Shown here: piece after piece, positions 1 through 64,000 of the stretch
Layout of the letters: every line of letters starts with the position of its first letter
Position numbering within the stretch: position 1 is the first letter of the stretch
IMG/VR virus record: IMGVR_UViG_3300020187_001966
Source: a virus
Taxonomy: Duplodnaviria; Caudoviricetes
Length of the DNA: 64,000 bases
Direction: 5' to 3' (one strand)
Position numbers and translations under genes: made by a program
The notes under the pieces: generated by a model
What the model saw: the letters and a program-made list of their open reading frames with translations, nothing else
The model's database searches: none
Told to the model about the DNA's origin: nothing

Positions 1-1113
1 TGCAGCTGTCATACTTGTACCTTTATGAAATACAAATGAAAGCAGGCCATTTGACCCAGAGACACTAACATTACTTGATTTTCCTAAATTATCTCCAGTC
101 ACTGCGTCAAAATTCCACTTACGCCAATCTTTAGCTTCGCCATGTGTGCCAAACACGTACTCATTTGGTTGTAACTTTGTGCTATCTACCGCAGCTTGTC
201 TATTTAATTCATTGTTAACTTCAAGAGTAAACTTATCTAAAAAATCTCCAAAGTTACTAGCGATAACTGTGATATCAGCATTTAAGTGAAAGTCCACTCG
301 ACGGTATGCTGCGTATTCAATTTCATTAAATTCAACTTGGTAGTTAGTTGCACCTTCATTATGTTTAATTTGAAAATCTGTTATATTTACTACATAATAA
401 TACGGTCCAATTTCTTTTTCGCCCATTGGAGTATCATTTTCATTCCATCCTCGAAATTGAAGTTCAAGTAAATAAACTGCGTCAAGATGATTTTTAGTAT
501 CAAGTTCTTTAGCGGCAATCATAATTCGATTAAGAAATGTCATACCGTTTGCTTCAATAAAAGAAATATCAAAACTATTAGAAACTGCGTTTCTGTTCTC
601 TCGTACAAACCCCAGTGTTGTTTGTTGTATTACTGTTTCAATACTAATTTCATTTTCAACACCAGATTTAGCTAATGTAATATATGTACCGTCGTTAAGG
701 CTCTCTTCAAACTCTTGAGAGCGCATTGGGTTAATCATATGTAATGCCCAATTATACGTATAAGTTTCATAATCATTTAATATATTAGGTTTATAAAAAC
801 TTGCGTCTTTATTATTTCTAACATCCATATTTGCTCGTAGTTTTATATCTGTATCATTAGCACCAGCTTGTCCTGCGGCAAGTGGTGATGCAATGACGGA
901 TCTATGGCGATTAGCACCAGCTTGTCCTGCGGCAAGTGGTGATGCAATGACGGATCTATGGCGATTAGCACCAGCTTGTCCTGCGGCAAGTGGTGATGCG
1001 GGGCTAGGATTAGAATTGGGTGGATTGTTCAATATGTCTGATAATCGTGGGCTATCTGGTACACCACGCAGAGAGGGTATATTCCTAAATCGTGGGTCTG
1101 GATGAACTGGCAT
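1..1113 (-). CDS. Baseplate hub/tail-associated protein, 3' end beyond the left edge of the window (partial)
   Basis: Absent from the ORF track because it runs off the edge. ATG at 1113 overlaps the stop of the upstream gene (TAATG) and reads MPVHPDPRFRN...MDVRNNKDASFYKPNILNDYETYTYNWALHMINP. Product inferred from its position in the baseplate cluster. Confidence 0.6.
   Translation of the reverse strand, partial: MPVHPDPRFRNIPSLRGVPDSPRLSDILNNPPNSNPSPASPLAAGQAGANRHRSVIASPLAAGQAGANRHRSVIASPLAAGQAGANDTDIKLRANMDVRNNKDASFYKPNILNDYETYTYNWALHMINPMRSQEFEESLNDGTYITLAKSGVENEISIETVIQQTTLGFVRENRNAVSNSFDISFIEANGMTFLNRIMIAAKELDTKNHLDAVYLLELQFRGWNENDTPMGEKEIGPYYYVVNITDFQIKHNEGATNYQVEFNEIEYAAYRRVDFHLNADITVIASNFGDFLDKFTLEVNNELNRQAAVDSTKLQPNEYVFGTHGEAKDWRKWNFDAVTGDNLGKSSNVSVSGSNGLLSFVFHKGTSMTAA
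856..999. repeat. 54-bp perfect tandem repeat (about 2.7 copies) encoding ASPLAAGQAGANRHRSVI on the minus strand
   Basis: Unit ATTAGCACCAGCTTGTCCTGCGGCAAGTGGTGATGCAATGACGGATCTATGGCG starts at 856, 910 and 964 (third copy partial). Confidence 0.95.
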
Positions 1114-1412
1114 TAACTAACTCCAAATGCTGCTGACGTTGATGGTACTTTAATTTCAAGCCCTGCCACAAAATCATTAATTGGATCCCGAAGTTTGTCA
1201 CGATTGTAGTGTACAAATATCCACCAATAACTACTGCTACCATACATATCAAAAGCAAGTAAATCTGGTCGGCGATTGTATCTATTATCAATACGCATAA
1301 GTTTTGCTTCCTGTGATAGTGAAGCATTAGTTAGTTTTGGTTGATATATATCCAAGTACTTTAAATTTTTCGGAGTTGCTGCATAGCTGCTGGAATTAGA
1401 ATAATTTGCCAT
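1113..1412 (-). CDS. gp53: Baseplate wedge subunit, T4 gp53-like (LysM-like fold)
   Basis: 99 aa with RPDLLAFDMYGSSSYWWIF...N...DPI, the typical gp53/LysM-like pattern. Confidence 0.75.
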   Translation of the reverse strand: MANYSNSSSYAATPKNLKYLDIYQPKLTNASLSQEAKLMRIDNRYNRRPDLLAFDMYGSSSYWWIFVHYNRDKLRDPINDFVAGLEIKVPSTSAAFGVS

Positions 1413-2029
1413 TAAATAAATCCTTTACTATATAAACTTCCATTAAGAAAGTTATGTTTACTGAAATCTCTTTTTTGTTTAGCTGGATTAACACTAACAA
1501 GTAAATCTAGCGAAATAGTTTGTATTGCTGGTAATGTTTGAGGTTGCCCAGCTTGGTCAATTACTTCAACTAAGTCAGTGTCACTTTGATATGGGATACT
1601 TACACTGCTAACTAACACTGGCACTTTATTAAACTGGTTTGATCCAAAGCTAGAAAACCTTAATTTAGGAGGCGGAGTGCCTGCTGCAGGAGTTTTTTCT
1701 GCATCAGCAAACCCATAAAACATTTTTGTTACACTGCGTAAGAAGTGTATTACGCCCTGCGTGTATTCATGTTCTTCTCGAGTAACATTACTGAACTGTG
1801 CTGTTATTTGTATTGACGGACTAGGTGTTCCAGAGTAACTATGTGAGTGATAGTTAGTATGTGTTAATCCATATGTTGCGTAGTTAACTGATTGTTGATA
1901 CACAATATCTGGTTGTATAGGAAAAACTAATCCACCAGTTCGGCTTAATACTTTAGCAGGTCCTTTAAAATAAAAATTATTGCCTTTGAACAGTTCCAGT
2001 CTTGCTCTTGATGTATTACTGATTGCCAT
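1412..2029 (-). CDS. Tail-tube-like baseplate/tube initiator protein (gp48/gp54-like)
   Basis: 205 aa with LVFPIQPDI...THTNY...PSIQITAQF...FLRSVTK...PPP.LRFS.FG...VPVLVSSVSI, a tube-fold pattern; sits next to the gp53-like gene. Confidence 0.6.
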   Translation of the reverse strand: MAISNTSRARLELFKGNNFYFKGPAKVLSRTGGLVFPIQPDIVYQQSVNYATYGLTHTNYHSHSYSGTPSPSIQITAQFSNVTREEHEYTQGVIHFLRSVTKMFYGFADAEKTPAAGTPPPKLRFSSFGSNQFNKVPVLVSSVSIPYQSDTDLVEVIDQAGQPQTLPAIQTISLDLLVSVNPAKQKRDFSKHNFLNGSLYSKGFI

Positions 2030-2606
2030 TTAATTTTCCTTTTACAAACTCGTACACTTTAGGATTAAATGAGCCAAAGAAGTCTTCAAATGCTTCACGC
2101 TTCTTTTTATCTTCAATGCCATCCATACGCATTACATTTCTAAACGTAGTAGCACTACGCCCATCATCTTTTACTGGCACAGTGTATATATAACCTGCCT
2201 CATCACTTGATGTTAATTGTTCACTGTCTTTATACATACGTAAATAGCCACCTGTTTTTAAACGTCCAGCATCTTTTTCACTGAATACCAACAGTACCGC
2301 AGTGTTGTTTGGATCTTTACCAGTTGCGCTAACGTCAGGCTGATACGGACTAGTACGTATAATCTTATCAGCTGGCACACCAAACATGTCAGTCATAATG
2401 CCAGTTTTCTCTTCGTAACTAAACGGATCCTTTTCTGGCTGAGCATTCTTGGCTATCGTAGTAGCGATAAATACATTAGAAGAACCAAACTTACGAACTA
2501 AGTCCATATAAACTTTATGGTGCCCACTATGCATAGGTTGAAACCTTCCGCCATAGAACACAGCAATGTCAGTTGCTTTAGCTTCATTAAGTTGTGAGTA
2601 TCTCAT
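2016..2606 (-). CDS. HIGH-motif nucleotidyltransferase (cytidylyltransferase/NMNAT-like)
   Basis: GGRFQPMHSGH, KDPFSYEEK and C-terminal RSATTFR motifs; SD (GGAG) and a late promoter upstream. Confidence 0.8.
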   Translation of the reverse strand: MRYSQLNEAKATDIAVFYGGRFQPMHSGHHKVYMDLVRKFGSSNVFIATTIAKNAQPEKDPFSYEEKTGIMTDMFGVPADKIIRTSPYQPDVSATGKDPNNTAVLLVFSEKDAGRLKTGGYLRMYKDSEQLTSSDEAGYIYTVPVKDDGRSATTFRNVMRMDGIEDKKKREAFEDFFGSFNPKVYEFVKGKLNGNQ

Positions 2607-2624
2607 GTCGTTCTCCTATAATAC

Positions 2625-2632
2625 TATTTATA
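2625..2632 (-). promoter_or_regulatory. T4-type late promoter TATAAATA
   Basis: Exact consensus on the minus strand, 19 nt upstream of the nucleotidyltransferase start. Confidence 0.7.
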
Positions 2633-2664
2633 GCATCAATAAGTGCTAGTATAATTAGAAGGAC

Positions 2665-2692
2665 TTGACAAAGGTAGAATATGTGTTATATT
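2665..2692 (+). promoter_or_regulatory. Sigma70-type promoter for the late sigma gene
   Basis: TTGACA, 16 nt, then TATATT preceded by TG-n (extended -10). Confidence 0.65.
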
Positions 2693-2715
2693 CGTAGTAA
2701 TTTAAGGAAAGATTT

Positions 2716-3594
2716 ATGAGAAAACAAAATTATCTTAACAACAAGGATATGTTAAAAGAAATTCACAAAAGTAAACTAACATATTGCCACTTAGTGGATG
2801 ACGAGTATTCTAGATTTGATATCATTGTAAACAGTTATGAAGATATTTTTGATCCAGATGTTATCCAACAAGCAAGAGAAAATAGAGCTAGCGTACTAAG
2901 TTCACAAGGGTACGAAGAATCTTATAGAAAATGGCAAGCAAGTGGTAAACGTGTTAAAGACAAACCAAAGCAAGCTGAAACAAGAGTAAATCCAGAAGAT
3001 ATTGATCCAGATGAGCTAATCTTTCGATTAATGACCTTTGAACATGTACCAGGTGATGACAAACGTAAAACTAATCCAAAAACTATTGCGGATCGTCACG
3101 TTAAGGTTAACTTTCCACCATTCAAACACTATGCTAAACGCAATGGAGAAGTACAAGAAGTTGTACGAAGCCACTGGGAAGGTGGTATTGATAATGGAGC
3201 ATTTAGTACAACACATGGTCATACAACAAACGAATTAGCAAAGATGTATATCAAACTATGTGAACGCTACAGTATGCGTAGTAACTGGCGTGGATACACT
3301 TATGTAGACGAAATGCGTAGTCATGCTCTTATGCAACTATCTCAGATAGGCTTAAAGTTTAATGAGGATAAGAGTCAAAATCCGTTTGCGTATTATACGG
3401 CAGTGGTTACAAATAGCTTTACAAGAGTACTAAACCTTGAGAAACGAAACCAAAATATACGTGATGACCTACTTCAAGAGAACGGATTCAACCCTAGCTT
3501 TAGTAGACAACTTGACCATGAAGCGGCTGAAAAGGCAAAATGGGACGAAAAAAGCGAGAAAGATCGCAAAGAAGCTACTGGAACAAATTTCTAG
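2716..3594 (+). CDS. gp55: Late-transcription sigma factor, T4 gp55-like
   Basis: C-terminal half has YTYVDEM...KFNEDKSQNPFAYYTAVVTNSFTRVLNLEKRNQ, matching the gp55 NPFAY signature; lies directly before gp47/gp46. Confidence 0.8.
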   Translation: MRKQNYLNNKDMLKEIHKSKLTYCHLVDDEYSRFDIIVNSYEDIFDPDVIQQARENRASVLSSQGYEESYRKWQASGKRVKDKPKQAETRVNPEDIDPDELIFRLMTFEHVPGDDKRKTNPKTIADRHVKVNFPPFKHYAKRNGEVQEVVRSHWEGGIDNGAFSTTHGHTTNELAKMYIKLCERYSMRSNWRGYTYVDEMRSHALMQLSQIGLKFNEDKSQNPFAYYTAVVTNSFTRVLNLEKRNQNIRDDLLQENGFNPSFSRQLDHEAAEKAKWDEKSEKDRKEATGTNF

Positions 3595-3623
3595 TTGACA
3601 ATCATACAATAACGTTGTAAATT
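3595..3623 (+). promoter_or_regulatory. Sigma70-type promoter for gp47/gp46
   Basis: TTGACA, 17 nt, TAAATT. Confidence 0.55.
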
Positions 3624-3651
3624 AACATTATACAATAATGGAAAGTATTCT

Positions 3652-4659
3652 ATGACATTTTTTAATAGAGCAGCCTGCTTTAGTGATATCCATTATGGAC
3701 AAAAAAACAACAGTAAACAATACAATGATGATTGTAACAAGTTTATTGACTGGTTTGTCGATAATAGTAAAGACTGCGAAACTTGCATTTTCTTAGGTGA
3801 CTTTCATCACCATAGATCAGGCATTAATATTAGTACACTAAATCACAGCGTACAAGCTGTAAAGAAACTAAGCGAAAACTTTGAAAAGGTATATATGATT
3901 ATGGGCAACCATGACTTATACTATCGAGAAAAGCGAGATCTTAATAGTTTGCCTTACGCTGGAGTTTTTAACAACGTTACACTAGTAGAAGATATGCTTG
4001 TACAAGATGATGTAGCACTAGTACCTTGGTTAGTAGGTGACGAATGGAAACGCATTAATAAAGTACAAGCTCGATATATGTTTGGTCACTTTGAATTGCC
4101 TCACTTTAAGATGAACGCAATGGTTGAGATGCCAGATCACGGAGGGATTAATGTACAACACTTATCTTCTCCTGAATATGTATTCAGTGGACATTTTCAC
4201 AAGCGTCAACACAAAGGTAATATCCATTACTTGGGATCACCGTTTCCACACAACTATGCTGATGCTTGGGACGATGATAGAGGCATGATGAAACTATCTT
4301 GGGGTGGAAAGCCAGAATATTTTGACTTTGATGGACCTAGATATCGTACTGTACCACTTAGTAGGCTAATTGATGATGCTGAAAACATCTTAAATCATAA
4401 TACTTACTGTCGTGCTGTACTAGATGTAAACATTACATACGAAGAAGCAAATTTTATCAAGGAAACATTCGCAGAACAATATCAACTACGTGATATTACA
4501 CTGATGCCTAGTAAAAAAGAAGAACACGCACAAGATTGGAGACAAGTTGATGATATTGAGGTTGAAAATGTAGACCAAATAGTGTATAATAGCTTAAACG
4601 CTGTAGATAGTGAAATGATTGACAAAAAATTACTAGTGGACATATATAACAACCTATGA
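3652..4659 (+). CDS. gp47: Recombination endonuclease, Mre11/SbcD-like (T4 gp47)
   Basis: Metallophosphoesterase motifs SDIH, LGDFHH, GNHD, GHFE and SGHFH. Confidence 0.92.
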   Translation: MTFFNRAACFSDIHYGQKNNSKQYNDDCNKFIDWFVDNSKDCETCIFLGDFHHHRSGINISTLNHSVQAVKKLSENFEKVYMIMGNHDLYYREKRDLNSLPYAGVFNNVTLVEDMLVQDDVALVPWLVGDEWKRINKVQARYMFGHFELPHFKMNAMVEMPDHGGINVQHLSSPEYVFSGHFHKRQHKGNIHYLGSPFPHNYADAWDDDRGMMKLSWGGKPEYFDFDGPRYRTVPLSRLIDDAENILNHNTYCRAVLDVNITYEEANFIKETFAEQYQLRDITLMPSKKEEHAQDWRQVDDIEVENVDQIVYNSLNAVDSEMIDKKLLVDIYNNL

Positions 4660-6431
4660 TTATTATTAAAGACATCACAATAAAAAACTTCATGAGTGTG
4701 GGTAATGTTACCCAAGCTGTACGGTTTAACGACAACGGACTTACACTTGTACTGGGCAACAATGTTGACTTAGGTGGAGATGGTAGCCGTAACGGTACAG
4801 GTAAGACAACTATTATTAACGCATTAAGCTATGCTATGTATGGAAATGCGCTAACAAACATACGTAAAGACAATCTTATCAATAAAACTAACGGCAAAGG
4901 CATGTTAGTTACACTTGATTTTGAAAAGGATGGTGTACAGTATCGCATTGAGCGTGGACGCAAGCCTAATATCTTTAAGTTTTATGTTGACGATATAGAC
5001 ACAGATAGCGGCAATGAAGCGCAAGGTGAGAATCGTCAAACACAAACTCAAGTAGACAAACTGTTTGAAATGAGTCACGATATGTTTAAACATATTGTCG
5101 CCTTAAATACATATACAGAGCCCTTCCTTAGTATGCGAGCTAACGATCAGCGAGCTATTATCGAACAGCTACTTGGTATTACTATGCTAAGTGAAAAAGC
5201 AGAGGCTCTTAAAGAAAAACAAAGGTTGAACAAAGATGCAATCAAAGAAGAAGAATATCGAATTAAGGCAGTTGAAGACGCAAATCAAACAATTGCGAAG
5301 AGTATTAGTGACCTTGAGCGTAGACAAACGCTTTGGAAAACGAAAAAACAAGAAAGCCTGCAAGAACTAGAAGTAGCTATCAACGTATTAGACAAAGTTG
5401 ATATTGAAGCAGAACTAAAAAATCACAAACACCTAGCTGAATACTTGAAAAAGAAAAGTCAGCTAGACGAAGCTAACCGTTGGATCAATAGTATTGAATC
5501 TGACGATAAGAAACAAGAAAAAGTTATTTCTAAACTTGAAAACGAAATCAAATTGTTGAAAGAACACACTTGTTATGCTTGTGGTCAGGAAATGCACGAT
5601 GATAAACAAGAGAGCATTCTTGCTTCTAAAGAAGAACAGAAAAAAGAAGCAGCAATGCAAATCTTATCTAATAGTTCTCAATTAACTGAACACTTGGATG
5701 TGGTAAATAGCATTGGTGAACTAGGACAAATTCCAGCTACATTGTATAATACAGAACAAGAAGCATATCAACACCAAAGCCAAGTTGATAAGTTACTATC
5801 TGAGTATTCAAGTAAACAGAATGAAAATGATACATATCAAGAACAAGTTAACAGTCTAAAGGAGACTGCACTACAAGAAATTAGTTGGGACAAGATGAAT
5901 GAACTTGTGCAAATAAAAGAACACCAAGACTTCCTGTACAAACTGTTAACAAACAAAGATAGCTTTATACGTAAACGTATTATTGAGCAAAACTTACAGT
6001 ATCTAAATTCTAGACTTGCTTACTATTTGACTAAACTTGGACTACCACATGAGGTTCAATTCCAACCAGATCTGAATGTAGAAATTACAGAACTAGGTAG
6101 AGAACTAGACTTTGACAATCTAAGCAGAGGCGAACGTAACAGACTTATACTTGGTCTTAGTTGGAGTTTTAGAGATGTATTTGAAAACATGAATACACCA
6201 ATTAACTTCCTTGCTATTGACGAGCTTGTTGATAGTGGCATGGATACCAATGGTGTTGACAGTGCGCTTGGCGTACTAAAGAAAATGGAACGTGAACGTG
6301 GTAAAAACGTTTTCCTTATCTCACATCGAGATGAGCTACAGGGTAGAGTTAATACTATCTTACAAGTTATCAAGGAAAACGGATTTACTTCGTTTAGTGT
6401 AGACACGGAGATTTCAGATATTGCTGGATGA
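4656..6431 (+). CDS. gp46: Recombination ATPase, Rad50/SbcC-like (T4 gp46)
   Basis: Walker A NGTGKTT, zinc hook CYAC, signature LSRGE, Walker B IDE with D-loop, and ISH. Confidence 0.95.
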   Translation: MIIIKDITIKNFMSVGNVTQAVRFNDNGLTLVLGNNVDLGGDGSRNGTGKTTIINALSYAMYGNALTNIRKDNLINKTNGKGMLVTLDFEKDGVQYRIERGRKPNIFKFYVDDIDTDSGNEAQGENRQTQTQVDKLFEMSHDMFKHIVALNTYTEPFLSMRANDQRAIIEQLLGITMLSEKAEALKEKQRLNKDAIKEEEYRIKAVEDANQTIAKSISDLERRQTLWKTKKQESLQELEVAINVLDKVDIEAELKNHKHLAEYLKKKSQLDEANRWINSIESDDKKQEKVISKLENEIKLLKEHTCYACGQEMHDDKQESILASKEEQKKEAAMQILSNSSQLTEHLDVVNSIGELGQIPATLYNTEQEAYQHQSQVDKLLSEYSSKQNENDTYQEQVNSLKETALQEISWDKMNELVQIKEHQDFLYKLLTNKDSFIRKRIIEQNLQYLNSRLAYYLTKLGLPHEVQFQPDLNVEITELGRELDFDNLSRGERNRLILGLSWSFRDVFENMNTPINFLAIDELVDSGMDTNGVDSALGVLKKMERERGKNVFLISHRDELQGRVNTILQVIKENGFTSFSVDTEISDIAG

Positions 6432-6594
6432 TATAGACAAAGATTTACTACAAAGTCTAGGAGGCATGATATTCGAGTCTCCTGATAAAGGCAAAACAGT
6501 ACGTAGTAGACCTAGTCCTGAGCATCCAATTTATTTGCTTACTAACGGAACATTACCAATTGATGTATGGTACAAAATATATGGGAACGGATAA
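6421..6594 (+). CDS. Small hypothetical protein (about 57 aa; start uncertain, TTG 6421 or ATG 6466)
   Basis: Below the ORF-track cutoff. Open frame ...IFESPDKGKTVRSR...GTLPIDVWYKIYGNG* fills the gap between gp46 and the next gene. Confidence 0.55.
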   Translation: MLDDIDKDLLQSLGGMIFESPDKGKTVRSRPSPEHPIYLLTNGTLPIDVWYKIYGNG

Positions 6595-6596
6595 TA

Positions 6597-6866
6597 ATGA
6601 CTACAGATACAGTAACTATTTCAGACATCTCACTAGATAACATACTAGACGACACAGCAACGTATACTGATTTATCAGGCTGTACACCAACTATAACTAT
6701 TGATACTAGTACTATTTCTTCACCAACATACACTGGATCCACAATTACACTTGATGATATTGATGTGTATATAGATACAAAACGTAAAAAATTACGTGAT
6801 GAAGGTGAATTACCGATTGACATTTGGGCTAAAATGTATAATAATGGAGTTATAGATGATGATTGA
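6597..6866 (+). CDS. Hypothetical protein, Thr/Asp-rich
   Basis: ORF track gives 6567; ATG 6597 right after the previous stop is more likely. C-terminus GELPIDIWAKMYNNG. Confidence 0.6.
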   Translation: MTTDTVTISDISLDNILDDTATYTDLSGCTPTITIDTSTISSPTYTGSTITLDDIDVYIDTKRKKLRDEGELPIDIWAKMYNNGVIDDD

Positions 6867-7575
6867 CTTTATTTTTGATCTCGATGGCACACTAACTAAT
6901 GCCAGAGAGTATATTGACCCACAGTTTAAAGAATTTATGCATGAGTTTACTGAAAAGTACTCATGTAGTATCTGTACGGGCAGTGATTATGATAAAGTTG
7001 AAGAGCAATTAGGAAAAGACCTAACTAACAAATTTGATACACTCTTTTTAAGTAGTGGCAATCATGTTGTACAGGATGGTAAAGACGTATACAAAAGTAA
7101 ATGGAAGTTATCAGATGAAGAATACTGGTTCCTTATAGAAAAAGTAAAAGCATCTAATTATTTTAACAAAGTTTCTGATTCTTTAAACAGTATTGAACCC
7201 CGCATTGGTTGCGCAAACGTTAGTGTTATTGGCGTAGGCGAGTTTCAGTTAGACCGTGGCACATACAGCGCATGGGATAAACAACATAAAGAAAGACAAC
7301 AAATAGCAGAAGCATTTAATAACTTGTTTGGACACAAATCATCTGCAGTGATTGGTGGATCAGTAAGTATAGACATTACACAACAAGGCAAAGACAAGGC
7401 ACAAATAATACAATACTTTGAGGCACAAGACACTATACACTTTTTTGGCGATAAAATTATACCTGGTGGCAACGATTATACACTAGCAATGGCAGTTAAC
7501 AAACTTGAAAATGGCAAATCATATACAGTAAAAAATTGGCAACAAACATACGAAATACTAAAAACACAATTTTAA
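6856..7575 (+). CDS. pmm: Phosphomannomutase, eukaryote-type (HAD-IIB, PMM2/Sec53-like)
   Basis: FDLDGTLT, GSDYDKVEEQLG, GGSVSIDI and HFFGDKIIPGGNDY, all matching the PMM2-family motifs. Confidence 0.8.
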   Translation: MMIDFIFDLDGTLTNAREYIDPQFKEFMHEFTEKYSCSICTGSDYDKVEEQLGKDLTNKFDTLFLSSGNHVVQDGKDVYKSKWKLSDEEYWFLIEKVKASNYFNKVSDSLNSIEPRIGCANVSVIGVGEFQLDRGTYSAWDKQHKERQQIAEAFNNLFGHKSSAVIGGSVSIDITQQGKDKAQIIQYFEAQDTIHFFGDKIIPGGNDYTLAMAVNKLENGKSYTVKNWQQTYEILKTQF

Positions 7576-7620
7576 TACCATAATCAGTAGATTTATGATG
7601 ACAAATGATATATACAATAC

Positions 7621-8055
7621 ATGCAATGGAAATACAATGGTAATCTTGTTGAAGAGATAGCCGACCAATATATTGGATTTGTATACATCATTACTAATCT
7701 GACTAACAACAAAAAATATATAGGCAAAAAATTAGCCAAGTTTAAAAAAACTAGGCCACCCCTTAAAGGCAAAAAACGTAAAAGAAAATCACTAGTGGAA
7801 AGCGACTGGCAGACTTACTGGGGATCTTCAGAACACTTATTGGCAGATGTAGCTGAATTAGGCACTGAAAACTTTAGTAGAGAAATTTTATATTTCTGTA
7901 CTACACGTGGCGAACTTTCCTACCGTGAGGCAAAAGAACAATTCGACAGAGAAGTTTTACTTACTGACGAATACTATAACGGCATCATAAATGTCCGCAT
8001 TGGCGGATCTCAGGCTCTTAAAGAATCTCTAAAAAATAACATACCCCCTCTATAA
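7621..8055 (+). CDS. GIY-YIG family nuclease (catalytic domain only, 144 aa)
   Basis: GFVYIITNLTNNKKYIGKK, YWGSS, E..EQF and YYNGII. Confidence 0.8.
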   Translation: MQWKYNGNLVEEIADQYIGFVYIITNLTNNKKYIGKKLAKFKKTRPPLKGKKRKRKSLVESDWQTYWGSSEHLLADVAELGTENFSREILYFCTTRGELSYREAKEQFDREVLLTDEYYNGIINVRIGGSQALKESLKNNIPPL

Positions 8056-8059
8056 AAAG

Positions 8060-8480
8060 CATTGAGGAGTCGCCATTGATTTGGTTAGACAACGGAACTT
8101 GCTGGGGGACACAAACCAAATGAGTGGGCTCTACTGCGCCATTGTAACCCACGAGTATTTCCAAGTTAGTAGCCTTTATTGCAACTTGGTAGCTTGCGTT
8201 GAAAGCAGCATGTAAAGGGGTACAGCATAACCGCCTCTGCTAGTTTACTAGTTTTGCTATAAGGGTGTACAAGGTGACTGGTAATATCAGACTCTTTTGT
8301 CGTGCTTGGCCTAAATCAGGCTAAGTGCGACTTTAGATCATGGTAATGATCAATAATATATATATCATTATGATATATGATATAATATGATATTCGAATG
8401 TATTGAATGAAATGATTCAATCGAACGATAGTGAAGATTGATGATGTCGTAAGACATCAAGTAATGATAAAACTTACTTA
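8060..8480 (+). ncRNA. Candidate structured non-coding RNA or origin-like region
   Basis: No credible ORF. Multiple stems, e.g. a 14-bp hairpin at 8299-8331 with three G-U pairs and TGATGTC-GTAA-GACATCA at 8442-8459. Confidence 0.45.
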
Positions 8481-8501
8481 GATATAAATGAACACTTCAG
8501 A

Positions 8502-8747
8502 TTAAAATGTCTTCTTACCTGATGCAGCGTCTATTGCTTCTGATTCTTTACGATTCTTCTCTGAGTATGACGCAACAATTTCAGTTGCTTGGTATATTGG
8601 CATTTGATATAATTCTTTTACTGAAAATGCGCCTCCAGTATACAGTACAATATCATATACTTGTTTTCGTAGATCTTTGTTATTTTCATTCATCTCATCA
8701 ACTAAGGCTTGACTATTAGTCGGATTAGCTCTTAGTTGTTGGTGAAA
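8502..8747 (-). CDS. C-terminal extension of the tail/baseplate assembly chaperone (probable -1 frameshift segment, T-like ORF)
   Basis: Frame is open from 8759 to 8502 and is the -1 frame of 8732..9565. The ATG at 8693 has no good SD. Confidence 0.6.
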   Translation of the reverse strand, partial: FHQQLRANPTNSQALVDEMNENNKDLRKQVYDIVLYTGGAFSVKELYQMPIYQATEIVASYSEKNRKESEAIDAASGKKTF

Positions 8748-9565
8748 AAAAAAGTTGGGTTAAATTCAACCTCTGATGTAAATTGTTCCCCACATTTTTC
8801 ATTACTACATTCAAATTTAAATTTTTTGTCAAGACCATTTTGGTTAATTTGAGTGGACATCTTTTGCAACTTCTTGACAGTATTACTATCACTATTGCTA
8901 ATCCAATCAAGTATAGGTTGTATGTCTGTAATTTTATCTCCAGATGGGAGTAGAATATATTCAATAGTATCAGCAATTAAAACTAAACTAGCAGCTGTTG
9001 TTTTTTCTAAACTGTCTGAAAACAGCGCATGTTGTTTTTCTGGATTATCATCTTTATTAAACGTTGAAAGTATATTAGACATTTCAGATATTTTAATTTG
9101 ATTAGTAGTTATACTACGCAAACTATTTGGTTTAAATGACACAATCAATCCGTTAGAAAGCTCTAGTTCAATTGGTTCAATAGTCTTCACTTGATTTAAG
9201 ACATTAACTATCTTTATAGAGTATTGTTCTTGAGTTTGGCAATGCGTACACTTTGCGTCAACTGTTATTTCGCCATCGTTACTATTGATCTTACTAGCTA
9301 ACAAGATAATGTCTACATCTGGGATTAAAATTTCATATGGGTTTTCCATATCAGGAAGTATACTCTTTAAGATTTCAAATAGGCTTTCACCATTATATAC
9401 ACTATCGGGAATATTTAATAGCATTTCATCTTTGAAACTCATTGGCAATATGCCAATCTCATTTTGATCGTTCAAATTTGTTTGAGATGTGTACCATTTG
9501 CCCTCAGTTGGCAACTTTACGTATATCTCTTTATGTCTGTAAAAGTCTTCTAGTGAATTTGTCAT
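8732..9565 (-). CDS. Baseplate hub/tail assembly chaperone (T4 gp26/gp51-like)
   Basis: IYVKLPTEGKWY, PMSFKDE, DVDIILLASK, CTHC and C-terminal C..EKC...FNPTFFF; adjacent to the tape-measure-like gene. Confidence 0.7.
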   Translation of the reverse strand: MTNSLEDFYRHKEIYVKLPTEGKWYTSQTNLNDQNEIGILPMSFKDEMLLNIPDSVYNGESLFEILKSILPDMENPYEILIPDVDIILLASKINSNDGEITVDAKCTHCQTQEQYSIKIVNVLNQVKTIEPIELELSNGLIVSFKPNSLRSITTNQIKISEMSNILSTFNKDDNPEKQHALFSDSLEKTTAASLVLIADTIEYILLPSGDKITDIQPILDWISNSDSNTVKKLQKMSTQINQNGLDKKFKFECSNEKCGEQFTSEVEFNPTFFFTNN

Positions 9566-9573
9566 TTTAATCC

Positions 9574-9581
9574 TATAAATA
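9574..9581 (+). promoter_or_regulatory. Late promoter TATAAATA (tape-measure-like gene)
   Basis: Exact consensus. Confidence 0.65.
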
Positions 9582-9592
9582 CATATATAAGT

Positions 9593-9600
9593 TATTTATC
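9593..9600 (-). promoter_or_regulatory. Late promoter variant GATAAATA (chaperone gene)
   Basis: The same variant recurs at 43393 and 46989 upstream of structural genes. Confidence 0.5.
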
Positions 9601-9618
9601 TAATAAAGTGAGCATTTA

Positions 9619-11580
9619 ATGGCAGCAATTACTATACCATTTGGAGGATCAACCGTAACGGTTAATATACCAGATTTCGCTATGGAAGGAACCCAAATAG
9701 ATTTGCTTGAACAAGCAAATCGACAAACTGATGCTCTTCAAAAGATTGCGCAGTCCATGGGCATTAGTGTTCAGAACGATCAAAACGAAACAAAAAGTAA
9801 TAAAGATTTAGTATCACAGATTAAAAAGGGTAATTCAAATGATGATTCCAACTTTGCTCAATTAAACAAATCCCTAAGAACAGTTGCTAATCCAGTAAAT
9901 ATTGCCAATGCGATGCAATCAGCAGGCGGTGCTGACTCACTTAGTGGACTAGTAGGAAAAGACGGTCTACTTGGTACACTAGGGTTAGCTACAATGGGTG
10001 CGCAAGTTGGTACACTATTTGGTATTATGGAAGAATTTGGTGTTGCTTTGGGCTCATTGCGTCGAACAGGCAGTGGACTTGGTATGGATTTAATAGACTT
10101 ACGATCTCGTGCTTCTAATGTTGGTTTAGATATGCAAACACTTTCCAAAATTACTGTTGAAAATGGTAATGCTATTCGATCACTTGGCAGTAGTACTTCT
10201 GACGGTACAAATCAATTTTTAACACTAAACAAATCATTACGGGAAGCAACAAGAGATATGGGATTCTTTGGCATGGGAACTAAAGAAATGTCCACAATGT
10301 TAATAGATGAAATTGAACTCAGACGTAGTACTAGAAATGAAGCATTTTTAGAAGCAGGCACTAGAGATCAAATGGTTGCTAGTATGAAAGAAAATTTAAA
10401 GTTAAATGAAGTTATGGCTGGGTTAAATGGTCAAGATGTTCAAGATAGAATTAAAGCTCGTAACGAATTTAGAAAAAATGCTATTGTGGCTGCAGCGGCG
10501 TCTAAAATGACTGAAAAACAATTACAATCTCAATCCGCTTTAGTTGAAGGATTATCCGCATTGGGAAGTGCTGGCGCCGCTGGCGGACCAATACAATCAG
10601 CATTAACAAATTTAATTGCTAACGTCCCAATGGATAAGTTTAACGAATCATTTACACAACTTTCAGCAGCCGCAAGTGGTGAAGGTATCGATTTACGAGC
10701 AAACTTAGAAGAATATGCTCGTATGGTAGAAGCAGGAGCAGATCCAAAAGCAATGCAATCAGCTGCTCAAAAGTTAGTTGACCAATTTGCTAATATTGAT
10801 GCTAGTGACCAACTTATAGGCCGAGCTGGTGCTGGACAAGCAGGCGCAGCGGCATTACTTCAAACTCGTATGGAAGCATTTGCGAGTACTACAGAAAAAG
10901 GAAAGACAGTTGCTGAGCAAGTTAACGATAATATGACTAAACTTGAAGATGCAGCTGGTAGTGCTTCAATAAAATTAACCGGCTTAGCTAATCAAATGGG
11001 TGTTGCGGCTACAGAAATGAAAAATTCAGTTCTAGTTAGTACATTAAAAGCATTTAACGCTAATCCGAATAGCGCAGAGGGGCTATCTAAATTTGTTGAT
11101 AGTTTAGAAAATTTACCAACTACAACAGAATTTAAATTTATGACGGACCTTGTTACTGAAGTAGCGTCACTAGCTAGTGGCGCACAGGGCCTAATGGCTG
11201 TAATAGGAGTTGGTAATGAAGATAAATCAAAGGCAGAAATTGGGGCTGAGACTGGATTGTTATTCATGGCTTTAGGAAAACAACTGGGTATTAACGCAGA
11301 AATGGTAGCTAATATGTTTGGCAAAGGAAAACGTGGGGCCACGGCAGGTGGCAAATACGGCGACGGTATGCGTGGTACTTCTGCAGGTGAAGACATAGCA
11401 GGAGCAGTTGGCACAGCAGCATTTGCTGGTATGCTGGCTATAGGAATACAACAAGCATTTACCAGAAATAAGCCAATGCCTGTAGAAATTATAGAGCGAG
11501 TATCTACAACAACGGCGACTCCTAACCCATATTATAGAGCCTTACAAAACGCTACTACGGAGGTGAGCGACAATGATTAA
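9619..11580 (+). CDS. Tape-measure-like / baseplate hub protein
   Basis: 653 aa, Ala/Gly/Met-rich and helical-looking with hydrophobic stretches; next to the chaperone pair. Confidence 0.55.
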   Translation: MAAITIPFGGSTVTVNIPDFAMEGTQIDLLEQANRQTDALQKIAQSMGISVQNDQNETKSNKDLVSQIKKGNSNDDSNFAQLNKSLRTVANPVNIANAMQSAGGADSLSGLVGKDGLLGTLGLATMGAQVGTLFGIMEEFGVALGSLRRTGSGLGMDLIDLRSRASNVGLDMQTLSKITVENGNAIRSLGSSTSDGTNQFLTLNKSLREATRDMGFFGMGTKEMSTMLIDEIELRRSTRNEAFLEAGTRDQMVASMKENLKLNEVMAGLNGQDVQDRIKARNEFRKNAIVAAAASKMTEKQLQSQSALVEGLSALGSAGAAGGPIQSALTNLIANVPMDKFNESFTQLSAAASGEGIDLRANLEEYARMVEAGADPKAMQSAAQKLVDQFANIDASDQLIGRAGAGQAGAAALLQTRMEAFASTTEKGKTVAEQVNDNMTKLEDAAGSASIKLTGLANQMGVAATEMKNSVLVSTLKAFNANPNSAEGLSKFVDSLENLPTTTEFKFMTDLVTEVASLASGAQGLMAVIGVGNEDKSKAEIGAETGLLFMALGKQLGINAEMVANMFGKGKRGATAGGKYGDGMRGTSAGEDIAGAVGTAAFAGMLAIGIQQAFTRNKPMPVEIIERVSTTTATPNPYYRALQNATTEVSDND

Positions 11581-11589
11581 AAAACACCA

Positions 11590-11618
11590 TTGACATATCG
11601 ATAAATACATGTTATAAA
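11590..11618 (+). promoter_or_regulatory. Sigma70-type promoter with an embedded late motif, upstream of the portal gene
   Basis: TTGACA, 17 nt, TATAAA; GATAAATA lies inside the spacer. Confidence 0.55.
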
Positions 11619-11635
11619 CAAATAAAGAGAAAAAT

Positions 11636-13324
11636 ATGAGCTGGAAAAAACACTTTACTGTCTATCAAGGACAAGGCCAAGAAATGAAACCTAGTAGTTC
11701 TAGTCGTTTCCAAAGTTGGCTACCTGAAGTATACAGTGGACAACCTAATCGTGTTGAGAGATATTCACAATACGATCAAATGGATATGGATAGTGAAGTT
11801 AACGCTGCACTTGACATTATCAGCGAGTTTAGTACACAAAAAGATAAAACAACACAGCTACCTTTTAGCTTAGAGTATGTTGGTGATGTTACTGAAAGCG
11901 AAACAAAGATACTAGAGCAGACACTACGTCAGTGGTGTAAGCTACAAGACTGGGACACACGTATTTTTAAAACATTCCGTAATGCTGTTAAGTATGGCGA
12001 TCAGTTTTTTATCCGTGATCCAGAAACTTGGGAAATGTATTATGTAAATCCAGTTGATGTTACTAAGGTTATTGTTAACGAGTCCAAAGGTAAAGAGCCT
12101 GAGCAATATGTTCTAAAGAACATTGACTTAAACATGCAAAACAAAACTGTAAGTGAACCAATTAAACACAGTGACTCACATGCTAGTGTAAACAGTATGA
12201 TGCGTGGCCAAACAATGGACCGCAATGGTTATGGCGCAACTGGCGCAGAATACAACAACAGTTTAGGTAACATTCAAGAATATAATGTTGATGCTACACA
12301 CATAGTACATGCGGCATTAACAGAAGGCATGGACAGTAACTTCCCATTTGGTGCTAGTATACTTGATCCAATCTTTAAAACATATAAACAAAAAGAACTA
12401 TTAGAAGATAGTATTATTATCTATCGTGTACAAAGAGCTCCAGAACGTAGAGTGTTTTATGTTGACGTAGGTAATATGCCAGCTAACAAAGCTATGGGTT
12501 TTGTTGAGCGTGTTAAAAATGAAATACACCAAAAGCGTATTCCAAGTAAAACAGGCGGCGGTAATAGTATTATGGATTCAGCATACAATCCACTGTCAAT
12601 TATGGAAGATTACTTTTTTGCTCAAACTGCTGAAGGCAGAGGAAGTAAAGTTGAAGTACTACCAGGCGGTGAGAACCTAGGTCAAATTGATGACCTTAGA
12701 TACTTTACAAACAAAATGCTTAGAGCATTGCGTGTACCTAGCAGTTACTTACCAACAGGACCAGATGATGGAACAGCAAGTTATGTAGATGGCAGAGTAG
12801 GCACAGCATTTATTCAAGAGTACAGATTTAACCAGTACTGTCAGAGATTACAAAATATTATTGCTCCAGTATTTGATAACGAGTTTAAACTGTTTATGAA
12901 GAACAAAGGCATTAATATTGATAGTAGTATTTTTGACCTACAGTTTGTAGAACCACAGAGCTTTAGTGAATACAAAGAAATCGAAGTACATGCCGCAAGA
13001 GCAAACGTATTTGGGTCACTTGAGGGTGTAGATTATCTAAGTAGACGCTTTATGTTAAGCAAGTACCTTGGACTTTCAGAAGATGAAATCCTCAAGAATG
13101 AAGAAATGTGGATGGAAGAAAACAAATCAGGTGTAACACCACCATCAGATAGTACACCAGGTCTTGGCGGCGTAGGTGTGCGTGGATTTGAAGGTGGCGG
13201 AAATGATCTAGGTGGTTTAGATGATTTAGATGCCGGCGAAGGTGGCGGAGACGACTCGCCAATTAGCGGTGCTGAAAATGCGACAACACCAGCACCAGCA
13301 GGAGGAGAAGACAATGCGCAGTAA
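11636..13324 (+). CDS. gp20: Portal protein (T4 gp20)
   Basis: LEDSIIIYRVQRAPERRVFYVDVGNMP, MEDYFF...GRGSKVEVLPGGENLG and KMLRALRVP. Confidence 0.95.
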   Translation: MSWKKHFTVYQGQGQEMKPSSSSRFQSWLPEVYSGQPNRVERYSQYDQMDMDSEVNAALDIISEFSTQKDKTTQLPFSLEYVGDVTESETKILEQTLRQWCKLQDWDTRIFKTFRNAVKYGDQFFIRDPETWEMYYVNPVDVTKVIVNESKGKEPEQYVLKNIDLNMQNKTVSEPIKHSDSHASVNSMMRGQTMDRNGYGATGAEYNNSLGNIQEYNVDATHIVHAALTEGMDSNFPFGASILDPIFKTYKQKELLEDSIIIYRVQRAPERRVFYVDVGNMPANKAMGFVERVKNEIHQKRIPSKTGGGNSIMDSAYNPLSIMEDYFFAQTAEGRGSKVEVLPGGENLGQIDDLRYFTNKMLRALRVPSSYLPTGPDDGTASYVDGRVGTAFIQEYRFNQYCQRLQNIIAPVFDNEFKLFMKNKGINIDSSIFDLQFVEPQSFSEYKEIEVHAARANVFGSLEGVDYLSRRFMLSKYLGLSEDEILKNEEMWMEENKSGVTPPSDSTPGLGGVGVRGFEGGGNDLGGLDDLDAGEGGGDDSPISGAENATTPAPAGGEDNAQ

Positions 13325-13517
13325 TGAATTTTTAGTTGAGTATTATGAAGATGAAGATAACGAGTACTCAAATCGTAAAATTGATGATGTTCGACGCAGT
13401 AGGTTAACACTAAAACATATTAATAGACTGCGTAAACAACGTGAAATTCACAAGACAGAACATGCTACACGTACTGAACGTGTACAACAAATATACCGCA
13501 GATCATCTGGGGAATAA
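13314..13517 (+). CDS. Small head-associated protein (67 aa)
   Basis: ATG 13314 follows a GGAGG SD; MRSNEFLVE...RLTLKHINRLRK. The track start at 13230 is unlikely. Confidence 0.65.
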   Translation: MRSNEFLVEYYEDEDNEYSNRKIDDVRRSRLTLKHINRLRKQREIHKTEHATRTERVQQIYRRSSGE

Positions 13518-13618
13518 TACAAACTACAACAAATTAAGGCATGAAAACTTACTTATCTTGACGTTCTTGTCAAAAAGTACAGTTTTTATGCCTTTTTTCT
13601 ATGGTAAAACGTATTGGT

Positions 13619-13626
13619 AATAAATA
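13619..13626 (+). promoter_or_regulatory. Late promoter variant AATAAATA
   Basis: Upstream of the prohead core operon. Confidence 0.45.
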
Positions 13627-13675
13627 ATACTTGTAAACCAGTAATGGTAAGCCTGAATTTTTAAGGAGATATAAA

Positions 13676-14449
13676 ATGAGTAATCATAAGGATTCATTAG
13701 TTAAAGTCCTAGAATATCTTGTCAACGAAGATCGTGAAAAAGCGTCAGACCTTTTACATGATGTATTTGTTGAGAAAGCAAAAAATCATTGGGCGTCACT
13801 TTCAGAGAGTGATGAGTCAGTGGAAGAAGATATTCAAGACGAAGACTTAGACGAAACATACGAAGTTGAAGAAGGCATCAATAACTTTGATGCAGAGGAA
13901 GACTTTTTAGACGACATCGAAACAGCTGAAAACGAAATCGAAGCTGAAGAAGTGTACGGCGAAGACGATGACCAAGAAGGTGAAGAAGAAGCACCTGAAA
14001 TGGGCATGGACATGGAAGTAGACATGGACAGTGGCGAAGAAGAAGATGCTGCTGAACCAGAAGAAGCACTAGCTAATGTAGAAGATGCAATCGCAGAACT
14101 ACGTGCAGCGTTTGCTGACATGATGGATGATGAACCAGCTGAAGAACCAGAAATGGAAGAAGAAGTTGCTTTTGAATCAGACGACAGTGACGACGAAGAA
14201 GTTGAAGCAGTTGAAGAAGGCGCAACAATGTCAGCAGTAAGTGTATCACACACTGATGGCAGTGACAACAGTAAGTCACCAGTTGGTCCAGGAGACAGTT
14301 CAATGTCACCATCAAAGCCAGTCGATATTGCAGGCGGTACAGTTGAAGCAGGTGGCAAAGCGCCAGCAGCTAAAGACATGGGTGTAACAGGTCCACAAGA
14401 AGCAGGATCACCAACACCAGCACCGGCTCCAAAAAGAGAGATGAAGTAA
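13676..14449 (+). CDS. Acidic prohead core protein (gp67-like)
   Basis: Extremely Glu/Asp-rich; lies between portal and protease; strong AAGGAG SD. Confidence 0.65.
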   Translation: MSNHKDSLVKVLEYLVNEDREKASDLLHDVFVEKAKNHWASLSESDESVEEDIQDEDLDETYEVEEGINNFDAEEDFLDDIETAENEIEAEEVYGEDDDQEGEEEAPEMGMDMEVDMDSGEEEDAAEPEEALANVEDAIAELRAAFADMMDDEPAEEPEMEEEVAFESDDSDDEEVEAVEEGATMSAVSVSHTDGSDNSKSPVGPGDSSMSPSKPVDIAGGTVEAGGKAPAAKDMGVTGPQEAGSPTPAPAPKREMK

Positions 14450-14450
14450 T

Positions 14451-15092
14451 ATGTCAACATCATTACAAGAACACTTAACATTTAGTCAGGCAAATATTGT
14501 TACCGAGAGCATTGAAGAAGCTAACGGTGGTAAAAGCCTGTATATGAAAGGTATCTTTATTGAAGGCGATGTACGAAATCAGAACAACCGTATCTATACA
14601 AAAGAAGAAATTCATAATGCTGTTAAGGCAATTACTGAAAAAATCAAAAATGGATACAGTGTATTAGGCGAAGCTGATCACCCGGATGATCTAAATATTA
14701 ATCTAGATCGTGTATCACACATTATCACAGAAATGGATACTGATGGTGCGAACGGTATTGGTAAGCTGAAATTATTACCTACTCCAATGGGAAATATATG
14801 TAAAACCCTTATAGAGAGTGGATGTAATTTAGGCGTGTCAAGCAGAGGCAGTGGCAATGTTAACGATAAAGGAATAGTCAAAGATTTTGAGATTATTACT
14901 GTTGATATTGTTGCCAATCCAAGTGCTCCAAATGCTTACCCCGATCCAATTTATGAAAGAATTATGAATCATAAACGTGGTAATGTATTAATGGATGTAG
15001 CTTCTGCTGTTAAGCACGACGAACGGGCACAGCGTTATTTAAAAGATGAAGTAACGCACTTTATAGAGAACCTAAGGTATAGGAGAGATTAA
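14451..15092 (+). CDS. gp21: Prohead protease (T4 gp21)
   Basis: GEADHP, LGVSSRGSG and TVDIVANPSAPNAY. Confidence 0.95.
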   Translation: MSTSLQEHLTFSQANIVTESIEEANGGKSLYMKGIFIEGDVRNQNNRIYTKEEIHNAVKAITEKIKNGYSVLGEADHPDDLNINLDRVSHIITEMDTDGANGIGKLKLLPTPMGNICKTLIESGCNLGVSSRGSGNVNDKGIVKDFEIITVDIVANPSAPNAYPDPIYERIMNHKRGNVLMDVASAVKHDERAQRYLKDEVTHFIENLRYRRD

Positions 15093-15093
15093 T

Positions 15094-16191
15094 ATGGCTC
15101 ACTCAATAGATGAACTATTAGGCTCCGGAACGCTCTCGGAAGAGGTTAGATCTTCAATCAGCGAAGCATGGGAAACTAAGCAAGCTGAACTACGTGAAGA
15201 AGTTGCGTCAGAACTACGTGAAGAATTTGCAGGACGTTATGAAAATGACAAAGCGCAAATTGTAGAAGCAATGGACACAATGATTGGTGAAGTTATTGCG
15301 AAAGAACTCGAAGAGTTCCAAGCAGACAAAGCCAAAGTAGCTGAAGATCGTGTTGCATATCGCAAGCATATGTCAGAACATGCAAATGTACTGAATGATT
15401 TTGTGATGGAAACATTACGCAAGGAAATTAACGAATTGCGTGAAGACCGTGAAGTAGCAGATAAGAACATGGCACAGTTAGAAGGCTTTGTTCTTGAGCA
15501 ACTTACAAAAGAGCTAAACGAGTTTCATGATGACAAACGCTCACTAGTTGAAGCAAAAGTTAAAATGATAAAAGAAGGCAAAAAAGTTATCGAGCAAACA
15601 AAACGTAAGTTTATCGAAACTGCAGCAAACAAGGTGGAAAACATTCTTGAATCAACAATCAAGACTGAACTTACATCACTTAAAGAAGACATTCAAGTGG
15701 CTAAAGAAAACACATTTGGACGTAAGATTTTTGAAACATTTGCTGGAGAGTTTATGGGCAGCTACCTCAATGAAGGTACTGAAGTTGCTAAAATGAACAA
15801 ATCGATAGATGCGCTAAATGCTAAACTCGATGAAGCAAACGAAATTGTTGCGCAAAAAGAAGTTCAACTTGCAGAATCAACACGTAAGTCACGTATTGCT
15901 ACTGACAATGCTGAGCGTAAGCTAATCATGAATGAAATGATGGCACCGCTTTCGAAACAACATAAAGAAGTAATGAATGCATTATTGGAGTCTACTAAGA
16001 CTACTAATTTACAAAACGCATTTAACAAGTATCTTCCTTCAGTATTGAACGAAGACACAAAAACTAAAACTAAAAATACGAAGGTACTTAGTGAATCCTC
16101 AAAAGAGATCACTGGTGGAAAAACAACGGTAGCAGAAGCTAATGTTGATGCTAACATTGTGAACCTTCGCAAATTAGCCGGTATACAATAA
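15094..16191 (+). CDS. gp22: Prohead scaffold/core protein (T4 gp22-like)
   Basis: Coiled-coil, Glu-rich protein between the protease and the major capsid gene. Confidence 0.8.
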   Translation: MAHSIDELLGSGTLSEEVRSSISEAWETKQAELREEVASELREEFAGRYENDKAQIVEAMDTMIGEVIAKELEEFQADKAKVAEDRVAYRKHMSEHANVLNDFVMETLRKEINELREDREVADKNMAQLEGFVLEQLTKELNEFHDDKRSLVEAKVKMIKEGKKVIEQTKRKFIETAANKVENILESTIKTELTSLKEDIQVAKENTFGRKIFETFAGEFMGSYLNEGTEVAKMNKSIDALNAKLDEANEIVAQKEVQLAESTRKSRIATDNAERKLIMNEMMAPLSKQHKEVMNALLESTKTTNLQNAFNKYLPSVLNEDTKTKTKNTKVLSESSKEITGGKTTVAEANVDANIVNLRKLAGIQ

Positions 16192-16207
16192 GTTAAGGAG
16201 ACCGAAA

Positions 16208-17368
16208 ATGGCAGACAACCTAATGGAAAATTGGGGCGCTACAAAAGACGCCCTCACAGATGGTTTATCTGGAACAAAGAAGCAAGTAATGGAATCAGTA
16301 CTTGAGAACACAAAACGCTACATCGCAGAATCTGCAACAGCGGGTGCTACTCAAGCAGGTAACATTGCTACACTAAACAAAGTGATTCTTCCAGTAATCA
16401 GACGTGTTATGCCAACTGTTATTGCTAACGAAATCGTTGGTGTACAGCCTATGACAGGCCCAGTTGGACAAATTCATACTCTACGTGTGAGATATGCAGA
16501 AACTTTTGACTCAGCAACAGCTGGTGACGAAGCTCTAAGCCCATTTGCAATCGCAACTGGATACTCAGGTAATGGAACTACAAACCGTGCAGATGCTACA
16601 GCATCGCAAGAAGGTTTACCTGGTAAGAAAATGTCAATTCAAGTGTTAAAACAAACAGTTGAAGCGAAAACACGTAAACTATCAGCACGTTGGACATTCG
16701 AAGCGGCACAAGACGCCAATTCAATGCACGGCCTAGACGTTGAAGCAGAAATCATGCAAGCACTTGCTCAAGAGATTACTGCTGAGATCGACCAAGAGAT
16801 CATTACATCTCTTACATCACTAGCTGGTACAGCTACTGACACATACGACCAAAGTGGCGTAAGTGGTACAGCAACATTTGTAGGTGACGAGCATGCAGCA
16901 CTAGCAGTTCTAATCAACAAAAATGCTAACACAATTGCAGCACGTACACGTCGTGGCGCAGGTAACTGGGCAGTTGTTTCTCCAACAGTACTAACAGTAC
17001 TACAGAGTGCGACTACATCAGCATTTGCACGTACAACAGAAGGTCCTTTTGAAGCACCTACAAACACAAAATTCGTTGGTACACTAAACGGTACTATGAG
17101 AATTTATGTAAACCAGTACGCAGCAAACGACAACGTACTAGTAGGATACAAAGGCGCAACAGAGACAGACGCAGCAGCGTTCTATTGCCCATACATCCCG
17201 CTAATGTCAAGTGGCACAGTGCTTGATCCAGACTCATTCGAGCCAGTGGTATCATTCATGACACGTTACGGATATGTAGAACTAAGCAACCAAGCATCAT
17301 CGCTTGGTAACGCAGCAGACTACCTATCAGCAATCGCAGTTACATCAAACAAACTAGCATTTGCTTAA
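16208..17368 (+). CDS. gp23: Major capsid protein (T4 gp23)
   Basis: VGVQPMTGPVGQIHTLR, AKTRKLSARWTFEAAQD, EIDQEI and FYCPYIPL; probable gp21 cleavage site at YIAE/S. Confidence 0.97.
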   Translation: MADNLMENWGATKDALTDGLSGTKKQVMESVLENTKRYIAESATAGATQAGNIATLNKVILPVIRRVMPTVIANEIVGVQPMTGPVGQIHTLRVRYAETFDSATAGDEALSPFAIATGYSGNGTTNRADATASQEGLPGKKMSIQVLKQTVEAKTRKLSARWTFEAAQDANSMHGLDVEAEIMQALAQEITAEIDQEIITSLTSLAGTATDTYDQSGVSGTATFVGDEHAALAVLINKNANTIAARTRRGAGNWAVVSPTVLTVLQSATTSAFARTTEGPFEAPTNTKFVGTLNGTMRIYVNQYAANDNVLVGYKGATETDAAAFYCPYIPLMSSGTVLDPDSFEPVVSFMTRYGYVELSNQASSLGNAADYLSAIAVTSNKLAFA

Positions 17369-17394
17369 TAGCAATTTTAGTTGATAAAATAAAG

Positions 17395-17420
17395 ATAGGC
17401 GCTACGGCGCCTATTTTTTT
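17395..17420 (+). terminator. Intrinsic terminator after the major capsid gene
   Basis: ATAGGCGC-TACG-GCGCCTAT followed by a T run. Confidence 0.9.
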
Positions 17421-17441
17421 GACTTTTTTTTTAAAAAAGTG

Positions 17442-17470
17442 TTGACATTGGTGTCTACATATGCTATATT
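17442..17470 (+). promoter_or_regulatory. Sigma70-type promoter of the RNA island
   Basis: TTGACA, 17 nt, TATATT with TG-n extension. Confidence 0.8.
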
Positions 17471-17499
17471 ATATACATAGCTTGGGAGATATCCCAGAG

Positions 17500-17683
17500 T
17501 TAGATAGTGCAAGGAATGGCGGTCCGTAGAGGTCGTAACTTGGTTCATAGCTGTAGTGGCAATGCAAGAGCGTAGAGATACGAAGTTGTATTTTTAGACA
17601 TAACTGTTTAATATGAAGTTCCCGGATTTGAGCGTGGCTCTACACAAGGGTTGTTGGTATTCACAGAGTCCAACCTATCACTT
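17500..17683 (+). ncRNA. Structured ncRNA, manA RNA motif-like
   Basis: ORF-free and downstream of a promoter. Closing stem GATAG(17503)/CTATC(17675). The 5' GTGCAAGGAA...GAG...AACTTG and 3' AGTCC.ACCTAT pattern resembles the manA motif as I recall it; not computed. Confidence 0.5.
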
Positions 17684-17685
17684 TA

Positions 17686-17693
17686 TATAAATA
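17686..17693 (+). promoter_or_regulatory. Late promoter TATAAATA
   Basis: Exact consensus upstream of the 19-codon ORF. Confidence 0.55.
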
Positions 17694-17720
17694 ATAACGT
17701 AAGAAATAAGGAATTTTAAC

Positions 17721-17780
17721 ATGTCAAAAACTACAGTACATATTACTTACTGGCCACCATGCGAATGGGGAATGTTTTGA
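17721..17780 (+). CDS. 19-aa small ORF MSKTTVHITYWPPCEWGMF
   Basis: TAAGGA SD 8 nt upstream of the ATG; followed by a terminator. Confidence 0.5.
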   Translation: MSKTTVHITYWPPCEWGMF

Positions 17781-17807
17781 TGTGACTTTTTAAAAGTTAT
17801 TTTATAC

Positions 17808-17842
17808 AAGCCCTTAGCATTAATTTGTTGGGGGCTTTTTTT
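17808..17842 (+). terminator. Intrinsic terminator after the small ORF
   Basis: AAGCCCTTAGCA-loop-TGTTGGGGGCTT followed by a T run. Confidence 0.7.
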
Positions 17843-17845
17843 ATG

Positions 17846-17917
17846 AACACACTATGTCCTACTGCAATAGGAAGCGTTGCAGCGCATAGATCCCGAAAGG
17901 GTCGAAGTTAGTGTGTT
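17846..17917 (+). ncRNA. Compact multi-stem RNA element with complementary loops
   Basis: AACACAC/GTGTGTT closing stem, TCCTA-CTGCAA-TAGGA hairpin, downstream TTGCAG complementary to that loop, and CCC-GAAA-GGG hairpin. Confidence 0.5.
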
Positions 17918-17928
17918 TTTAAAAAAAT

Positions 17929-18002
17929 GAGGGTGTAGTGAAATGGTATCACGCTGGTCTCCAAAACCAGAAGCAGGAGTTCGATTCTCCTCACCTTTGC
18001 CA
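17929..18002 (+). tRNA. trnW: tRNA-Trp (CCA)
   Basis: Cloverleaf with anticodon arm CTGGT-CTCCAAA-ACCAG, T arm AGGAG-TTCGATT-CTCCT, and encoded CCA end. Confidence 0.93.
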
Positions 18003-18008
18003 AATAAT

Positions 18009-18085
18009 TCTACCTTAGCTCAGTAGGTTAGAGCGCCTGATTGTGGATCAGGAGGTCTCTGGTTCGATTCCAGAAGGTAGGACCA
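18009..18085 (+). tRNA. trnH: tRNA-His (GTG), no G-1, discriminator A73
   Basis: Anticodon arm CCTGA-TTGTGGA-TCAGG, T arm TCTGG-TTCGATT-CCAGA, acceptor TCTACCT/AGGTAGG, then A-CCA. Confidence 0.93.
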
Positions 18086-18101
18086 ATTTTATCTTTACTG
18101 C

Positions 18102-18109
18102 TATAAATA
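18102..18109 (+). promoter_or_regulatory. Late promoter TATAAATA
   Basis: Exact consensus upstream of the first fibre gene. Confidence 0.7.
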
Positions 18110-18130
18110 GTATTAACATGGAGATAAGAT

Positions 18131-19300
18131 ATGAGCACCACAAAATATAAACAGGATTTAGACGTTACTGGAAACATAACCTTATCCGGAAATGTAACAG
18201 CAGACGGAAACGTAATATTAGGTGATGCTGATACAGATAGCATTACACTAAATGCTGACATAACAAGTAACATAGTACCAGATGTCACTAACACATATGA
18301 TTTAGGTGCTACTGGTAAAAACTGGAAAGACTTGTTTATAGCTAATGATATTACTGTTGGTAACAATATCGTTGCTCTACAAGTAGCTACTCTTAGTGAT
18401 GTAACAGTCGGAGCTGATTTAAGTGTTGCAGGTGATGCTGACATTACTGGAAACTTAGATGTTACAGGTAATATCACAAGTGCCGCATCAGGAACACCAA
18501 CAGTAACTAGTTCAACAGATATTAATTTACAAGCAGGCACAGGTGCCGCTGATCGTGTTGAAGTTACACAATCTCCTTTCAAAGTTGCTAGTTTTACTAC
18601 AGCACAACGTGATGCGAAAACTAGTGAAAATGGCGACGTGATTTACAATACTACAACTGCTCAACTAGAATGTTATCAGGACAGTAGCTGGTCAGCTTTG
18701 AGAATAAATGAATCAGAGATTGCACTTGGTAAAGACGCAGGTAAAACAAGTCAAGGCGCAGGCTCAGTAGCAGTTGGGTATGAAGCAGGCAATACAGGTC
18801 AAGGCGCAAATGCAATAGCAATTGGTGAAAAAGCAGGTTATGCAAACCAAGCCGCAAACTCGATTGTAATAAACGCAACTGGTACAGAAGTATACAGCTT
18901 TGGAAGTGGTCTAGTAATTACACCAATTAGAAGTGCAAGTGGTACAACTACGTTGATGTATGATGCTTCGACAGGAGAAATTACACATACAGCAACACCA
19001 GCACAACAAACTATGATAGGAAGTGTGCAACAAATTAGTGGCCCTGGAGCAATTGACGTAACATCATACATTACTGAAATTACAACAACTGGCGCAGATG
19101 CCTACACACTTGCAGATGGTGTAGCAGGACAAATAAAAATAATTAGTATGATAGTAGATGGCGGTGACGCAACAATTACTCCGACTACATTTGCTACTGG
19201 AACGACAATTACAATGGCTGATGTAAACGATAACATAACATTATTATATGGTGCCAATGGTTGGGTGAATACCGCAAACCAAGGCTCAATTATAGCATAA
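18131..19300 (+). CDS. Virion fibre/decoration protein with YadA-head-like repeats
   Basis: Thr/Gly-rich beta repeats; IALGKDAG...SVAVGYEAG...AIAIGEKAG. Confidence 0.6.
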   Translation: MSTTKYKQDLDVTGNITLSGNVTADGNVILGDADTDSITLNADITSNIVPDVTNTYDLGATGKNWKDLFIANDITVGNNIVALQVATLSDVTVGADLSVAGDADITGNLDVTGNITSAASGTPTVTSSTDINLQAGTGAADRVEVTQSPFKVASFTTAQRDAKTSENGDVIYNTTTAQLECYQDSSWSALRINESEIALGKDAGKTSQGAGSVAVGYEAGNTGQGANAIAIGEKAGYANQAANSIVINATGTEVYSFGSGLVITPIRSASGTTTLMYDASTGEITHTATPAQQTMIGSVQQISGPGAIDVTSYITEITTTGADAYTLADGVAGQIKIISMIVDGGDATITPTTFATGTTITMADVNDNITLLYGANGWVNTANQGSIIA

Positions 19301-19316
19301 TAACTTAGGAAATAAC

Positions 19317-21728
19317 ATGAGTGAAAAATATTACACATTAGGAACACATACTACTGAGCAATGGACTGAATTGCATGCCGAACTTATTGCAGACGGAAAC
19401 ACATATGAAAGTGTGCCAGCTAGAGAAGTTACAGTAGAAGATGATAAATTACACAGTCCAACACGTGGTAGTTACTTACTTACACTAGAAGAAGCAACTG
19501 CATTACAAGGCGATGGACGTGTAAAATTTATCAATGAAAGTCCTGAAAAGTATCCTGAAACATATATGCCATCGTGGGAAGATTTACATTGTGCAACTAA
19601 CAATACACTAACTGACAGATGGGCAGATCCATATAACAATTATCAAATGTGGACTGTTGGTAGTAGTAGTGTACAAAGCAACTTTCTAAATGCAGAACCA
19701 TCGCTAAACCGTACAACAGCATTATACAGAATGCAAACAAAACAAAATCCTTGGAAAACAAGTAGTACCGCAGAAAATGTTGCTATCAATGCTACAGTAG
19801 CACAAGTTGGCGCAGGAGAAAACGTTGATATTATTTGTGCTGATAATGCTAGTTGGATTGGACATACAGAATTTATCAACAGTGGTGTTACAAACGCAGT
19901 GAATCCGAGTGACTATGAAGGTGGCAATGTGCTTCCTGGAAATGGTATTTGTGATTGTTTAGATTTAGTATTAGACGCTCCGTATTATATTGACCCAGAT
20001 TGGTTTAATGAAACCCCTACAACTTTTACTAGAGTATTATATGCGACTCCAATTCAAACTAGTGATTATACAGTATATAGTGGACAAGATCGTGATGGTG
20101 CTAATGGTGGCGGACCTGATTATCCTATTACTATATATGTAGGCGATACATTAAGACTAACTAATACAAGTCCATCTGGATCTCATCCTTTATATATTAA
20201 AACTGCCCAAACTACTGGTACAGGCGACCAAGCACCAAATACTACTGGGCAAGGAGCCATAAACGGACAAACTGTTACTTTTTCACCAACTGAAGCAGGA
20301 ACATATTATTATCAGTGTAGTTCTCATGGACCAATGGGCGGAACTATTACTGTTGAGCAAGGTGCCAAAATTGAAAAACGTTGGGACGGAACTATTGTTC
20401 CAAAAGAGGCAGATGCAAGACTATGGTGGCAAAGTACTGGTTTCCGAAGCGCAGAATTTGCACCTTTTGGCAATATTCCAGTTAGTAGCAGTTATACTAG
20501 AAATGCGTCTAATGGTAGTAATACGACATTTCCTACTAGTGGCACACACGGAACACAGTGCGCCAGTTTAATATTTGGACGTACACATGGTTGGGCATAT
20601 AATGCTAACAAGTGGATCTTAAATTTATACGGCACAGGTAACCCAGGTAGTATGGAAATTGGTTTTGATTTACAAAAAGTATTTCATCAGTATAAACCAG
20701 TAAACCCAACATACGGAACAAAAGATCCAACAATGAGTTCAAACAGTTGGGGATATAGATCAAGTACTAAAGGTGGTAGCCATTACTATTGGAGAACAGA
20801 CTCACCAGTTGCGTATAGCGGAACAGCTTTTGAGCCAGGATTTATTAGTTGGTTAGGCGCAACTGGAGATAGTGGTCGTTGGAAAAGTGAAATGTATGAC
20901 AATAGTATGACAGCGGCTGGCGACGAACTTACACAAGCAGGTGTAATTATGGTTTGTGCCGCAGGAAATAGTAACCAACCACAATATAATCCAGATCATC
21001 CAAATTATGATAACCGTATTAGTAACAACGATACCAATACATTCTATCAAGATACATTTGATGAGTTTGGATTTAACGTAACAGGATCAACAAACAGACG
21101 AGGCTTTCCTCAACATATTGGTAAAACAGAAAGCCAAACTTTACAAGGTAATACTACAGTTAAGTTTCCAGCAATTAATATTGGCGCACTAGATGACGAT
21201 ATGACTGGAAGTTACACTCAAGATAGAAAAGTAAATTACAGCGACATGGGTAACGCAATTGATTTGTATGCTCCAGCAGACGGAACATTAGCCGCAACAG
21301 AAGGCACATATGGAGTTGATGTTTTTAGAACTGATGATAGTTATTCTGGGTTAACAGCTATTTCTAGGTGTAGAGATACACGCTTTAGTGGTACTAGTGC
21401 CGCATGTCCTGTCGCATGTGGATTCTTAGCACTTGTAATGCAGTATAATAGAGGCTGGACATATGACGATCTTCGAAATTGGATACAAAATAATCTAGAA
21501 GAACAGCCAACAGCAGATATGTACGAAGGTGTCGAAGTTACAAGTCCTACAGCGAGTTGGAGTAGTGATTATAATGCCCTACAAGGTAGTCCACGTAGAA
21601 TATTATATCAAGCAACCATTCCAGTAAGTACTGCATACCCAAGTGGTGGTGGAGGCGCTGCAGCAGCGCCAACTGTTGGGTTGTCAGGGCCAATAGTACT
21701 ATCTGGTATTTCAATAATTAGAACTTGA
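19317..21728 (+). CDS. Subtilisin-like S8 serine protease with a cupredoxin-like insertion
   Basis: Asp (DIICAD), HGTQCAS, AAGNS oxyanion Asn and SGTSAACP; insert contains SHP...YYYQCSSHGPMGG. Confidence 0.8.
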   Translation: MSEKYYTLGTHTTEQWTELHAELIADGNTYESVPAREVTVEDDKLHSPTRGSYLLTLEEATALQGDGRVKFINESPEKYPETYMPSWEDLHCATNNTLTDRWADPYNNYQMWTVGSSSVQSNFLNAEPSLNRTTALYRMQTKQNPWKTSSTAENVAINATVAQVGAGENVDIICADNASWIGHTEFINSGVTNAVNPSDYEGGNVLPGNGICDCLDLVLDAPYYIDPDWFNETPTTFTRVLYATPIQTSDYTVYSGQDRDGANGGGPDYPITIYVGDTLRLTNTSPSGSHPLYIKTAQTTGTGDQAPNTTGQGAINGQTVTFSPTEAGTYYYQCSSHGPMGGTITVEQGAKIEKRWDGTIVPKEADARLWWQSTGFRSAEFAPFGNIPVSSSYTRNASNGSNTTFPTSGTHGTQCASLIFGRTHGWAYNANKWILNLYGTGNPGSMEIGFDLQKVFHQYKPVNPTYGTKDPTMSSNSWGYRSSTKGGSHYYWRTDSPVAYSGTAFEPGFISWLGATGDSGRWKSEMYDNSMTAAGDELTQAGVIMVCAAGNSNQPQYNPDHPNYDNRISNNDTNTFYQDTFDEFGFNVTGSTNRRGFPQHIGKTESQTLQGNTTVKFPAINIGALDDDMTGSYTQDRKVNYSDMGNAIDLYAPADGTLAATEGTYGVDVFRTDDSYSGLTAISRCRDTRFSGTSAACPVACGFLALVMQYNRGWTYDDLRNWIQNNLEEQPTADMYEGVEVTSPTASWSSDYNALQGSPRRILYQATIPVSTAYPSGGGGAAAAPTVGLSGPIVLSGISIIRT

Positions 21729-21753
21729 CGCAGAACTTAACTTATGTTAGAAT
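21725..21753 (+). promoter_or_regulatory. Sigma70-type promoter, probably giving a leaderless heme oxygenase mRNA
   Basis: TTGACG, 17 nt, TAGAAT; the ATG is 6 nt downstream and has no SD. Confidence 0.6.
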
Positions 21754-21759
21754 TATATT

Positions 21760-22293
21760 ATGAGCAACCTTAAACAACTAACAATGGATCATCACAGGTC
21801 TGCGGAACGATGTGGATTCGTTAAAGTTCTGATGAGTGGAAGTATAAATCCAGTCGTGTACGGAACATTTTTATTAAATCAATATCACAAGTATAGCGCA
21901 CTAGAATCTCTTGCTCTCGACCGTGGACTTCTTGAAGGTATTGAGTCAATACAACGTGCTGAAAAAATATTAGCAGACGCAACTGAACTGCTATTACATA
22001 ATAATATTGATCTATTAGAAAGCACATCTGAGTATGTTACCCATATTCAAACACTGAACGATCATGATCTTTTTGCACACATTTATGTACACCATATGGG
22101 AGATCTAAGTGGTGGACAAATGATTAGAAAACGTGTACCAGGTGCTTGTACAATGTACGACTTTGATGGAGATGTAAGCGAAATCAAAGATCAAATACGT
22201 AGTCGATGTAAAGACTCTATGGCACAAGAAGCTAAAATGTGCTTTGATTTTGCTATAAAACAGTTTAACGAAATGACTCAACTCACCGCATAA
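21760..22293 (+). CDS. hemO: Heme oxygenase
   Basis: N-terminal proximal His (DHHRSAE), Y..LE, and distal helix AHIYVHHMGDLSGGQMI. Confidence 0.85.
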   Translation: MSNLKQLTMDHHRSAERCGFVKVLMSGSINPVVYGTFLLNQYHKYSALESLALDRGLLEGIESIQRAEKILADATELLLHNNIDLLESTSEYVTHIQTLNDHDLFAHIYVHHMGDLSGGQMIRKRVPGACTMYDFDGDVSEIKDQIRSRCKDSMAQEAKMCFDFAIKQFNEMTQLTA

Positions 22294-22296
22294 ATA
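22289..22296 (+). promoter_or_regulatory. Late promoter variant CATAAATA
   Basis: Resumes late transcription after the heme oxygenase gene; the same variant occurs at 27608-27615. Confidence 0.5.
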
Positions 22297-22321
22297 CATT
22301 AAAGTATTGTGAGAGAGTTAC

Positions 22322-25300
22322 ATGGCCATAAATTTTGATCATCAACGGGATAGAATTAGCTCTAGTAGTCAGAGCATAACAGTAAATACAACTGGCGCAT
22401 TTACGATCCCAGTTGGTAATACAGCGCAACGACCGACAGCTGCAAGCGGTCAAATTAGATTTAACAGTCAACAACAAAGTTTTGAAGGGTACAACGGCGC
22501 AGGCTGGAGTACACTTGGTGGCGTGCGTGATGTTGACGGAAATACATATGTTATTGCTGAAACTGGACCAGGTGTTAATAATAACGAACTAGATTTTTAT
22601 ACTGATGGTACACAACGTTTTCAAATTGGTGCTACTGGTGATTTTAAATTTGGTGATACGCTTGCTGAAGTAACCATTTCGGGTGCTACTGGTAATACAA
22701 GTATTGGCGGTACGCTTAGTGTTACTGGTATAGCAAACTTAAACGATACAACTGATTCAACAACTACTACAGACGGTGCTCTTATTGTAGCCGGTGGTGT
22801 TGGCATTGCTAAGAAACTTTTTGTTGGTACTGATTTAGATGTTGCGGGTAATGTACAAATTGATGGTACATTAACAGTTGATGGGATTGCTACACTAAAA
22901 GCAGGTTCAAGCGGAACTATTGCTGTTGGTGATGATGCCACAGATAATGTTGTGTTTAATGCTGATATTAATAGTGACTTTGTACCAGAAGGAAACGGCA
23001 CATACAGTTTAGGTTCATTAACACAAAATTGGAACAAAGCATTTTTAAGAACACTTGATAGTGATACTGATATTATTACTGTTGATATTAATGGTGCTCT
23101 TGTACTTCCAGTTGGCACAATATTAGAACGTCCAGCTACAGCGGCGCAAGGTATGATCCGCTACAACAGTGAAGATACTACCTTTGAAGGTTATGATGGC
23201 ACAGCATGGGGTTCACTTGGTGGAGTTAAAGATGTTGATCAAGACACTTACATTAGTGCCGAGACAGCACCAGGCGACGACAACGATGAACTAGATTTTT
23301 ATACTGGTGGTGTAGAGCGTATGTCTATTGGCGCTACTGGACAAATTACAGCGGCTGCAGGATACACACCAACTAACCCACAAGACTTAATTACAAAAGA
23401 CTTTGCTGAAAATAATATACAAGCAACAGCAGGTACGCCAACAGATAGTAGTTGGCAGGACGGAGCATACTTGGGATTCACAGACGCAGACAAAGTAGCA
23501 GACGTATTAGACGAACTTAATGAATCATTAGAAAATGTACGTAACAATACATTTGTGCGTAGTGTAACATTTACCGGAACACCAACAAGTGGCGGTGCTG
23601 GAACGTCAGTAACACTTAACTTAGTAGTTGACGGAACCGCAAATCGTTATGATATTGATTGGGGAGACGGTAGTACAACTACAGCAACTTCAGATAATAC
23701 ACCAAGTCATACATATACAAGTAATACTGGAAGTCCTTACACTGTGGTTGTTAGAGCATACAATAACGGTGCTATTGTTGGCAGTGCTGGTAGCGAAGCA
23801 AGTTCAACAAGAACAGATTATATTATTATATACACAGCAAACCCAGTTGCGGCATTTGAATTGTATAGAGCATCGTCAGGCGGAAATGCGTTAATTGCTA
23901 CTGATTTATATGTTATAGAAGGTAATGATTTACACATGCGTAATATTACTACTAATACTACTATGGCAGATGTAACTTATACTATGAATTGGGGAGACGG
24001 AACTGCTGCTGATAACATAGCAAGTGATTCAGCAGCCGGTGGTGTTTCTGGAGCTAGACTAGCACATACTTGGGGAGCAGGTACAGCATCTGGTACAGGT
24101 AGAGATACGGTAACATTAACATTAGCAACACATACAACTGCTGATCCAGCAGAAATACCAGTTAATGATACACTAAACTTAAAAGTATATGATCCTAATA
24201 TTGCTACACCAAATGGATTGAATACAAAAACTATTGCGTTTGCTAACGATGAAGGACTTAGTCCAAAACTAGCAAGTGGAGCCACAGATGAAACTGGCAG
24301 TAGTTCATTAACAGCTGGTAACGATGTTGACTTAACAAACAATACAACTGGGCAACTTGAAACAACAGTAATTAGTACATATGCTTATAACGCAAATAGC
24401 GGAACACTTGACGCTAAAATAAACGGTTCCGTAGCTGGATCAAGAGTACTTACTGGTGGTAATGATAGTGGAACATATTTCGATCTTGTAATTACAGATG
24501 AAGAAGATTATAACTTATTAAACGCAGGCGGTAGTGCTACTAGCTTTAACAGTAGTATATACCATCCTGGATTGTATTGGGGATTTAAAGCAAAACTTAG
24601 TGTTGCTGCTGGTGCGATTCTTAAAGGTATTAACAGTTTCCAACTTAGCCACAGTACAACAGGTGACACTAACACTGTTGAATTTGTAAAAGATGATATT
24701 ACAAGTGTACCTACAGTTACAGCAGGTACAGTATCAGAAAATAACGCAGGAACATACAGATATATTTCAGGCATACCTTACTATAACAGTGGTAGCCCAT
24801 CACTTACGCTAAGTGGTGTTACTGTAGACAGCTTTATTGGACAAGCATATAGAAATACAACAAGTGTTGTCAATGTTACTAGTGGTACTAATTTAGAAGG
24901 TACATCACAAAGTTCAATTGGTAATCAACATTATACATATGCGCAAATTAACGGAACTTCATCGTTCTTAACAGGCGGAATTCCAAATGCTGATACTGGT
25001 AACGGTGTTCCTTATACACTTGGTGATTTGACTGTATACATTACTAATAGCAATGTTAGAACTGTTGAAAACATTAGACATAGAACAAACAATATCTATG
25101 GCGCAAGTTCATATCAAACACCATCAGAAATAATTCAAGTACATACAGCAGGTCAATCTAATATTAGTGAACAAGCAATTGATGTTAGTAGTAGTTTAGG
25201 ATCAACGTACACTGATGACGCAGTACGTGTATTTGACTTTAGTGCTGATACAACAAATAATCCTACAATTCCAGCGGCAACAAATTTTTATACAAACAGT

Positions 25301-25822
25301 GTTTACTCTGAAGCATCAGATCCTGGTGTAGTAGGCACAAAAGAAGCAACAATAAGACTAGGTGTATTAGAACACAACGTTAACGACTACAGTACTGGTC
25401 ATCTTCCAGTAGGTCCAGACAGAAGTGGAGATACTGGAACACAGTACATTACTATTGCGTTCCGTAGAACAGTTGTTGCTAACTTTAATATCAATATAAC
25501 AAGTAGTACTGGTGTAAGCGGCGTTTGGATAGCCGCTCCTGGTACAACTATAGATAACACAAGTACAATTAACGGATGGTTAGAATGTGGAACACAGTAT
25601 GGAGGTGCTGGTGTTCCAGGTGCTAATACAGGAAACGGTGGTAACGGCAGTAACGGGTGCGCAAGCACTGGTGGGGATATTATTGCTAGTAACACTGCTT
25701 TAAGTGGATCTTACACAATGACATTGGGTACAGAAAACTTAACTAATGCGACAAATAATGTAGCATTGGTACGTTTTGCTCTAGCAGCTAATCAAAACGT
25801 AACAGCATTGAGTATAACATAA
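22322..25822 (+). CDS. Large virion structural protein with PKD-like domains
   Basis: Repeated LP.G....RP....G.IR.N.....FEGY modules; two DWGDG/NWGDG PKD-like motifs. Confidence 0.7.
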   Translation: MAINFDHQRDRISSSSQSITVNTTGAFTIPVGNTAQRPTAASGQIRFNSQQQSFEGYNGAGWSTLGGVRDVDGNTYVIAETGPGVNNNELDFYTDGTQRFQIGATGDFKFGDTLAEVTISGATGNTSIGGTLSVTGIANLNDTTDSTTTTDGALIVAGGVGIAKKLFVGTDLDVAGNVQIDGTLTVDGIATLKAGSSGTIAVGDDATDNVVFNADINSDFVPEGNGTYSLGSLTQNWNKAFLRTLDSDTDIITVDINGALVLPVGTILERPATAAQGMIRYNSEDTTFEGYDGTAWGSLGGVKDVDQDTYISAETAPGDDNDELDFYTGGVERMSIGATGQITAAAGYTPTNPQDLITKDFAENNIQATAGTPTDSSWQDGAYLGFTDADKVADVLDELNESLENVRNNTFVRSVTFTGTPTSGGAGTSVTLNLVVDGTANRYDIDWGDGSTTTATSDNTPSHTYTSNTGSPYTVVVRAYNNGAIVGSAGSEASSTRTDYIIIYTANPVAAFELYRASSGGNALIATDLYVIEGNDLHMRNITTNTTMADVTYTMNWGDGTAADNIASDSAAGGVSGARLAHTWGAGTASGTGRDTVTLTLATHTTADPAEIPVNDTLNLKVYDPNIATPNGLNTKTIAFANDEGLSPKLASGATDETGSSSLTAGNDVDLTNNTTGQLETTVISTYAYNANSGTLDAKINGSVAGSRVLTGGNDSGTYFDLVITDEEDYNLLNAGGSATSFNSSIYHPGLYWGFKAKLSVAAGAILKGINSFQLSHSTTGDTNTVEFVKDDITSVPTVTAGTVSENNAGTYRYISGIPYYNSGSPSLTLSGVTVDSFIGQAYRNTTSVVNVTSGTNLEGTSQSSIGNQHYTYAQINGTSSFLTGGIPNADTGNGVPYTLGDLTVYITNSNVRTVENIRHRTNNIYGASSYQTPSEIIQVHTAGQSNISEQAIDVSSSLGSTYTDDAVRVFDFSADTTNNPTIPAATNFYTNSVYSEASDPGVVGTKEATIRLGVLEHNVNDYSTGHLPVGPDRSGDTGTQYITIAFRRTVVANFNINITSSTGVSGVWIAAPGTTIDNTSTINGWLECGTQYGGAGVPGANTGNGGNGSNGCASTGGDIIASNTALSGSYTMTLGTENLTNATNNVALVRFALAANQNVTALSIT

Positions 25823-25831
25823 GGGTGAGAG

Positions 25832-27607
25832 ATGGCTATTAACGAATCGCAAAAAGTAGACTGGCTTTGGAAGAAGCTAGGTTACGGCGTAGCAAAAACA
25901 GATGTAAACAGTGTCAAAGCAGCAACTAACGAAAGCATTGCCAGTCCTTTACTAATACGTGGCGATAACATTTGGCAAGATGCTTCTCAAATTCCTGCAA
26001 CTAAACCTTCATCCTCAAGTACAATTGTAGAACTTTATGACGATAGCGGTAACGGTACTTCAACTGTTACTACAGCACCAGATGCCACAGCTACTCCAAA
26101 CCGTACATGGAAAACAAACTTAACAGATTGGATTCCAGTAGAATTTGGTTCAACTTATCTAGTAAAAGTTTATATGGATAACACAGGTGCCGCCGCCCCA
26201 CAAACAACTGGTACACAACTATTTGCCGCTGGTAGTGGTAATAATGATGAATGGTATTTTGATTACCAAAGTGGTGTGCTTAACTTTATTGGTGACAACT
26301 TACCAAGTGGCATCAGTGGAAAAACGATTTATGTTGTTGGCGCACGTTTTGTTGGTAACAAAGGTACAAACTTATCAAGTGCCAACATTGGTAACCTTAC
26401 ATTTAATGGAAATACAATTGGTGTTAGTAATGCCAATGGCGACATTATACTAGATCCAGATGGAACAGGTAAACTATCAGTACTAGCAGACAATGTAACT
26501 ATTACAGGTGATGGCGCATTAACACTACCAGTTGGTACTACAGCAGAACGCCCAACACCAAACGCACAAGGTATGATCCGTTATAATACAACAGACAGTA
26601 CATTTGAAGGATACGATGGTGCTAACTGGGGATCACTAGGCGGTGTTAAAGACGTTGATCAAGACACATATATTTTAGCAGAGTCAAGCGCAGGTGCTGA
26701 TAATGACCAACTAGACTTTTATACTGCTGGCACACAACGTTTTCAAATTGGAGCAACTGGTGATTTTAAGTTTGGTGACACCCTCACTGAAGTAACTATT
26801 GCTGGGGCAACTGGTGATACTGTAATTGGTGGCACACTTAACGCTAGCGAAACAACACTAGCAAGTGCTACAGTAAGTGATTTGACTGCTACTCGAGTTG
26901 TCATTGCTGGCACTGCTGGTGCTGTTGAGGATAGTGCTAACCTAACATTTAATGGTTCAATATTAGCTGTTACAGGCGCCGCTACCATAAGCACAACATT
27001 AGGTGTAACTGGGATAGCAAGTTTAGATGGCGGCATTGAAGTAAGAAATACCGCTAATAACGGCGAAGCATTTACTGTTGCTGTTGGCACTGGCAATACT
27101 GTTATTGCTGGTACTGTTGCTGCAAATAGTACAGGCGACTCGTTAACTGTAGCAGATACATTACGCATAGCACAAACTGGATCAGGTTTGCGCATGACAA
27201 ATGTTGGCGGCTTTGACAATGACGGAAGCGACAACTTTAGAGTATTTGGTACAAACGATTTAATATTAGCAGCTAATGGTGATAGCGGCACAGCAATTAC
27301 AATCGACGCAGCTAATCAAAATGTCGAGATTACAAATGACCTAGTAGTAACTGGTGACTTAACAGTTAGTGGTACAACTACCTACATCAATACTACAACG
27401 TTAAACATTGGCGATAATATTATTACACTTAACGCTGATATTACTAATCTTACTGCTCCAACTGAGAACGCAGGCATTGAAGTTTTACGTGGGACTGGCA
27501 TAAAGAAATCATTTATATGGGATGAAACAGCAGATAACTGGACTGCTGGTACTGATACTATTATTGCAGGAACCTTTGAAGGTTCAATAGACGGCGGAAC
27601 TTTCTAA
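25832..27607 (+). CDS. Virion structural/fibre protein
   Basis: Shares the FEGY...GGVKDVDQDTYI and LDFYT..TQRFQIG modules with 22322..25822. Confidence 0.7.
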   Translation: MAINESQKVDWLWKKLGYGVAKTDVNSVKAATNESIASPLLIRGDNIWQDASQIPATKPSSSSTIVELYDDSGNGTSTVTTAPDATATPNRTWKTNLTDWIPVEFGSTYLVKVYMDNTGAAAPQTTGTQLFAAGSGNNDEWYFDYQSGVLNFIGDNLPSGISGKTIYVVGARFVGNKGTNLSSANIGNLTFNGNTIGVSNANGDIILDPDGTGKLSVLADNVTITGDGALTLPVGTTAERPTPNAQGMIRYNTTDSTFEGYDGANWGSLGGVKDVDQDTYILAESSAGADNDQLDFYTAGTQRFQIGATGDFKFGDTLTEVTIAGATGDTVIGGTLNASETTLASATVSDLTATRVVIAGTAGAVEDSANLTFNGSILAVTGAATISTTLGVTGIASLDGGIEVRNTANNGEAFTVAVGTGNTVIAGTVAANSTGDSLTVADTLRIAQTGSGLRMTNVGGFDNDGSDNFRVFGTNDLILAANGDSGTAITIDAANQNVEITNDLVVTGDLTVSGTTTYINTTTLNIGDNIITLNADITNLTAPTENAGIEVLRGTGIKKSFIWDETADNWTAGTDTIIAGTFEGSIDGGTF

Positions 27608-27671
27608 CATAAATATAAGTAGAACAGAGTTATATAACTCTTTATACCGGTTTTTATAACCAAGTTAGAAG

Positions 27672-28997
27672 GTGAGACATATGTCGACTATTAAGTTACG
27701 TAGAAGTGCGGTTGCTGGCCGGTTACCTACAACATCACAGTTAGACTTAGGTGAAGTAGCAATCAACACCCACGATGGTGTTATGTACTTTAAAATGGAT
27801 AATGGTACTGAAAGCATTGTTGAAGTTGGTCGTCCAGATTCAGCAGCAAATGTTTTATATGTTAAAAAAGATGGCGACGACACACTAGCCGGAGATACAA
27901 TTAGCACAGCGTTTGCTACACTTGATGCCGCAGTACTTGTTGCTGGAGCAAGTGATACAATATTCCTTAAATCAGGTGATCACACTGTACAAAATCCACT
28001 AGAAATCCCCGCAGGTGTTACTATTATTGGTGACAACTTGCGTAGTACTACAATACGTGGCGCAACAGCAAATTCCAATATTTTAGAATTAAACAATGCT
28101 ACTTACGTAAGTGGTGTAACATTCCGTGGACACGCAAGTGGTGCCGCGGCTGTTGCGTTTCCAAGTGGCGGCGCTGGCTTAGTTACAACAAGTCCGTATG
28201 TACAAAATTGTTCAAGTATTACTAGCGATGGCATTGGTATGCTAATTGATGGTAGTTTAGCATCTGGTAGCCGTGGTATGGTTAGTGATGCGTTTACACA
28301 AATTAACTTAGGTGGCGTAGGTGTTAAAATCATTAACAGAGGATACGCACAGTTGGTTAGTATCTTTACAGTAAGTTGTCAAGATGGAATTTTATGTGAA
28401 AGCGGTGGACAATGTTCACTTACAAACAGTAACGCAAGTTTTGGTACAAATGGACTTAGAGCAACTGGAATTAGCGCAAGTTTATACAACGGAACAACAA
28501 CAACAAATATTATAGAAACAACAAATACTGTAACATTGTCTGGACTAGCATCTAGACCAAAATACGGAGACGCAGTTAAAATTGCTGGCGACAATCGTTA
28601 TTATACAGTAGAAGAAGCAACAGCATTAAACTCTGGCGAAAGTACAGTAACAATATTAGAAACATTTTTAATAGATACTGCTTCAGGCGCCACAGTTAAC
28701 TTTTACGATAGAAGTTTAATTCAAGCTAGTAGTATTACATTTGAATATGTTGGATCAGGAAATAATTTATCCACGGCATTCCCAGAAAATGGCGGTTTTC
28801 CAATACAAGCAAATGAAGTCATTGAAGATGCTGACGGACAAGGACAAGTATTTTTTACTAGTACTGACCAAAAGGGTGACTTTAGAATTGGCGGAGATTT
28901 GTTAATCAATGCGAGTGCTGGTACTATTGAAGGTGACACGTTTGATAGATCGTTATTTGCCGTGCTAACACCATACATACTAGCAATCGAAGGATAA
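27672..28997 (+). CDS. Fibre/tailspike-like protein with a predicted beta-helix (pectin-lyase-like) region
   Basis: N-terminal IKLRRSAVAGRLPT...LGEVAINTHDG; LYVKKDGDD...AFATL...A and IIGDNLRST patterns. Confidence 0.6.
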   Translation: MRHMSTIKLRRSAVAGRLPTTSQLDLGEVAINTHDGVMYFKMDNGTESIVEVGRPDSAANVLYVKKDGDDTLAGDTISTAFATLDAAVLVAGASDTIFLKSGDHTVQNPLEIPAGVTIIGDNLRSTTIRGATANSNILELNNATYVSGVTFRGHASGAAAVAFPSGGAGLVTTSPYVQNCSSITSDGIGMLIDGSLASGSRGMVSDAFTQINLGGVGVKIINRGYAQLVSIFTVSCQDGILCESGGQCSLTNSNASFGTNGLRATGISASLYNGTTTTNIIETTNTVTLSGLASRPKYGDAVKIAGDNRYYTVEEATALNSGESTVTILETFLIDTASGATVNFYDRSLIQASSITFEYVGSGNNLSTAFPENGGFPIQANEVIEDADGQGQVFFTSTDQKGDFRIGGDLLINASAGTIEGDTFDRSLFAVLTPYILAIEG

Positions 28998-29001
28998 TAT
29001 T

Positions 29002-29340
29002 ATGGCAACTCCATTAAATATTTTTAAAACAAAAACATACAGCATAACAACTGCTAATACAGTAGTTTATACAGCACCAGTTGGGTTCACTGGTATCATA
29101 TTAATGGCGCAAGTTGCTAATATTACTGGAACAGACGCAACGGTTACATTTAGTCATTATGATACTAGTGCTACAACAGAAACAGAACTTGTAAAGGATT
29201 TTACAATTCCTGGATCAGATGCTGGATCATTACTTACTGGTAAACTAGTACTAGAAGCAGGTGACAGTATAAAAACAAGCGCAAGTGCTAATACTACATT
29301 AAAACTTACATTAAGTGTATTGGAATCATTAAATGCGTAA
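29002..29340 (+). CDS. Small structural protein (112 aa)
   Basis: YTAP...QVAN...LVKDFTIP...GKLVLEAGD; inside the structural operon. Confidence 0.65.
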   Translation: MATPLNIFKTKTYSITTANTVVYTAPVGFTGIILMAQVANITGTDATVTFSHYDTSATTETELVKDFTIPGSDAGSLLTGKLVLEAGDSIKTSASANTTLKLTLSVLESLNA

Positions 29341-32300
29341 CAACAATTTATCACTACTAAGTGGAAGAGTAAAAAAAGTTGCCAGCACAAACGCTGACGC
29401 AAACCGCTATTCATATTTAGATTTAAATAATGCCGAACCAGACGCAGGTGTGCCTAGCGCACACAGTAGTTCACGTGGCTTATTTGGTAGTGATATTAAT
29501 GGAACTAGACAATGGTTCTACGCAGACGCAGGGTTAAGTGTTGATACATCAACAGGCCAAATAACAGTAAACGAAGATACTGTAGCAATTGATACATCCG
29601 CATTTACAAATAGTACAAGTGACAATCTTGCTGACGTATTGTCTGACTTTGATCAAAGTCTACAATCTCTTGGTAACAACTCATTAACTACAGTTTCTAC
29701 AGACGACACAATAATTGGCGCAGGAACATCTGGAAGTCCATTAAGTGTTGGGCAGAAACTATTTCATGATAGTAAACCAGAATTTGCTGGACTTGCTATT
29801 ACTCCTGACAGTATTGATATTAGTGGACTAAGTTTAGCAAATCCACTAGTTGTTACAACAACAGGTAGCCACGGATTAACTGACGGCGAATTAGTTACAA
29901 TAGAAAATATATCCGGTACTACAGAACTTAATGGCAATAACTATTATGTTGACGTATTATCAGCAAGTACAATTGCTCTTTATAGTGACCAAAGTTTATC
30001 TACAAGTATAAATGGTACAACAGGTTTTTCAGCATATACAAGCAGTGGCAGAGTACTAAGTGGTGGATATAGATTACCAGAATCAGATGGTACTGATGGA
30101 ACATATCTAAAAACAAACGGATTTGGTTTATTAGAATTTGATAGACCAAGTGCGTACCAAGGATCAGCACCAGCTAATCCTGATTCAGGTGACCTTTGGT
30201 ATGATAGTGTAAATGCGCTAGACTTACTAATATATACTGGCTCAGCTTGGATATCAACTACAACTGGTGGCGCACAAGCTGCGTTTGTATTACGACAATT
30301 TGTAGGTGATGGCTCTACTACTGTTTTCCAAACTAACTCTCCAGGTGTACAAAAAGTACTTGTATTTTTAAATGGTATTTTACTTCGTTTAACAGATGAC
30401 TTTACATTAAACAGCGCAACTGGTGCTATTACATTCCTGGCAACGCCTGGATCAAATGACACAATTGAAGTAATACTAACTGGCGATGCTGATTTAGTTG
30501 GTCTAGAATTACTTGGTATTGAAAACCATGATCTAATTACAGTTGATAGTAGTGGTAATGTAACACTACAAGGCGAACTAGATATGGCTAGTAACAAAAT
30601 TGTTAATGTTACAGATCCAACTTCAGCACAGGATGCCGCTACTAAAGCATATGTAGATTCTGTTGTTACTGCCGCAGATTTAGATATTGCTGGTGATTCT
30701 GGCACAGGTGCCGTAGATTTAGATAGTCAAACATTTACTATTTCAGGAACTGCTAATGAAATAGAAACAGCTGCCAGTGGACAGACTGTTACACTTGGGT
30801 TACCATCAACCATTACTGTTGATGTTACTGGTAATTTAACTGGTAATGTTACTGGTACAGTCAGCAGTATAGCAAATCATAATACAGATGATTTAAGTGA
30901 AGGTACAACTAACCTTTATTATACAAATGCTAGAGCAGACGCTCGCATTGCTGCAGCTGACACAGATGATTTAACTGAAGGTTCAACTAACCTTTATTAT
31001 ACAAATGCTAGAGCAGACGCTCGTATAGCAGCCGCTAGTATTACTGATCTTAGTGATGCTGACCAAACAGTACGCACTACAGATAATGTAACCTTTGGAA
31101 ATATTACCACCACAGGTTATATAGCTGGCCCAGCAGTATTAACAATTGATCCAGCAGGTGTTGGAGACAATACAGGTAAAGTTGTTATCGCAGGCGACTT
31201 ACAAATAGATGGTACAACCACTACTATTAATAGTACAACAGTTAGTGTAGATGATTTAAACTTAACACTAGCAAGTGGTGCTGCGAATGCTAGCGCAGCA
31301 AACGGCGCAGGAATAACCATAGACGGAGCAAGTGCTACATTCACATATGTAAGCGCAAGTGACCGTTGGACAATGAATAAAGACTTGGCTACTGATTTAG
31401 TAGGCAATGTTACTGGAAATGTAAGTGGTAGTGCTGGAACAGTAACTAGTTTAAGTAATCGTAGCGTAGGCGATCTTAGTGATGTAGATATTACTACAGC
31501 GGCACCAACTAATAATCAAGTACTTGTTTGGGATAATGCCAATAGTAAATTTATTCCTGGAGATGCGGCGGCAGACTTTACAGATTTAACTGGAAAAATT
31601 GCAGCTTCACAAATACCTAACAGTATTATCACAAGCGCAATGTTGGATCCAACAAATGTCTTTAGTCAAGAATTTACAGCAAATGGTTCAACAAGCGCAT
31701 TTACTTTAAGTACTGATCCTGGAAGTAAAAATGCGATACAAGTTTTTATTGATGGCGTTCCTCAACGTGCTAGTAACTATACAGTAGTAGGTACAACTCT
31801 TACATTAGGTGGTACCCCAGTTAATGGACAAGTTGTAGAAGTTCGTGGATATGGTATAGGTATAGCAGTTGGTACAGTAGCAGATGACAGCATCACAGGA
31901 CCTAAATTACAAGATGGTACAATTACAGCTGATAAAATTTCATCAGCTGCTTATGCTAGTCAGACATTTACTGGCGACAATTCAACAACCGCATTTACTC
32001 TAAACAACGATCCAGGAACTGCGCAAGCACTGCTAGTAATGGTAGAAAATGTTATACAAGAACCAATTGAAAATTATACAACTAGTGGTACCACATTAAC
32101 ATTTACAGGCGTACCAGCTCTTAACGCAAGAATTTATGTGCGCTATTTGGGCTTGCCACTCAACAACACTACACCACCTAATGACAGCGTAACAAATGCA
32201 AAATTAAATTTAACATATACTAGTAACCAGTATACAGGTGATAATACTACAACCGCATATACAATTGCCAGTGGACATACAATAAATAGTGTACTAGTAG

Positions 32301-32416
32301 TATTAGATGGTAGTATTTTACCACCAGCTGATTACAGTGTTAGCGGAACAACATTAACATTTGGTAGTGCGCCACTAACTAGCCAAAGTATAGATATAAG
32401 GTACATGCCAGTATGA
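29333..32416 (+). CDS. Large structural/fibre protein with F.GDGSTT.F repeats
   Basis: 1027 aa; repeated FTGD.STT.FTL...V..DG..Q units, plus shared fibre modules. Confidence 0.7.
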   Translation: MRNNNLSLLSGRVKKVASTNADANRYSYLDLNNAEPDAGVPSAHSSSRGLFGSDINGTRQWFYADAGLSVDTSTGQITVNEDTVAIDTSAFTNSTSDNLADVLSDFDQSLQSLGNNSLTTVSTDDTIIGAGTSGSPLSVGQKLFHDSKPEFAGLAITPDSIDISGLSLANPLVVTTTGSHGLTDGELVTIENISGTTELNGNNYYVDVLSASTIALYSDQSLSTSINGTTGFSAYTSSGRVLSGGYRLPESDGTDGTYLKTNGFGLLEFDRPSAYQGSAPANPDSGDLWYDSVNALDLLIYTGSAWISTTTGGAQAAFVLRQFVGDGSTTVFQTNSPGVQKVLVFLNGILLRLTDDFTLNSATGAITFLATPGSNDTIEVILTGDADLVGLELLGIENHDLITVDSSGNVTLQGELDMASNKIVNVTDPTSAQDAATKAYVDSVVTAADLDIAGDSGTGAVDLDSQTFTISGTANEIETAASGQTVTLGLPSTITVDVTGNLTGNVTGTVSSIANHNTDDLSEGTTNLYYTNARADARIAAADTDDLTEGSTNLYYTNARADARIAAASITDLSDADQTVRTTDNVTFGNITTTGYIAGPAVLTIDPAGVGDNTGKVVIAGDLQIDGTTTTINSTTVSVDDLNLTLASGAANASAANGAGITIDGASATFTYVSASDRWTMNKDLATDLVGNVTGNVSGSAGTVTSLSNRSVGDLSDVDITTAAPTNNQVLVWDNANSKFIPGDAAADFTDLTGKIAASQIPNSIITSAMLDPTNVFSQEFTANGSTSAFTLSTDPGSKNAIQVFIDGVPQRASNYTVVGTTLTLGGTPVNGQVVEVRGYGIGIAVGTVADDSITGPKLQDGTITADKISSAAYASQTFTGDNSTTAFTLNNDPGTAQALLVMVENVIQEPIENYTTSGTTLTFTGVPALNARIYVRYLGLPLNNTTPPNDSVTNAKLNLTYTSNQYTGDNTTTAYTIASGHTINSVLVVLDGSILPPADYSVSGTTLTFGSAPLTSQSIDIRYMPV

Positions 32417-35400
32417 GTAAGAGTAGAGTAAGAAATTTAGTTGACTATAAAAGTCAAACAGCAGATTTAGACGGTGATGAAACACGTAATTTAACCATAA
32501 GTGGCACAGTTATCGCAGGCGCAATTGATAGTCCAAATACTCCAGATGTTAATTTAACAATTGCTCCTGAAGTACTTGAGATACAAGTTGCTGCGCCAGA
32601 AGCTAGTCAAGACATCATGTGGAAATGGACTTGGGAACAGAGTACACTTCCATATGCTCGTAGAACTATTACCAATTCAGGTGAATTAAATGTTCCGTTA
32701 TATAAACAAGGCACATATGTAGTTAATAACTTCGCAGCATATGATGTCTACGGAAGTATGACACAAACGCACGGTTTGTTTTTGAAGTGGATCAAAAGTG
32801 CAGGTAGTGATAACTTGGTTAGTTGGGCAACCAGTACTGGACCAATTAGCGACACACATCCAAGTATCAATGACGGAGCCGCAACTGATGTACAGCGCAT
32901 TACAGTAAATGTACCAACCACCATTATCCCTCCTAGCCTAACACCCCCGAGTGTATCGTATACAGTAACTAACACTGTCAGTGGCAGTTATACATTTAGT
33001 GGTAATGCTAGCGGCTATAATCCAAATCTGGGACCGTTTTACCGTGGTGGAACGTACACTATTAATATTACAGCCAGTGGGCATCCGTTTTATTTCACAA
33101 CAGACAATGGTACTAATTTTAGTGCTGGCACCTATTTTGGTGAATACACAAGTGGTGTAACTGGAAGCAGAAATGATACTGGCAGTATAACATTTACTGT
33201 GCCTGCTGACGCACCTGATACACTTTATTATCAATGTGGAAACCACTCAGCAATGAGAGGTGAGATTACTGTCAAGGATTTGGCTGTTGAAACAAACATC
33301 AACGGAAATTATGTTGTTTATTTCCAGCACACACAAGAAGGTCACGCCACACCAGTTGAACTAAGACCAATTCCAAGTCTTGTTAATCAGATGTGTCTGG
33401 TGTATGACACTGCAAGTGGTAAATTTGTACCACAGGACTTGGCCACGTATGTGGAAAATACTCCGTCATTCGAAAACAAGATTCGTGAAGTAGCTGGTAC
33501 AGCAGAATTAGTTGTAGCAGATGGTAGCGCAGTTATTGCCAAAGTTACAGTATACGATGACAGCACATATTTACCACTCACAGGAAATAATGCAGGCGAC
33601 CAGGCATTTGCTACTGATACAGACATCCTGTATATTTGGGATGGTTCGGCTTGGCAACAAGCCGGGTCATCAAATAGTGATGACTTAACAGAAGGTAGTA
33701 AAAATTTATTTTTTACAGATGACCGAGCAGATGCCCGTATAGCCGCTGCTACCGCAACTGACTTAACTATAACAGGTGATGTCACAGCTACTACTGTTAA
33801 TGCTACTACTGTAGACCTAGGTGATTGGACAATTACCGAAGCATCTGGTTCTTTACTCTTTGAAACTCAGGGTGTAACTAAAATGAAACTAGATTCGTCT
33901 GGTAACCTAGACGTTGTTGGTAATATCAATTCTAGTGCTTACATATACTCAGCCGCAGCATTAATAGTTAATGGAAAAACCCCACCATTAGCATTTGATT
34001 TTGTGAATAGTTATTATAGAAATAGCGGTAATGATAGTACATTTGCTAATAGCTTAACCTTTACGAGAGCATCATCAGCTACTATGATGAATAGTTCTGG
34101 ACAAGTTGTGACTGTAGCAAACGGTGTTAATAGATTAGGTCATCATATTTACAATAGTACATCAAATTCTTGGGTAAATTCAGGAATACTTATTGAATCT
34201 GAAGCAAGGACCAATTATGTACTAGATAGCCACCTTCAAACTACAAACAATGGAATAGGGACGTTGGGGGCTGTCCGTACTGTTTTTACAGAAAATGATG
34301 TAGTGTCTCCTGATGGTACAACAAATGCAGCAAAGCTTGCTGGTGATGGATCATTTAATACTCACAAAGCTGAATTCTACATGCAAGGATCAGGTACATT
34401 TGGGTTAACTGACACCGTTACTTGGAGTGTGTACCTAAAACAAGGTACTCATAGATACGCTCAGATTTTTATTACGGATAACGCAGGTAATACCAACGGC
34501 ACAATAAATAATTTTTATGTTAATGTCGATTTACAAGACGGAACAATTTTGGGTGATCTGGCAACAGGGGCAATTGGGACACATTCAAGGATCGAAAATG
34601 TAGGTAATGGATGGCACCGTGTTAGCGCAACTTTAACAAAGCAAGGTGATAATGTGCGAACAGATGGAGGCGTTCAGTTCTCAAATGCCGGTGCTGCAAA
34701 TAGTAATCCAACTATAACTGTCGGCGCAGATGATTATTTCTATGTATGGGGCGCTCAAGCAGAAGTTGGAGCAGCACCTTCATCTTTAATACCTACAAGT
34801 GGAGGAGCTGCAACAAGAGCTGCAGAATTATTAACTGTTGCTGCTGCTAAGATGCCTTGGCCTGCTATTAGCGACTATGTTGAAACTACAGGAACTGAAT
34901 TGATTACTAATGGTGATTTTTCAACAAGTGATCTTTCACTATGGACTGCAGCTGCTGGTAATACCATTTCCATAGTGAATGGTAGACTTAGAGTGACAAG
35001 AGATGGTAGTATAAACACTTATGGTGGAGCTTTGACTGATTTGGATGTAACATTAGGTTCATATTACCAAATAACAATTGAATGTATATCCGGATCAATT
35101 AGTTCACTGCACAGAGCACGTAATATATATAGCGAAGGTTATTACGGTAATAATCAACCTAGTGGAACTTATTATTTTAAAGCCACAAGTTCCACCTTGC
35201 GTATTGATTTGAATTCTGGTAGCGGTGCCAATTCAGGGTATTTTGAATACGACAACATCTCATTAAAAGAGATTGATCCCCCTACGATGTCTATCCAGAT
35301 GAGCGGTACGATGACTTATGCTGATGAAGATTTATTTGGAAGTACAAGCCATACTGGAGCAGGACAGGCAACCTTCTATAGACTGTCGGCGGGAGTTATT

Positions 35401-35745
35401 GATTATATTTATGGTGGAATACAGACTGGCACAACTAGGACTGGACAATTCCGCATAAATCAGAGAAAAACCGGAGCATCTGGATCTAGTCAGGTTTATG
35501 GAACAAACACTGATTATTCTCCTGGTATTAACGTACCATTCAAAATTGCTGCTCGTCACGGTGCTACGTTCATAAACGGAGCGGTAGAAGGTACAGCACT
35601 AACAGCCAACACAACCCCTACGGCTCTCCCTGACTTGTCATCTACTAATTTACAATTAGGTTACGACTACATGGGTACAATAGGTAAGGTTGTTGTGTGG
35701 AACGAAGACATAGGTGACACTGGTATAGCAAGTGCTTCATTATGA
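32413..35745 (+). CDS. Structural (head-spike/fibre-like) protein with a cupredoxin-like domain
   Basis: 1110 aa; SGHPFYF...LYYQCGNHSAMRG; LIESEARTN and TRAAE spike-fibre-like motifs. Confidence 0.65.
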   Translation: MSKSRVRNLVDYKSQTADLDGDETRNLTISGTVIAGAIDSPNTPDVNLTIAPEVLEIQVAAPEASQDIMWKWTWEQSTLPYARRTITNSGELNVPLYKQGTYVVNNFAAYDVYGSMTQTHGLFLKWIKSAGSDNLVSWATSTGPISDTHPSINDGAATDVQRITVNVPTTIIPPSLTPPSVSYTVTNTVSGSYTFSGNASGYNPNLGPFYRGGTYTINITASGHPFYFTTDNGTNFSAGTYFGEYTSGVTGSRNDTGSITFTVPADAPDTLYYQCGNHSAMRGEITVKDLAVETNINGNYVVYFQHTQEGHATPVELRPIPSLVNQMCLVYDTASGKFVPQDLATYVENTPSFENKIREVAGTAELVVADGSAVIAKVTVYDDSTYLPLTGNNAGDQAFATDTDILYIWDGSAWQQAGSSNSDDLTEGSKNLFFTDDRADARIAAATATDLTITGDVTATTVNATTVDLGDWTITEASGSLLFETQGVTKMKLDSSGNLDVVGNINSSAYIYSAAALIVNGKTPPLAFDFVNSYYRNSGNDSTFANSLTFTRASSATMMNSSGQVVTVANGVNRLGHHIYNSTSNSWVNSGILIESEARTNYVLDSHLQTTNNGIGTLGAVRTVFTENDVVSPDGTTNAAKLAGDGSFNTHKAEFYMQGSGTFGLTDTVTWSVYLKQGTHRYAQIFITDNAGNTNGTINNFYVNVDLQDGTILGDLATGAIGTHSRIENVGNGWHRVSATLTKQGDNVRTDGGVQFSNAGAANSNPTITVGADDYFYVWGAQAEVGAAPSSLIPTSGGAATRAAELLTVAAAKMPWPAISDYVETTGTELITNGDFSTSDLSLWTAAAGNTISIVNGRLRVTRDGSINTYGGALTDLDVTLGSYYQITIECISGSISSLHRARNIYSEGYYGNNQPSGTYYFKATSSTLRIDLNSGSGANSGYFEYDNISLKEIDPPTMSIQMSGTMTYADEDLFGSTSHTGAGQATFYRLSAGVIDYIYGGIQTGTTRTGQFRINQRKTGASGSSQVYGTNTDYSPGINVPFKIAARHGATFINGAVEGTALTANTTPTALPDLSSTNLQLGYDYMGTIGKVVVWNEDIGDTGIASASL

Positions 35746-35767
35746 TTATATTTAAAGGAAAAACTCA

Positions 35768-37885
35768 ATGGCATTAAAAAGTAATGGAGTAACGCAGGTA
35801 CCTGATGGATTGGGTAGTGCTGACCAAGTATTAAAAGTAAATTCTGCTGGTACTGCTGGAGAGTGGGGTACAATCACCAGCAGTGATTTAACAGAAGGTA
35901 GTACAAATTTATTTTTTACAGACGCCAGAGCGGATGCCCGAGTGGCATTGCTGGTAGATTCTGCTCCAAGCACATTAGACACATTAAATGAGTTAGCTGC
36001 CGCTTTAGGCGATGATGCTAACTTCAGTACAACAGTTACAAACAGTATTGCTACTAAACTACCTCTAGCTGGTGGCACTATAACAGGTAACATTAACTTT
36101 GGTAACCTCGACAAAGCCATCTTTGGTATTAATTCTAACTTACAGATTTTCAGCGATGATACGAATTCTTTTATACAAGAATCACATCCAGTTGGGAATC
36201 TTTATATAAAAACAGAAAGTTTTAATGTAGGTAGACACGCAAATACAGAATTGTATATAACCGCATTTTCAGAAGGAGCAGTAAATCTTTACCACGATAA
36301 TGCTAAGAAGCTTGAAACAACATCAACAGGTATAGATGTAACAGGCGTTATAACTACAGATAGTATGACTACTTCAGGCAACGTTGGTATTGGTACAGCT
36401 ACTCCAACAGCAAAGCTACAGATAGGCGATGATTGGACTATTAATAGTTCATACGGAAGTAGTAACTTATACATTAAACACGGAAGCCCTATAGCTGACG
36501 GTGACCCAAGGATCAACTTAACTTCCGACATAGGTCTCATAATATCTAAGAACAGCACCAACACTAGCGGCCCTACTGAAGTAGGTCTTGTGCTACACAA
36601 CGATGACACCACCGCAGGTGCGTTCTCTCCTATGCTCTTGTTTACAAAAAGAGAGTCAGGGCCTTCTCCGTATAAAGCAACAATGGCAGGAATATGGGCA
36701 AAATCTCCAACAGGAACCGGAGCCAGTGATTCTTGGATTGATGGTGAACTACACTTTGGAACAGCAGGAAATGGTACACTTGGTGTTGTATCCAATATGG
36801 TTATTAATAAAGAAGGCAATGTTGGTATTGGTACTACTGCGCCGTATAGTACGCTGCAGGTAGGTGATCCTGAAGATACAACCGCAGCACTACTGACTAT
36901 TGCTTCTCGTTACAATGGTGGTGGTGGGCCAGTACTAAACTTTAGATCTGGCCACGGAAGTAACAGTAGTGTGTGGGACATGGGTAGGATATTAGTAACT
37001 GATGATGGTAACTATAACGGAAAAATACACTTCCAAACTGGCGTTGGTGGTCAGCAGGCTCCTACCACCAAGATGACAATAAAAGCTAATGGCTATGTAG
37101 GTATTGGGACTAGTTCTCCAGCTGGTCCATTAGAAATTAATACTGGGACTGGTGTTGATATCCTAGGAAACACAGTAGTTATAACTAGACCTGCTGCTAG
37201 TGACTATTCAGCAATCACTTTCAGAACCGGGTCAACAGCTGACTGGAGCGCGGGTCAAAACTCTGTTGGTGGATTTGGTATCTGGGAGAACGGCTCTGGT
37301 GCCTTAAATAGGTTCATTATTAAAGATGGTGGTAATGTGGGTATTGGTGAAGTTAATCCTTTACATCCGTTGCATGTTGATGGTACAATATACTCTACAA
37401 ATAATATCCAATTAAACTCAACTAAACAAGTGTTGTTTGGAAATGGTAATCAATATATTAAAGGTACAAATGATACTTCTATAGAAATTGGTACAGGAGG
37501 AACTGCTACTATAACAGCTACACATGCTGGCGATGTTGAGATTTCAGGTGCGTTAAACCTTTCGGACACCGCTGTTCTTGATAATGCAACAGCAACAACA
37601 ACGACAGTATCTCAGACAGCAATTGACCAGTGGTCCGCATCAACATATGGTGGTGGCAAGATAATTGTTGAAGCAAAGGCTGGTGCTGAAAGACAGATCA
37701 CAGAATTGCTTGTTACTCACAATGGAACTACGGCAAGTGCTGTTGAGTATGGAGCGGTGTTTACAAATGGCAGGTTGGCAACATATGATGTTGACATTTC
37801 AGGCGGTAATGTGAGAATACTAGTAGTGGCTTCATCCACAACTTCAACTTCATATAAAGTTGCAAGAACAACAATGTTTGCATAG
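35768..37885 (+). CDS. Tail-fibre-like protein
   Basis: 705 aa; GNVGIGT..P repeats; SAP.TLDTLNELAAALGDD module. Confidence 0.7.
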   Translation: MALKSNGVTQVPDGLGSADQVLKVNSAGTAGEWGTITSSDLTEGSTNLFFTDARADARVALLVDSAPSTLDTLNELAAALGDDANFSTTVTNSIATKLPLAGGTITGNINFGNLDKAIFGINSNLQIFSDDTNSFIQESHPVGNLYIKTESFNVGRHANTELYITAFSEGAVNLYHDNAKKLETTSTGIDVTGVITTDSMTTSGNVGIGTATPTAKLQIGDDWTINSSYGSSNLYIKHGSPIADGDPRINLTSDIGLIISKNSTNTSGPTEVGLVLHNDDTTAGAFSPMLLFTKRESGPSPYKATMAGIWAKSPTGTGASDSWIDGELHFGTAGNGTLGVVSNMVINKEGNVGIGTTAPYSTLQVGDPEDTTAALLTIASRYNGGGGPVLNFRSGHGSNSSVWDMGRILVTDDGNYNGKIHFQTGVGGQQAPTTKMTIKANGYVGIGTSSPAGPLEINTGTGVDILGNTVVITRPAASDYSAITFRTGSTADWSAGQNSVGGFGIWENGSGALNRFIIKDGGNVGIGEVNPLHPLHVDGTIYSTNNIQLNSTKQVLFGNGNQYIKGTNDTSIEIGTGGTATITATHAGDVEISGALNLSDTAVLDNATATTTTVSQTAIDQWSASTYGGGKIIVEAKAGAERQITELLVTHNGTTASAVEYGAVFTNGRLATYDVDISGGNVRILVVASSTTSTSYKVARTTMFA

Positions 37886-37892
37886 GTGTATA

Positions 37893-38606
37893 ATGGGATC
37901 AATATATAATACAGATAGTCGAGTTAGTGACCAGTTAATTGTGCACTTAGATGCGACTAATACTAAATCATATCCTGGCAGTGGAACTGTTTGGAAAGAT
38001 CTGAGCGGAAATAACTATGATTTCACGCTGTCATCTTCAGGAGTCTATAATTCTACAGGTGTAACGCATATGGCTTTTCAAGGTAGTAATGAGATGGCAT
38101 CTCATTCTAGTGGTGACATTCCCATATCTCAAACCAATGGTGTAACTTATATTGTTGCAACACGTCCAAAGTCTGGCGGTCAGGCTTATAAGACACTGAC
38201 GAGAGGGACTGCTACAGATCATCACGTTCTAATTAGAAATGGTATTGATATAGGTTCGTGGGCTCATAATGATGGAAATTTTCTGGATTCAGGAATAAAT
38301 CAAAGTGAATTACCCAGCCATGCTAATAATGATTGGATACTAATGTATTTCCGTTGGGCAAACGGACAAGGCTTCAGATTTAGCTATAACGATACGCCAA
38401 GTGTTATACGAAGCACAGTAACAAATACAGCTGGCCAATATAATTCTGGAGGTTTTGCGACTTTGGGTAACTATCAGGTTGGGGGACAGCCTTGGGGAGA
38501 TATAGCTCTTTTTGCCGTATGGGAAACAGAACTTACTGATGCTCAACTAACTTCGATGTACATGGCTTACAAAACTCGTTTCAGTTTACCGGGGTCTGGA
38601 TTATGA
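37893..38606 (+). CDS. LamG/concanavalin-A-like lectin domain protein 1
   Basis: LDATNTKSYPGSGTVWKDLSGN; the likely start is ATG 37893 rather than 37860. Confidence 0.7.
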   Translation: MGSIYNTDSRVSDQLIVHLDATNTKSYPGSGTVWKDLSGNNYDFTLSSSGVYNSTGVTHMAFQGSNEMASHSSGDIPISQTNGVTYIVATRPKSGGQAYKTLTRGTATDHHVLIRNGIDIGSWAHNDGNFLDSGINQSELPSHANNDWILMYFRWANGQGFRFSYNDTPSVIRSTVTNTAGQYNSGGFATLGNYQVGGQPWGDIALFAVWETELTDAQLTSMYMAYKTRFSLPGSGL

Positions 38607-39286
38607 GTTTAAATCATGGCCCAAGAACAATCATACCAGATGGATTAATTCTACACTTAGATGCAGCTAACACTAAATCATATCCTGGTAATGGAACTGT
38701 TTGGAAAGATTTAAGTGGGAATGGCCGAGATGGTACGTTAATTGATGGTGTGGGGTATAGTACTGATAATGGCGGCACTTTAGTTTTTGACGGCACAGAC
38801 GATTATGTTGATTGTGGCAATGATAATATACTTTCTCCACCTTACCTAACTGCATCCGTGATATGCAAGCAGACTTCTTTTTCCACTAGGGGCCACATCA
38901 TGGGACGAGGCGCTGGGGATGATGGAAACTTTTATATAGTCCTTGAAACAAACAGGAAAATGAGATTGTATGTGGACTATGGGTCTGGTTGGGTCGTGGC
39001 CGGGGAATTTAACAATTTTCCTTTAAATGCTTGGACACAAATTACAGTTACACATGATGGATTGGTTACTAAAATATACATTAATGGTGTTTTGGAAGTA
39101 TCGAGTAATAGAGTAGGTACGCTGAGAAGTTGGCAAGCTAACCCACTGCTTATAGGTGGAAGCTCAAATGATGCTACTAAAGTTGCAACCGGAAACATAT
39201 CATCCGCGCAAATGTATAACCGCGCATTAAATCAGTCAGAAATTTTAAACAACTTTGAAATACTACGTGGAAGGTATAGCATCTAA
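38603..39286 (+). CDS. LamG/concanavalin-A-like lectin domain protein 2
   Basis: GLILHLDAAN.KSYPG.GTVWKDLSGN...FDGTDDYV...YNRAL...EI. Confidence 0.8.
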   Translation: MSLNHGPRTIIPDGLILHLDAANTKSYPGNGTVWKDLSGNGRDGTLIDGVGYSTDNGGTLVFDGTDDYVDCGNDNILSPPYLTASVICKQTSFSTRGHIMGRGAGDDGNFYIVLETNRKMRLYVDYGSGWVVAGEFNNFPLNAWTQITVTHDGLVTKIYINGVLEVSSNRVGTLRSWQANPLLIGGSSNDATKVATGNISSAQMYNRALNQSEILNNFEILRGRYSI

Positions 39287-40500
39287 TGGCAATTGTAGCG
39301 GGAATACCAACATTGGTACAAGATGGGCTTATATTTTATATGGACCTTGGAAACAGTAGGCTATTTAAAGATAAGCCTACCACAAATATGCTTGGCACTG
39401 GTTTTGATATTACCGGGTGGGGTGGTACAGCAAGCCGGGCAGCAGACACTACAGTTTCACTAGACACTTATAAGGGTGGCACTGTATGGCGACTACAAGA
39501 TACTGATGGAGTTGATCCAGATGCGTATGTTGACAATATGTGGTTTGCTGATCCCACGATTGCTAATTTGACTGCTGGCGATGAATACACATTTAGCTTA
39601 GACGTTAGGGTTTTACAAAAAGCTAATACAACAAACTCCGGCGCAAATAATGCAATATGGATCTGGTATGCTGGAAGCTCAGAATTTATTTATTTTTCAG
39701 ACCTTCCGCTAAATGAATGGACCAGAGTTCACGTAACAGCTACCGTAGGGTCGTCGTACAATTATTTGAGACCCAGAATTGATTATGATAATTCTGTTAT
39801 AGAAATTGCTAACTTACAATTTGAAGCTGGTAATATTGCGTCAGCCTATGTGGACGGCGTGCGCTCTGATACAGATAGTATTTTAGATACTTCTTCGTCA
39901 AAACAAGTGGTGACTCCATATTCATTAACATATAGACAAAGTGATACTCCTATATTTGACGGGTCACTTGATAAAATACATGCAGGAGTGATACCAGGAA
40001 TTGATAGCTCTGCTACAGCGTTCACAGCCAGTGTTTGGGTAAAGCCTACAAGAGCTTCTGTTTGCTTACTATTAGAGAACGGCAATGGTTACACGACCAA
40101 TACATTTTACTTAGCGCAAGAAAATGCAACAGAATTCATATTTGAAGTTTATGGAACCGCCACCAATGGAACCAACAACTACGACGCTGTTTTTGCAAAT
40201 TATGCGTATCAACTAGATGTTTGGTATAATTTAACAGGTGTGTGGTCTGCTAACAATAGAGTTGAACTGTATACAAATGGTGTAAATACTAGTGGGAGGC
40301 TAATCGGCAGCGTAAGAGCGACAGTGAGGGATGGTAATACCGATTTAATGGTGGGTTGTAGGCCCCATAATGTGACTGGAACAAACCATTCTTACGCCTT
40401 TAAGGGTGAGCTTCCACAAGTTATGTTGTATAATAGAGCACTTTCACCAGCAGAAATTGACCAAAACTATCAAGCACTCAGATATCGATACGGTGTATAA
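39286..40500 (+). CDS. LamG/concanavalin-A-like lectin domain protein 3 with an inserted carbohydrate-binding-like domain
   Basis: GLIFYMDLGN...FDGSLD...YNRALSPAEI.QNY. Confidence 0.7.
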   Translation: MAIVAGIPTLVQDGLIFYMDLGNSRLFKDKPTTNMLGTGFDITGWGGTASRAADTTVSLDTYKGGTVWRLQDTDGVDPDAYVDNMWFADPTIANLTAGDEYTFSLDVRVLQKANTTNSGANNAIWIWYAGSSEFIYFSDLPLNEWTRVHVTATVGSSYNYLRPRIDYDNSVIEIANLQFEAGNIASAYVDGVRSDTDSILDTSSSKQVVTPYSLTYRQSDTPIFDGSLDKIHAGVIPGIDSSATAFTASVWVKPTRASVCLLLENGNGYTTNTFYLAQENATEFIFEVYGTATNGTNNYDAVFANYAYQLDVWYNLTGVWSANNRVELYTNGVNTSGRLIGSVRATVRDGNTDLMVGCRPHNVTGTNHSYAFKGELPQVMLYNRALSPAEIDQNYQALRYRYGV

Positions 40501-40503
40501 ATA
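40496..40503 (+). promoter_or_regulatory. Late promoter TATAAATA
   Basis: Exact consensus. Confidence 0.65.
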
Positions 40504-40526
40504 CATAAAATAAGGAATATAATACA

Positions 40527-41216
40527 ATGGCCAATGATCAAAAGTTTACAGTTCCACATGGAGTAACAACTCCAACTGTTTTATTTGCAAGTGATGTTGT
40601 AAATGCCACTGACACAATTAGCGCAACAATGGTTGCTGGTGATGCAGTAGAATTTACTGGTGATGCTGGTCAGCTATTAAAAATTTCAGATAGTCAAACG
40701 GGTACACTATTTGCGGTAAATGATACATCAGGTGTTACAAGTATCGGAGTGGATGAAGATGGTACAGTTAAATTGGCCGAGGCATTTGGCGATGTTCTTG
40801 TCGGCACACGCACCAATACCTCTACTGGATTACTTCAAGTAGATGGAGCAGTAGCGGCCAAAGTTTATCACGAATTATTTACTGTTGGTAATATAGCTGC
40901 TAACACTGTAAGTTTAGATTTAAACACCGGTGCAAGTGTTGTAACTGTATCAACGCCAGGTGCTAATTTTACTTTAGCGATTGCAAATGTACCTAATACT
41001 GGTAACACAACTACAGGTATAGCAACGATCGTATCACAAGGCAGCAATCCGTTTATTCCTCACGCATTGACAGTAAATGGTTCTGCCGTAACTATTAATT
41101 GGTTGGGTGGTTCAGCTCCGGCTGGAGCAGCTAGTAAGACTGACGTGTTTGCATTTACATTAATCAATACTGGCGGGGCATTCTCTGCGCTGGGATCAAA
41201 AAGTTCGTTTGGATAA
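40527..41216 (+). CDS. Structural protein (229 aa)
   Basis: TAAGGA SD; Thr/Gly-rich beta-type composition; C-terminal I.WLGG..P...DVFAFT. Confidence 0.6.
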   Translation: MANDQKFTVPHGVTTPTVLFASDVVNATDTISATMVAGDAVEFTGDAGQLLKISDSQTGTLFAVNDTSGVTSIGVDEDGTVKLAEAFGDVLVGTRTNTSTGLLQVDGAVAAKVYHELFTVGNIAANTVSLDLNTGASVVTVSTPGANFTLAIANVPNTGNTTTGIATIVSQGSNPFIPHALTVNGSAVTINWLGGSAPAGAASKTDVFAFTLINTGGAFSALGSKSSFG

Positions 41217-41219
41217 TAT

Positions 41220-43133
41220 ATGCCTTCAACATTAAGATTAACTAGTAAGATATTAAGCACTATTACACCTGCTACAGTGACCGGCGATAGCGCACCAGCT
41301 GTAACAACATTTAATATGCTTATTGAGACTACCACAGAGAATGAGAGTTTTACAATAGCTTGTCAGAACCATGGTACATTTAATGCAACTATCGATTGGG
41401 GAGATGGCTCTACCTCTACAGTCACATCATATAATGACGCCGACTTAGGGCACACATACGTATCTGCTGGCGACCATCTTATACGAATTTCAGGCGTCTT
41501 CCCAAACATCTATATGTATAATGCAACATCGGCTAATAAATTGAAGGTAAAACAAGTCCAAAACCTTGGTAATATGAATTGGTTACGTTTGAACTACGCT
41601 TTTTATGGCTGTGCTAACATGACAACATTTATCGCAGGAACTTGTGATACTTCAGGAAATTCAACAACGGCTTTGATGTTTTATGGATGTACTAACCTTG
41701 TTAGTGTTAATGTAAGTGGCTTTGATACATCCAATGTTACAAATATGAGAACAATGTTCATGCGGATGGAAAATATTCTTTTTTTAGATGTGTCTTCCTT
41801 GGATACATCATCGTGTACAAATATGGAACAGATGTTTAGACAATGCCACGCTCTTCAAACACTTAATATGAGTGGCTTTGATACATCTAATGTTACAAAT
41901 ATGCAGTATATGTTTGAGCAAAATCATGCTATGACGGCATGTAATATGAGTGGCTTTGATACATCTAATGTTACAAATATGCAGTATATGTTTGCACGAT
42001 GCTATGCTATACCGTCAATTGACGTAACCAACTTTAATACATCTAATGTTACAAATATGTATGCGATGTTCCACAACACTAATAATCTCACGTCAATTGA
42101 TGTAAGTGGCTTTAATACATCTAATGTTACAAATATGGCTCATATGTTTAGTGAGGCTCATTCCCTGACATCTCTTGATTTGAGTACCTTTGATACATCT
42201 AATGTAACAAGAATGGAATCCACATTGAAAAACTGCAAGGTTATGACTAATGTAGACCTAAGTAACTGGAACACATCGTCGTGTACAAATATGAGTTGGT
42301 TCTTTGGCAGATGCCATCTTCTTCAAACAGTCGATGTAAGTCACTTTGATACTTCATCTGTTGCTGATATGCAGTTTATGTTTTCATACTTGTACAATCT
42401 TCCATCAATTGACGTAACCAACTTTAACACATCTAATGTTACAAACATGTATGCGATGTTCCACGAAATGAGGTTAATAACATCACTTGACGTAACCAAC
42501 TTTGATACATCTAATGTTACAAATCTGGCTCATATGTTTAGTGCTCAGAGTGTTATGACATCTCACGATTTGAGCAACTTTAATACATCGTCGTGTACTC
42601 GCATGGACAGAATGTTTAATCGATGCAGTGATCTCACATCACTTGACCTAAGTAGCTTTGATACATCTAATGTTACAAATATGAACGCAATGTTTGAAAA
42701 ATGCTATGATCTCACATCACTTGACCTAAGTAGCTTTGATACATCTAATGTTACAGATATGAACAGTATGTTTCGAGAGCTCACAAATATGCCTATACTT
42801 GATTTGAGTAACTTTGATACTTCTCTTGTAACAGATATGTGGGCGATGTTTTATAGAACCATAAATGTGACTGACATTATAGGAATTGAAAACTTTAATA
42901 TTGAGGCTCTAAATCAAACGGATCATTTGCAGTATTTCTTTTCGGGAGGCACTCTGCCAACAGCTCGATATGACGCACTGCTAATTAATTGGGATGCGCA
43001 AGATCCATTGGACAATATGTACTCAATAGATCTTGGTAATTCCACATACACCGCAGGTGGCACAGCAGCCGCGGCACGAGCTAATCTGATTAGCACTGAC
43101 GGATGGTCAATACTAGATGGAGGAACAGCATAA
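41220..43133 (+). CDS. BspA/DUF285-like 26-residue repeat protein with an N-terminal PKD-like domain
   Basis: More than 15 units of xxLDxSxFDTSNVTNMxxMF; IDWGDGS at the N-terminus. Confidence 0.85.
   Translation: MPSTLRLTSKILSTITPATVTGDSAPAVTTFNMLIETTTENESFTIACQNHGTFNATIDWGDGSTSTVTSYNDADLGHTYVSAGDHLIRISGVFPNIYMYNATSANKLKVKQVQNLGNMNWLRLNYAFYGCANMTTFIAGTCDTSGNSTTALMFYGCTNLVSVNVSGFDTSNVTNMRTMFMRMENILFLDVSSLDTSSCTNMEQMFRQCHALQTLNMSGFDTSNVTNMQYMFEQNHAMTACNMSGFDTSNVTNMQYMFARCYAIPSIDVTNFNTSNVTNMYAMFHNTNNLTSIDVSGFNTSNVTNMAHMFSEAHSLTSLDLSTFDTSNVTRMESTLKNCKVMTNVDLSNWNTSSCTNMSWFFGRCHLLQTVDVSHFDTSSVADMQFMFSYLYNLPSIDVTNFNTSNVTNMYAMFHEMRLITSLDVTNFDTSNVTNLAHMFSAQSVMTSHDLSNFNTSSCTRMDRMFNRCSDLTSLDLSSFDTSNVTNMNAMFEKCYDLTSLDLSSFDTSNVTDMNSMFRELTNMPILDLSNFDTSLVTDMWAMFYRTINVTDIIGIENFNIEALNQTDHLQYFFSGGTLPTARYDALLINWDAQDPLDNMYSIDLGNSTYTAGGTAAAARANLISTDGWSILDGGTA
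41700..42850 (+). repeat. 78-bp-period coding repeats (TTTGATACATCTAATGTTACAAATATG core)
   Basis: Core recurs at 78-nt spacing, e.g. near 41878, 41956, 42034 and 42112. Confidence 0.85.
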
Positions 43134-43360
43134 TGTCTATTATAACCAGGACAGCTGGATATTTTATTATTGGCTCAAGTGCCGTTGAATTGGATGGAAA
43201 CGTACTATCATATCGTGATGATGCTCCAATACAAGAATTTGATAGTAAAGAAGAAATGATTTTAGCACACTTAACTCAGTTTCCAGATCAGTACAAGTAT
43301 AGCAAGGGAATTGATGAAGTTGATCAAGAACCATATTTACACCACTCTGACGAATTATAA
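43133..43360 (+). CDS. Hypothetical protein (75 aa)
   Basis: TAATG coupling with the upstream gene. Confidence 0.55.
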   Translation: MSIITRTAGYFIIGSSAVELDGNVLSYRDDAPIQEFDSKEEMILAHLTQFPDQYKYSKGIDEVDQEPYLHHSDEL

Positions 43361-43392
43361 ACTCTTAAAAATAGTTGCAGTTTCTAGTAAGC

Positions 43393-43400
43393 GATAAATA
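43393..43400 (+). promoter_or_regulatory. Late promoter variant GATAAATA
   Basis: The context TAAGCGATAAATAA is repeated around 46989-46996. Confidence 0.55.
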
Positions 43401-43427
43401 AATGTGATACAAATAGGAGTACTATAC

Positions 43428-44780
43428 ATGCCAATTGGTAAAATTACAAGTAATAGTTTGGCTGCTGAAGCAGTTACAATTACTAAAATAGCACCTGGTG
43501 CTGTCGATGGCAGGATGAGTGAAATTACTGCTAATAAATTACACACAACACTTGATTTAAGTACCAAAACACTTACGCTACCACAAGAAAGTGTTACTGC
43601 CCATCAGTCTGCTCTAAGTTTAACAAAATCACAAATTAGTGATTTATCAGATTTATCTACCAACAGCGATAATTTAACAGAAGGCAGTACAAACTTATTT
43701 TTTACAGACGCTAGAGCAGATGCAAGAGCTCAGATAAAAATTGATGCTATTGTAGGATCTGCGCCAGGTACATTAGACACATTACAGGAACTAGGTGCTG
43801 CTCTAGGAGATGATCCTAACTTTGCAACGACCCTTACAACCAGTATTGCTACTAAGTTGCCACTTGTTGGTGGCACTATAACTGGACCGCTTCAATTAAC
43901 AACTGGACCGCTTCAATTAACTGCTCCAGGCACGCCTACAATTACTAGTCCTACTAGTATAATTATTAATGCTGATAGTGGTAATGGAATAATTAATTTT
44001 AGCGGAAGTAAAGTTATGAACCTAGGCGACCCTGTTAATTCTCAAGATGCTGTGACAAAGTCATATGTTGAATCATATGTTGATAGTATGATCTATAAAG
44101 ATTCGGATGTTGATACTCGTTTAAACACTAACTTAGCAACAGCAGGTCAAGTTTTATCATGGAATGGAACCATTTTTACTTGGGTAACACAATCTAGTGG
44201 TGGTGGTGTTAGTGGTAATACCACAGTTGATACAATTTACGTTGAAGAGGATATTAAATTTTTGGAGTCTGGTGCTATATTGACTACTGACCCCCCGCAC
44301 TATCAATTTGGCCTGTTTGATGGACAACAGGTAGAGCCAATATTTCCAGAAAGAATTTATTATGAAGAAGTGGTTCATACAGCCGGCTTATCCCCTTACC
44401 CCAATGTGTTTTTCAGCATGATGCCCGTGCCGCCTGCTATAATATGGTCAAAACCTAGATCAGAGGTAGCTAGCGTTGCGGTGACAATCCACTTATCCAC
44501 ATATGCATTGGATATGTCGGCCCGTAATCTCTTTGGCAGCGCCTTAATTAATTCTCAGATAATCCAAGGACACATTATACACGATGACACTACTCCAATT
44601 TTTACAATTACTAGCAATGTTTGTACCACACCTGGCACTGACCTTTCAACAGTTACAGTAACTATGGATGCAGGAGAAGATTTGAAGTTAATAGTTACAC
44701 ACCCAAACACATATGATATGGTTCGAGTTGCTGTTCACAGTAAATTTGCACTACGTTATGAACTGACCCCATATGATTAA
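43428..44780 (+). CDS. Fibre-like structural protein
   Basis: ATG 43428 follows a GGAG SD; carries the LTEGSTNLFFTDARADAR and SAPGTLDTL modules. Confidence 0.65.
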   Translation: MPIGKITSNSLAAEAVTITKIAPGAVDGRMSEITANKLHTTLDLSTKTLTLPQESVTAHQSALSLTKSQISDLSDLSTNSDNLTEGSTNLFFTDARADARAQIKIDAIVGSAPGTLDTLQELGAALGDDPNFATTLTTSIATKLPLVGGTITGPLQLTTGPLQLTAPGTPTITSPTSIIINADSGNGIINFSGSKVMNLGDPVNSQDAVTKSYVESYVDSMIYKDSDVDTRLNTNLATAGQVLSWNGTIFTWVTQSSGGGVSGNTTVDTIYVEEDIKFLESGAILTTDPPHYQFGLFDGQQVEPIFPERIYYEEVVHTAGLSPYPNVFFSMMPVPPAIIWSKPRSEVASVAVTIHLSTYALDMSARNLFGSALINSQIIQGHIIHDDTTPIFTITSNVCTTPGTDLSTVTVTMDAGEDLKLIVTHPNTYDMVRVAVHSKFALRYELTPYD

Positions 44781-44796
44781 GATAAGATAAAATAAA

Positions 44797-46956
44797 ATGA
44801 CAGAAAAATATTACACATTAGGCACTCATACTTCTGAACAATGGGTTGAATTGCACGCAGAATTGATTGCAGATGGAAACACATACACCAGTGTTCCAGC
44901 TAGAGAAGTTACAGTAGAAGATGATAGATTACATAGTCCTACAACCGGAAGTTACTTGCTTACACTAGAAGAAGCAACTGCATTACAAATCGATGAACGT
45001 GTAAAATTTATTAACGAAAGCCCTGAAAAGTATCCTGAAGTTTATATGCCATCTTCAGAGGATTTGACATGCGGCACCAGTGGCACACCAACAGATAGAT
45101 ATACAGCTTTGTACAACAACTGGAGTCAGTGGGTCAATGGAAATCTGGTTTATTCTTTTTTCACCGATGTTGAACCCACATTAAATAGACAAGGTACTTT
45201 TTTTAGATTCTTATCATTTGTAAAGCCTAACCACTATACCGTTGGTAAGACGAATCCTTTTAACACTCCTAAGCTACAGCAAGCTGGCGCTGGCGAGAAC
45301 GTTGATTTAATTGTACCTGATAATGGATGTTGGCTTGGTCATGTAGAGTTTATCAGCAGGGGTGTTACAAATGCAGTGAACCCAGATGACTATATTGGCA
45401 GTAATGTACTTCCTGGCAATGGATATTGCGATGTTCTCGATCTTGTGCTAGATGCTCCTTATTACATAGATCCAAATTATTTCAATGCTGATCCTACTAA
45501 TAGATTAATGGCACGTTGGGATGGCACAATTGTCCCTATAGAGAGTGTTGCTATAGCGTGGTGGAGGGATTCTACACAGCGTAGTATTTCCTTTGCATCG
45601 TTTGGTAATATATATGTAAGTCCTAACTATACCAGAGATACAGCCAATGGGTCCAACAGCACACTTCCTAGTGACGGTACCCACGGCACACAGTGCGCTG
45701 CTTTAGCATTTGGTCGAACTCAAGGTTGGGCATACAACGCTAACAAGTGGGTTATGAATCTATTTGGAGATAATAATGTGGGAAGTTTAGGTACAGGTCT
45801 TGATGTACAAAAAATATTTCATATTCATAAACCTGTAAATCCTATCTATAATAGCAAAGATCCAACATTAAGTTCCAACAGCTGGGGTATTAGAAGCAGC
45901 AAATCAGGCGATGGTTATTATTATTGGAGAACGGATTCACCTGTTAGTTATACTCGCTACACCGAACCTGCGTTTATAGATGTTTTAGGCATGCGAGGTG
46001 ATAGTGGTCGTTGGAAGAGTGAATTGCACGATAACTCTATAACACAAGCTGGAGATGAGCTTACTCAAGCAGGTGTTATATGTATTGTTGCCGCAGGAAA
46101 TAGTGGACAGCAATTGGTTAATCCAGATCATCCCAATTATGATAACCATATTAGTTATAACAACACTACACCACTATATTCAATAAGGCGTCTAGAAGGA
46201 CCTGGTCCCCTTGGTGGTTGGAAGTCAATCGCCACAACTAACAGGCGTGGCTGGCCTGGGCATATGGGTAAAACAGAAAGTCAAACTTTTCAAGGTAATA
46301 CAACAGTTAAATTTCCTGTAATTCAGGTGGGTGCGCTGGAAAGTAATACTGGAAGTAACAATGAAAAAATAGCAGATTATAGCGACAGAGGTCCTGCAAT
46401 TGATTTATTTTCATCTGGGGCAGGAGCAATGGCTGCAACTGTTGACACTTATTCAGCTTCAAGTGTTCCTACTATACAACGGGTTGATGGTGTATATTCT
46501 GCGCTTTCGGCAGGTGCAACAGATTTATCTCAGATAGGTGGATGTAGGGATACAGAATTTACGGGTACCAGCGCCGCTTGTCCTGTGGCGGCAGGTTTTC
46601 TTGCATCTGTTATGCAGTATAACAGAGATTGGACATACGAAAATTTACGCACCTGGATCGAAACAAATGTGACACCTCAGTCAACATCAACTCTGTACCA
46701 TGGCTTTGAAGCTACCACTCCAACAGATGTTAGATGGAGTAGTGAATATTCTTCGAGTGGTTCTTTTGTAAGCTACTCAGTCACTAGTTTACAAGGCGCA
46801 CCTAGCAGAGTTCTTTACAATGCGATTATACCTGTATCTACGGCTTATGGTGTTCAAGTTGGCGATCCGCCACCTGCACCTACACCTTATAGTATATCAG
46901 GTTCTCTTACAATAAATGGGCTAACATTTTCTCTGTTCGATGCTAATCTTTTATAA
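44797..46956 (+). CDS. Second S8 subtilisin-like protease (paralogue of 19317..21728, no cupredoxin insert)
   Basis: DLIVPDNG, HGTQCAA, AAGNSG and TGTSAACP; N-terminus nearly identical to the first paralogue. Confidence 0.8.
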   Translation: MTEKYYTLGTHTSEQWVELHAELIADGNTYTSVPAREVTVEDDRLHSPTTGSYLLTLEEATALQIDERVKFINESPEKYPEVYMPSSEDLTCGTSGTPTDRYTALYNNWSQWVNGNLVYSFFTDVEPTLNRQGTFFRFLSFVKPNHYTVGKTNPFNTPKLQQAGAGENVDLIVPDNGCWLGHVEFISRGVTNAVNPDDYIGSNVLPGNGYCDVLDLVLDAPYYIDPNYFNADPTNRLMARWDGTIVPIESVAIAWWRDSTQRSISFASFGNIYVSPNYTRDTANGSNSTLPSDGTHGTQCAALAFGRTQGWAYNANKWVMNLFGDNNVGSLGTGLDVQKIFHIHKPVNPIYNSKDPTLSSNSWGIRSSKSGDGYYYWRTDSPVSYTRYTEPAFIDVLGMRGDSGRWKSELHDNSITQAGDELTQAGVICIVAAGNSGQQLVNPDHPNYDNHISYNNTTPLYSIRRLEGPGPLGGWKSIATTNRRGWPGHMGKTESQTFQGNTTVKFPVIQVGALESNTGSNNEKIADYSDRGPAIDLFSSGAGAMAATVDTYSASSVPTIQRVDGVYSALSAGATDLSQIGGCRDTEFTGTSAACPVAAGFLASVMQYNRDWTYENLRTWIETNVTPQSTSTLYHGFEATTPTDVRWSSEYSSSGSFVSYSVTSLQGAPSRVLYNAIIPVSTAYGVQVGDPPPAPTPYSISGSLTINGLTFSLFDANLL

Positions 46957-47026
46957 AAATAATATAATAGTACAATGTCTAAATAAGCGATAAATAAGTG
47001 TAATACAGATATAGGATCGATTACAC

Positions 47027-50000
47027 ATGGCTATTGATAAGTTAACAACCACCAGCTTTTTAGACGAAAGCGTAACCAATTTAAAAATTGCAGTAAGTGC
47101 TAGAGCAAGCACAGTAATATCTAGTGCTAGTGTAGGAGATCTTAGTGATGTAGATATTACTACATCATCTCCATCTAGCGGGCAAACACTAGTATGGGAT
47201 AATGCTAATAGTAAGTTTATACCAGGTACTAGCTTTAGTCAAAGTGACTTTGATAATGCGTTAACAGCATCTGATACAGACGACCTAAGTGAAGGAACTA
47301 CAAACCTTTATTATACTGATGCTAGAGCAGATGCTAGAGTAGCTTTAGTTATAGATTCAGCACCTGCTACCTTAAACACACTAAATGAATTAGCATCCGC
47401 CTTGGGCGATGATGCTAACTTCAGTACAACTGTTACAAACTCAATTGCCGATAAACTACCACTAGCCGGTGGTACAATGACTGGCAATCTTACTCTTGGT
47501 GATAACGTTAATTTATACTTAGGTGATTCCAGTGACGCTTCATTAGTTTTTGACGGAACGGACACTACACTCACTTCTCAGGGCGAGTTAATACTTAATG
47601 GCCAAACTGGTGTTACAATTGATTGTAATAATGTGACCAATCAACCTACGCTATTTCTAAGTGATATGGGAGCTGGAAACACCGGTATTTTGTTAAAAAG
47701 AGCAACTGGTGGGAGTATCATGTATGGTCAGAGCATGGATCATTCTAGGCCAAAGGCCATTACAGGAACAAACAAAAGTCTTGGCTTTTTTGTTGCAGGT
47801 GGTCAAGGAAACGCATCTTATGCGGCTTTTGATTTTGCCATAGATGCTAACGCATCAAGCCGACATCCAGCAGTTATGGGTGTACGTTCTCCAAATAACA
47901 ACGCACTACTATTCCAAGGTGAGCAGTCTGATAGTACGGTGGTTTTCTCTGTAGATTATGATGGTAATGTTGCTACATCCGGCACAGTAGATGGACGTAA
48001 TGTAGCTACAGATGGCACTAAACTAGACACAATAGAAACAAATGCTAAAGATGATCAAACAATTACTGCAGGCGCAGGATTAACTGGTGGTGGTACTGGA
48101 GATGTAACACTAAGTCATGCTGCTACATCATCACAGGTTTCTTTAAATAACTCAGGTAGAACGTATATACAAGATATTACGCTTGATACTTATGGACACA
48201 TTACTAGTTTAGCTACTGCCACTGAAACAGTTACTAATACTAATTTAACACATACTGGTGAAGTAACAGGTTCTACTTCTCTTACAATAAGTGACAACAT
48301 AGTAGATGAAGCAAACCTTAAAGTGTCAAATGCTCCTACTGATGGATATTTCCTTTCAGCACAATCAGGTAACGCTGGTGGATTAACATGGGCCATAGTG
48401 CCAGCTGGATATACAGATAGCGACGTAGCTTCATATTTAAGCACAAATGATTATGATACATCTACAAATATTATTGCTGCTATTACTGACAGCGCACCAG
48501 GTACACTAGACACATTAAATGAATTGGCGGCGGCACTGGGCGATGACGATAACTTCAGTACAACAGTTACAAACAGTATTGCTACTAAACTACCACTAGC
48601 TGGTGGTACTATGACAGGCGACATTAACTTTGGTGACAACGACAAAGCTTCCTTTGGTGCTAGCAATAATTTAGAAATTTACTATGATGGAATGATTGGT
48701 TCTAATATGGTGTATGCTACATCACCACTCTTTTTAGCATCAACAGGTAATATTTGGATTGGTGGAGATAATATTGGAATAGGAAATCCTGGATCATCAG
48801 AGTATTTTGTACAGTGTGTAAATAATGGTGAAGTAAAACTTTATCACGACAACGCAGAAAAACTAGCCACAACAGCAACAGGTATAGATGTAACAGGTAA
48901 CGTAGTTGTATCAGGTACAGTAGATGGACGTGATGTAGCAACTGACGGTACTAAATTAGACACAATAGCAACAAATGCCGATGTAACTGACACAACTAAC
49001 GTAACAGCCGCAGGCGCATTAATGGACAGCGAAGTAACTAACTTAGCGCAAGTAAAAGCATTTGACAGTTCGGACTACGCTACATCAGCTCAGGGAACAA
49101 CTGCTGATGCGGCTTTACCAAAAGCTGGCGGTACTATAACAGGCGATATCTTGTATAATGATAACGTCAAAGCTAAGTTTGGTGCTAGTAATGATTTAGA
49201 AATTTATCATGATGGGTCTAATAGTTATATTCATGATAGAGGGGTAGGCAACCTTTACGTTAAAGCTAATGTCTTCCGTGTCTATAATTCAGCTGAAACT
49301 GCGATTATGGCTAACTTTGTTCAAAACAGTGCAGTTAGCCTTTATCATGATGCCACTAAAAAATTCGAAACAACAGCCACAGGCATAGACGTTACTGGCA
49401 CAGCCACGATGGATGGGCTTACTGTAGATGGTAATATTACCACCACAGGTTATATAGCTGGCCCAGCAGTATTAACTATTGATCCAGCAGGTGTTGGCGA
49501 TAATACAGGTAAGGTTGTTATCGCAGGTGACCTACAAGTTGATGGTACTACAACAACAATTAACTCTACTACACTCACAGTAGATGATAAGAACATTGTA
49601 CTTGCTAGTGGTTCAGCAGATGCTGCGGCAGCTAACGGAGCTGGTATTACTGTAGATGGTGCTAGTGCTACTATCTTATATGACGGCACAAATGATGAAT
49701 GGGACTTTAATAAAGACGTAAACGTAACTGGTACAGTGACGGCTGACGGGATATTTGTAGATACAGATTCAATATATTCTGTATCAGGAACTAACCGTGT
49801 AGGTATTAATAAAACATCACCAGCAACAACATTAGATGTGGGAGGAAGTATATTCTTTTCTTCAATTCTACGAAGTACAACAGGAGGTTCAGCGTCGAGC
49901 CCATCAATTCAGCCAGGATTAGATGGTGATACTGGGATGTTCTGGCCTGCTGTAAATAATATAGGGTTTACTACTGGTGGCACAGAACGTATACGCATAG

Positions 50001-53000
50001 ACTCATCAGGCAACGTTGGTATTGGTACGTCTGCACCAGCGTCTTCATTTAATGTTACTTCAGCCAATGGTGCTGCCCCTATAAATACGTCTGGGACTAA
50101 TGTTGTTCGCTTAACGTCTACCACTACGGCGGCGGTAGGTGTTGGTCCGTCTATTCTCTTTGAAGGCAACACTGGGAACACCACTTCTAAATATGGTTTC
50201 GCAGGTATCCAAGGATTTAAGTCCTCGGCAGCAGCTGAAAACTACAGTGGCGATTTAGCGTTCTTTACGCAAAGCTCTGGTGGTGCAACTGCTTTAACAG
50301 AAGCCATGCGCATAGACTCGTTAGGCAACTTGTTGGTGGGTACTACTACTGCTTATGGTACAACAGGCACGACTATTAATGCAGCAGGGCTAGTATATTC
50401 TTCTGCTGATGGAGACAGAGCAGGTCAATTTGATAGAACCACAAGTGATGGCGAACTTGTTAGATTTTCAAAGGCTGGCACAACTGTAGGTAGTATTGGT
50501 ACTCACACTGGTGATTTATACATTGGTACAGGCGATACAGCTTTACGTTTTTATGATGATTCTGATTTTATTTACCCTGTTTCTACTTCAACAGGAACAT
50601 CTAGAGATGGCGTTATCGACTTAGGTTTTTCTGGTGGTCGCTTCAAAGACCTCTACCTCTTAGGAAATGTAAATGTAGATGGTACAGTAGATGGTCGTGA
50701 TGTAGCTACAGACGGTACTAAACTAGACACAATAGCAACAAATGCTAATGATTACACACATCCAACACACCCAGGCGACGATGCTTCTATTGATACAGGT
50801 GCTCTTACAGGAGCAGTTGTAATATCAGATTTAGACTTTAATGTTACAACAGACACACTAGGTCATGTTACAGATGCTAATGCTACCGTCGCTACTAGAA
50901 CGTTAACACTTGCTAATTTAGGTTATACTGGTGAAACAAATGCCACAGCGGACCAAACTAAAGCTGATATTGAAGGTCTTAGCATTGAATTGCCTGCGGC
51001 AAACTTAACTGGTACAATAGCTGCAGCTAGACTCTCTACAGCAACTACACAAGTAGAGAGTGATGATAGTACAAAGATTGCTACGACTGCTTATGTTACA
51101 GATAAAATTACTACACTTATTGGCGGTGCGCCAAGTACACTAAATGATCTTAATGAACTTGCGGCTGCTATAAACGATGATGCTAACTATAATACCACTC
51201 TCACTACAGCACTAGGTACTAAGTTACCACTCGCAGGCGGAGCTATGACAGGGCCAATTACTACTAACTCTACGTTTGATGGAGTAGATATAGCTGCAAG
51301 AGATGCTATATTAACAAGCACAACAACTACTGCTAACGCCGCATTGCCAAAAGCCGGTGGTGTTATGACTGGCGATCTACAACTTTATAAAGCTACTCCA
51401 ATTATTACTCTACAAAGAAGTAATAACGCAACATTGCCAGGGTTAAGTTGGCAAGGTGCAGGTGGTGCAGAAGCGGCAAGTATAAAACTGGATGGCACAA
51501 GCGGAGCAACAAACACGCTTATTATGAGTACATATAATGGCTCAACTATGGCTGAAAGATTGAGACTTATGACTTCAGCCGCTGGTGGCATAGCCGTTAC
51601 TGGCACTATTAGTGTAACTGGCACAGTTGATGGTGTAGATATTGCGGCACGAGATGCAATACTTACAAGTACAACAACCACAGCCAATGCTGCTTTACCT
51701 AAAGCTGGTGGTACTATGACTGGCAACCTTACGGTTAGTATACCTGATAGCGGCGGCGCTCCAGCAACAACGGCAATATTGCAGCTAAACGGTTATGAAG
51801 GCCGAGGTGCTGGTATAAAAATAAAAGACTCTGTAAATAGTGCAGCCAACGCTAATTCTCAAGAATGGTTTATGGGTACTGGGTATAGTCAGAGCGCATT
51901 TAATATTGGATATTCAAGTACTGGCAGTCAAACATCTTATACTGCACAAAATAAGTTAACTATTACCACCGCAGGCGACGTGGGCATTGGAACAGCTTCT
52001 CCACAGAAAAAATTAGAAGTTACAGGCGATCTTCAACTTGACGCAGACAATGCTAGTATTTGGTTAAAGTCTGGCGTAGCTGGAACTGCGGGTAAGATAA
52101 ACTGGACATACAACTCAGAGGGCACAGTATACGCTTCTGCTGGAATAGATTACGACACAAGAGCCTCTACAGGATTTCACTTAGATGTAGGTTATCCAAT
52201 TACTCTCGATACCTCCTCAAGTACTGGTATTAAATTTATAACCGCCACCGTTCAACGGGCTGTTATCAATAATAGTGGACTAGGCGTAACGGGAAACATA
52301 GCTGTCACTGGTACAGTAGACGGTGTAGACATACAAGCCCTTAATACCACAGCCAACGCCGCTTTACCAAAAGCTGGTGGTACTATGACAGGTAATCTTA
52401 CTGTACAAAATGGTTCGCCAAGAGTTTTATTAACAGAAACAGGAGTTACAAATACACCTACTTGGTGGAGTATTGCTGATGGTGGAAATTATAATATACG
52501 ATTAAACAATACTGGTGTATACCCTTTAGACATTGTTACTAATAGTACAAATGATGCTGTTATTCATATTAATGTGGGATATAACACCAACTTTGCCGCT
52601 GGAATAGATGTGACTGGTAACATAACAGTATCAGGTACTGTAGATGGACGAGATGTAGCCGCAGATGGTCTCAAGTTAAACGGCATAGAGACAGGCGCAA
52701 CAGCTGACCAAACAGCGGCACAGATACTTACTGCTATTAAAACCGTAGACGGAACAGGCTCAGGTCTAGATGCTGATTTACTTGATGGACAACACGGCAG
52801 TTATTACCAAAAGAAAACAACAGTACAAGATGCGGCACCAAGTGGTGCTACTGGTGACTTATGGTACGAAAGTGACACTGGTTCATTTTATGTATATTAT
52901 AGCGGCGCATGGGTTGATGTTGCTCCTGGTGTTGAAACTAATACTAATTTACAAATTAATAGTTTGGGTGTTGGTACAGCAGCAAGTGGTACAGCAGGCG

Positions 53001-53365
53001 AAATACGTGCTACTAATGACGTAACAGCGTACTACTCAGATGAAAGACTTAAAGATTTCCATGGTAATATTGATAGCGCATTAGATAAAGTTAATCAACT
53101 AAATGGGTATTACTTTACAGAAAATGAAACAGCTAAAGAACTAGGGTATGATAACGATAAGCGTCAAGTCGGTGTAAGCGCACAAGAAGTAGAAGCAGTA
53201 CTTCCAGAAGTAGTTGCTGCAGCTCCTATTAGTGATGAATATTTAACAGTTAAATATGAAAAGTTAGCACCACTGTTTATTGAAGCAATCAAAGAAATTG
53301 ATAAGAAGTATCAAGATAAAATTGATATGCTTATGGAAGAAATAAAAAAACTTAAAGGTAATTAA
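47027..53365 (+). CDS. Long tail fibre (2112 aa) with a C-terminal intramolecular chaperone (peptidase S74) domain
   Basis: C-terminal YSDERLK...GVSAQEVEAVLPEVV...LTVKYEKLAPLFIEAIKE; many repeated fibre modules. Confidence 0.85.
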   Translation: MAIDKLTTTSFLDESVTNLKIAVSARASTVISSASVGDLSDVDITTSSPSSGQTLVWDNANSKFIPGTSFSQSDFDNALTASDTDDLSEGTTNLYYTDARADARVALVIDSAPATLNTLNELASALGDDANFSTTVTNSIADKLPLAGGTMTGNLTLGDNVNLYLGDSSDASLVFDGTDTTLTSQGELILNGQTGVTIDCNNVTNQPTLFLSDMGAGNTGILLKRATGGSIMYGQSMDHSRPKAITGTNKSLGFFVAGGQGNASYAAFDFAIDANASSRHPAVMGVRSPNNNALLFQGEQSDSTVVFSVDYDGNVATSGTVDGRNVATDGTKLDTIETNAKDDQTITAGAGLTGGGTGDVTLSHAATSSQVSLNNSGRTYIQDITLDTYGHITSLATATETVTNTNLTHTGEVTGSTSLTISDNIVDEANLKVSNAPTDGYFLSAQSGNAGGLTWAIVPAGYTDSDVASYLSTNDYDTSTNIIAAITDSAPGTLDTLNELAAALGDDDNFSTTVTNSIATKLPLAGGTMTGDINFGDNDKASFGASNNLEIYYDGMIGSNMVYATSPLFLASTGNIWIGGDNIGIGNPGSSEYFVQCVNNGEVKLYHDNAEKLATTATGIDVTGNVVVSGTVDGRDVATDGTKLDTIATNADVTDTTNVTAAGALMDSEVTNLAQVKAFDSSDYATSAQGTTADAALPKAGGTITGDILYNDNVKAKFGASNDLEIYHDGSNSYIHDRGVGNLYVKANVFRVYNSAETAIMANFVQNSAVSLYHDATKKFETTATGIDVTGTATMDGLTVDGNITTTGYIAGPAVLTIDPAGVGDNTGKVVIAGDLQVDGTTTTINSTTLTVDDKNIVLASGSADAAAANGAGITVDGASATILYDGTNDEWDFNKDVNVTGTVTADGIFVDTDSIYSVSGTNRVGINKTSPATTLDVGGSIFFSSILRSTTGGSASSPSIQPGLDGDTGMFWPAVNNIGFTTGGTERIRIDSSGNVGIGTSAPASSFNVTSANGAAPINTSGTNVVRLTSTTTAAVGVGPSILFEGNTGNTTSKYGFAGIQGFKSSAAAENYSGDLAFFTQSSGGATALTEAMRIDSLGNLLVGTTTAYGTTGTTINAAGLVYSSADGDRAGQFDRTTSDGELVRFSKAGTTVGSIGTHTGDLYIGTGDTALRFYDDSDFIYPVSTSTGTSRDGVIDLGFSGGRFKDLYLLGNVNVDGTVDGRDVATDGTKLDTIATNANDYTHPTHPGDDASIDTGALTGAVVISDLDFNVTTDTLGHVTDANATVATRTLTLANLGYTGETNATADQTKADIEGLSIELPAANLTGTIAAARLSTATTQVESDDSTKIATTAYVTDKITTLIGGAPSTLNDLNELAAAINDDANYNTTLTTALGTKLPLAGGAMTGPITTNSTFDGVDIAARDAILTSTTTTANAALPKAGGVMTGDLQLYKATPIITLQRSNNATLPGLSWQGAGGAEAASIKLDGTSGATNTLIMSTYNGSTMAERLRLMTSAAGGIAVTGTISVTGTVDGVDIAARDAILTSTTTTANAALPKAGGTMTGNLTVSIPDSGGAPATTAILQLNGYEGRGAGIKIKDSVNSAANANSQEWFMGTGYSQSAFNIGYSSTGSQTSYTAQNKLTITTAGDVGIGTASPQKKLEVTGDLQLDADNASIWLKSGVAGTAGKINWTYNSEGTVYASAGIDYDTRASTGFHLDVGYPITLDTSSSTGIKFITATVQRAVINNSGLGVTGNIAVTGTVDGVDIQALNTTANAALPKAGGTMTGNLTVQNGSPRVLLTETGVTNTPTWWSIADGGNYNIRLNNTGVYPLDIVTNSTNDAVIHINVGYNTNFAAGIDVTGNITVSGTVDGRDVAADGLKLNGIETGATADQTAAQILTAIKTVDGTGSGLDADLLDGQHGSYYQKKTTVQDAAPSGATGDLWYESDTGSFYVYYSGAWVDVAPGVETNTNLQINSLGVGTAASGTAGEIRATNDVTAYYSDERLKDFHGNIDSALDKVNQLNGYYFTENETAKELGYDNDKRQVGVSAQEVEAVLPEVVAAAPISDEYLTVKYEKLAPLFIEAIKEIDKKYQDKIDMLMEEIKKLKGN

Positions 53366-53367
53366 TT

Positions 53368-54552
53368 ATGGCAATTTCATTTCCAGGCAGTAAAAGCAAT
53401 GGGCAAAATTTTACACACGGAAATAAGTCATGGACTTGGAATGGAGCCTCCTGGAAAGGCGCTACATCAGTGGGCGGCGATGCTGTAACATTAGGTGGTA
53501 CGTCAGCTTCAAGTTTCCTACGCAGTGATGCTGATGATAGTACAACAGGTAATCTTTCAATGGAAAGTGGTCAATTAAAACTGGCCAACTTGGCAGCTGA
53601 TCCTAGTACACCAATAACTGGAGGTATGTATTATAACACTACAGATAATGTTGCTAAAATATATAACGGAACCAGTTGGATAGGTTTTGCAACTTATGCT
53701 ACTTTTTCAGGAAACGGCGGCAATTTTACTTATAATTTTACTGATAGTAACAATGTATCATACAGAGTACATGCGTTTACATCATCAGGAATATTTCAAA
53801 AGGGCGATAACAGTCCCATTGATATTATGATAGTAGGCGGAGGCGGCGGCGGAGGTGGTTCCACAGCCGGAGGCGGAGGCGCAGGTGGGTTGATTAACCA
53901 TTCACTTACACCAACCGTCGGTGACTATAGTATTATAGTAGGCGCTGGTGGATCTGGAAGCCAAGTGTCTAACGACGGTGCCGTTAATAACACCAACGGG
54001 GGTTATTCAAGTGCCTTTGGTTATACAGCACTAGGCGGTGGTTATGGGTTTTCAGGCAGACCATCTGGATCTAGATTAGCCAACAGCGGAGGATCCGGCG
54101 GAGGTGGTGGATACTACAATGGTAACGATATTATAGATCATACACATTCGGGCTCTGGAACAGTTAATCAAGGTAATCGTGGAGGTTTCAGCGTCAACAC
54201 CAGCCTATGGGGCGGAGCCGGAGGCGGCGGCGCAAGCAGCGTAGGTATAGACCAGGGTTCAACACGAGCAGGTGGAGCAGGAACAGATATGAGTAGTTTT
54301 TTTGGTACAAACTTTGGCGTTAGTGGATTTTTTGCTGGTGGCGGAGGTGGCGGTCAATACAATACTTCGGCTAATACTCCTGGAGGTTCTGGCGGCGGCG
54401 GTCAAGGTGGATCCGGAACCGCATCAACACGTTATCCAACAGCAGGAACTGCAAACACTGGTGGCGGCGGCGGCGGCGGTGGCACATATAGCACCAATCC
54501 TGGCGGTGGAGCAGGTGGATCCGGTATAGTTTTAATTAGGTATGAGATATAA
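53368..54552 (+). CDS. Glycine-rich adhesin/fibre protein, cassette 1
   Basis: MAISFPGSKSNGQ N-terminus; HAFTSSG, IVGGGGGGG and GGSGIVLIRY. Confidence 0.7.
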   Translation: MAISFPGSKSNGQNFTHGNKSWTWNGASWKGATSVGGDAVTLGGTSASSFLRSDADDSTTGNLSMESGQLKLANLAADPSTPITGGMYYNTTDNVAKIYNGTSWIGFATYATFSGNGGNFTYNFTDSNNVSYRVHAFTSSGIFQKGDNSPIDIMIVGGGGGGGGSTAGGGGAGGLINHSLTPTVGDYSIIVGAGGSGSQVSNDGAVNNTNGGYSSAFGYTALGGGYGFSGRPSGSRLANSGGSGGGGGYYNGNDIIDHTHSGSGTVNQGNRGGFSVNTSLWGGAGGGGASSVGIDQGSTRAGGAGTDMSSFFGTNFGVSGFFAGGGGGGQYNTSANTPGGSGGGGQGGSGTASTRYPTAGTANTGGGGGGGGTYSTNPGGGAGGSGIVLIRYEI

Positions 54553-54553
54553 C

Positions 54554-54922
54554 ATGGCACATTTTGCAAAAGTTTTAGACAATAGAGTAATAAATGTAAT
54601 CGTTGCAGAACTCGATTACTTTGATACTTTTATTGATAGTAGTCCTGGAGAATGGATTCAGTGTTCCTACAATACACACGGTGGAGAACATTATGGAACT
54701 GACAGACAACCTGATGGAGGTACTGCACTAAGATATAATTATCCAGGTGTAGGATACAACTACAATCCTGTTGATGATGCATTTTTTCCAGATCAGCCAT
54801 ATCCTTCTTGGACATTAGATAAAACCAAATATCTTTGGGAATGCCCAGTTGCTGCGCCAGATACAGAAAATTTTTATAGTTGGAACGAAGATACACAGTC
54901 TTGGGCACAGTTAGCACCATAA
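54554..54922 (+). CDS. Small partner protein, cassette 1 (fibre-assembly-like)
   Basis: MAHFAKV...WIQCSYNT...RYNYPGVGY.Y....DAF.P.QPYPSW.L. Confidence 0.7.
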   Translation: MAHFAKVLDNRVINVIVAELDYFDTFIDSSPGEWIQCSYNTHGGEHYGTDRQPDGGTALRYNYPGVGYNYNPVDDAFFPDQPYPSWTLDKTKYLWECPVAAPDTENFYSWNEDTQSWAQLAP

Positions 54923-54939
54923 GAGTATTTTGTATAAAC

Positions 54940-54979
54940 TATACTAAAGTATACTAAAGTATACTAAAGTATACTAAAG
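54940..54979. repeat. 10-bp tandem repeat TATACTAAAG x4
   Basis: Four exact copies immediately upstream of overlapping TATAAATA boxes (54986, 54992). Confidence 0.9.
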
Positions 54980-55021
54980 CATAAGTATAAATATAAATAA
55001 GCAATCTTTAAGGATATATAT

Positions 55022-56902
55022 ATGGCAATTTCATTTCCAGGTAGCAAAAGTAATGGGCAAAAATTTACACACGGAAATAAGTCATGGACTTGGAATGGAT
55101 CCTCCTGGAAAGGCACAACCTCAAACGGCGGTGATGCCACTAGCCTAGGTGGAGCATCTGCTACAAGTTTCTTACGTAGTGATCAGGAAGACAGCGGTAT
55201 AGGTCTAAACTTGAATGGTGGTTCTTTAAACCAAGCCAATGATGCTACTCTTTATGTGACCGCATCTAATAATAGCGACTGGGGTATGAAGATCGATGCA
55301 AATGCTGCTTCTGGTAAAACAGAATATGGTATGACCATTGATATGCCTAGTAGTTTTAGCTATGGGCTTAGAGTTCGTAAAAACGGCGCAGACCATTTTA
55401 GGGTTGACTCTGCTGGCGCAATGATTGCTAGTAACTATGTTTGGCATGCAGGCAACGATGGCTCTGGTAGTGGACTAGACGCTGATTTACTTGACGGACA
55501 ACAGGGCAGCTATTATATGCCAGCTAGTACAACATCAATAAATCAATCTAATCAGGTAAGCGGAAATACTTTCGCAACAACAAGTTCACCAGGCGGTGTT
55601 TTAGAATATCAACAAGCATCTGGATTAACAGATACAAAACTAGCTCCTGGTACTGACTGGTACAACAGTATTCGTATGGGGCATGGTAATCCTTATAGCT
55701 ATTATAGTAATACTATTGCTGTAAAAATGACTGGTACAGGAGTGGGTGATTTATATACCCAAACTATCTCAAACAATGTTGCACAAGGTTGGAACAAACA
55801 CTGGCATAATAATAATGACGGCTCTGGTAGTGGACTAGACGCTGATACAGTTGATGGGTTACATGCATCAGATCTCGGAGGAGGAGCAACTGTATCAACA
55901 ACTGCTCCATCTAGTCCATCACAAGGTGATATGTGGTTTAATAGTACCACTGGTGTTACTGCTATGTATGTATGGTCAGGTACACAATGGGACCAGATGA
56001 GTAATAAGTTCTCTGCCACAGGTGGTACTGTAACTACATATGCAGCAGGTGGTCTTAACTATAAAATTCATACATTTACTTCATCAGGCACATTTACTGC
56101 TGAAGCTGCTGGTGTTGTGGATGTTCTAATGGTTGCTGGCGGTGGCGGTGGCGGTGGACATGCTAACCCAGGTGGTGCGGGTGCTGGAGGACTTATTTAC
56201 ATAAATTCACATGGCCTCACTCCTGGCACTTTCACTATTACAGTTGGGGCAGGTGGTGTAAACACTAATACTGGAACTTATGCTACTGCTGTTAAAGGTA
56301 ATGACACTACAGGTATTGGACTTACTGCTAAAGGTGGCGGTGCTGGAGTAGTTTGGTCTGCGGCGGTGTTAGCCTCTTTAAATGGCGGGTCATCTGGTGG
56401 CTATGGTACTGGTGGTTCTGTTAATACTGGAGCATCTACAGCAACACAACCGTCACAATCAGGCGACTCAGGTGTTTACGGTTTCGGTAATCGTGGGGGC
56501 AATGGTACATACTTCGGAAACCCATATCCAGGCGGAGGTGGCGGTGGAGCAGGAGCTGTAGGGCAAAATTCACCTGGTGGTTCTACTGCAGGTGCTGGCG
56601 GTGCCGGACGCACTTACGATATCAGTGGTACTAGTACTACCTATGCAGGTGGTGGCGGTGGTGGCGGTTGGTCTGCTGTAAGTGGTATGGCAGGCGGCGC
56701 TGGTGGAGGTGGCCGCGGTGATTGTGCACTATCTAATGGTTCTGGTACATCATCCCGTGGTTTCACAAACAATTCCTCTATAGGTGAAAACGGATCTATT
56801 AACACTGGCGGAGGTGGCGGTGGCGCAGGGCGAACTGGTGGTCAGCTGTCAAGAGGCGGAAATGGTGGTTCAGGCATTGTCATCATTCGATACTTAGTTT
56901 AA
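55022..56902 (+). CDS. Glycine-rich adhesin/fibre protein, cassette 2
   Basis: Same N-terminus and Gly-rich domain as cassette 1, plus a central fibre segment. Confidence 0.7.
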   Translation: MAISFPGSKSNGQKFTHGNKSWTWNGSSWKGTTSNGGDATSLGGASATSFLRSDQEDSGIGLNLNGGSLNQANDATLYVTASNNSDWGMKIDANAASGKTEYGMTIDMPSSFSYGLRVRKNGADHFRVDSAGAMIASNYVWHAGNDGSGSGLDADLLDGQQGSYYMPASTTSINQSNQVSGNTFATTSSPGGVLEYQQASGLTDTKLAPGTDWYNSIRMGHGNPYSYYSNTIAVKMTGTGVGDLYTQTISNNVAQGWNKHWHNNNDGSGSGLDADTVDGLHASDLGGGATVSTTAPSSPSQGDMWFNSTTGVTAMYVWSGTQWDQMSNKFSATGGTVTTYAAGGLNYKIHTFTSSGTFTAEAAGVVDVLMVAGGGGGGGHANPGGAGAGGLIYINSHGLTPGTFTITVGAGGVNTNTGTYATAVKGNDTTGIGLTAKGGGAGVVWSAAVLASLNGGSSGGYGTGGSVNTGASTATQPSQSGDSGVYGFGNRGGNGTYFGNPYPGGGGGGAGAVGQNSPGGSTAGAGGAGRTYDISGTSTTYAGGGGGGGWSAVSGMAGGAGGGGRGDCALSNGSGTSSRGFTNNSSIGENGSINTGGGGGGAGRTGGQLSRGGNGGSGIVIIRYLV

Positions 56903-56913
56903 GGAGAAATAAT

Positions 56914-57291
56914 ATGGCAACTTATGCAAAAGTTATAAATGGTGACGTAATCCAAGTAATTGTGGCCACCCAAGAAGTTATCGACAGCGGCGTTTTTGGA
57001 GAATCGAGTAATTGGATTCAAACATCTTACAACACCCATGGTAATCAGTACTTCGACTCAGAAACAGGTGAAATCAGTGGCGGTACTCCTTTACGTAAGA
57101 ATTATGCTGGAATAGGTTATACTTACGATTCAGATCGTGATGCTTTCATTCCACCTCAACCATATAACTCTTGGACTCTTAACGAAGACACTTGCTTATG
57201 GGAACCCCCAGTAGCATATCCAGATGATTCGTTGAATGGTAAGATGTACTTTTGGAATGAAGATACTACCTCTTGGGTTCTTTCAGAATAA
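56914..57291 (+). CDS. Small partner protein, cassette 2
   Basis: MATYAKV...WIQTSYNT...RKNYAGIGYTYD...DAFIPPQPYNSW. Confidence 0.7.
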   Translation: MATYAKVINGDVIQVIVATQEVIDSGVFGESSNWIQTSYNTHGNQYFDSETGEISGGTPLRKNYAGIGYTYDSDRDAFIPPQPYNSWTLNEDTCLWEPPVAYPDDSLNGKMYFWNEDTTSWVLSE

Positions 57292-57317
57292 CCCCAAAAA
57301 ATTATTACTTAAACTCA

Positions 57318-57325
57318 TATAAATA
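57318..57325 (+). promoter_or_regulatory. Late promoter TATAAATA (cassette 3)
   Basis: Exact consensus. Confidence 0.65.
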
Positions 57326-57352
57326 GTTACAACAACTTAAAGGTAATTAATT

Positions 57353-58855
57353 ATGGCAATTTCATTTCCAGGTAGCAAAAGTAATGGGCAAAAATTTACA
57401 CACGGAAATAAGTCATGGACTTGGAATGGATCCTCCTGGAAAGGCACAACCGCAAACGGCGGTGATGCCACTACACTTGGCAGTTTAACTAGTACTCAGT
57501 TCTTGCGCAGTGATGCTAGTGATACATTTACTGGTAATCTTAGCCTACACGGCAACTTGTTAATGACAGGTTCAGCTACTACTGCTAACCAGGCGAGAAT
57601 AATTGACTTTACTGGGTTCGATAAAGAAGGCACTACTGATCCATCAGACAGAGCTTACATCCAACATACTACAAATACAGGCGGACACGCAGGTTCTGTT
57701 CTTGTAATCAGTAGCAAGAATGATATTCAAGACGGTATTGCATTTTCAACACACAGTAGTAGTAATCTACTACATAACTCAAATAAAATATGGACAGCAG
57801 GTAATGACGGTTCTGGTTCAGGACTAGACGCAGATACTGTAGATGGCATTCAAGGAGCAAACTTACTGCGGAGTGACATAACTACATCAATAAAAATAGC
57901 TCAAGGAACAACCGCTCAAAGACCAACTCTATCTGCTTCTGATGTGGGTTATATGCGATATAACACTACTAACAGTGAATTTGAGTTTTGGCACGGAGAT
58001 TCTTGGGTTACAAAATTAAAGGGTGGAATTGACCTTGAGTTTCTCATTGTTGGCGGCGGCGGCGGTGGCGGCGGTTATGACGGTGGGCACTACGGTGCTT
58101 CAGGAGGATCAGGTGCTTTAATCTCTGGTGCTCTTTCTATGGTAAGTGAAACTATTAATGTATATATTGGCGGCGGCGGATCGTTAGGAGCAAGTCAATT
58201 GACAAATGGTGGCTCTGGAAGTGGAGGTAGTTCTTCATACGGTCCAGGAGGCTTAGGAGGTCGAGCTGGAACCAGCGGCACTTCTGGCGCAGGTGGTGGT
58301 GGAGGAGGTGCAACTGCACTCACATCTACAGTTGATATCGCAGTTGTAGGCGGTGGTGGTGGCGGTGGCGGCGGTAATGAAGGTAATCAAAACGAGCAAG
58401 CTCCAGGAGGTGGTGGAGTTGTTACTTCTAGAGGTAGTCAATCAGGTACAACTGGTGGCGGTGGATTTAATTATAGTGGAGATGGCGGCGGCGGCGGCGC
58501 TGGCGGTGGTGGTAAAACTGGTGGTACTGGGCAGGCACAAGGAGTTGCTGCAGGTTCATCTGGAGGCACCAACTACACTTCATCGGAAGTGTCATCCGTC
58601 ACTGCAGTAAACGGTCCTAATGGAGCTAGTAATAGTACCTCCACTACTAGTGGAGCTTCATATGGGAGTTCATCTAATTTCTCATATAGCAGTGGAAGCG
58701 GTCGAGGTGGCAAAAGTCAAGCTTCAGGAGGTGGTGGAATTGCTATAATTAGGTACCAGTCTTTAACAGCTCTAGCAGTAGGTGGCACAGTAACAACTAG
58801 CGGTGGGTATCAAATACATACCTTTACTTCTAATGGTACATTCGTACCGTCATAA
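57353..58855 (+). CDS. Glycine-rich adhesin/fibre protein, cassette 3
   Basis: Same N-terminus; LEFLIVGGGGGGG; GGGGIAIIRY...GGYQIHTFTSNGTF. Confidence 0.7.
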   Translation: MAISFPGSKSNGQKFTHGNKSWTWNGSSWKGTTANGGDATTLGSLTSTQFLRSDASDTFTGNLSLHGNLLMTGSATTANQARIIDFTGFDKEGTTDPSDRAYIQHTTNTGGHAGSVLVISSKNDIQDGIAFSTHSSSNLLHNSNKIWTAGNDGSGSGLDADTVDGIQGANLLRSDITTSIKIAQGTTAQRPTLSASDVGYMRYNTTNSEFEFWHGDSWVTKLKGGIDLEFLIVGGGGGGGGYDGGHYGASGGSGALISGALSMVSETINVYIGGGGSLGASQLTNGGSGSGGSSSYGPGGLGGRAGTSGTSGAGGGGGGATALTSTVDIAVVGGGGGGGGGNEGNQNEQAPGGGGVVTSRGSQSGTTGGGGFNYSGDGGGGGAGGGGKTGGTGQAQGVAAGSSGGTNYTSSEVSSVTAVNGPNGASNSTSTTSGASYGSSSNFSYSSGSGRGGKSQASGGGGIAIIRYQSLTALAVGGTVTTSGGYQIHTFTSNGTFVPS

Positions 58856-58867
58856 AAAGGAAGAAAA

Positions 58868-59284
58868 ATGGCAAATTATGCAAAGATAGGGTTAAATAAT
58901 CTCGTTTTAGCGGTTCAGTTTATAAACAATAAAGAATGTACTAATGATGAAGCAGAGTTTGTAGATCAGCTAGGTATTGATAGGCTAATTGAACTTACAG
59001 GACATGAAACATGGGTTCGATGTTCATTTAATACTAGTGGTGGGGTAAATTTAACAGGTAACTCTCCTTTTAGATTAAATTATCCTAGTGCTGGGTGGTA
59101 TTATGACGCTACATTGGACGGGTTTATAGAACCTGTTAATCAAGATGTGCCAACTTGGGTACTAAATGAAACAACTGGGCTTAGAGAAGCACCTACTCCT
59201 TACCCAACAGATGGTGAACGATATAAATGGAGTAACGACACCCTAGCTTGGGTACAGTTAGCACCAGAAGAGTATTTTGTATAA
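58868..59284 (+). CDS. Small partner protein, cassette 3
   Basis: MANYAKI...WVRCSFNT...FRLNYPSAGWYYD...W.L.E. Confidence 0.7.
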   Translation: MANYAKIGLNNLVLAVQFINNKECTNDEAEFVDQLGIDRLIELTGHETWVRCSFNTSGGVNLTGNSPFRLNYPSAGWYYDATLDGFIEPVNQDVPTWVLNETTGLREAPTPYPTDGERYKWSNDTLAWVQLAPEEYFV

Positions 59285-59286
59285 AG

Positions 59287-59294
59287 TATAAATA
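59287..59294 (+). promoter_or_regulatory. Late promoter TATAAATA
   Basis: Exact consensus upstream of the last fibre gene. Confidence 0.65.
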
Positions 59295-59322
59295 TACATA
59301 AGCAATCTTTAAGGATATACGT

Positions 59323-62300
59323 ATGGCATTAAGTAAAGGTTTTGAACTCGCAAAATTAGGCAGTGGACTAGATGTAAACCAATCAACAGGCGAAGTAGTA
59401 GCTATTTCCATGGATACAGATGTTGTATCCGAAGGAACTACTAATATATATTTCACAGACGCAAGAGTAGACAATAGGGTAGCTAGTTTATTAGCTGGAG
59501 GCACAACAGGTAATATTGTTACAACTGGCTACATAGCTGGCCCAGCAACATTTACAATTGATCCAGCAGGTGTTGGAGATAACACAGGTACAGTTGTTAT
59601 AGCAGGTAATTTACAAGTAGATGGTACACAAACAACAATTAATAGTACAACACTTGATGTTGATGATTTAAATATTACAGTAGCAAGTGGTGCCGCTAAT
59701 GGCGCAGCCGCTAATGGCGCTGGACTAACAGTTGACGGTGCTGGTGCTAACATTACGTATACACATGCCACAACTAGTTGGGACTTTAATAAAGATATAA
59801 ACGTAACAGGTACTACAACAACCGATCAATACTTATATGTTAATAGCCCTAACGGAACACAGCTTCAGCTACGTTCAGAAGATGCATATACTACTTTAGG
59901 TGTTGGAAATAGAAATCTTAATATTACTGCTAATAGAACTATATTTTTAGATGATGCTTTTGCAGAAGTAATGAGAATTAATGATGATGGTAATGTTGGT
60001 ATTGGCACAACCACCCCTACTAGGATGTTGGAAGTGTACAACACCAGTTCTAGTATGCTTGCACAATTCAAAAGCGGCTCTGGTGACGATGCGTTTATTT
60101 GTTTTGCAAATAATACATCTACTGCTGATGGAGTAAGAGTTGGGTCTAAAGGTAATGACTTAGTATTATCTACATTATTTACTCCGAGGGTTACAGTTAA
60201 ATACGCTGGCAATGTGGGTATTGGGACAGATGCACCTGCGAGTGCTCTACATGTTAGAGGTACAGCATCAACAGTAGGAGCTACTCGTTCTGTAGTTACT
60301 CTTACAGATGATACTGCGATGGGAATAAATGTTGGTAGTGGTGTTGCGTTTAGAGGGTTATATACTTCAGCAGGTCTAGAAGCTAATTATGGTGGAATTT
60401 TTGCTGGTAAATCAAATGCAAACTCTGGTAACGCAAATGGATATCTATCTTTATCATACTCTGCTAGTGGTACATTAACCGAAGGTATTCGTATTAGTGA
60501 AACTGGTAAAGTTGGTATTGGTGACTCCACACCAACTGCAAATGGATTAACTGTTTTTAGTTCAGTTACAGGAGCGTCAAGACTAAATTTGCATATTGGC
60601 GGCAGTGGTACTGTGCCAAACTCAGGCAGTTATAATACAATATCAAACAACCAGCACGCTGATATATTAATTTCGTCTAACGCTTATATAAACGGTAACG
60701 GGAATCCTGTTATAATATCTAATCATGCTAATATGGGTGGAACAGGTATAAAAATTTCTGGTGCAAATGGATCACATGATATTAAATTTTACACTTCGAA
60801 TGCAGCTAACTTTGTAAGAGGAACTGAACTAACAAATACAGAACGGATGACCATTAGTAAGTACGGTAACGTTGGTATTGGGACATCTACATTTGGTGTA
60901 AATGGTAAGTTGCAAGTTGCTGGAGGTATAGGGTTAACTGGTAATTCAGAAATTCGTCAAAGTACTAACAGTGACGGTAACACTTTAAGATTTCTAGGTA
61001 CCCAATTTGTTGCAGGTGCTGCTAACTCTCATAGCTATAGTTATACTGGCGGTGCACTTATAGCAGCTAGGGCATCGGCCCACAACGCACTTTTGTTTGA
61101 TGTAGGTACATCTGGCACATCAGGTCATAAGTTAAAAGTATTAAATGATAGTAGTGGTGTTGGTGGTTCTTTGCAATATCTTCATGGTAGTGATACGAGG
61201 TTTATTGTTAAAAGTTCAACAGGCAACGTTGGTATTGGTACAGCTACACCTAGCACGAAACTAGATATTTCAACATCTGGTGCTGATGGTATTACTTTAA
61301 ATGCAGATACTGTTACTTCAACAGCTTCTAATAGATTATTCTTTAATAACGGAACTGCAGGAAAAGCTGTTGGTTTATACAACTCATTTAATGCATTAAG
61401 ATTTACAGTTCTAGCTACACCTGGAACAAGTACAGGTACTGAAAAAATGCGGCTTACCGAAGCTGGATTTCTAAGTCTTGGTGGTCATGCTCCAGCAACA
61501 ATATTAGATATTGCCAACGTGGGTGGTGCTCACGGACTTGCTCTAAATGCAGATGCAAACAATGCCACACTTTCTAGTAGATTATTCCTTAATAATGGAA
61601 CAGCTGGTAAAGCAATTTCTATAATGAATAATGGAAATAATCTTTCTATATCAACTGCTGCTACACCAGGATCAGGTTCTGGGTCTGAAAAAGTTAGAAT
61701 ATTAGAAAATGGTAATGTTGGTATTGGTACAACTAACCCTATAATGGTTGGCGGAGGTACGGGGTTAGTCATAAACGGCGGCGCTAATCAGGCTCGTTTT
61801 GCGTTGAGGAATGATGCTACAGGTGATGGCTCAGGTGCTGGATTTCACCTTGCTGTTACTAGTGGTAGTGGCTCTAACGGAGGCCAAGCAATTTTTGAGC
61901 AACGTCAAAACAATATAATAGCTTTTAATCTATATGGCTCAGAAGCTATGCGCATCTTACCATCAGGTAATGTTGGTATTGGGACGACTTCGCCTAGTCA
62001 AAAACTTGATGTAGCTGGTAACATAGCACTATCAGGCACAGTAGATGGTGTAGATATAGCCGCAAGAGACGGCGTACTTACAAGCACAACAACAACAGCA
62101 AATGCGGCTTTACCAAAAGCTGGTGGCACTATAACAGGTGATGTATCTTTTACTAATGGTAATAAAGCTGTATTTGGAGGTACTGGCAACGGTGAACTAG
62201 AGATATACGCTCATGCTACAAACAATAATGTTTACATATCTGAAAACGCCGCCGGTAACCTTAATTTAGGCGCAGATAATTTCAACATATACACAAATGC

Positions 62301-64000
62301 GTTTACAAAGCAAGTAGCATCATTTACAGCTGGAAGTGCTAAACTATTAAATGACGGTAATGAGAAACTAGCCACAACAGCTACAGGTATAGATGTAACA
62401 GGTAATATAACTGTATCAGGCTACATAGCTGGCCCAGCAGTATTAACTATTGATCCAGCAGGTGTTGGCGATAATACAGGTAAGGTTGTTATCGCAGGTG
62501 ACTTACAAATAGATGGTACAACTACAACAATTAACAGTACAACACTAACAGTAGATGATTTAAATATCACACTTGCCAGTGGCGCCGCTGACAGCGCAGC
62601 CGCTAATGGAGCTGGTATTACTGTAGATGGAGCTAACGCTACTATCACATATGACGGCACAAATGACGAGTGGGACTTTAATAAAGACGTAAACGTAACA
62701 GGTAACATAGCACTATCAGGCACAGTAGATGGTGTAGACATAGCCGCAAGAGACGGCGTACTTACAAGTACAACAACAACAGCCAATGCGGCTTTACCAA
62801 AAGCTGGTGGAGCCATAACAGGTGCTATCACAACTAACAGCACCTTTGACGGGCGTAACGTGTCCGTAGATGGAGACAAGCTAGATCTTATTGAAGCAGG
62901 CGCCACAGCAGACCAAACTGCTGCGCAACTTCTGACAGCCATCAAGACTGTTGATGGTACTGGTTCCGGATTAGATGCTGATTTGCTGGATGGGCAGCAG
63001 GGTTCTTATTACTACAGTTCAGGTAATCCACCGCCTTTAACTGCTGACCCCACTCTAACATTAACTGGCGATGCCACTGGCTCAGCTACATTTACTAACC
63101 TTGGTAATGCTACACTGACCGTTGCTATTGCTGATGATAGTCATAATCACACCTTGGCAAACATAGACCAGGTTACTATTAATAACACTAATGACTTAGA
63201 CACCTACAATACCAGAGGACTATACAACTGGAGTAGCAGCAATCCTGCCAACAGCCCTTATGCTTACGGGTCTATGTTAGTACTACCAGACGGAAGCCAA
63301 TCGCAACAGCTATTACAAACATATGGTGGCACAGCTAACACAGTAAGTCTTTATGGCAGACGTAAAACAAGCGGCACTTGGGATACAACTTGGACACAGT
63401 ATTTTAGTGATCATTACCACCCCAACGCTGATACCCTAACAACAGCTAGAAATATTAACGGTGTAGCATTTGACGGGTCTATTGACATTACTGTAGCAGA
63501 CGCTACTAAGCTACCACTAGCTGGCGGCACTTTAACTGGTGGCCTTACGATTAACGAGAATGGCGACAGTCTTCATTTACGAAATACAACCAATGGTGGC
63601 AGTGTAGGTGTTTCTTTCAGCTCAAACGTCCCTGCTAGTCAAATTGGTCATTTGAGATTTTCACATTCAGATACAGTGACATACGGCTCTGGTGCAGCGT
63701 TTGTCTTAGGTAGTACCGAAGCAACTACAACTATCCTCGCTGATGGTAAGCTGATGTTTGATGAGGGCATCTATTCTAAACCAGCAACAGGTACAGGCGC
63801 TGGTACTAGAAAAGATGCTAACTGGGATACAGCTTATACAACAGCCAATACAGCTAATACAACAGCCAACGCCGCTTTACCTAAAGCTGGCGGTACTATG
63901 ACTGGTCCGCTAACCATTGATACAGACAACAACGCCAACGGTGGTCTTCGTCTTCTTGTAAACCAAACGAACCCTGAGCAAGACTTCTACTTTGCTCAAG
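59323..64000 (+). CDS. Very long tail-fibre-like protein, runs off the right edge (partial, more than 1550 aa)
   Basis: ATG 59323 (MALSKGFELAKLG...) with TAAGGA SD. Frame spot-checked open at 62401 (GNITVSGYIAGPAVL) and 63961 (NQTNPEQDFYFAQ); GNVGIGT repeats. Confidence 0.75.
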   Translation, partial: MALSKGFELAKLGSGLDVNQSTGEVVAISMDTDVVSEGTTNIYFTDARVDNRVASLLAGGTTGNIVTTGYIAGPATFTIDPAGVGDNTGTVVIAGNLQVDGTQTTINSTTLDVDDLNITVASGAANGAAANGAGLTVDGAGANITYTHATTSWDFNKDINVTGTTTTDQYLYVNSPNGTQLQLRSEDAYTTLGVGNRNLNITANRTIFLDDAFAEVMRINDDGNVGIGTTTPTRMLEVYNTSSSMLAQFKSGSGDDAFICFANNTSTADGVRVGSKGNDLVLSTLFTPRVTVKYAGNVGIGTDAPASALHVRGTASTVGATRSVVTLTDDTAMGINVGSGVAFRGLYTSAGLEANYGGIFAGKSNANSGNANGYLSLSYSASGTLTEGIRISETGKVGIGDSTPTANGLTVFSSVTGASRLNLHIGGSGTVPNSGSYNTISNNQHADILISSNAYINGNGNPVIISNHANMGGTGIKISGANGSHDIKFYTSNAANFVRGTELTNTERMTISKYGNVGIGTSTFGVNGKLQVAGGIGLTGNSEIRQSTNSDGNTLRFLGTQFVAGAANSHSYSYTGGALIAARASAHNALLFDVGTSGTSGHKLKVLNDSSGVGGSLQYLHGSDTRFIVKSSTGNVGIGTATPSTKLDISTSGADGITLNADTVTSTASNRLFFNNGTAGKAVGLYNSFNALRFTVLATPGTSTGTEKMRLTEAGFLSLGGHAPATILDIANVGGAHGLALNADANNATLSSRLFLNNGTAGKAISIMNNGNNLSISTAATPGSGSGSEKVRILENGNVGIGTTNPIMVGGGTGLVINGGANQARFALRNDATGDGSGAGFHLAVTSGSGSNGGQAIFEQRQNNIIAFNLYGSEAMRILPSGNVGIGTTSPSQKLDVAGNIALSGTVDGVDIAARDGVLTSTTTTANAALPKAGGTITGDVSFTNGNKAVFGGTGNGELEIYAHATNNNVYISENAAGNLNLGADNFNIYTNAFTKQVASFTAGSAKLLNDGNEKLATTATGIDVTGNITVSGYIAGPAVLTIDPAGVGDNTGKVVIAGDLQIDGTTTTINSTTLTVDDLNITLASGAADSAAANGAGITVDGANATITYDGTNDEWDFNKDVNVTGNIALSGTVDGVDIAARDGVLTSTTTTANAALPKAGGAITGAITTNSTFDGRNVSVDGDKLDLIEAGATADQTAAQLLTAIKTVDGTGSGLDADLLDGQQGSYYYSSGNPPPLTADPTLTLTGDATGSATFTNLGNATLTVAIADDSHNHTLANIDQVTINNTNDLDTYNTRGLYNWSSSNPANSPYAYGSMLVLPDGSQSQQLLQTYGGTANTVSLYGRRKTSGTWDTTWTQYFSDHYHPNADTLTTARNINGVAFDGSIDITVADATKLPLAGGTLTGGLTINENGDSLHLRNTTNGGSVGVSFSSNVPASQIGHLRFSHSDTVTYGSGAAFVLGSTEATTTILADGKLMFDEGIYSKPATGTGAGTRKDANWDTAYTTANTANTTANAALPKAGGTMTGPLTIDTDNNANGGLRLLVNQTNPEQDFYFAQ

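Follow-up and report, generated by a model that had tools for sequence, protein, structure and literature searches.

Replication from a folded transcript has been described for plasmid ColE1, in which the persistent hybrid made by RNA II depends on the fold of the RNA and on an RNA stretch that pairs with the template (available text of PMC5043065 and PMC4412123); the pairing joins a stretch of rG to a stretch of dC in the template (same portion of PMC4412123). That portion also describes the oriF and oriG origins of phage T4 as a promoter combined with a DNA unwinding element. The non-coding phage element analyzed here resembles RNA II in that a folded transcript of several hundred nucleotides would lie ahead of the start site, a segment of the RNA matches the template strand further on, and an RNase H gene stands beside the copy in phage Phosso. 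It differs in that we found no sequence similarity to RNA II and no antisense RNA I, in its one to four copies per phage genome, and in having a pseudoknot, a kissing helix, an AT tract and a variable 7-nt repeat that replaces the G stretch. The likeness to oriF and oriG lies in a T4-related phage, several dispersed sites and a transcript that enters an AT-rich element, although the sequences are unrelated. T4 origins are not known to depend on an elaborate conserved RNA structure, on paired repeats or on DNA hairpins with GNA loops. As in the OMEGA systems (IscB-omegaRNA, TnpB-reRNA), a nuclease gene adjoins a structured RNA, and as with GOLLD, ROOL and OLE, an ornate RNA is borne by a phage; unlike in these systems, there is no obligate pairing, transposon end or Rfam match, no variable guide is seen in the alignments, and the RNA is of low abundance. 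The best-supported reading, on the basis of anatomy and distribution, is that the element is a cis-acting, transcript-primed (R-loop) replication origin of T4-related jumbo phages, a proposal to which we give an even chance of being correct.

Setting and fold of the non-coding RNA

The window, the whole 64,000-nt stretch of DNA that was analyzed, is part of a T4-related jumbo phage according to its gene content and profile matches, and the RNA and DNA sequencing runs that contain its sequence are marine. The gene order is late sigma factor, gp47-like and gp46-like genes, HAD hydrolase, nuclease and non-coding gap, followed 3' of the gap by a baseplate hub gene on the opposite strand and then by portal and capsid genes. 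The cultured phages nearest to the hub protein are PA5oct, Atu_ph07 and the CBB/GAP32-like groups, at 24-30% identity. An earlier note on this DNA had described the flank of the nuclease gene as free of ORFs, and 8056-8501 indeed lacks any ORF of at least 50 aa. Its description of the flank as GC-rich holds for 8060-8348 (45% GC versus 39.5% for the window) and fails for 8349-8424, which is 82% AT and is the AT-rich tract that the note had also seen. The features of the locus are as follows.

7621-8055, + strand: stand-alone GIY-YIG nuclease gene (PF19835, phrog_447; fold match; slot exchange with PF24608 and endonuclease VII)
8059-8347, + strand: structured non-coding RNA (fold, conservation), with an uncertain 5' end and a putative 3' end at the second repeat
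8124-8152, + strand: hairpin a, with a conserved GGCTC/AAC internal loop (top covarying pairs)
8161-8189, + strand: hairpin b, whose loop (8173-8179) forms a pseudoknot with 8259-8265; its outer stem is poorly aligned (38.5%)
8194-8238, + strand: hairpins e (8194-8208) and c (8216-8238), with a loop-loop helix between them (8198-8201/8228-8231)
8279-8285, + strand: direct repeat copy 1, TGGTAAT (repeat analysis, mutual information)
8299-8331, + strand: terminal 14-bp hairpin between the repeats (folding, mutual information)
8341-8347, + strand: direct repeat copy 2, TGGTAAT, directly 5' of the AT tract (repeat analysis, mutual information)
8349-8424, no strand assigned: AT-rich tract (82% AT), candidate DNA unwinding element
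8417-8459, + strand: DNA-type hairpins (pattern search), cGATAg with tandem GA mismatches at 8417-8441 and cGTAAg at 8442-8459

The + strand of 8056-8345 folds better than its shuffles (z -2.48; 3 of 200 shuffles were as good), and the - strand of the same segment folds no better than shuffles (z -0.62). The stems listed in the earlier note are all present (TTGGTT 8081/AACCAA 8114, GTGGG 8124/CCCAC 8148, CCAAGTT 8161/AACTTGG 8183), as is the 14-bp hairpin with its three G-U pairs. The note had proposed testing whether the flank is conserved and covaries among homologues of the nuclease, with a lack of conservation counting as a refutation; the flank is conserved and does covary as an RNA structure. 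Three pattern scans gave at least 358 loci, of which 25 of 358 were set aside as non-members, leaving at least 333 true members in three sequence types. When the named structure was imposed on 26 type-1 sequences, 90.1% of pairs formed, compared to 77.6% in shuffles that keep relatedness and about 40% in slid controls, and 22 of the 35 pairs change on both sides; two helices were weak in this comparison (38.5% and 69% paired). Hairpin a was 100% paired, with changes on both sides in 6 of 7 pairs, and the pseudoknot was 94.6% paired, with changes on both sides in all 5 tested pairs. The kissing helix could form at least 4 bp in 59 of 77 sequences versus 31 (maximum 39) with shuffled partners. 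Mutual information over the 77 sequences ranked Watson-Crick pairs first, followed by three columns that covary by identity between the repeats.

Searches of Rfam 15, at the gathering threshold and at E-value thresholds, returned only tRNAs and sub-threshold AT-rich matches, with no family for this RNA; whatever its function, it is an ornate family that is missing from Rfam 15. Resemblances noted by eye to T-box, RNase P, group I/II intron, c-di-GMP and box C/D RNAs were set aside since none had an Rfam match and the pairing differs. BLASTN of the three RNA types against cultured phages gave nothing relevant. In many members, among them L018, L025, L029, L036 and L062, the core is preceded on its 5' side by additional conserved domains (100-350 nt), which exist in several versions that can replace one another.

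Elsewhere in the window we observed a phosphomannomutase-like HAD hydrolase gene (PF03332, 6856-7575) inserted between gp46 and the nuclease gene, and a GC-rich tandem duplication of about 51 nt near a baseplate wedge gene (893-1000), from which ORF 893-1105 carries the repeated peptide MTDLWRLAPACPAASGDA. Genes for tRNA-Trp(CCA) and tRNA-His(GTG) lie 3' of the major capsid gene at 17929-18085, and the roughly 560 nt 5' of this pair (17369-17928) hold no + strand ORF of 50 aa. A long tail-fibre-like open frame with internal repeats (59285-64000) runs off the end of the window.

The repeat pair, the AT tract and the DNA-type hairpins

An exact upstream copy of the 7-nt repeat was present in 97 of 99 type-2/3 loci among the matches listed, 49-68 nt away, and in these loci the identity ends sharply at both sides. 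Among the matches listed, repeat pairs were identical in 109 of 114 cases across 17 different 7-mers, rare ones included. The expression used to find copy 2 sets or constrains four of its seven positions, and 28 loci that did not match it were left out. Between -900 and +400, no complement of the repeat recurs at a constant position (7 of 99 in the best bin, versus 2.9; among the matches listed), and a search for a partner inside the RNA found none. This identity between copies that have no RNA partner may mean that copy 1 in the RNA pairs with the template strand at copy 2, or that the copies are twin protein sites. Two other explanations of the repeat were rejected: the reading as a sense codon plus stop, because variants without a stop exist, and helical periodicity, because the spacing is continuous over 49-68 nt.

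The 40 nt after the repeat average 75% AT across the family. In single-stranded DNA, loops of the cGNAg and cGNNAg type confer extra stability, as do tandem GA pairs. A + strand cGNAg/cGNNAg hairpin lies within 200 nt past the repeat in 154 of 182 non-redundant loci among the matches listed, so that the order of RNA, repeat pair, AT tract and DNA-type hairpins is fixed in these, and the same pattern was found in 1 of 146 upstream coding controls and in 11 of 182 inside the RNA. The commonest distal loops are GTA, GAA, GTTA and GTAA, closed by C-G, versus GAAA and GCAA inside the RNA. An extra minus-strand hairpin occurs 15-22 nt after the repeat, before the AT tract, in 46 of the 182 (among the matches listed). 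Within the window, the cGN(N)Ag-type pattern has 7 matches, 2 of them in the gap 3' of the nuclease gene. The GTAA-loop hairpin at 8442-8459, which had been counted among the stems of the structured region, is present but is of DNA type and lies outside the RNA fold, as does all of 8417-8459.

Copies in cultured phages and the candidate origin

Nine cultured genomes have a gap of 680-1500 bp without credible ORFs at or near the same junction; Atu_ph07 and Vibrio phage 2.275.O have no gap at the locus. In the Vibrio phage, a P-loop NTPase gene (L445:9080-10780) occupies the place where the gap would be. A covariance model built from type 3 alone, scanned over 260 kb in 23 sources, found two aquatic loci strongly, followed by the gaps of fHe-Yen9-04 (E 0.011), Deifobo (0.026), the window (0.027) and CBB (0.23), on the expected strand. 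Visual inspection of these gaps recovers the pseudoknot, hairpin c, a kissing helix whose changes are compensatory, and the repeat pair, AT tract and GNA hairpins. Covariance-model matches in PA5oct had E 0.029-0.046. Sequence HMMs do not cross between the type of the window and those of the cultured phages, an enterobacterial-type HMM found nothing in the window, PA5oct, G001 or G002, and a further model (R1), run without a positive control, found no copy in Atu_ph07, Phosso, 2.275.O, RAS14 or RsoM2USA. The window's RNA type and the cultured-phage element are likely homologous, with a weak link at the level of sequence.

A core pattern with no matches in the control identified 3 copies in CBB and 4 each in A4, XaC1, fHe-Yen9-04 and Munch, with 19 of 19 on one strand, and in the extra copies inspected by eye the core and its repeats and hairpins are accompanied by a TATAAT-type box. 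Three copies occur in PA5oct (12.8-13.7, 75.8-77.2 and 246.1-246.8 kb) and a second one near 166 kb in G002; only one was found in G001. Directly 3' of the element lie an RNase HI gene in Phosso (L496:6837-7223) and an adenine methyltransferase gene in fHe-Yen9-04 (L497:6071-6877). The tiny "hypothetical" CDS annotated in the 76-kb gap of PA5oct and Deifobo probably overlie the RNA element.

The 246-kb copy in PA5oct corresponds to the published ncRNA004, which the available parts of PMC7318152 describe only as a transcribed region, with no function given. Its share of phage reads in Table 1 of that paper is 0.08, 0.03 and 0.02% at early, middle and late times, compared to 1-5% for two other PA5oct ncRNAs in the same available parts. 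The annotated 3' end of ncRNA004 falls at the second repeat, directly before the AT tract. Within PA5oct it is paralogous to the copy that lies beside the resolvase gene (126 nt at 82.5%, E 7e-29), with a 32/32-nt match in the DNA hairpin, and both end at the repeat and AT tract. ncRNA004 is twice as long as the RNA of the window, to which it is linked by a weak covariance-model match and shared helices. For the window itself, contigs from RNA runs of three studies reach depth 3-4 over 8045-8265, 8063-8304 and 7927-8263, and 8310-8670 lies outside all of them; depth on window-identical pieces is 2-5, coverage of the operon as a whole is patchy, and some of the reads may stem from carried-over DNA, so expression of the RNA in the window's own phage is weakly indicated. 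No convincing dedicated promoter for the RNA was found within the window. Across ncRNA004, the cultured copies and the anatomy of the family, a transcript is directed into a downstream candidate unwinding element.

In the origin that we propose, the transcript would arise by read-through from the gp55-gp47-gp46-nuclease block in the window, or from its own sigma-70-type promoter in the cultured relatives, and would fold into the pseudoknotted RNA, with its end at copy 2 of the 7-nt repeat. Pairing of copy 1, within the fold, with the template strand at copy 2 would anchor a hybrid of RNA and DNA that persists at the border of the AT tract, where the RNA end could prime leading-strand synthesis. 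The displaced + strand may fold into the cGN(N)Ag hairpins, which could recruit a helicase loader or primase.

Several observations argue for this reading. The order of RNA, repeats, AT tract and DNA hairpins is fixed at the frequency given above against 1 of 146 in the control; the mirrored 7-mers without a fixed complement fit RNA-template pairing as in ColE1; the several dispersed copies in the five cultured phages are co-oriented; ncRNA004 is a rare transcript that peaks early and has its annotated 3' end at the second repeat; the neighbors include RNase HI and adenine methyltransferase; and T4 origins likewise join a promoter to a downstream unwinding element. Other observations count against it. 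The earlier note had raised the possibility of a transcript-primed origin with an AT-rich unwinding element, and the anatomy and distribution fit this proposal, but GC skew gives no independent replication signal: in PA5oct, G001 and G002 it follows the gene strand, and four-fold sites have no switch at the element, which multiple co-oriented origins or recombination-dependent replication could hide. In these three genomes, the main switch in gene direction is located about 5 kb from the resolvase-linked copy. The absence of a gap in Atu_ph07 and Vibrio 2.275.O, the five genomes without a match to the model run without a positive control, the syntenic loci L051 and L071, with no RNA within 1.5 kb, and the weak sequence homology between the window type and the cultured phages also count against an origin, as does a fold more ornate than T4 oriF needs.

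Such a fold could equally serve a trans-acting RNA, namely a protein scaffold, decoy or ribozyme with paralogous genes, in which the repeats would be twin protein-binding or processing sites and the downstream hairpins would only end transcription or bind a regulator. The pseudoknot and kissing helix, the paralogues with their own promoter-like boxes, and the discrete transcribed unit in PA5oct are all consistent with this explanation. We consider it a real but clearly less probable competitor, given the scarcity of ncRNA004 beside the two other PA5oct ncRNAs, the lack of any excess in marine RNA runs, and downstream hairpins without U-runs, whose loops are of DNA type and which stand at set distances on both strands.

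We also propose, more tentatively than for the origin itself, that a large group of T4-related jumbo phages, both those known from marine and freshwater metagenomes and cultured ones of Escherichia coli and Pseudomonas, initiate replication with a dedicated primer RNA that is conserved, pseudoknotted and encoded in one to four copies. This RNA would be template-anchored by a co-varying 7-nt repeat and maybe self-processing at its 3' end, which would make the element a folded-RNA class of origin not described for phages. The literature searched yielded no origins of RaK2/GAP32/PA5oct-like jumbo phages, and the accessible portions of the open-access literature, PMC6102473 included, and Rfam yielded no description of the RNA family, its copies or an origin role. 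Our analysis provides exact, repeated candidate origin sites in phages that can be grown on laboratory hosts; it supplies a model of the RNA structure whose long-range helices can be tested, and suggests what the hitherto unexplained ncRNA004 may do.

The neighboring nuclease and its exchange

The nuclease ends after its catalytic domain, as had been noted from the sequence: its 144 aa form a single domain of the PF19835 (SegE_GIY-YIG)/phrog_447 family, with a profile match of 119.9 bits (cut-off 25) that spans positions 1-123 of 123. The structure model (pLDDT 92) shows a compact GIY-YIG domain with a basic beta-hairpin, and its top fold matches are I-TevI (catalytic domain: Z 8.6, rmsd 2.6, 82 aligned), PD-T4-3, UvrC and T4 EndoII; a PDB sequence search found no match. 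The GIY-YIG core residues Y22, Y33, G35, E103 and N120 are invariant in 39 sequences. Without a DNA-binding tail, the protein is unlike a mobile Seg-type homing enzyme.

The gene beside the RNA is exchanged. We classified 199 loci, namely the type 1-3 members with 1.6 kb upstream among the matches listed (134 shorter ones were dropped, and redundant sequences were retained). The nuclease upstream of the RNA was GIY-YIG in 183 of 199 (adjacent in 177, with an inserted ORF between in 6) and PD-(D/E)XK of PF24608/phrog_244 in 16 of 199 (adjacent in 15, with an insert in 1) by a profile built from 7 of the loci that it then classified; no locus had both kinds and none had neither. RNAs that are 92-97% identical adjoin different nucleases; that of L137, beside a PD-(D/E)XK gene, is 97% identical to that of L109, beside a GIY-YIG gene. 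In cultured relatives the same slot, inverted, holds a PD-(D/E)XK gene in Deifobo and Phosso and endonuclease VII in CBB, XaC1 and A4. Genome-wide, the complete genome G001 has the GIY-YIG gene and neither of the other two families, G002 has PF24608 only, CBB has endonuclease VII and no PF19835, and phiM12 has GIY-YIG and a weak, sub-threshold endonuclease VII match; PF19835 is absent from five cultured relatives. The distribution of the nuclease is thus complementary to that of known resolvases, both in the 199 listed loci and in the genome-wide comparison. The nuclease is swappable, with the same RNA beside three unrelated nuclease folds or none.

The converse also occurs. Melnitz, whose nuclease is 71% identical, and phiM12 have no gap and no RNA 3' of the gene. 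The closest nuclease homologues gave 80 loci, 74 of which had at least 500 nt downstream; the RNA was detected in 59 of these flanks by profile and in L073 by covariance model, L077 shares the flank of L073, and the RNA was absent from 13 of the 74, 11 of which lacked gp46 or hub in the retrieved DNA.

The presence of a resolvase-type nuclease, never of both kinds, upstream of the RNA in all of the listed type 1-3 loci, together with the one copy per cultured genome that adjoins an endonuclease VII or PD-(D/E)XK gene, would also suit a DNA site for recombination, concatemer resolution or packaging initiation, with extruded hairpins cut by the neighboring enzyme. We regard such a site as improbable given that 12 of 22 type-4 (cultured-type) loci lie away from endonuclease VII and that GNRA loops of the RNA type, G-U pairs and folding on one strand only mark the proximal part. 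Less probable again is that the element is a selfish mobile RNA of an intron-like or retro-mobile kind, which would have colonized several intergenic sites and whose repeats would be tied to template switching: the copies are dispersed and the 7-nt repeat is sharply bounded, but no intron in Rfam matches, all copies are co-oriented, and one of them occupies the same gene junction even in phages that are very distant from each other. The earlier note had suggested that the RNA could supply the nuclease with its specificity, by analogy with OMEGA systems. A role for the RNA as guide or scaffold in such a ribonucleoprotein with the GIY-YIG enzyme we find very hard to credit, even with the gene adjacent and co-oriented in 177 of the 199 listed loci and an enzyme that lacks a recognition domain and has a basic beta-hairpin, since near-identical RNAs adjoin different nucleases, unrelated ORFs separate gene and RNA in 6 listed loci, the RNA is missing in 13 of 74 close nuclease loci, Melnitz and phiM12, five cultured relatives lack PF19835, alignments show no variable spacer at a fixed place, and no obligate, co-evolving pair was found.

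Alongside the candidate origin, the GIY-YIG protein would be a separate housekeeping nuclease of branched DNA, standing in the slot of endonuclease VII or a PD-(D/E)XK resolvase; judged by sequence and position, it is probably a substitute Holliday-junction/branched-DNA resolvase. The available text of PMC7824862 proposes Uri-domain proteins as alternative Holliday-junction resolvases in group 2 jumbo phages, and the exchange of resolvase genes in the same slot supports that proposal. The PF19835 proteins resemble them in their full-length family match, single copy, GIY-YIG fold and distribution complementary to other resolvases, and our data add the same-slot exchange with PF24608 and endonuclease VII. 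The PF19835/phrog_447 family has at least 7,978 homologues, many labelled "NAD synthetase" in phage records, and our findings offer a context-based function for this very large, mislabelled family. In Atu_ph07 (L442:4990-5490), a PD-(D/E)XK resolvase-like frame is unannotated, and small ORFs on other frames are annotated over it. Locus L251 has in the slot a 355-aa GIY-YIG protein with a long C-terminal tail and, upstream, another GIY-YIG-like ORF; these proteins are possibly homing-type variants of the family.

Follow-up and report, generated by a model that had tools for sequence, protein, structure and literature searches.

What molecule, if any, is encoded by the 72 nt at positions 17846-17917 of IMG/VR record IMGVR_UViG_3300020187_001966, directly upstream of two tRNA genes of a Caudoviricetes phage? 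A preliminary description of the window, by which we mean the entire 64,000-nt stretch of DNA analyzed, had recognized an unnamed RNA fold at this site, connected it with maturation of the adjacent tRNAs and offered a self-cleaving ribozyme, a ligand-binding aptamer or a tRNA mimic as its possible nature. We followed up this proposal by searching for homologues, assessing covariation, comparing genomic contexts and screening the element against models of known RNA families.

Genomic context of the element

A gene-free stretch of 760 nt separates the major capsid gene from a gene of 389 codons and contains the element. Features in and around this stretch are the following:

16208-17368: major capsid gene, assigned as a PHROG major head protein
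17442-17470: sigma-70-like promoter (TTGACA, 17 nt, TATATT)
17482-17684: manA-like RNA (RF01745; 40.6 bits, E 2e-9, below the Rfam cut-off of 55.2)
17721-17780, + strand: 19-codon ORF with two Trp codons, member of a conserved unit of ORF, terminator, element and tRNA-Trp
17808-17843, + strand: terminator-like hairpin and U-run directly 5' of the element, conserved in loci L096-L099
17846-17917, + strand: the element
17918-17928, + strand: A/U-rich leader of 11 nt between the closing stem of the element and the 5' end of tRNA-Trp, the latter being the expected RNase P site
17929-18002, + strand: tRNA-Trp (CCA anticodon), identified by ARAGORN and Rfam (67 bits)
18009-18085, + strand: tRNA-His (GTG), identified by ARAGORN and Rfam
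18131: start of the 389-codon gene

The preliminary description had placed the fold after a terminator and 11 nt before tRNA-Trp, in agreement with the hairpin and U-run preceding it and with the tRNA-Trp start at 17929.

Several observations concern the neighboring features rather than the element itself. The ~200-nt manA-like RNA 3' of the capsid gene is conserved at the DNA level in many related contigs, and in locus L053 (5260-5573) it is followed directly by tRNA-Gly without the spacer module. The 19-codon ORF ends in W-P-P-x-x-W-G-M-F, with both Trp codons kept in relatives, and its copy in L096 (1850-2030) is preceded by a promoter-like site of its own (TTGACA, 17 nt, TATATT). The layout of small ORF, terminator and tRNA-Trp suggests a leader peptide whose Trp codons attenuate read-through into the phage tRNA-Trp. 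L096, a giant-phage contig, features an array of 13 tRNAs (615-2273) that is broken by a small protein gene (~1450-1640) and by the ORF-terminator-element unit. In L014 (6877-6986), a phage tRNA-Trp is immediately followed, at the contig end, by two glutamine riboswitch aptamers in tandem (RF01739, 61 and 66 bits).

Homologues in uncultured marine phages

Pattern scans of IMG/VR and metagenomes, conducted with the stems left free, identified four close variants of the element. Three of these share the layout of the window, comprising small ORF, terminator, element, a gap of 10-12 nt and tRNA-Trp. At all loci outside of tmRNA genes, including L096-L099, the gene 3' of the element was tRNA-Trp; the second tRNA is variable, being His in the window and Pro, Lys or Met in relatives. 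A loose 18-base pattern applied to metagenomes returned mostly chance matches and was combined with a stem filter. At least nine metagenome contigs that passed this filter belong to the ORF-terminator-element-tRNA-Trp type, all of them with one of the four known variants.

The fourth variant (L095/L181, 105 bits) resides in a different setting, inside a phage alpha-type permuted tmRNA gene (RF01849, 100.7 bits), where it fills the spacer that separates the CCA of the acceptor piece from the 5' end of the coding piece. We derived a covariance model from the four close variants; run on the fetched loci, it detected a much more divergent copy, L226 (46.4 bits, E 4e-8), at the same spacer position in another phage tmRNA gene.

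All copies originate from uncultured marine phage contigs, and window DNA recurs in marine metagenomes from several studies. IMG/VR records of the window type are only 14-17% complete at 50-71 kb, pointing to very large genomes; no tmRNA was detected in the portion of these contigs that is available. Further searches were negative within their respective scopes. The exact 29-nt core had no match in IMG/VR. Searches of GenBank phages with the window, L095 and L226 versions retrieved no copy but just tRNA or tmRNA parts and chance words (E ~3-9), and a scan of genome contigs for the combination of CCA, CUGCA and UGCAG gave four chance matches and no bacterial copy. Likewise, the element was not found among 80 loci with related capsid genes and 14 loci with the downstream gene.

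The region also appears in RNA libraries. In one study, contigs from two runs extend continuously over 17300-17951, a range that starts in the capsid gene, includes the element and reaches into tRNA-Trp. The commonest element variant is represented by one RNA-library contig of that study. In two other studies, RNA-library contigs span just 17493-17770, comprising the manA-like RNA and the small ORF. These contigs specify neither ends nor strand nor level and may result from DNA carry-over, and no weight attaches to a portion that they leave uncovered; they are, therefore, no evidence of a discrete, accumulated element RNA.

Covariation supports a four-way junction

On the + strand, 17846-17917 forms a four-way junction in which three hairpins (H1, H2 and H3) are joined to a closing stem of 9 bp (P1). 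This cloverleaf is the minimum free energy structure (-23.2 kcal/mol), with a z-score of -2.76 against shuffles that is modest if taken alone. Its parts are as follows:

17846-17854, + strand: 5' strand of P1, paired with 17909-17917; 100% of cells paired, four pairs changed on both sides
17857-17872, + strand: hairpin H1, with a 5-bp stem (17857-17861/17868-17872) and loop L1, CUGCAA (17862-17867)
17874-17885, + strand: hairpin H2, with a 3-bp stem (17874-17876/17883-17885) and loop L2, UUGCAG (17877-17882)
17889-17903, + strand: hairpin H3, with a 5-bp stem (17889-17893/17899-17903) and a 5-nt loop, CGAAA; 95.8% of cells paired
17904-17908, + strand: junction J3/1, GAAGU, unpaired and conserved
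17909-17917, + strand: 3' strand of P1, partner of 17846-17854
17855-17856 (UG), 17873 (A) and 17886-17888 (AUA), + strand: remaining junctions, unpaired

We assessed covariation in five distinct natural sequences, four of which are ~90% alike, using an alignment (A2) fitted to the covariance model. Standard pairs were present in 98.6% of pair cells, and 11 pairs were changed on both sides across the five versions. None of 500 shuffles reached the observed values for pairing and both-side change, and sliding the 3' partners by 1-3 columns reduced pairing to 34-47%.

Compensation extends over individual hairpins. H1 is paired in 100% of cells, with both-side changes in four of its five pairs and U-A, U-G and C-G alternating at one position. 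H2, also 100% paired, varies at each of its three pairs (GCG/CGC, GUU/AAC, GUU/AAU and GUG/CAC). Conservation of single-stranded positions accompanies this variability: the CUGCA core of L1 is invariant, and GAAGU in J3/1 is identical in the four close variants, retained as AAG in L226 and present as GAAAGU in L299. The latter locus carries a relative that keeps L2, the junctions, P1 and an H3 of other sequence, and it is devoid of H1 and L1. Ten cells of the alignment are G-U pairs, for which the complementary strand would have A-C mismatches. Selection has thus acted on the RNA of the + strand, which is co-oriented with the tRNAs. Supported chiefly by comparative evidence, the fold is a genuine, strand-specific and conserved structured RNA.

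This structure retains much of the pairing scheme proposed initially. The closing stem described there is present (17846-17852 with 17911-17917) and extends to 9 bp, and the hairpin with the 6-nt loop CUGCAA corresponds to H1. An inner UAUG/CAUA stem did not hold up, as it forms in 85% of cells and shows no compensatory changes; its bases fit better as a 2-bp extension of P1 together with the covarying 3-bp H2. As for the suggested CCC-GAAA-GGG hairpin, a third hairpin followed by GAAGU does exist at this place, but the CCC/GGG register is found in 71% of cells, whereas the 5-bp stem with a 5-nt loop fits all variants.

Complementary loops in H1 and H2

The hexamer UUGCAG, noted previously as an exact complement of the CUGCAA loop, is indeed present at 17877-17882 and constitutes L2. 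Exact complementarity of L1 and L2 over 6 nt is seen in every version that carries both. In L226, the sixth loop pair is swapped from A-U to U-A (CUGCAU with AUGCAG), which is supportive rather than decisive because it is a single event and depends on how an extra L226 loop base is placed in the alignment. The computed energy of the L1:L2 duplex is -6.1 to -6.9 kcal/mol. H2 in isolation was calculated at -1.5, +2.1 and -0.2 kcal/mol in three versions, with the value of +2.1 belonging to the commonest variant. Since compensatory changes keep this hairpin although it is marginal or unstable alone, a tertiary or intermolecular contact may hold it in place.

Two ways of using the complementarity would be compatible with these data. 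In an alternative fold, L1 and L2 form an ordinary stem and H1 and H2 are melted. This fold is nearly isoenergetic with the cloverleaf, the computed energies being -19.0 versus -21.6 kcal/mol for the window and -18.2 versus -18.1 kcal/mol for the commonest variant. A full contact within one molecule that leaves H1 and H2 intact seems precluded by geometric reasoning: fully paired 6-nt loops would stack coaxially on their stems, which would put the bases of H1 and H2 ~14 bp apart, whereas the hairpins are joined by a 1-nt linker. The options left by this reasoning would be pairing between molecules or the alternative fold.

Some cargos of related loci deviate from this arrangement. L302, L339 and L340 contain CUGCA and UGCAG in a layout that would permit an ordinary pseudoknot inside a single molecule, and L2 may have a role not needing L1, since L299 keeps L2 in the absence of H1 and L1. 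Both L299 and the L302 group speak against the loop contact being needed universally. As a separate idea, we considered whether the loops imitate the terminal part of the tmRNA tag or base-pair with it. UUGCAG occurs in the tag end of L095, and the matching word is absent from the L226 tag; this candidate was dropped.

A stem-closed slot shared with tmRNA spacers

We compared the window to the spacers, or intervening sequences (IVSs), of phage tmRNA genes on a larger scale. References for circularly permuted two-piece tmRNA genes are Keiler et al. 2000 and Sharkady & Williams 2004, as cited in PMC9004378, and the two-piece form is common in marine phages (PMC9004378). In the tmRNA database paper, the IVS is described simply as sequence absent from the mature RNA, and only unusual contents, such as a tRNA gene or a repeat element, are noted within it (PMC11915505). 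Within the literature searched, there was no mention of a conserved four-way-junction cargo in a tmRNA IVS.

We fetched 120 phage loci with a conserved tmRNA acceptor piece and extracted their IVSs, which yielded 80 distinct phage alpha-type sequences of 5-266 nt. Both halves of a conserved closing-stem motif with A/U-rich flanks are present in 38 of the 80, the 3' flank ending just before the GGGG of the coding piece. The content between the motif halves is hypervariable, ranging from bare 25-30-nt hairpins to folded RNAs of 60-130 nt and longer inserts. Several IVSs (L287, L301, L304 and others) were hit by the covariance model via P1 alone. When 20 other cargo-bearing IVSs were compared to Rfam, the matches were to tmRNA and tRNA only.

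Beyond the element, the cargos showed two recurring properties. The longest IVSs (for example, L241, L229, L310 and L289, in the set L219-L338) contain ATG-started stretches that are putative mini-genes. The 7-mer GUAAGUC recurs in six otherwise different cargos (L302/L339/L340, L306, L223, L308, L266 and L289), with a longer common core shared by L306 and L223, and the cargos that bear it may represent a second cargo RNA family.

P1 of the window and its flanks fit the phage IVS closing-stem motif almost letter for letter, and an equivalent of the 11-nt leader precedes the tmRNA coding piece in L095 and L226. Outside tmRNA genes, the motif occurred in the fetched loci solely in tRNA-Trp leaders of the window type. 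We therefore regard the element as a cargo RNA in a stem-closed slot. The likeness to permuted tmRNA IVSs (RF01849, RF04321) consists of the closing stem and flanks, and the homologues L095/L181 and L226 occupy the exact IVS position. The window differs in that its slot is flanked by the terminator and tRNA-Trp; there is no tmRNA in the 64 kb and, hence, no tmRNA IVS position. Slot and cargo are, thus, present in two precursor contexts, each directly 5' of an RNase P site.

The diversity of cargos raises the question of whether the element has a role of its own. It might be a passive spacer, that is, a compact, nuclease-resistant plug or folding insulator that prevents a neighboring tRNA or tRNA-like domain from folding incorrectly and, in the case of tmRNA, keeps its two pieces together, with the excised RNA being functionless and the loop complementarity serving just internal stability through the alternative stem. 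IVSs of 5-266 nt with unrelated cargo imply that no particular cargo is needed for tmRNA maturation, and both the near-isoenergetic nested fold and the L299 relative, which lacks H1 and L1, are in line with such a role. It would not account for loops and junction bases that remain invariant while four stems covary, in two genomic contexts and with the divergent L226 included; moreover, many IVSs make do with simple hairpins of 25-30 nt. We consider a passive spacer somewhat unlikely.

Comparison with known RNA classes

At gathering thresholds, Rfam 15 matched only the two tRNAs in the window and nothing on the element. With E values up to 10 permitted in 17700-18150, no tRNA, ribozyme or riboswitch model was placed on it, and the sole overlap of any kind was a 51-nt minus-strand match to Chlorobi-1 with 11.7 bits, which is noise. 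ARAGORN called tRNA-Trp and tRNA-His only. Rfam had been named beforehand as the check on a known identity; as no family matches, the element belongs to an uncatalogued RNA family. In its general part, the preliminary reading of an unnamed structured RNA connected with tRNA maturation is upheld by the covariation, the lack of an Rfam match and the homologues in tmRNA spacers. Its three specific versions fared worse, with no match to ribozyme, riboswitch or tRNA models.

Regarding the first of these, a new class of self-cleaving ribozyme could cleave the precursor beside the tRNA, or between the two pieces of tmRNA, without requiring host nucleases. A parallel would be the pistol ribozyme (RF02679), in which a short hairpin with a 6-nt loop complementary to a downstream hexamer is combined with a second hairpin and a closing stem. 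The size of the element, its conserved junction bases and its loop fully complementary to a downstream hexamer would resemble the pistol pseudoknot, and the IVS position demands an endonucleolytic cut. However, the element differs from pistol in strand order, conserved pistol nucleotides are not evident and the Rfam model was unmatched. The same applied at E up to 10 to hammerhead, twister, twister-sister, hatchet, HDV-like and hairpin ribozyme models, which agrees with an earlier by-eye assessment that the hammerhead, twister and HDV consensuses do not fit. Maturation is already accounted for by RNase P and the usual 3' trimming, many IVSs contain a short hairpin only and the G-U step before P1 is not kept in L226. 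A self-cleaving activity is, in our estimate, very improbable. Because RNase P alone can account for tRNA release, the element is more likely to be released than to act as the releaser.

A ligand-binding aptamer or riboswitch would instead govern processing or read-through into the tRNAs. Related phages do place riboswitch-class RNAs beside tRNAs, as with the glutamine riboswitches of L014 and the manA-like RNA upstream in the window, and two near-isoenergetic folds would suit a switch. The resemblance to manA RNA (RF01745) and the glutamine riboswitch (RF01739) is one of genomic neighborhood by tRNA genes; their folds are unrelated to that of the element, which matches neither model nor any other Rfam aptamer. 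In addition, the element is positioned 3' of the terminator without overlapping it, a tRNA rather than a regulated ORF lies downstream and the tmRNA copies sit in a spacer without an expression platform. We judge ligand sensing very improbable.

Lastly, the cloverleaf topology, a length similar to that of tRNA (RF00005) and the location in a tRNA cluster might point to a decayed or reduced tRNA, or to a mimic that engages tRNA-binding enzymes or tRNA-targeting host defenses. As in tRNA, the first and second helices are followed by connectors of 2 nt and 1 nt. The element is nevertheless missed by ARAGORN and the Rfam tRNA model; it has no 7-nt anticodon loop, T-loop, D-loop GG or 3' CCA, and a 5-nt linker separates H3 from P1. 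We view a tRNA origin or mimicry as very improbable.

Proposed release of the element as cargo RNA

The explanation that we favor, with an assessment slightly on the probable side, is that the element is a cargo freed by tRNA processing and that its loop pairing is functional. Release is probably performed by tRNA-processing enzymes because the element sits either 5' of tRNA-Trp or within the tmRNA spacer that is cut out. The element would then be an autonomous, compact RNA module carried in the slot that forms the IVS of phage alpha-type tmRNA; in the window, slot and cargo would lie within the read-through segment between terminator and tRNA-Trp. Transcription past the terminator would generate a precursor of element and tRNAs, and RNase P cleavage at 17928/17929, the 5' end of tRNA-Trp, would free the 3' side of the element. 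For the copies in tmRNA genes, the 5' side of the element would be set free when the CCA end is matured. Both cuts are deduced from established maturation routes. The predicted product is a small RNA of ~75-85 nt with its ends protected by P1.

A comparable fate is known for RNAs of another phage. Species 1 and 2 of the phage T4 tRNA cluster are small, stable non-tRNA RNAs that are co-transcribed with tRNAs and matured by the tRNA-processing machinery, and they are not known to have a function. The parallel is one of description only, as the T4 species are larger and derive from a coliphage, whereas the element occurs in marine giant phages.

Once released, the CUGCAA and UUGCAG loops may pair in one of two ways, either by joining two molecules hand in hand to a dimer or by switching between the cloverleaf and the fold with the L1:L2 stem. 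Pairing between molecules has a model in the pRNA of phage phi29, an RNA of ~120-170 nt that is part of the packaging motor and in which two mutually complementary loops interact through 4 bp to give defined oligomers. The similarity lies in complementary loops placed for pairing between molecules, and by this analogy the element may form oligomers as well. In a symmetric dimer, H1-kiss-H2' and H2-kiss-H1' would each stack to 14 bp. At its most elaborate, the element might be an excised functional small RNA that forms a loop-paired symmetric dimer with two parallel 28-bp stacks of P1-H1-kiss-H2'-H3' and that giant marine phages shuttle, in the form of a cassette, between tmRNA spacers and tRNA leaders. 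This detailed version is speculative and, as a whole, unlikely. If the dimer were real, it would be a natural RNA-only assembly made by the tRNA-processing machinery. Conversely, the cargo could be a neutral passenger, since the slot holds very varied cargo.

Implications for giant marine phages

Among the structured RNAs found in clusters with tRNA genes of giant marine phages, the element would be an uncatalogued addition, a four-way junction of very small size. Through the shared slot, it would also connect the 'throw-away' spacer of two-piece tmRNA with the leader of a tRNA, two contexts that have been regarded as unrelated. Such a connection suggests that the slot serves as a portable cassette, from which RNase P and 3'-end maturation release cargo RNAs whose ends are defined. 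Should the loops pair intermolecularly, the element would offer a minimal, naturally occurring model for RNA self-assembly and would lend itself readily to structure determination.
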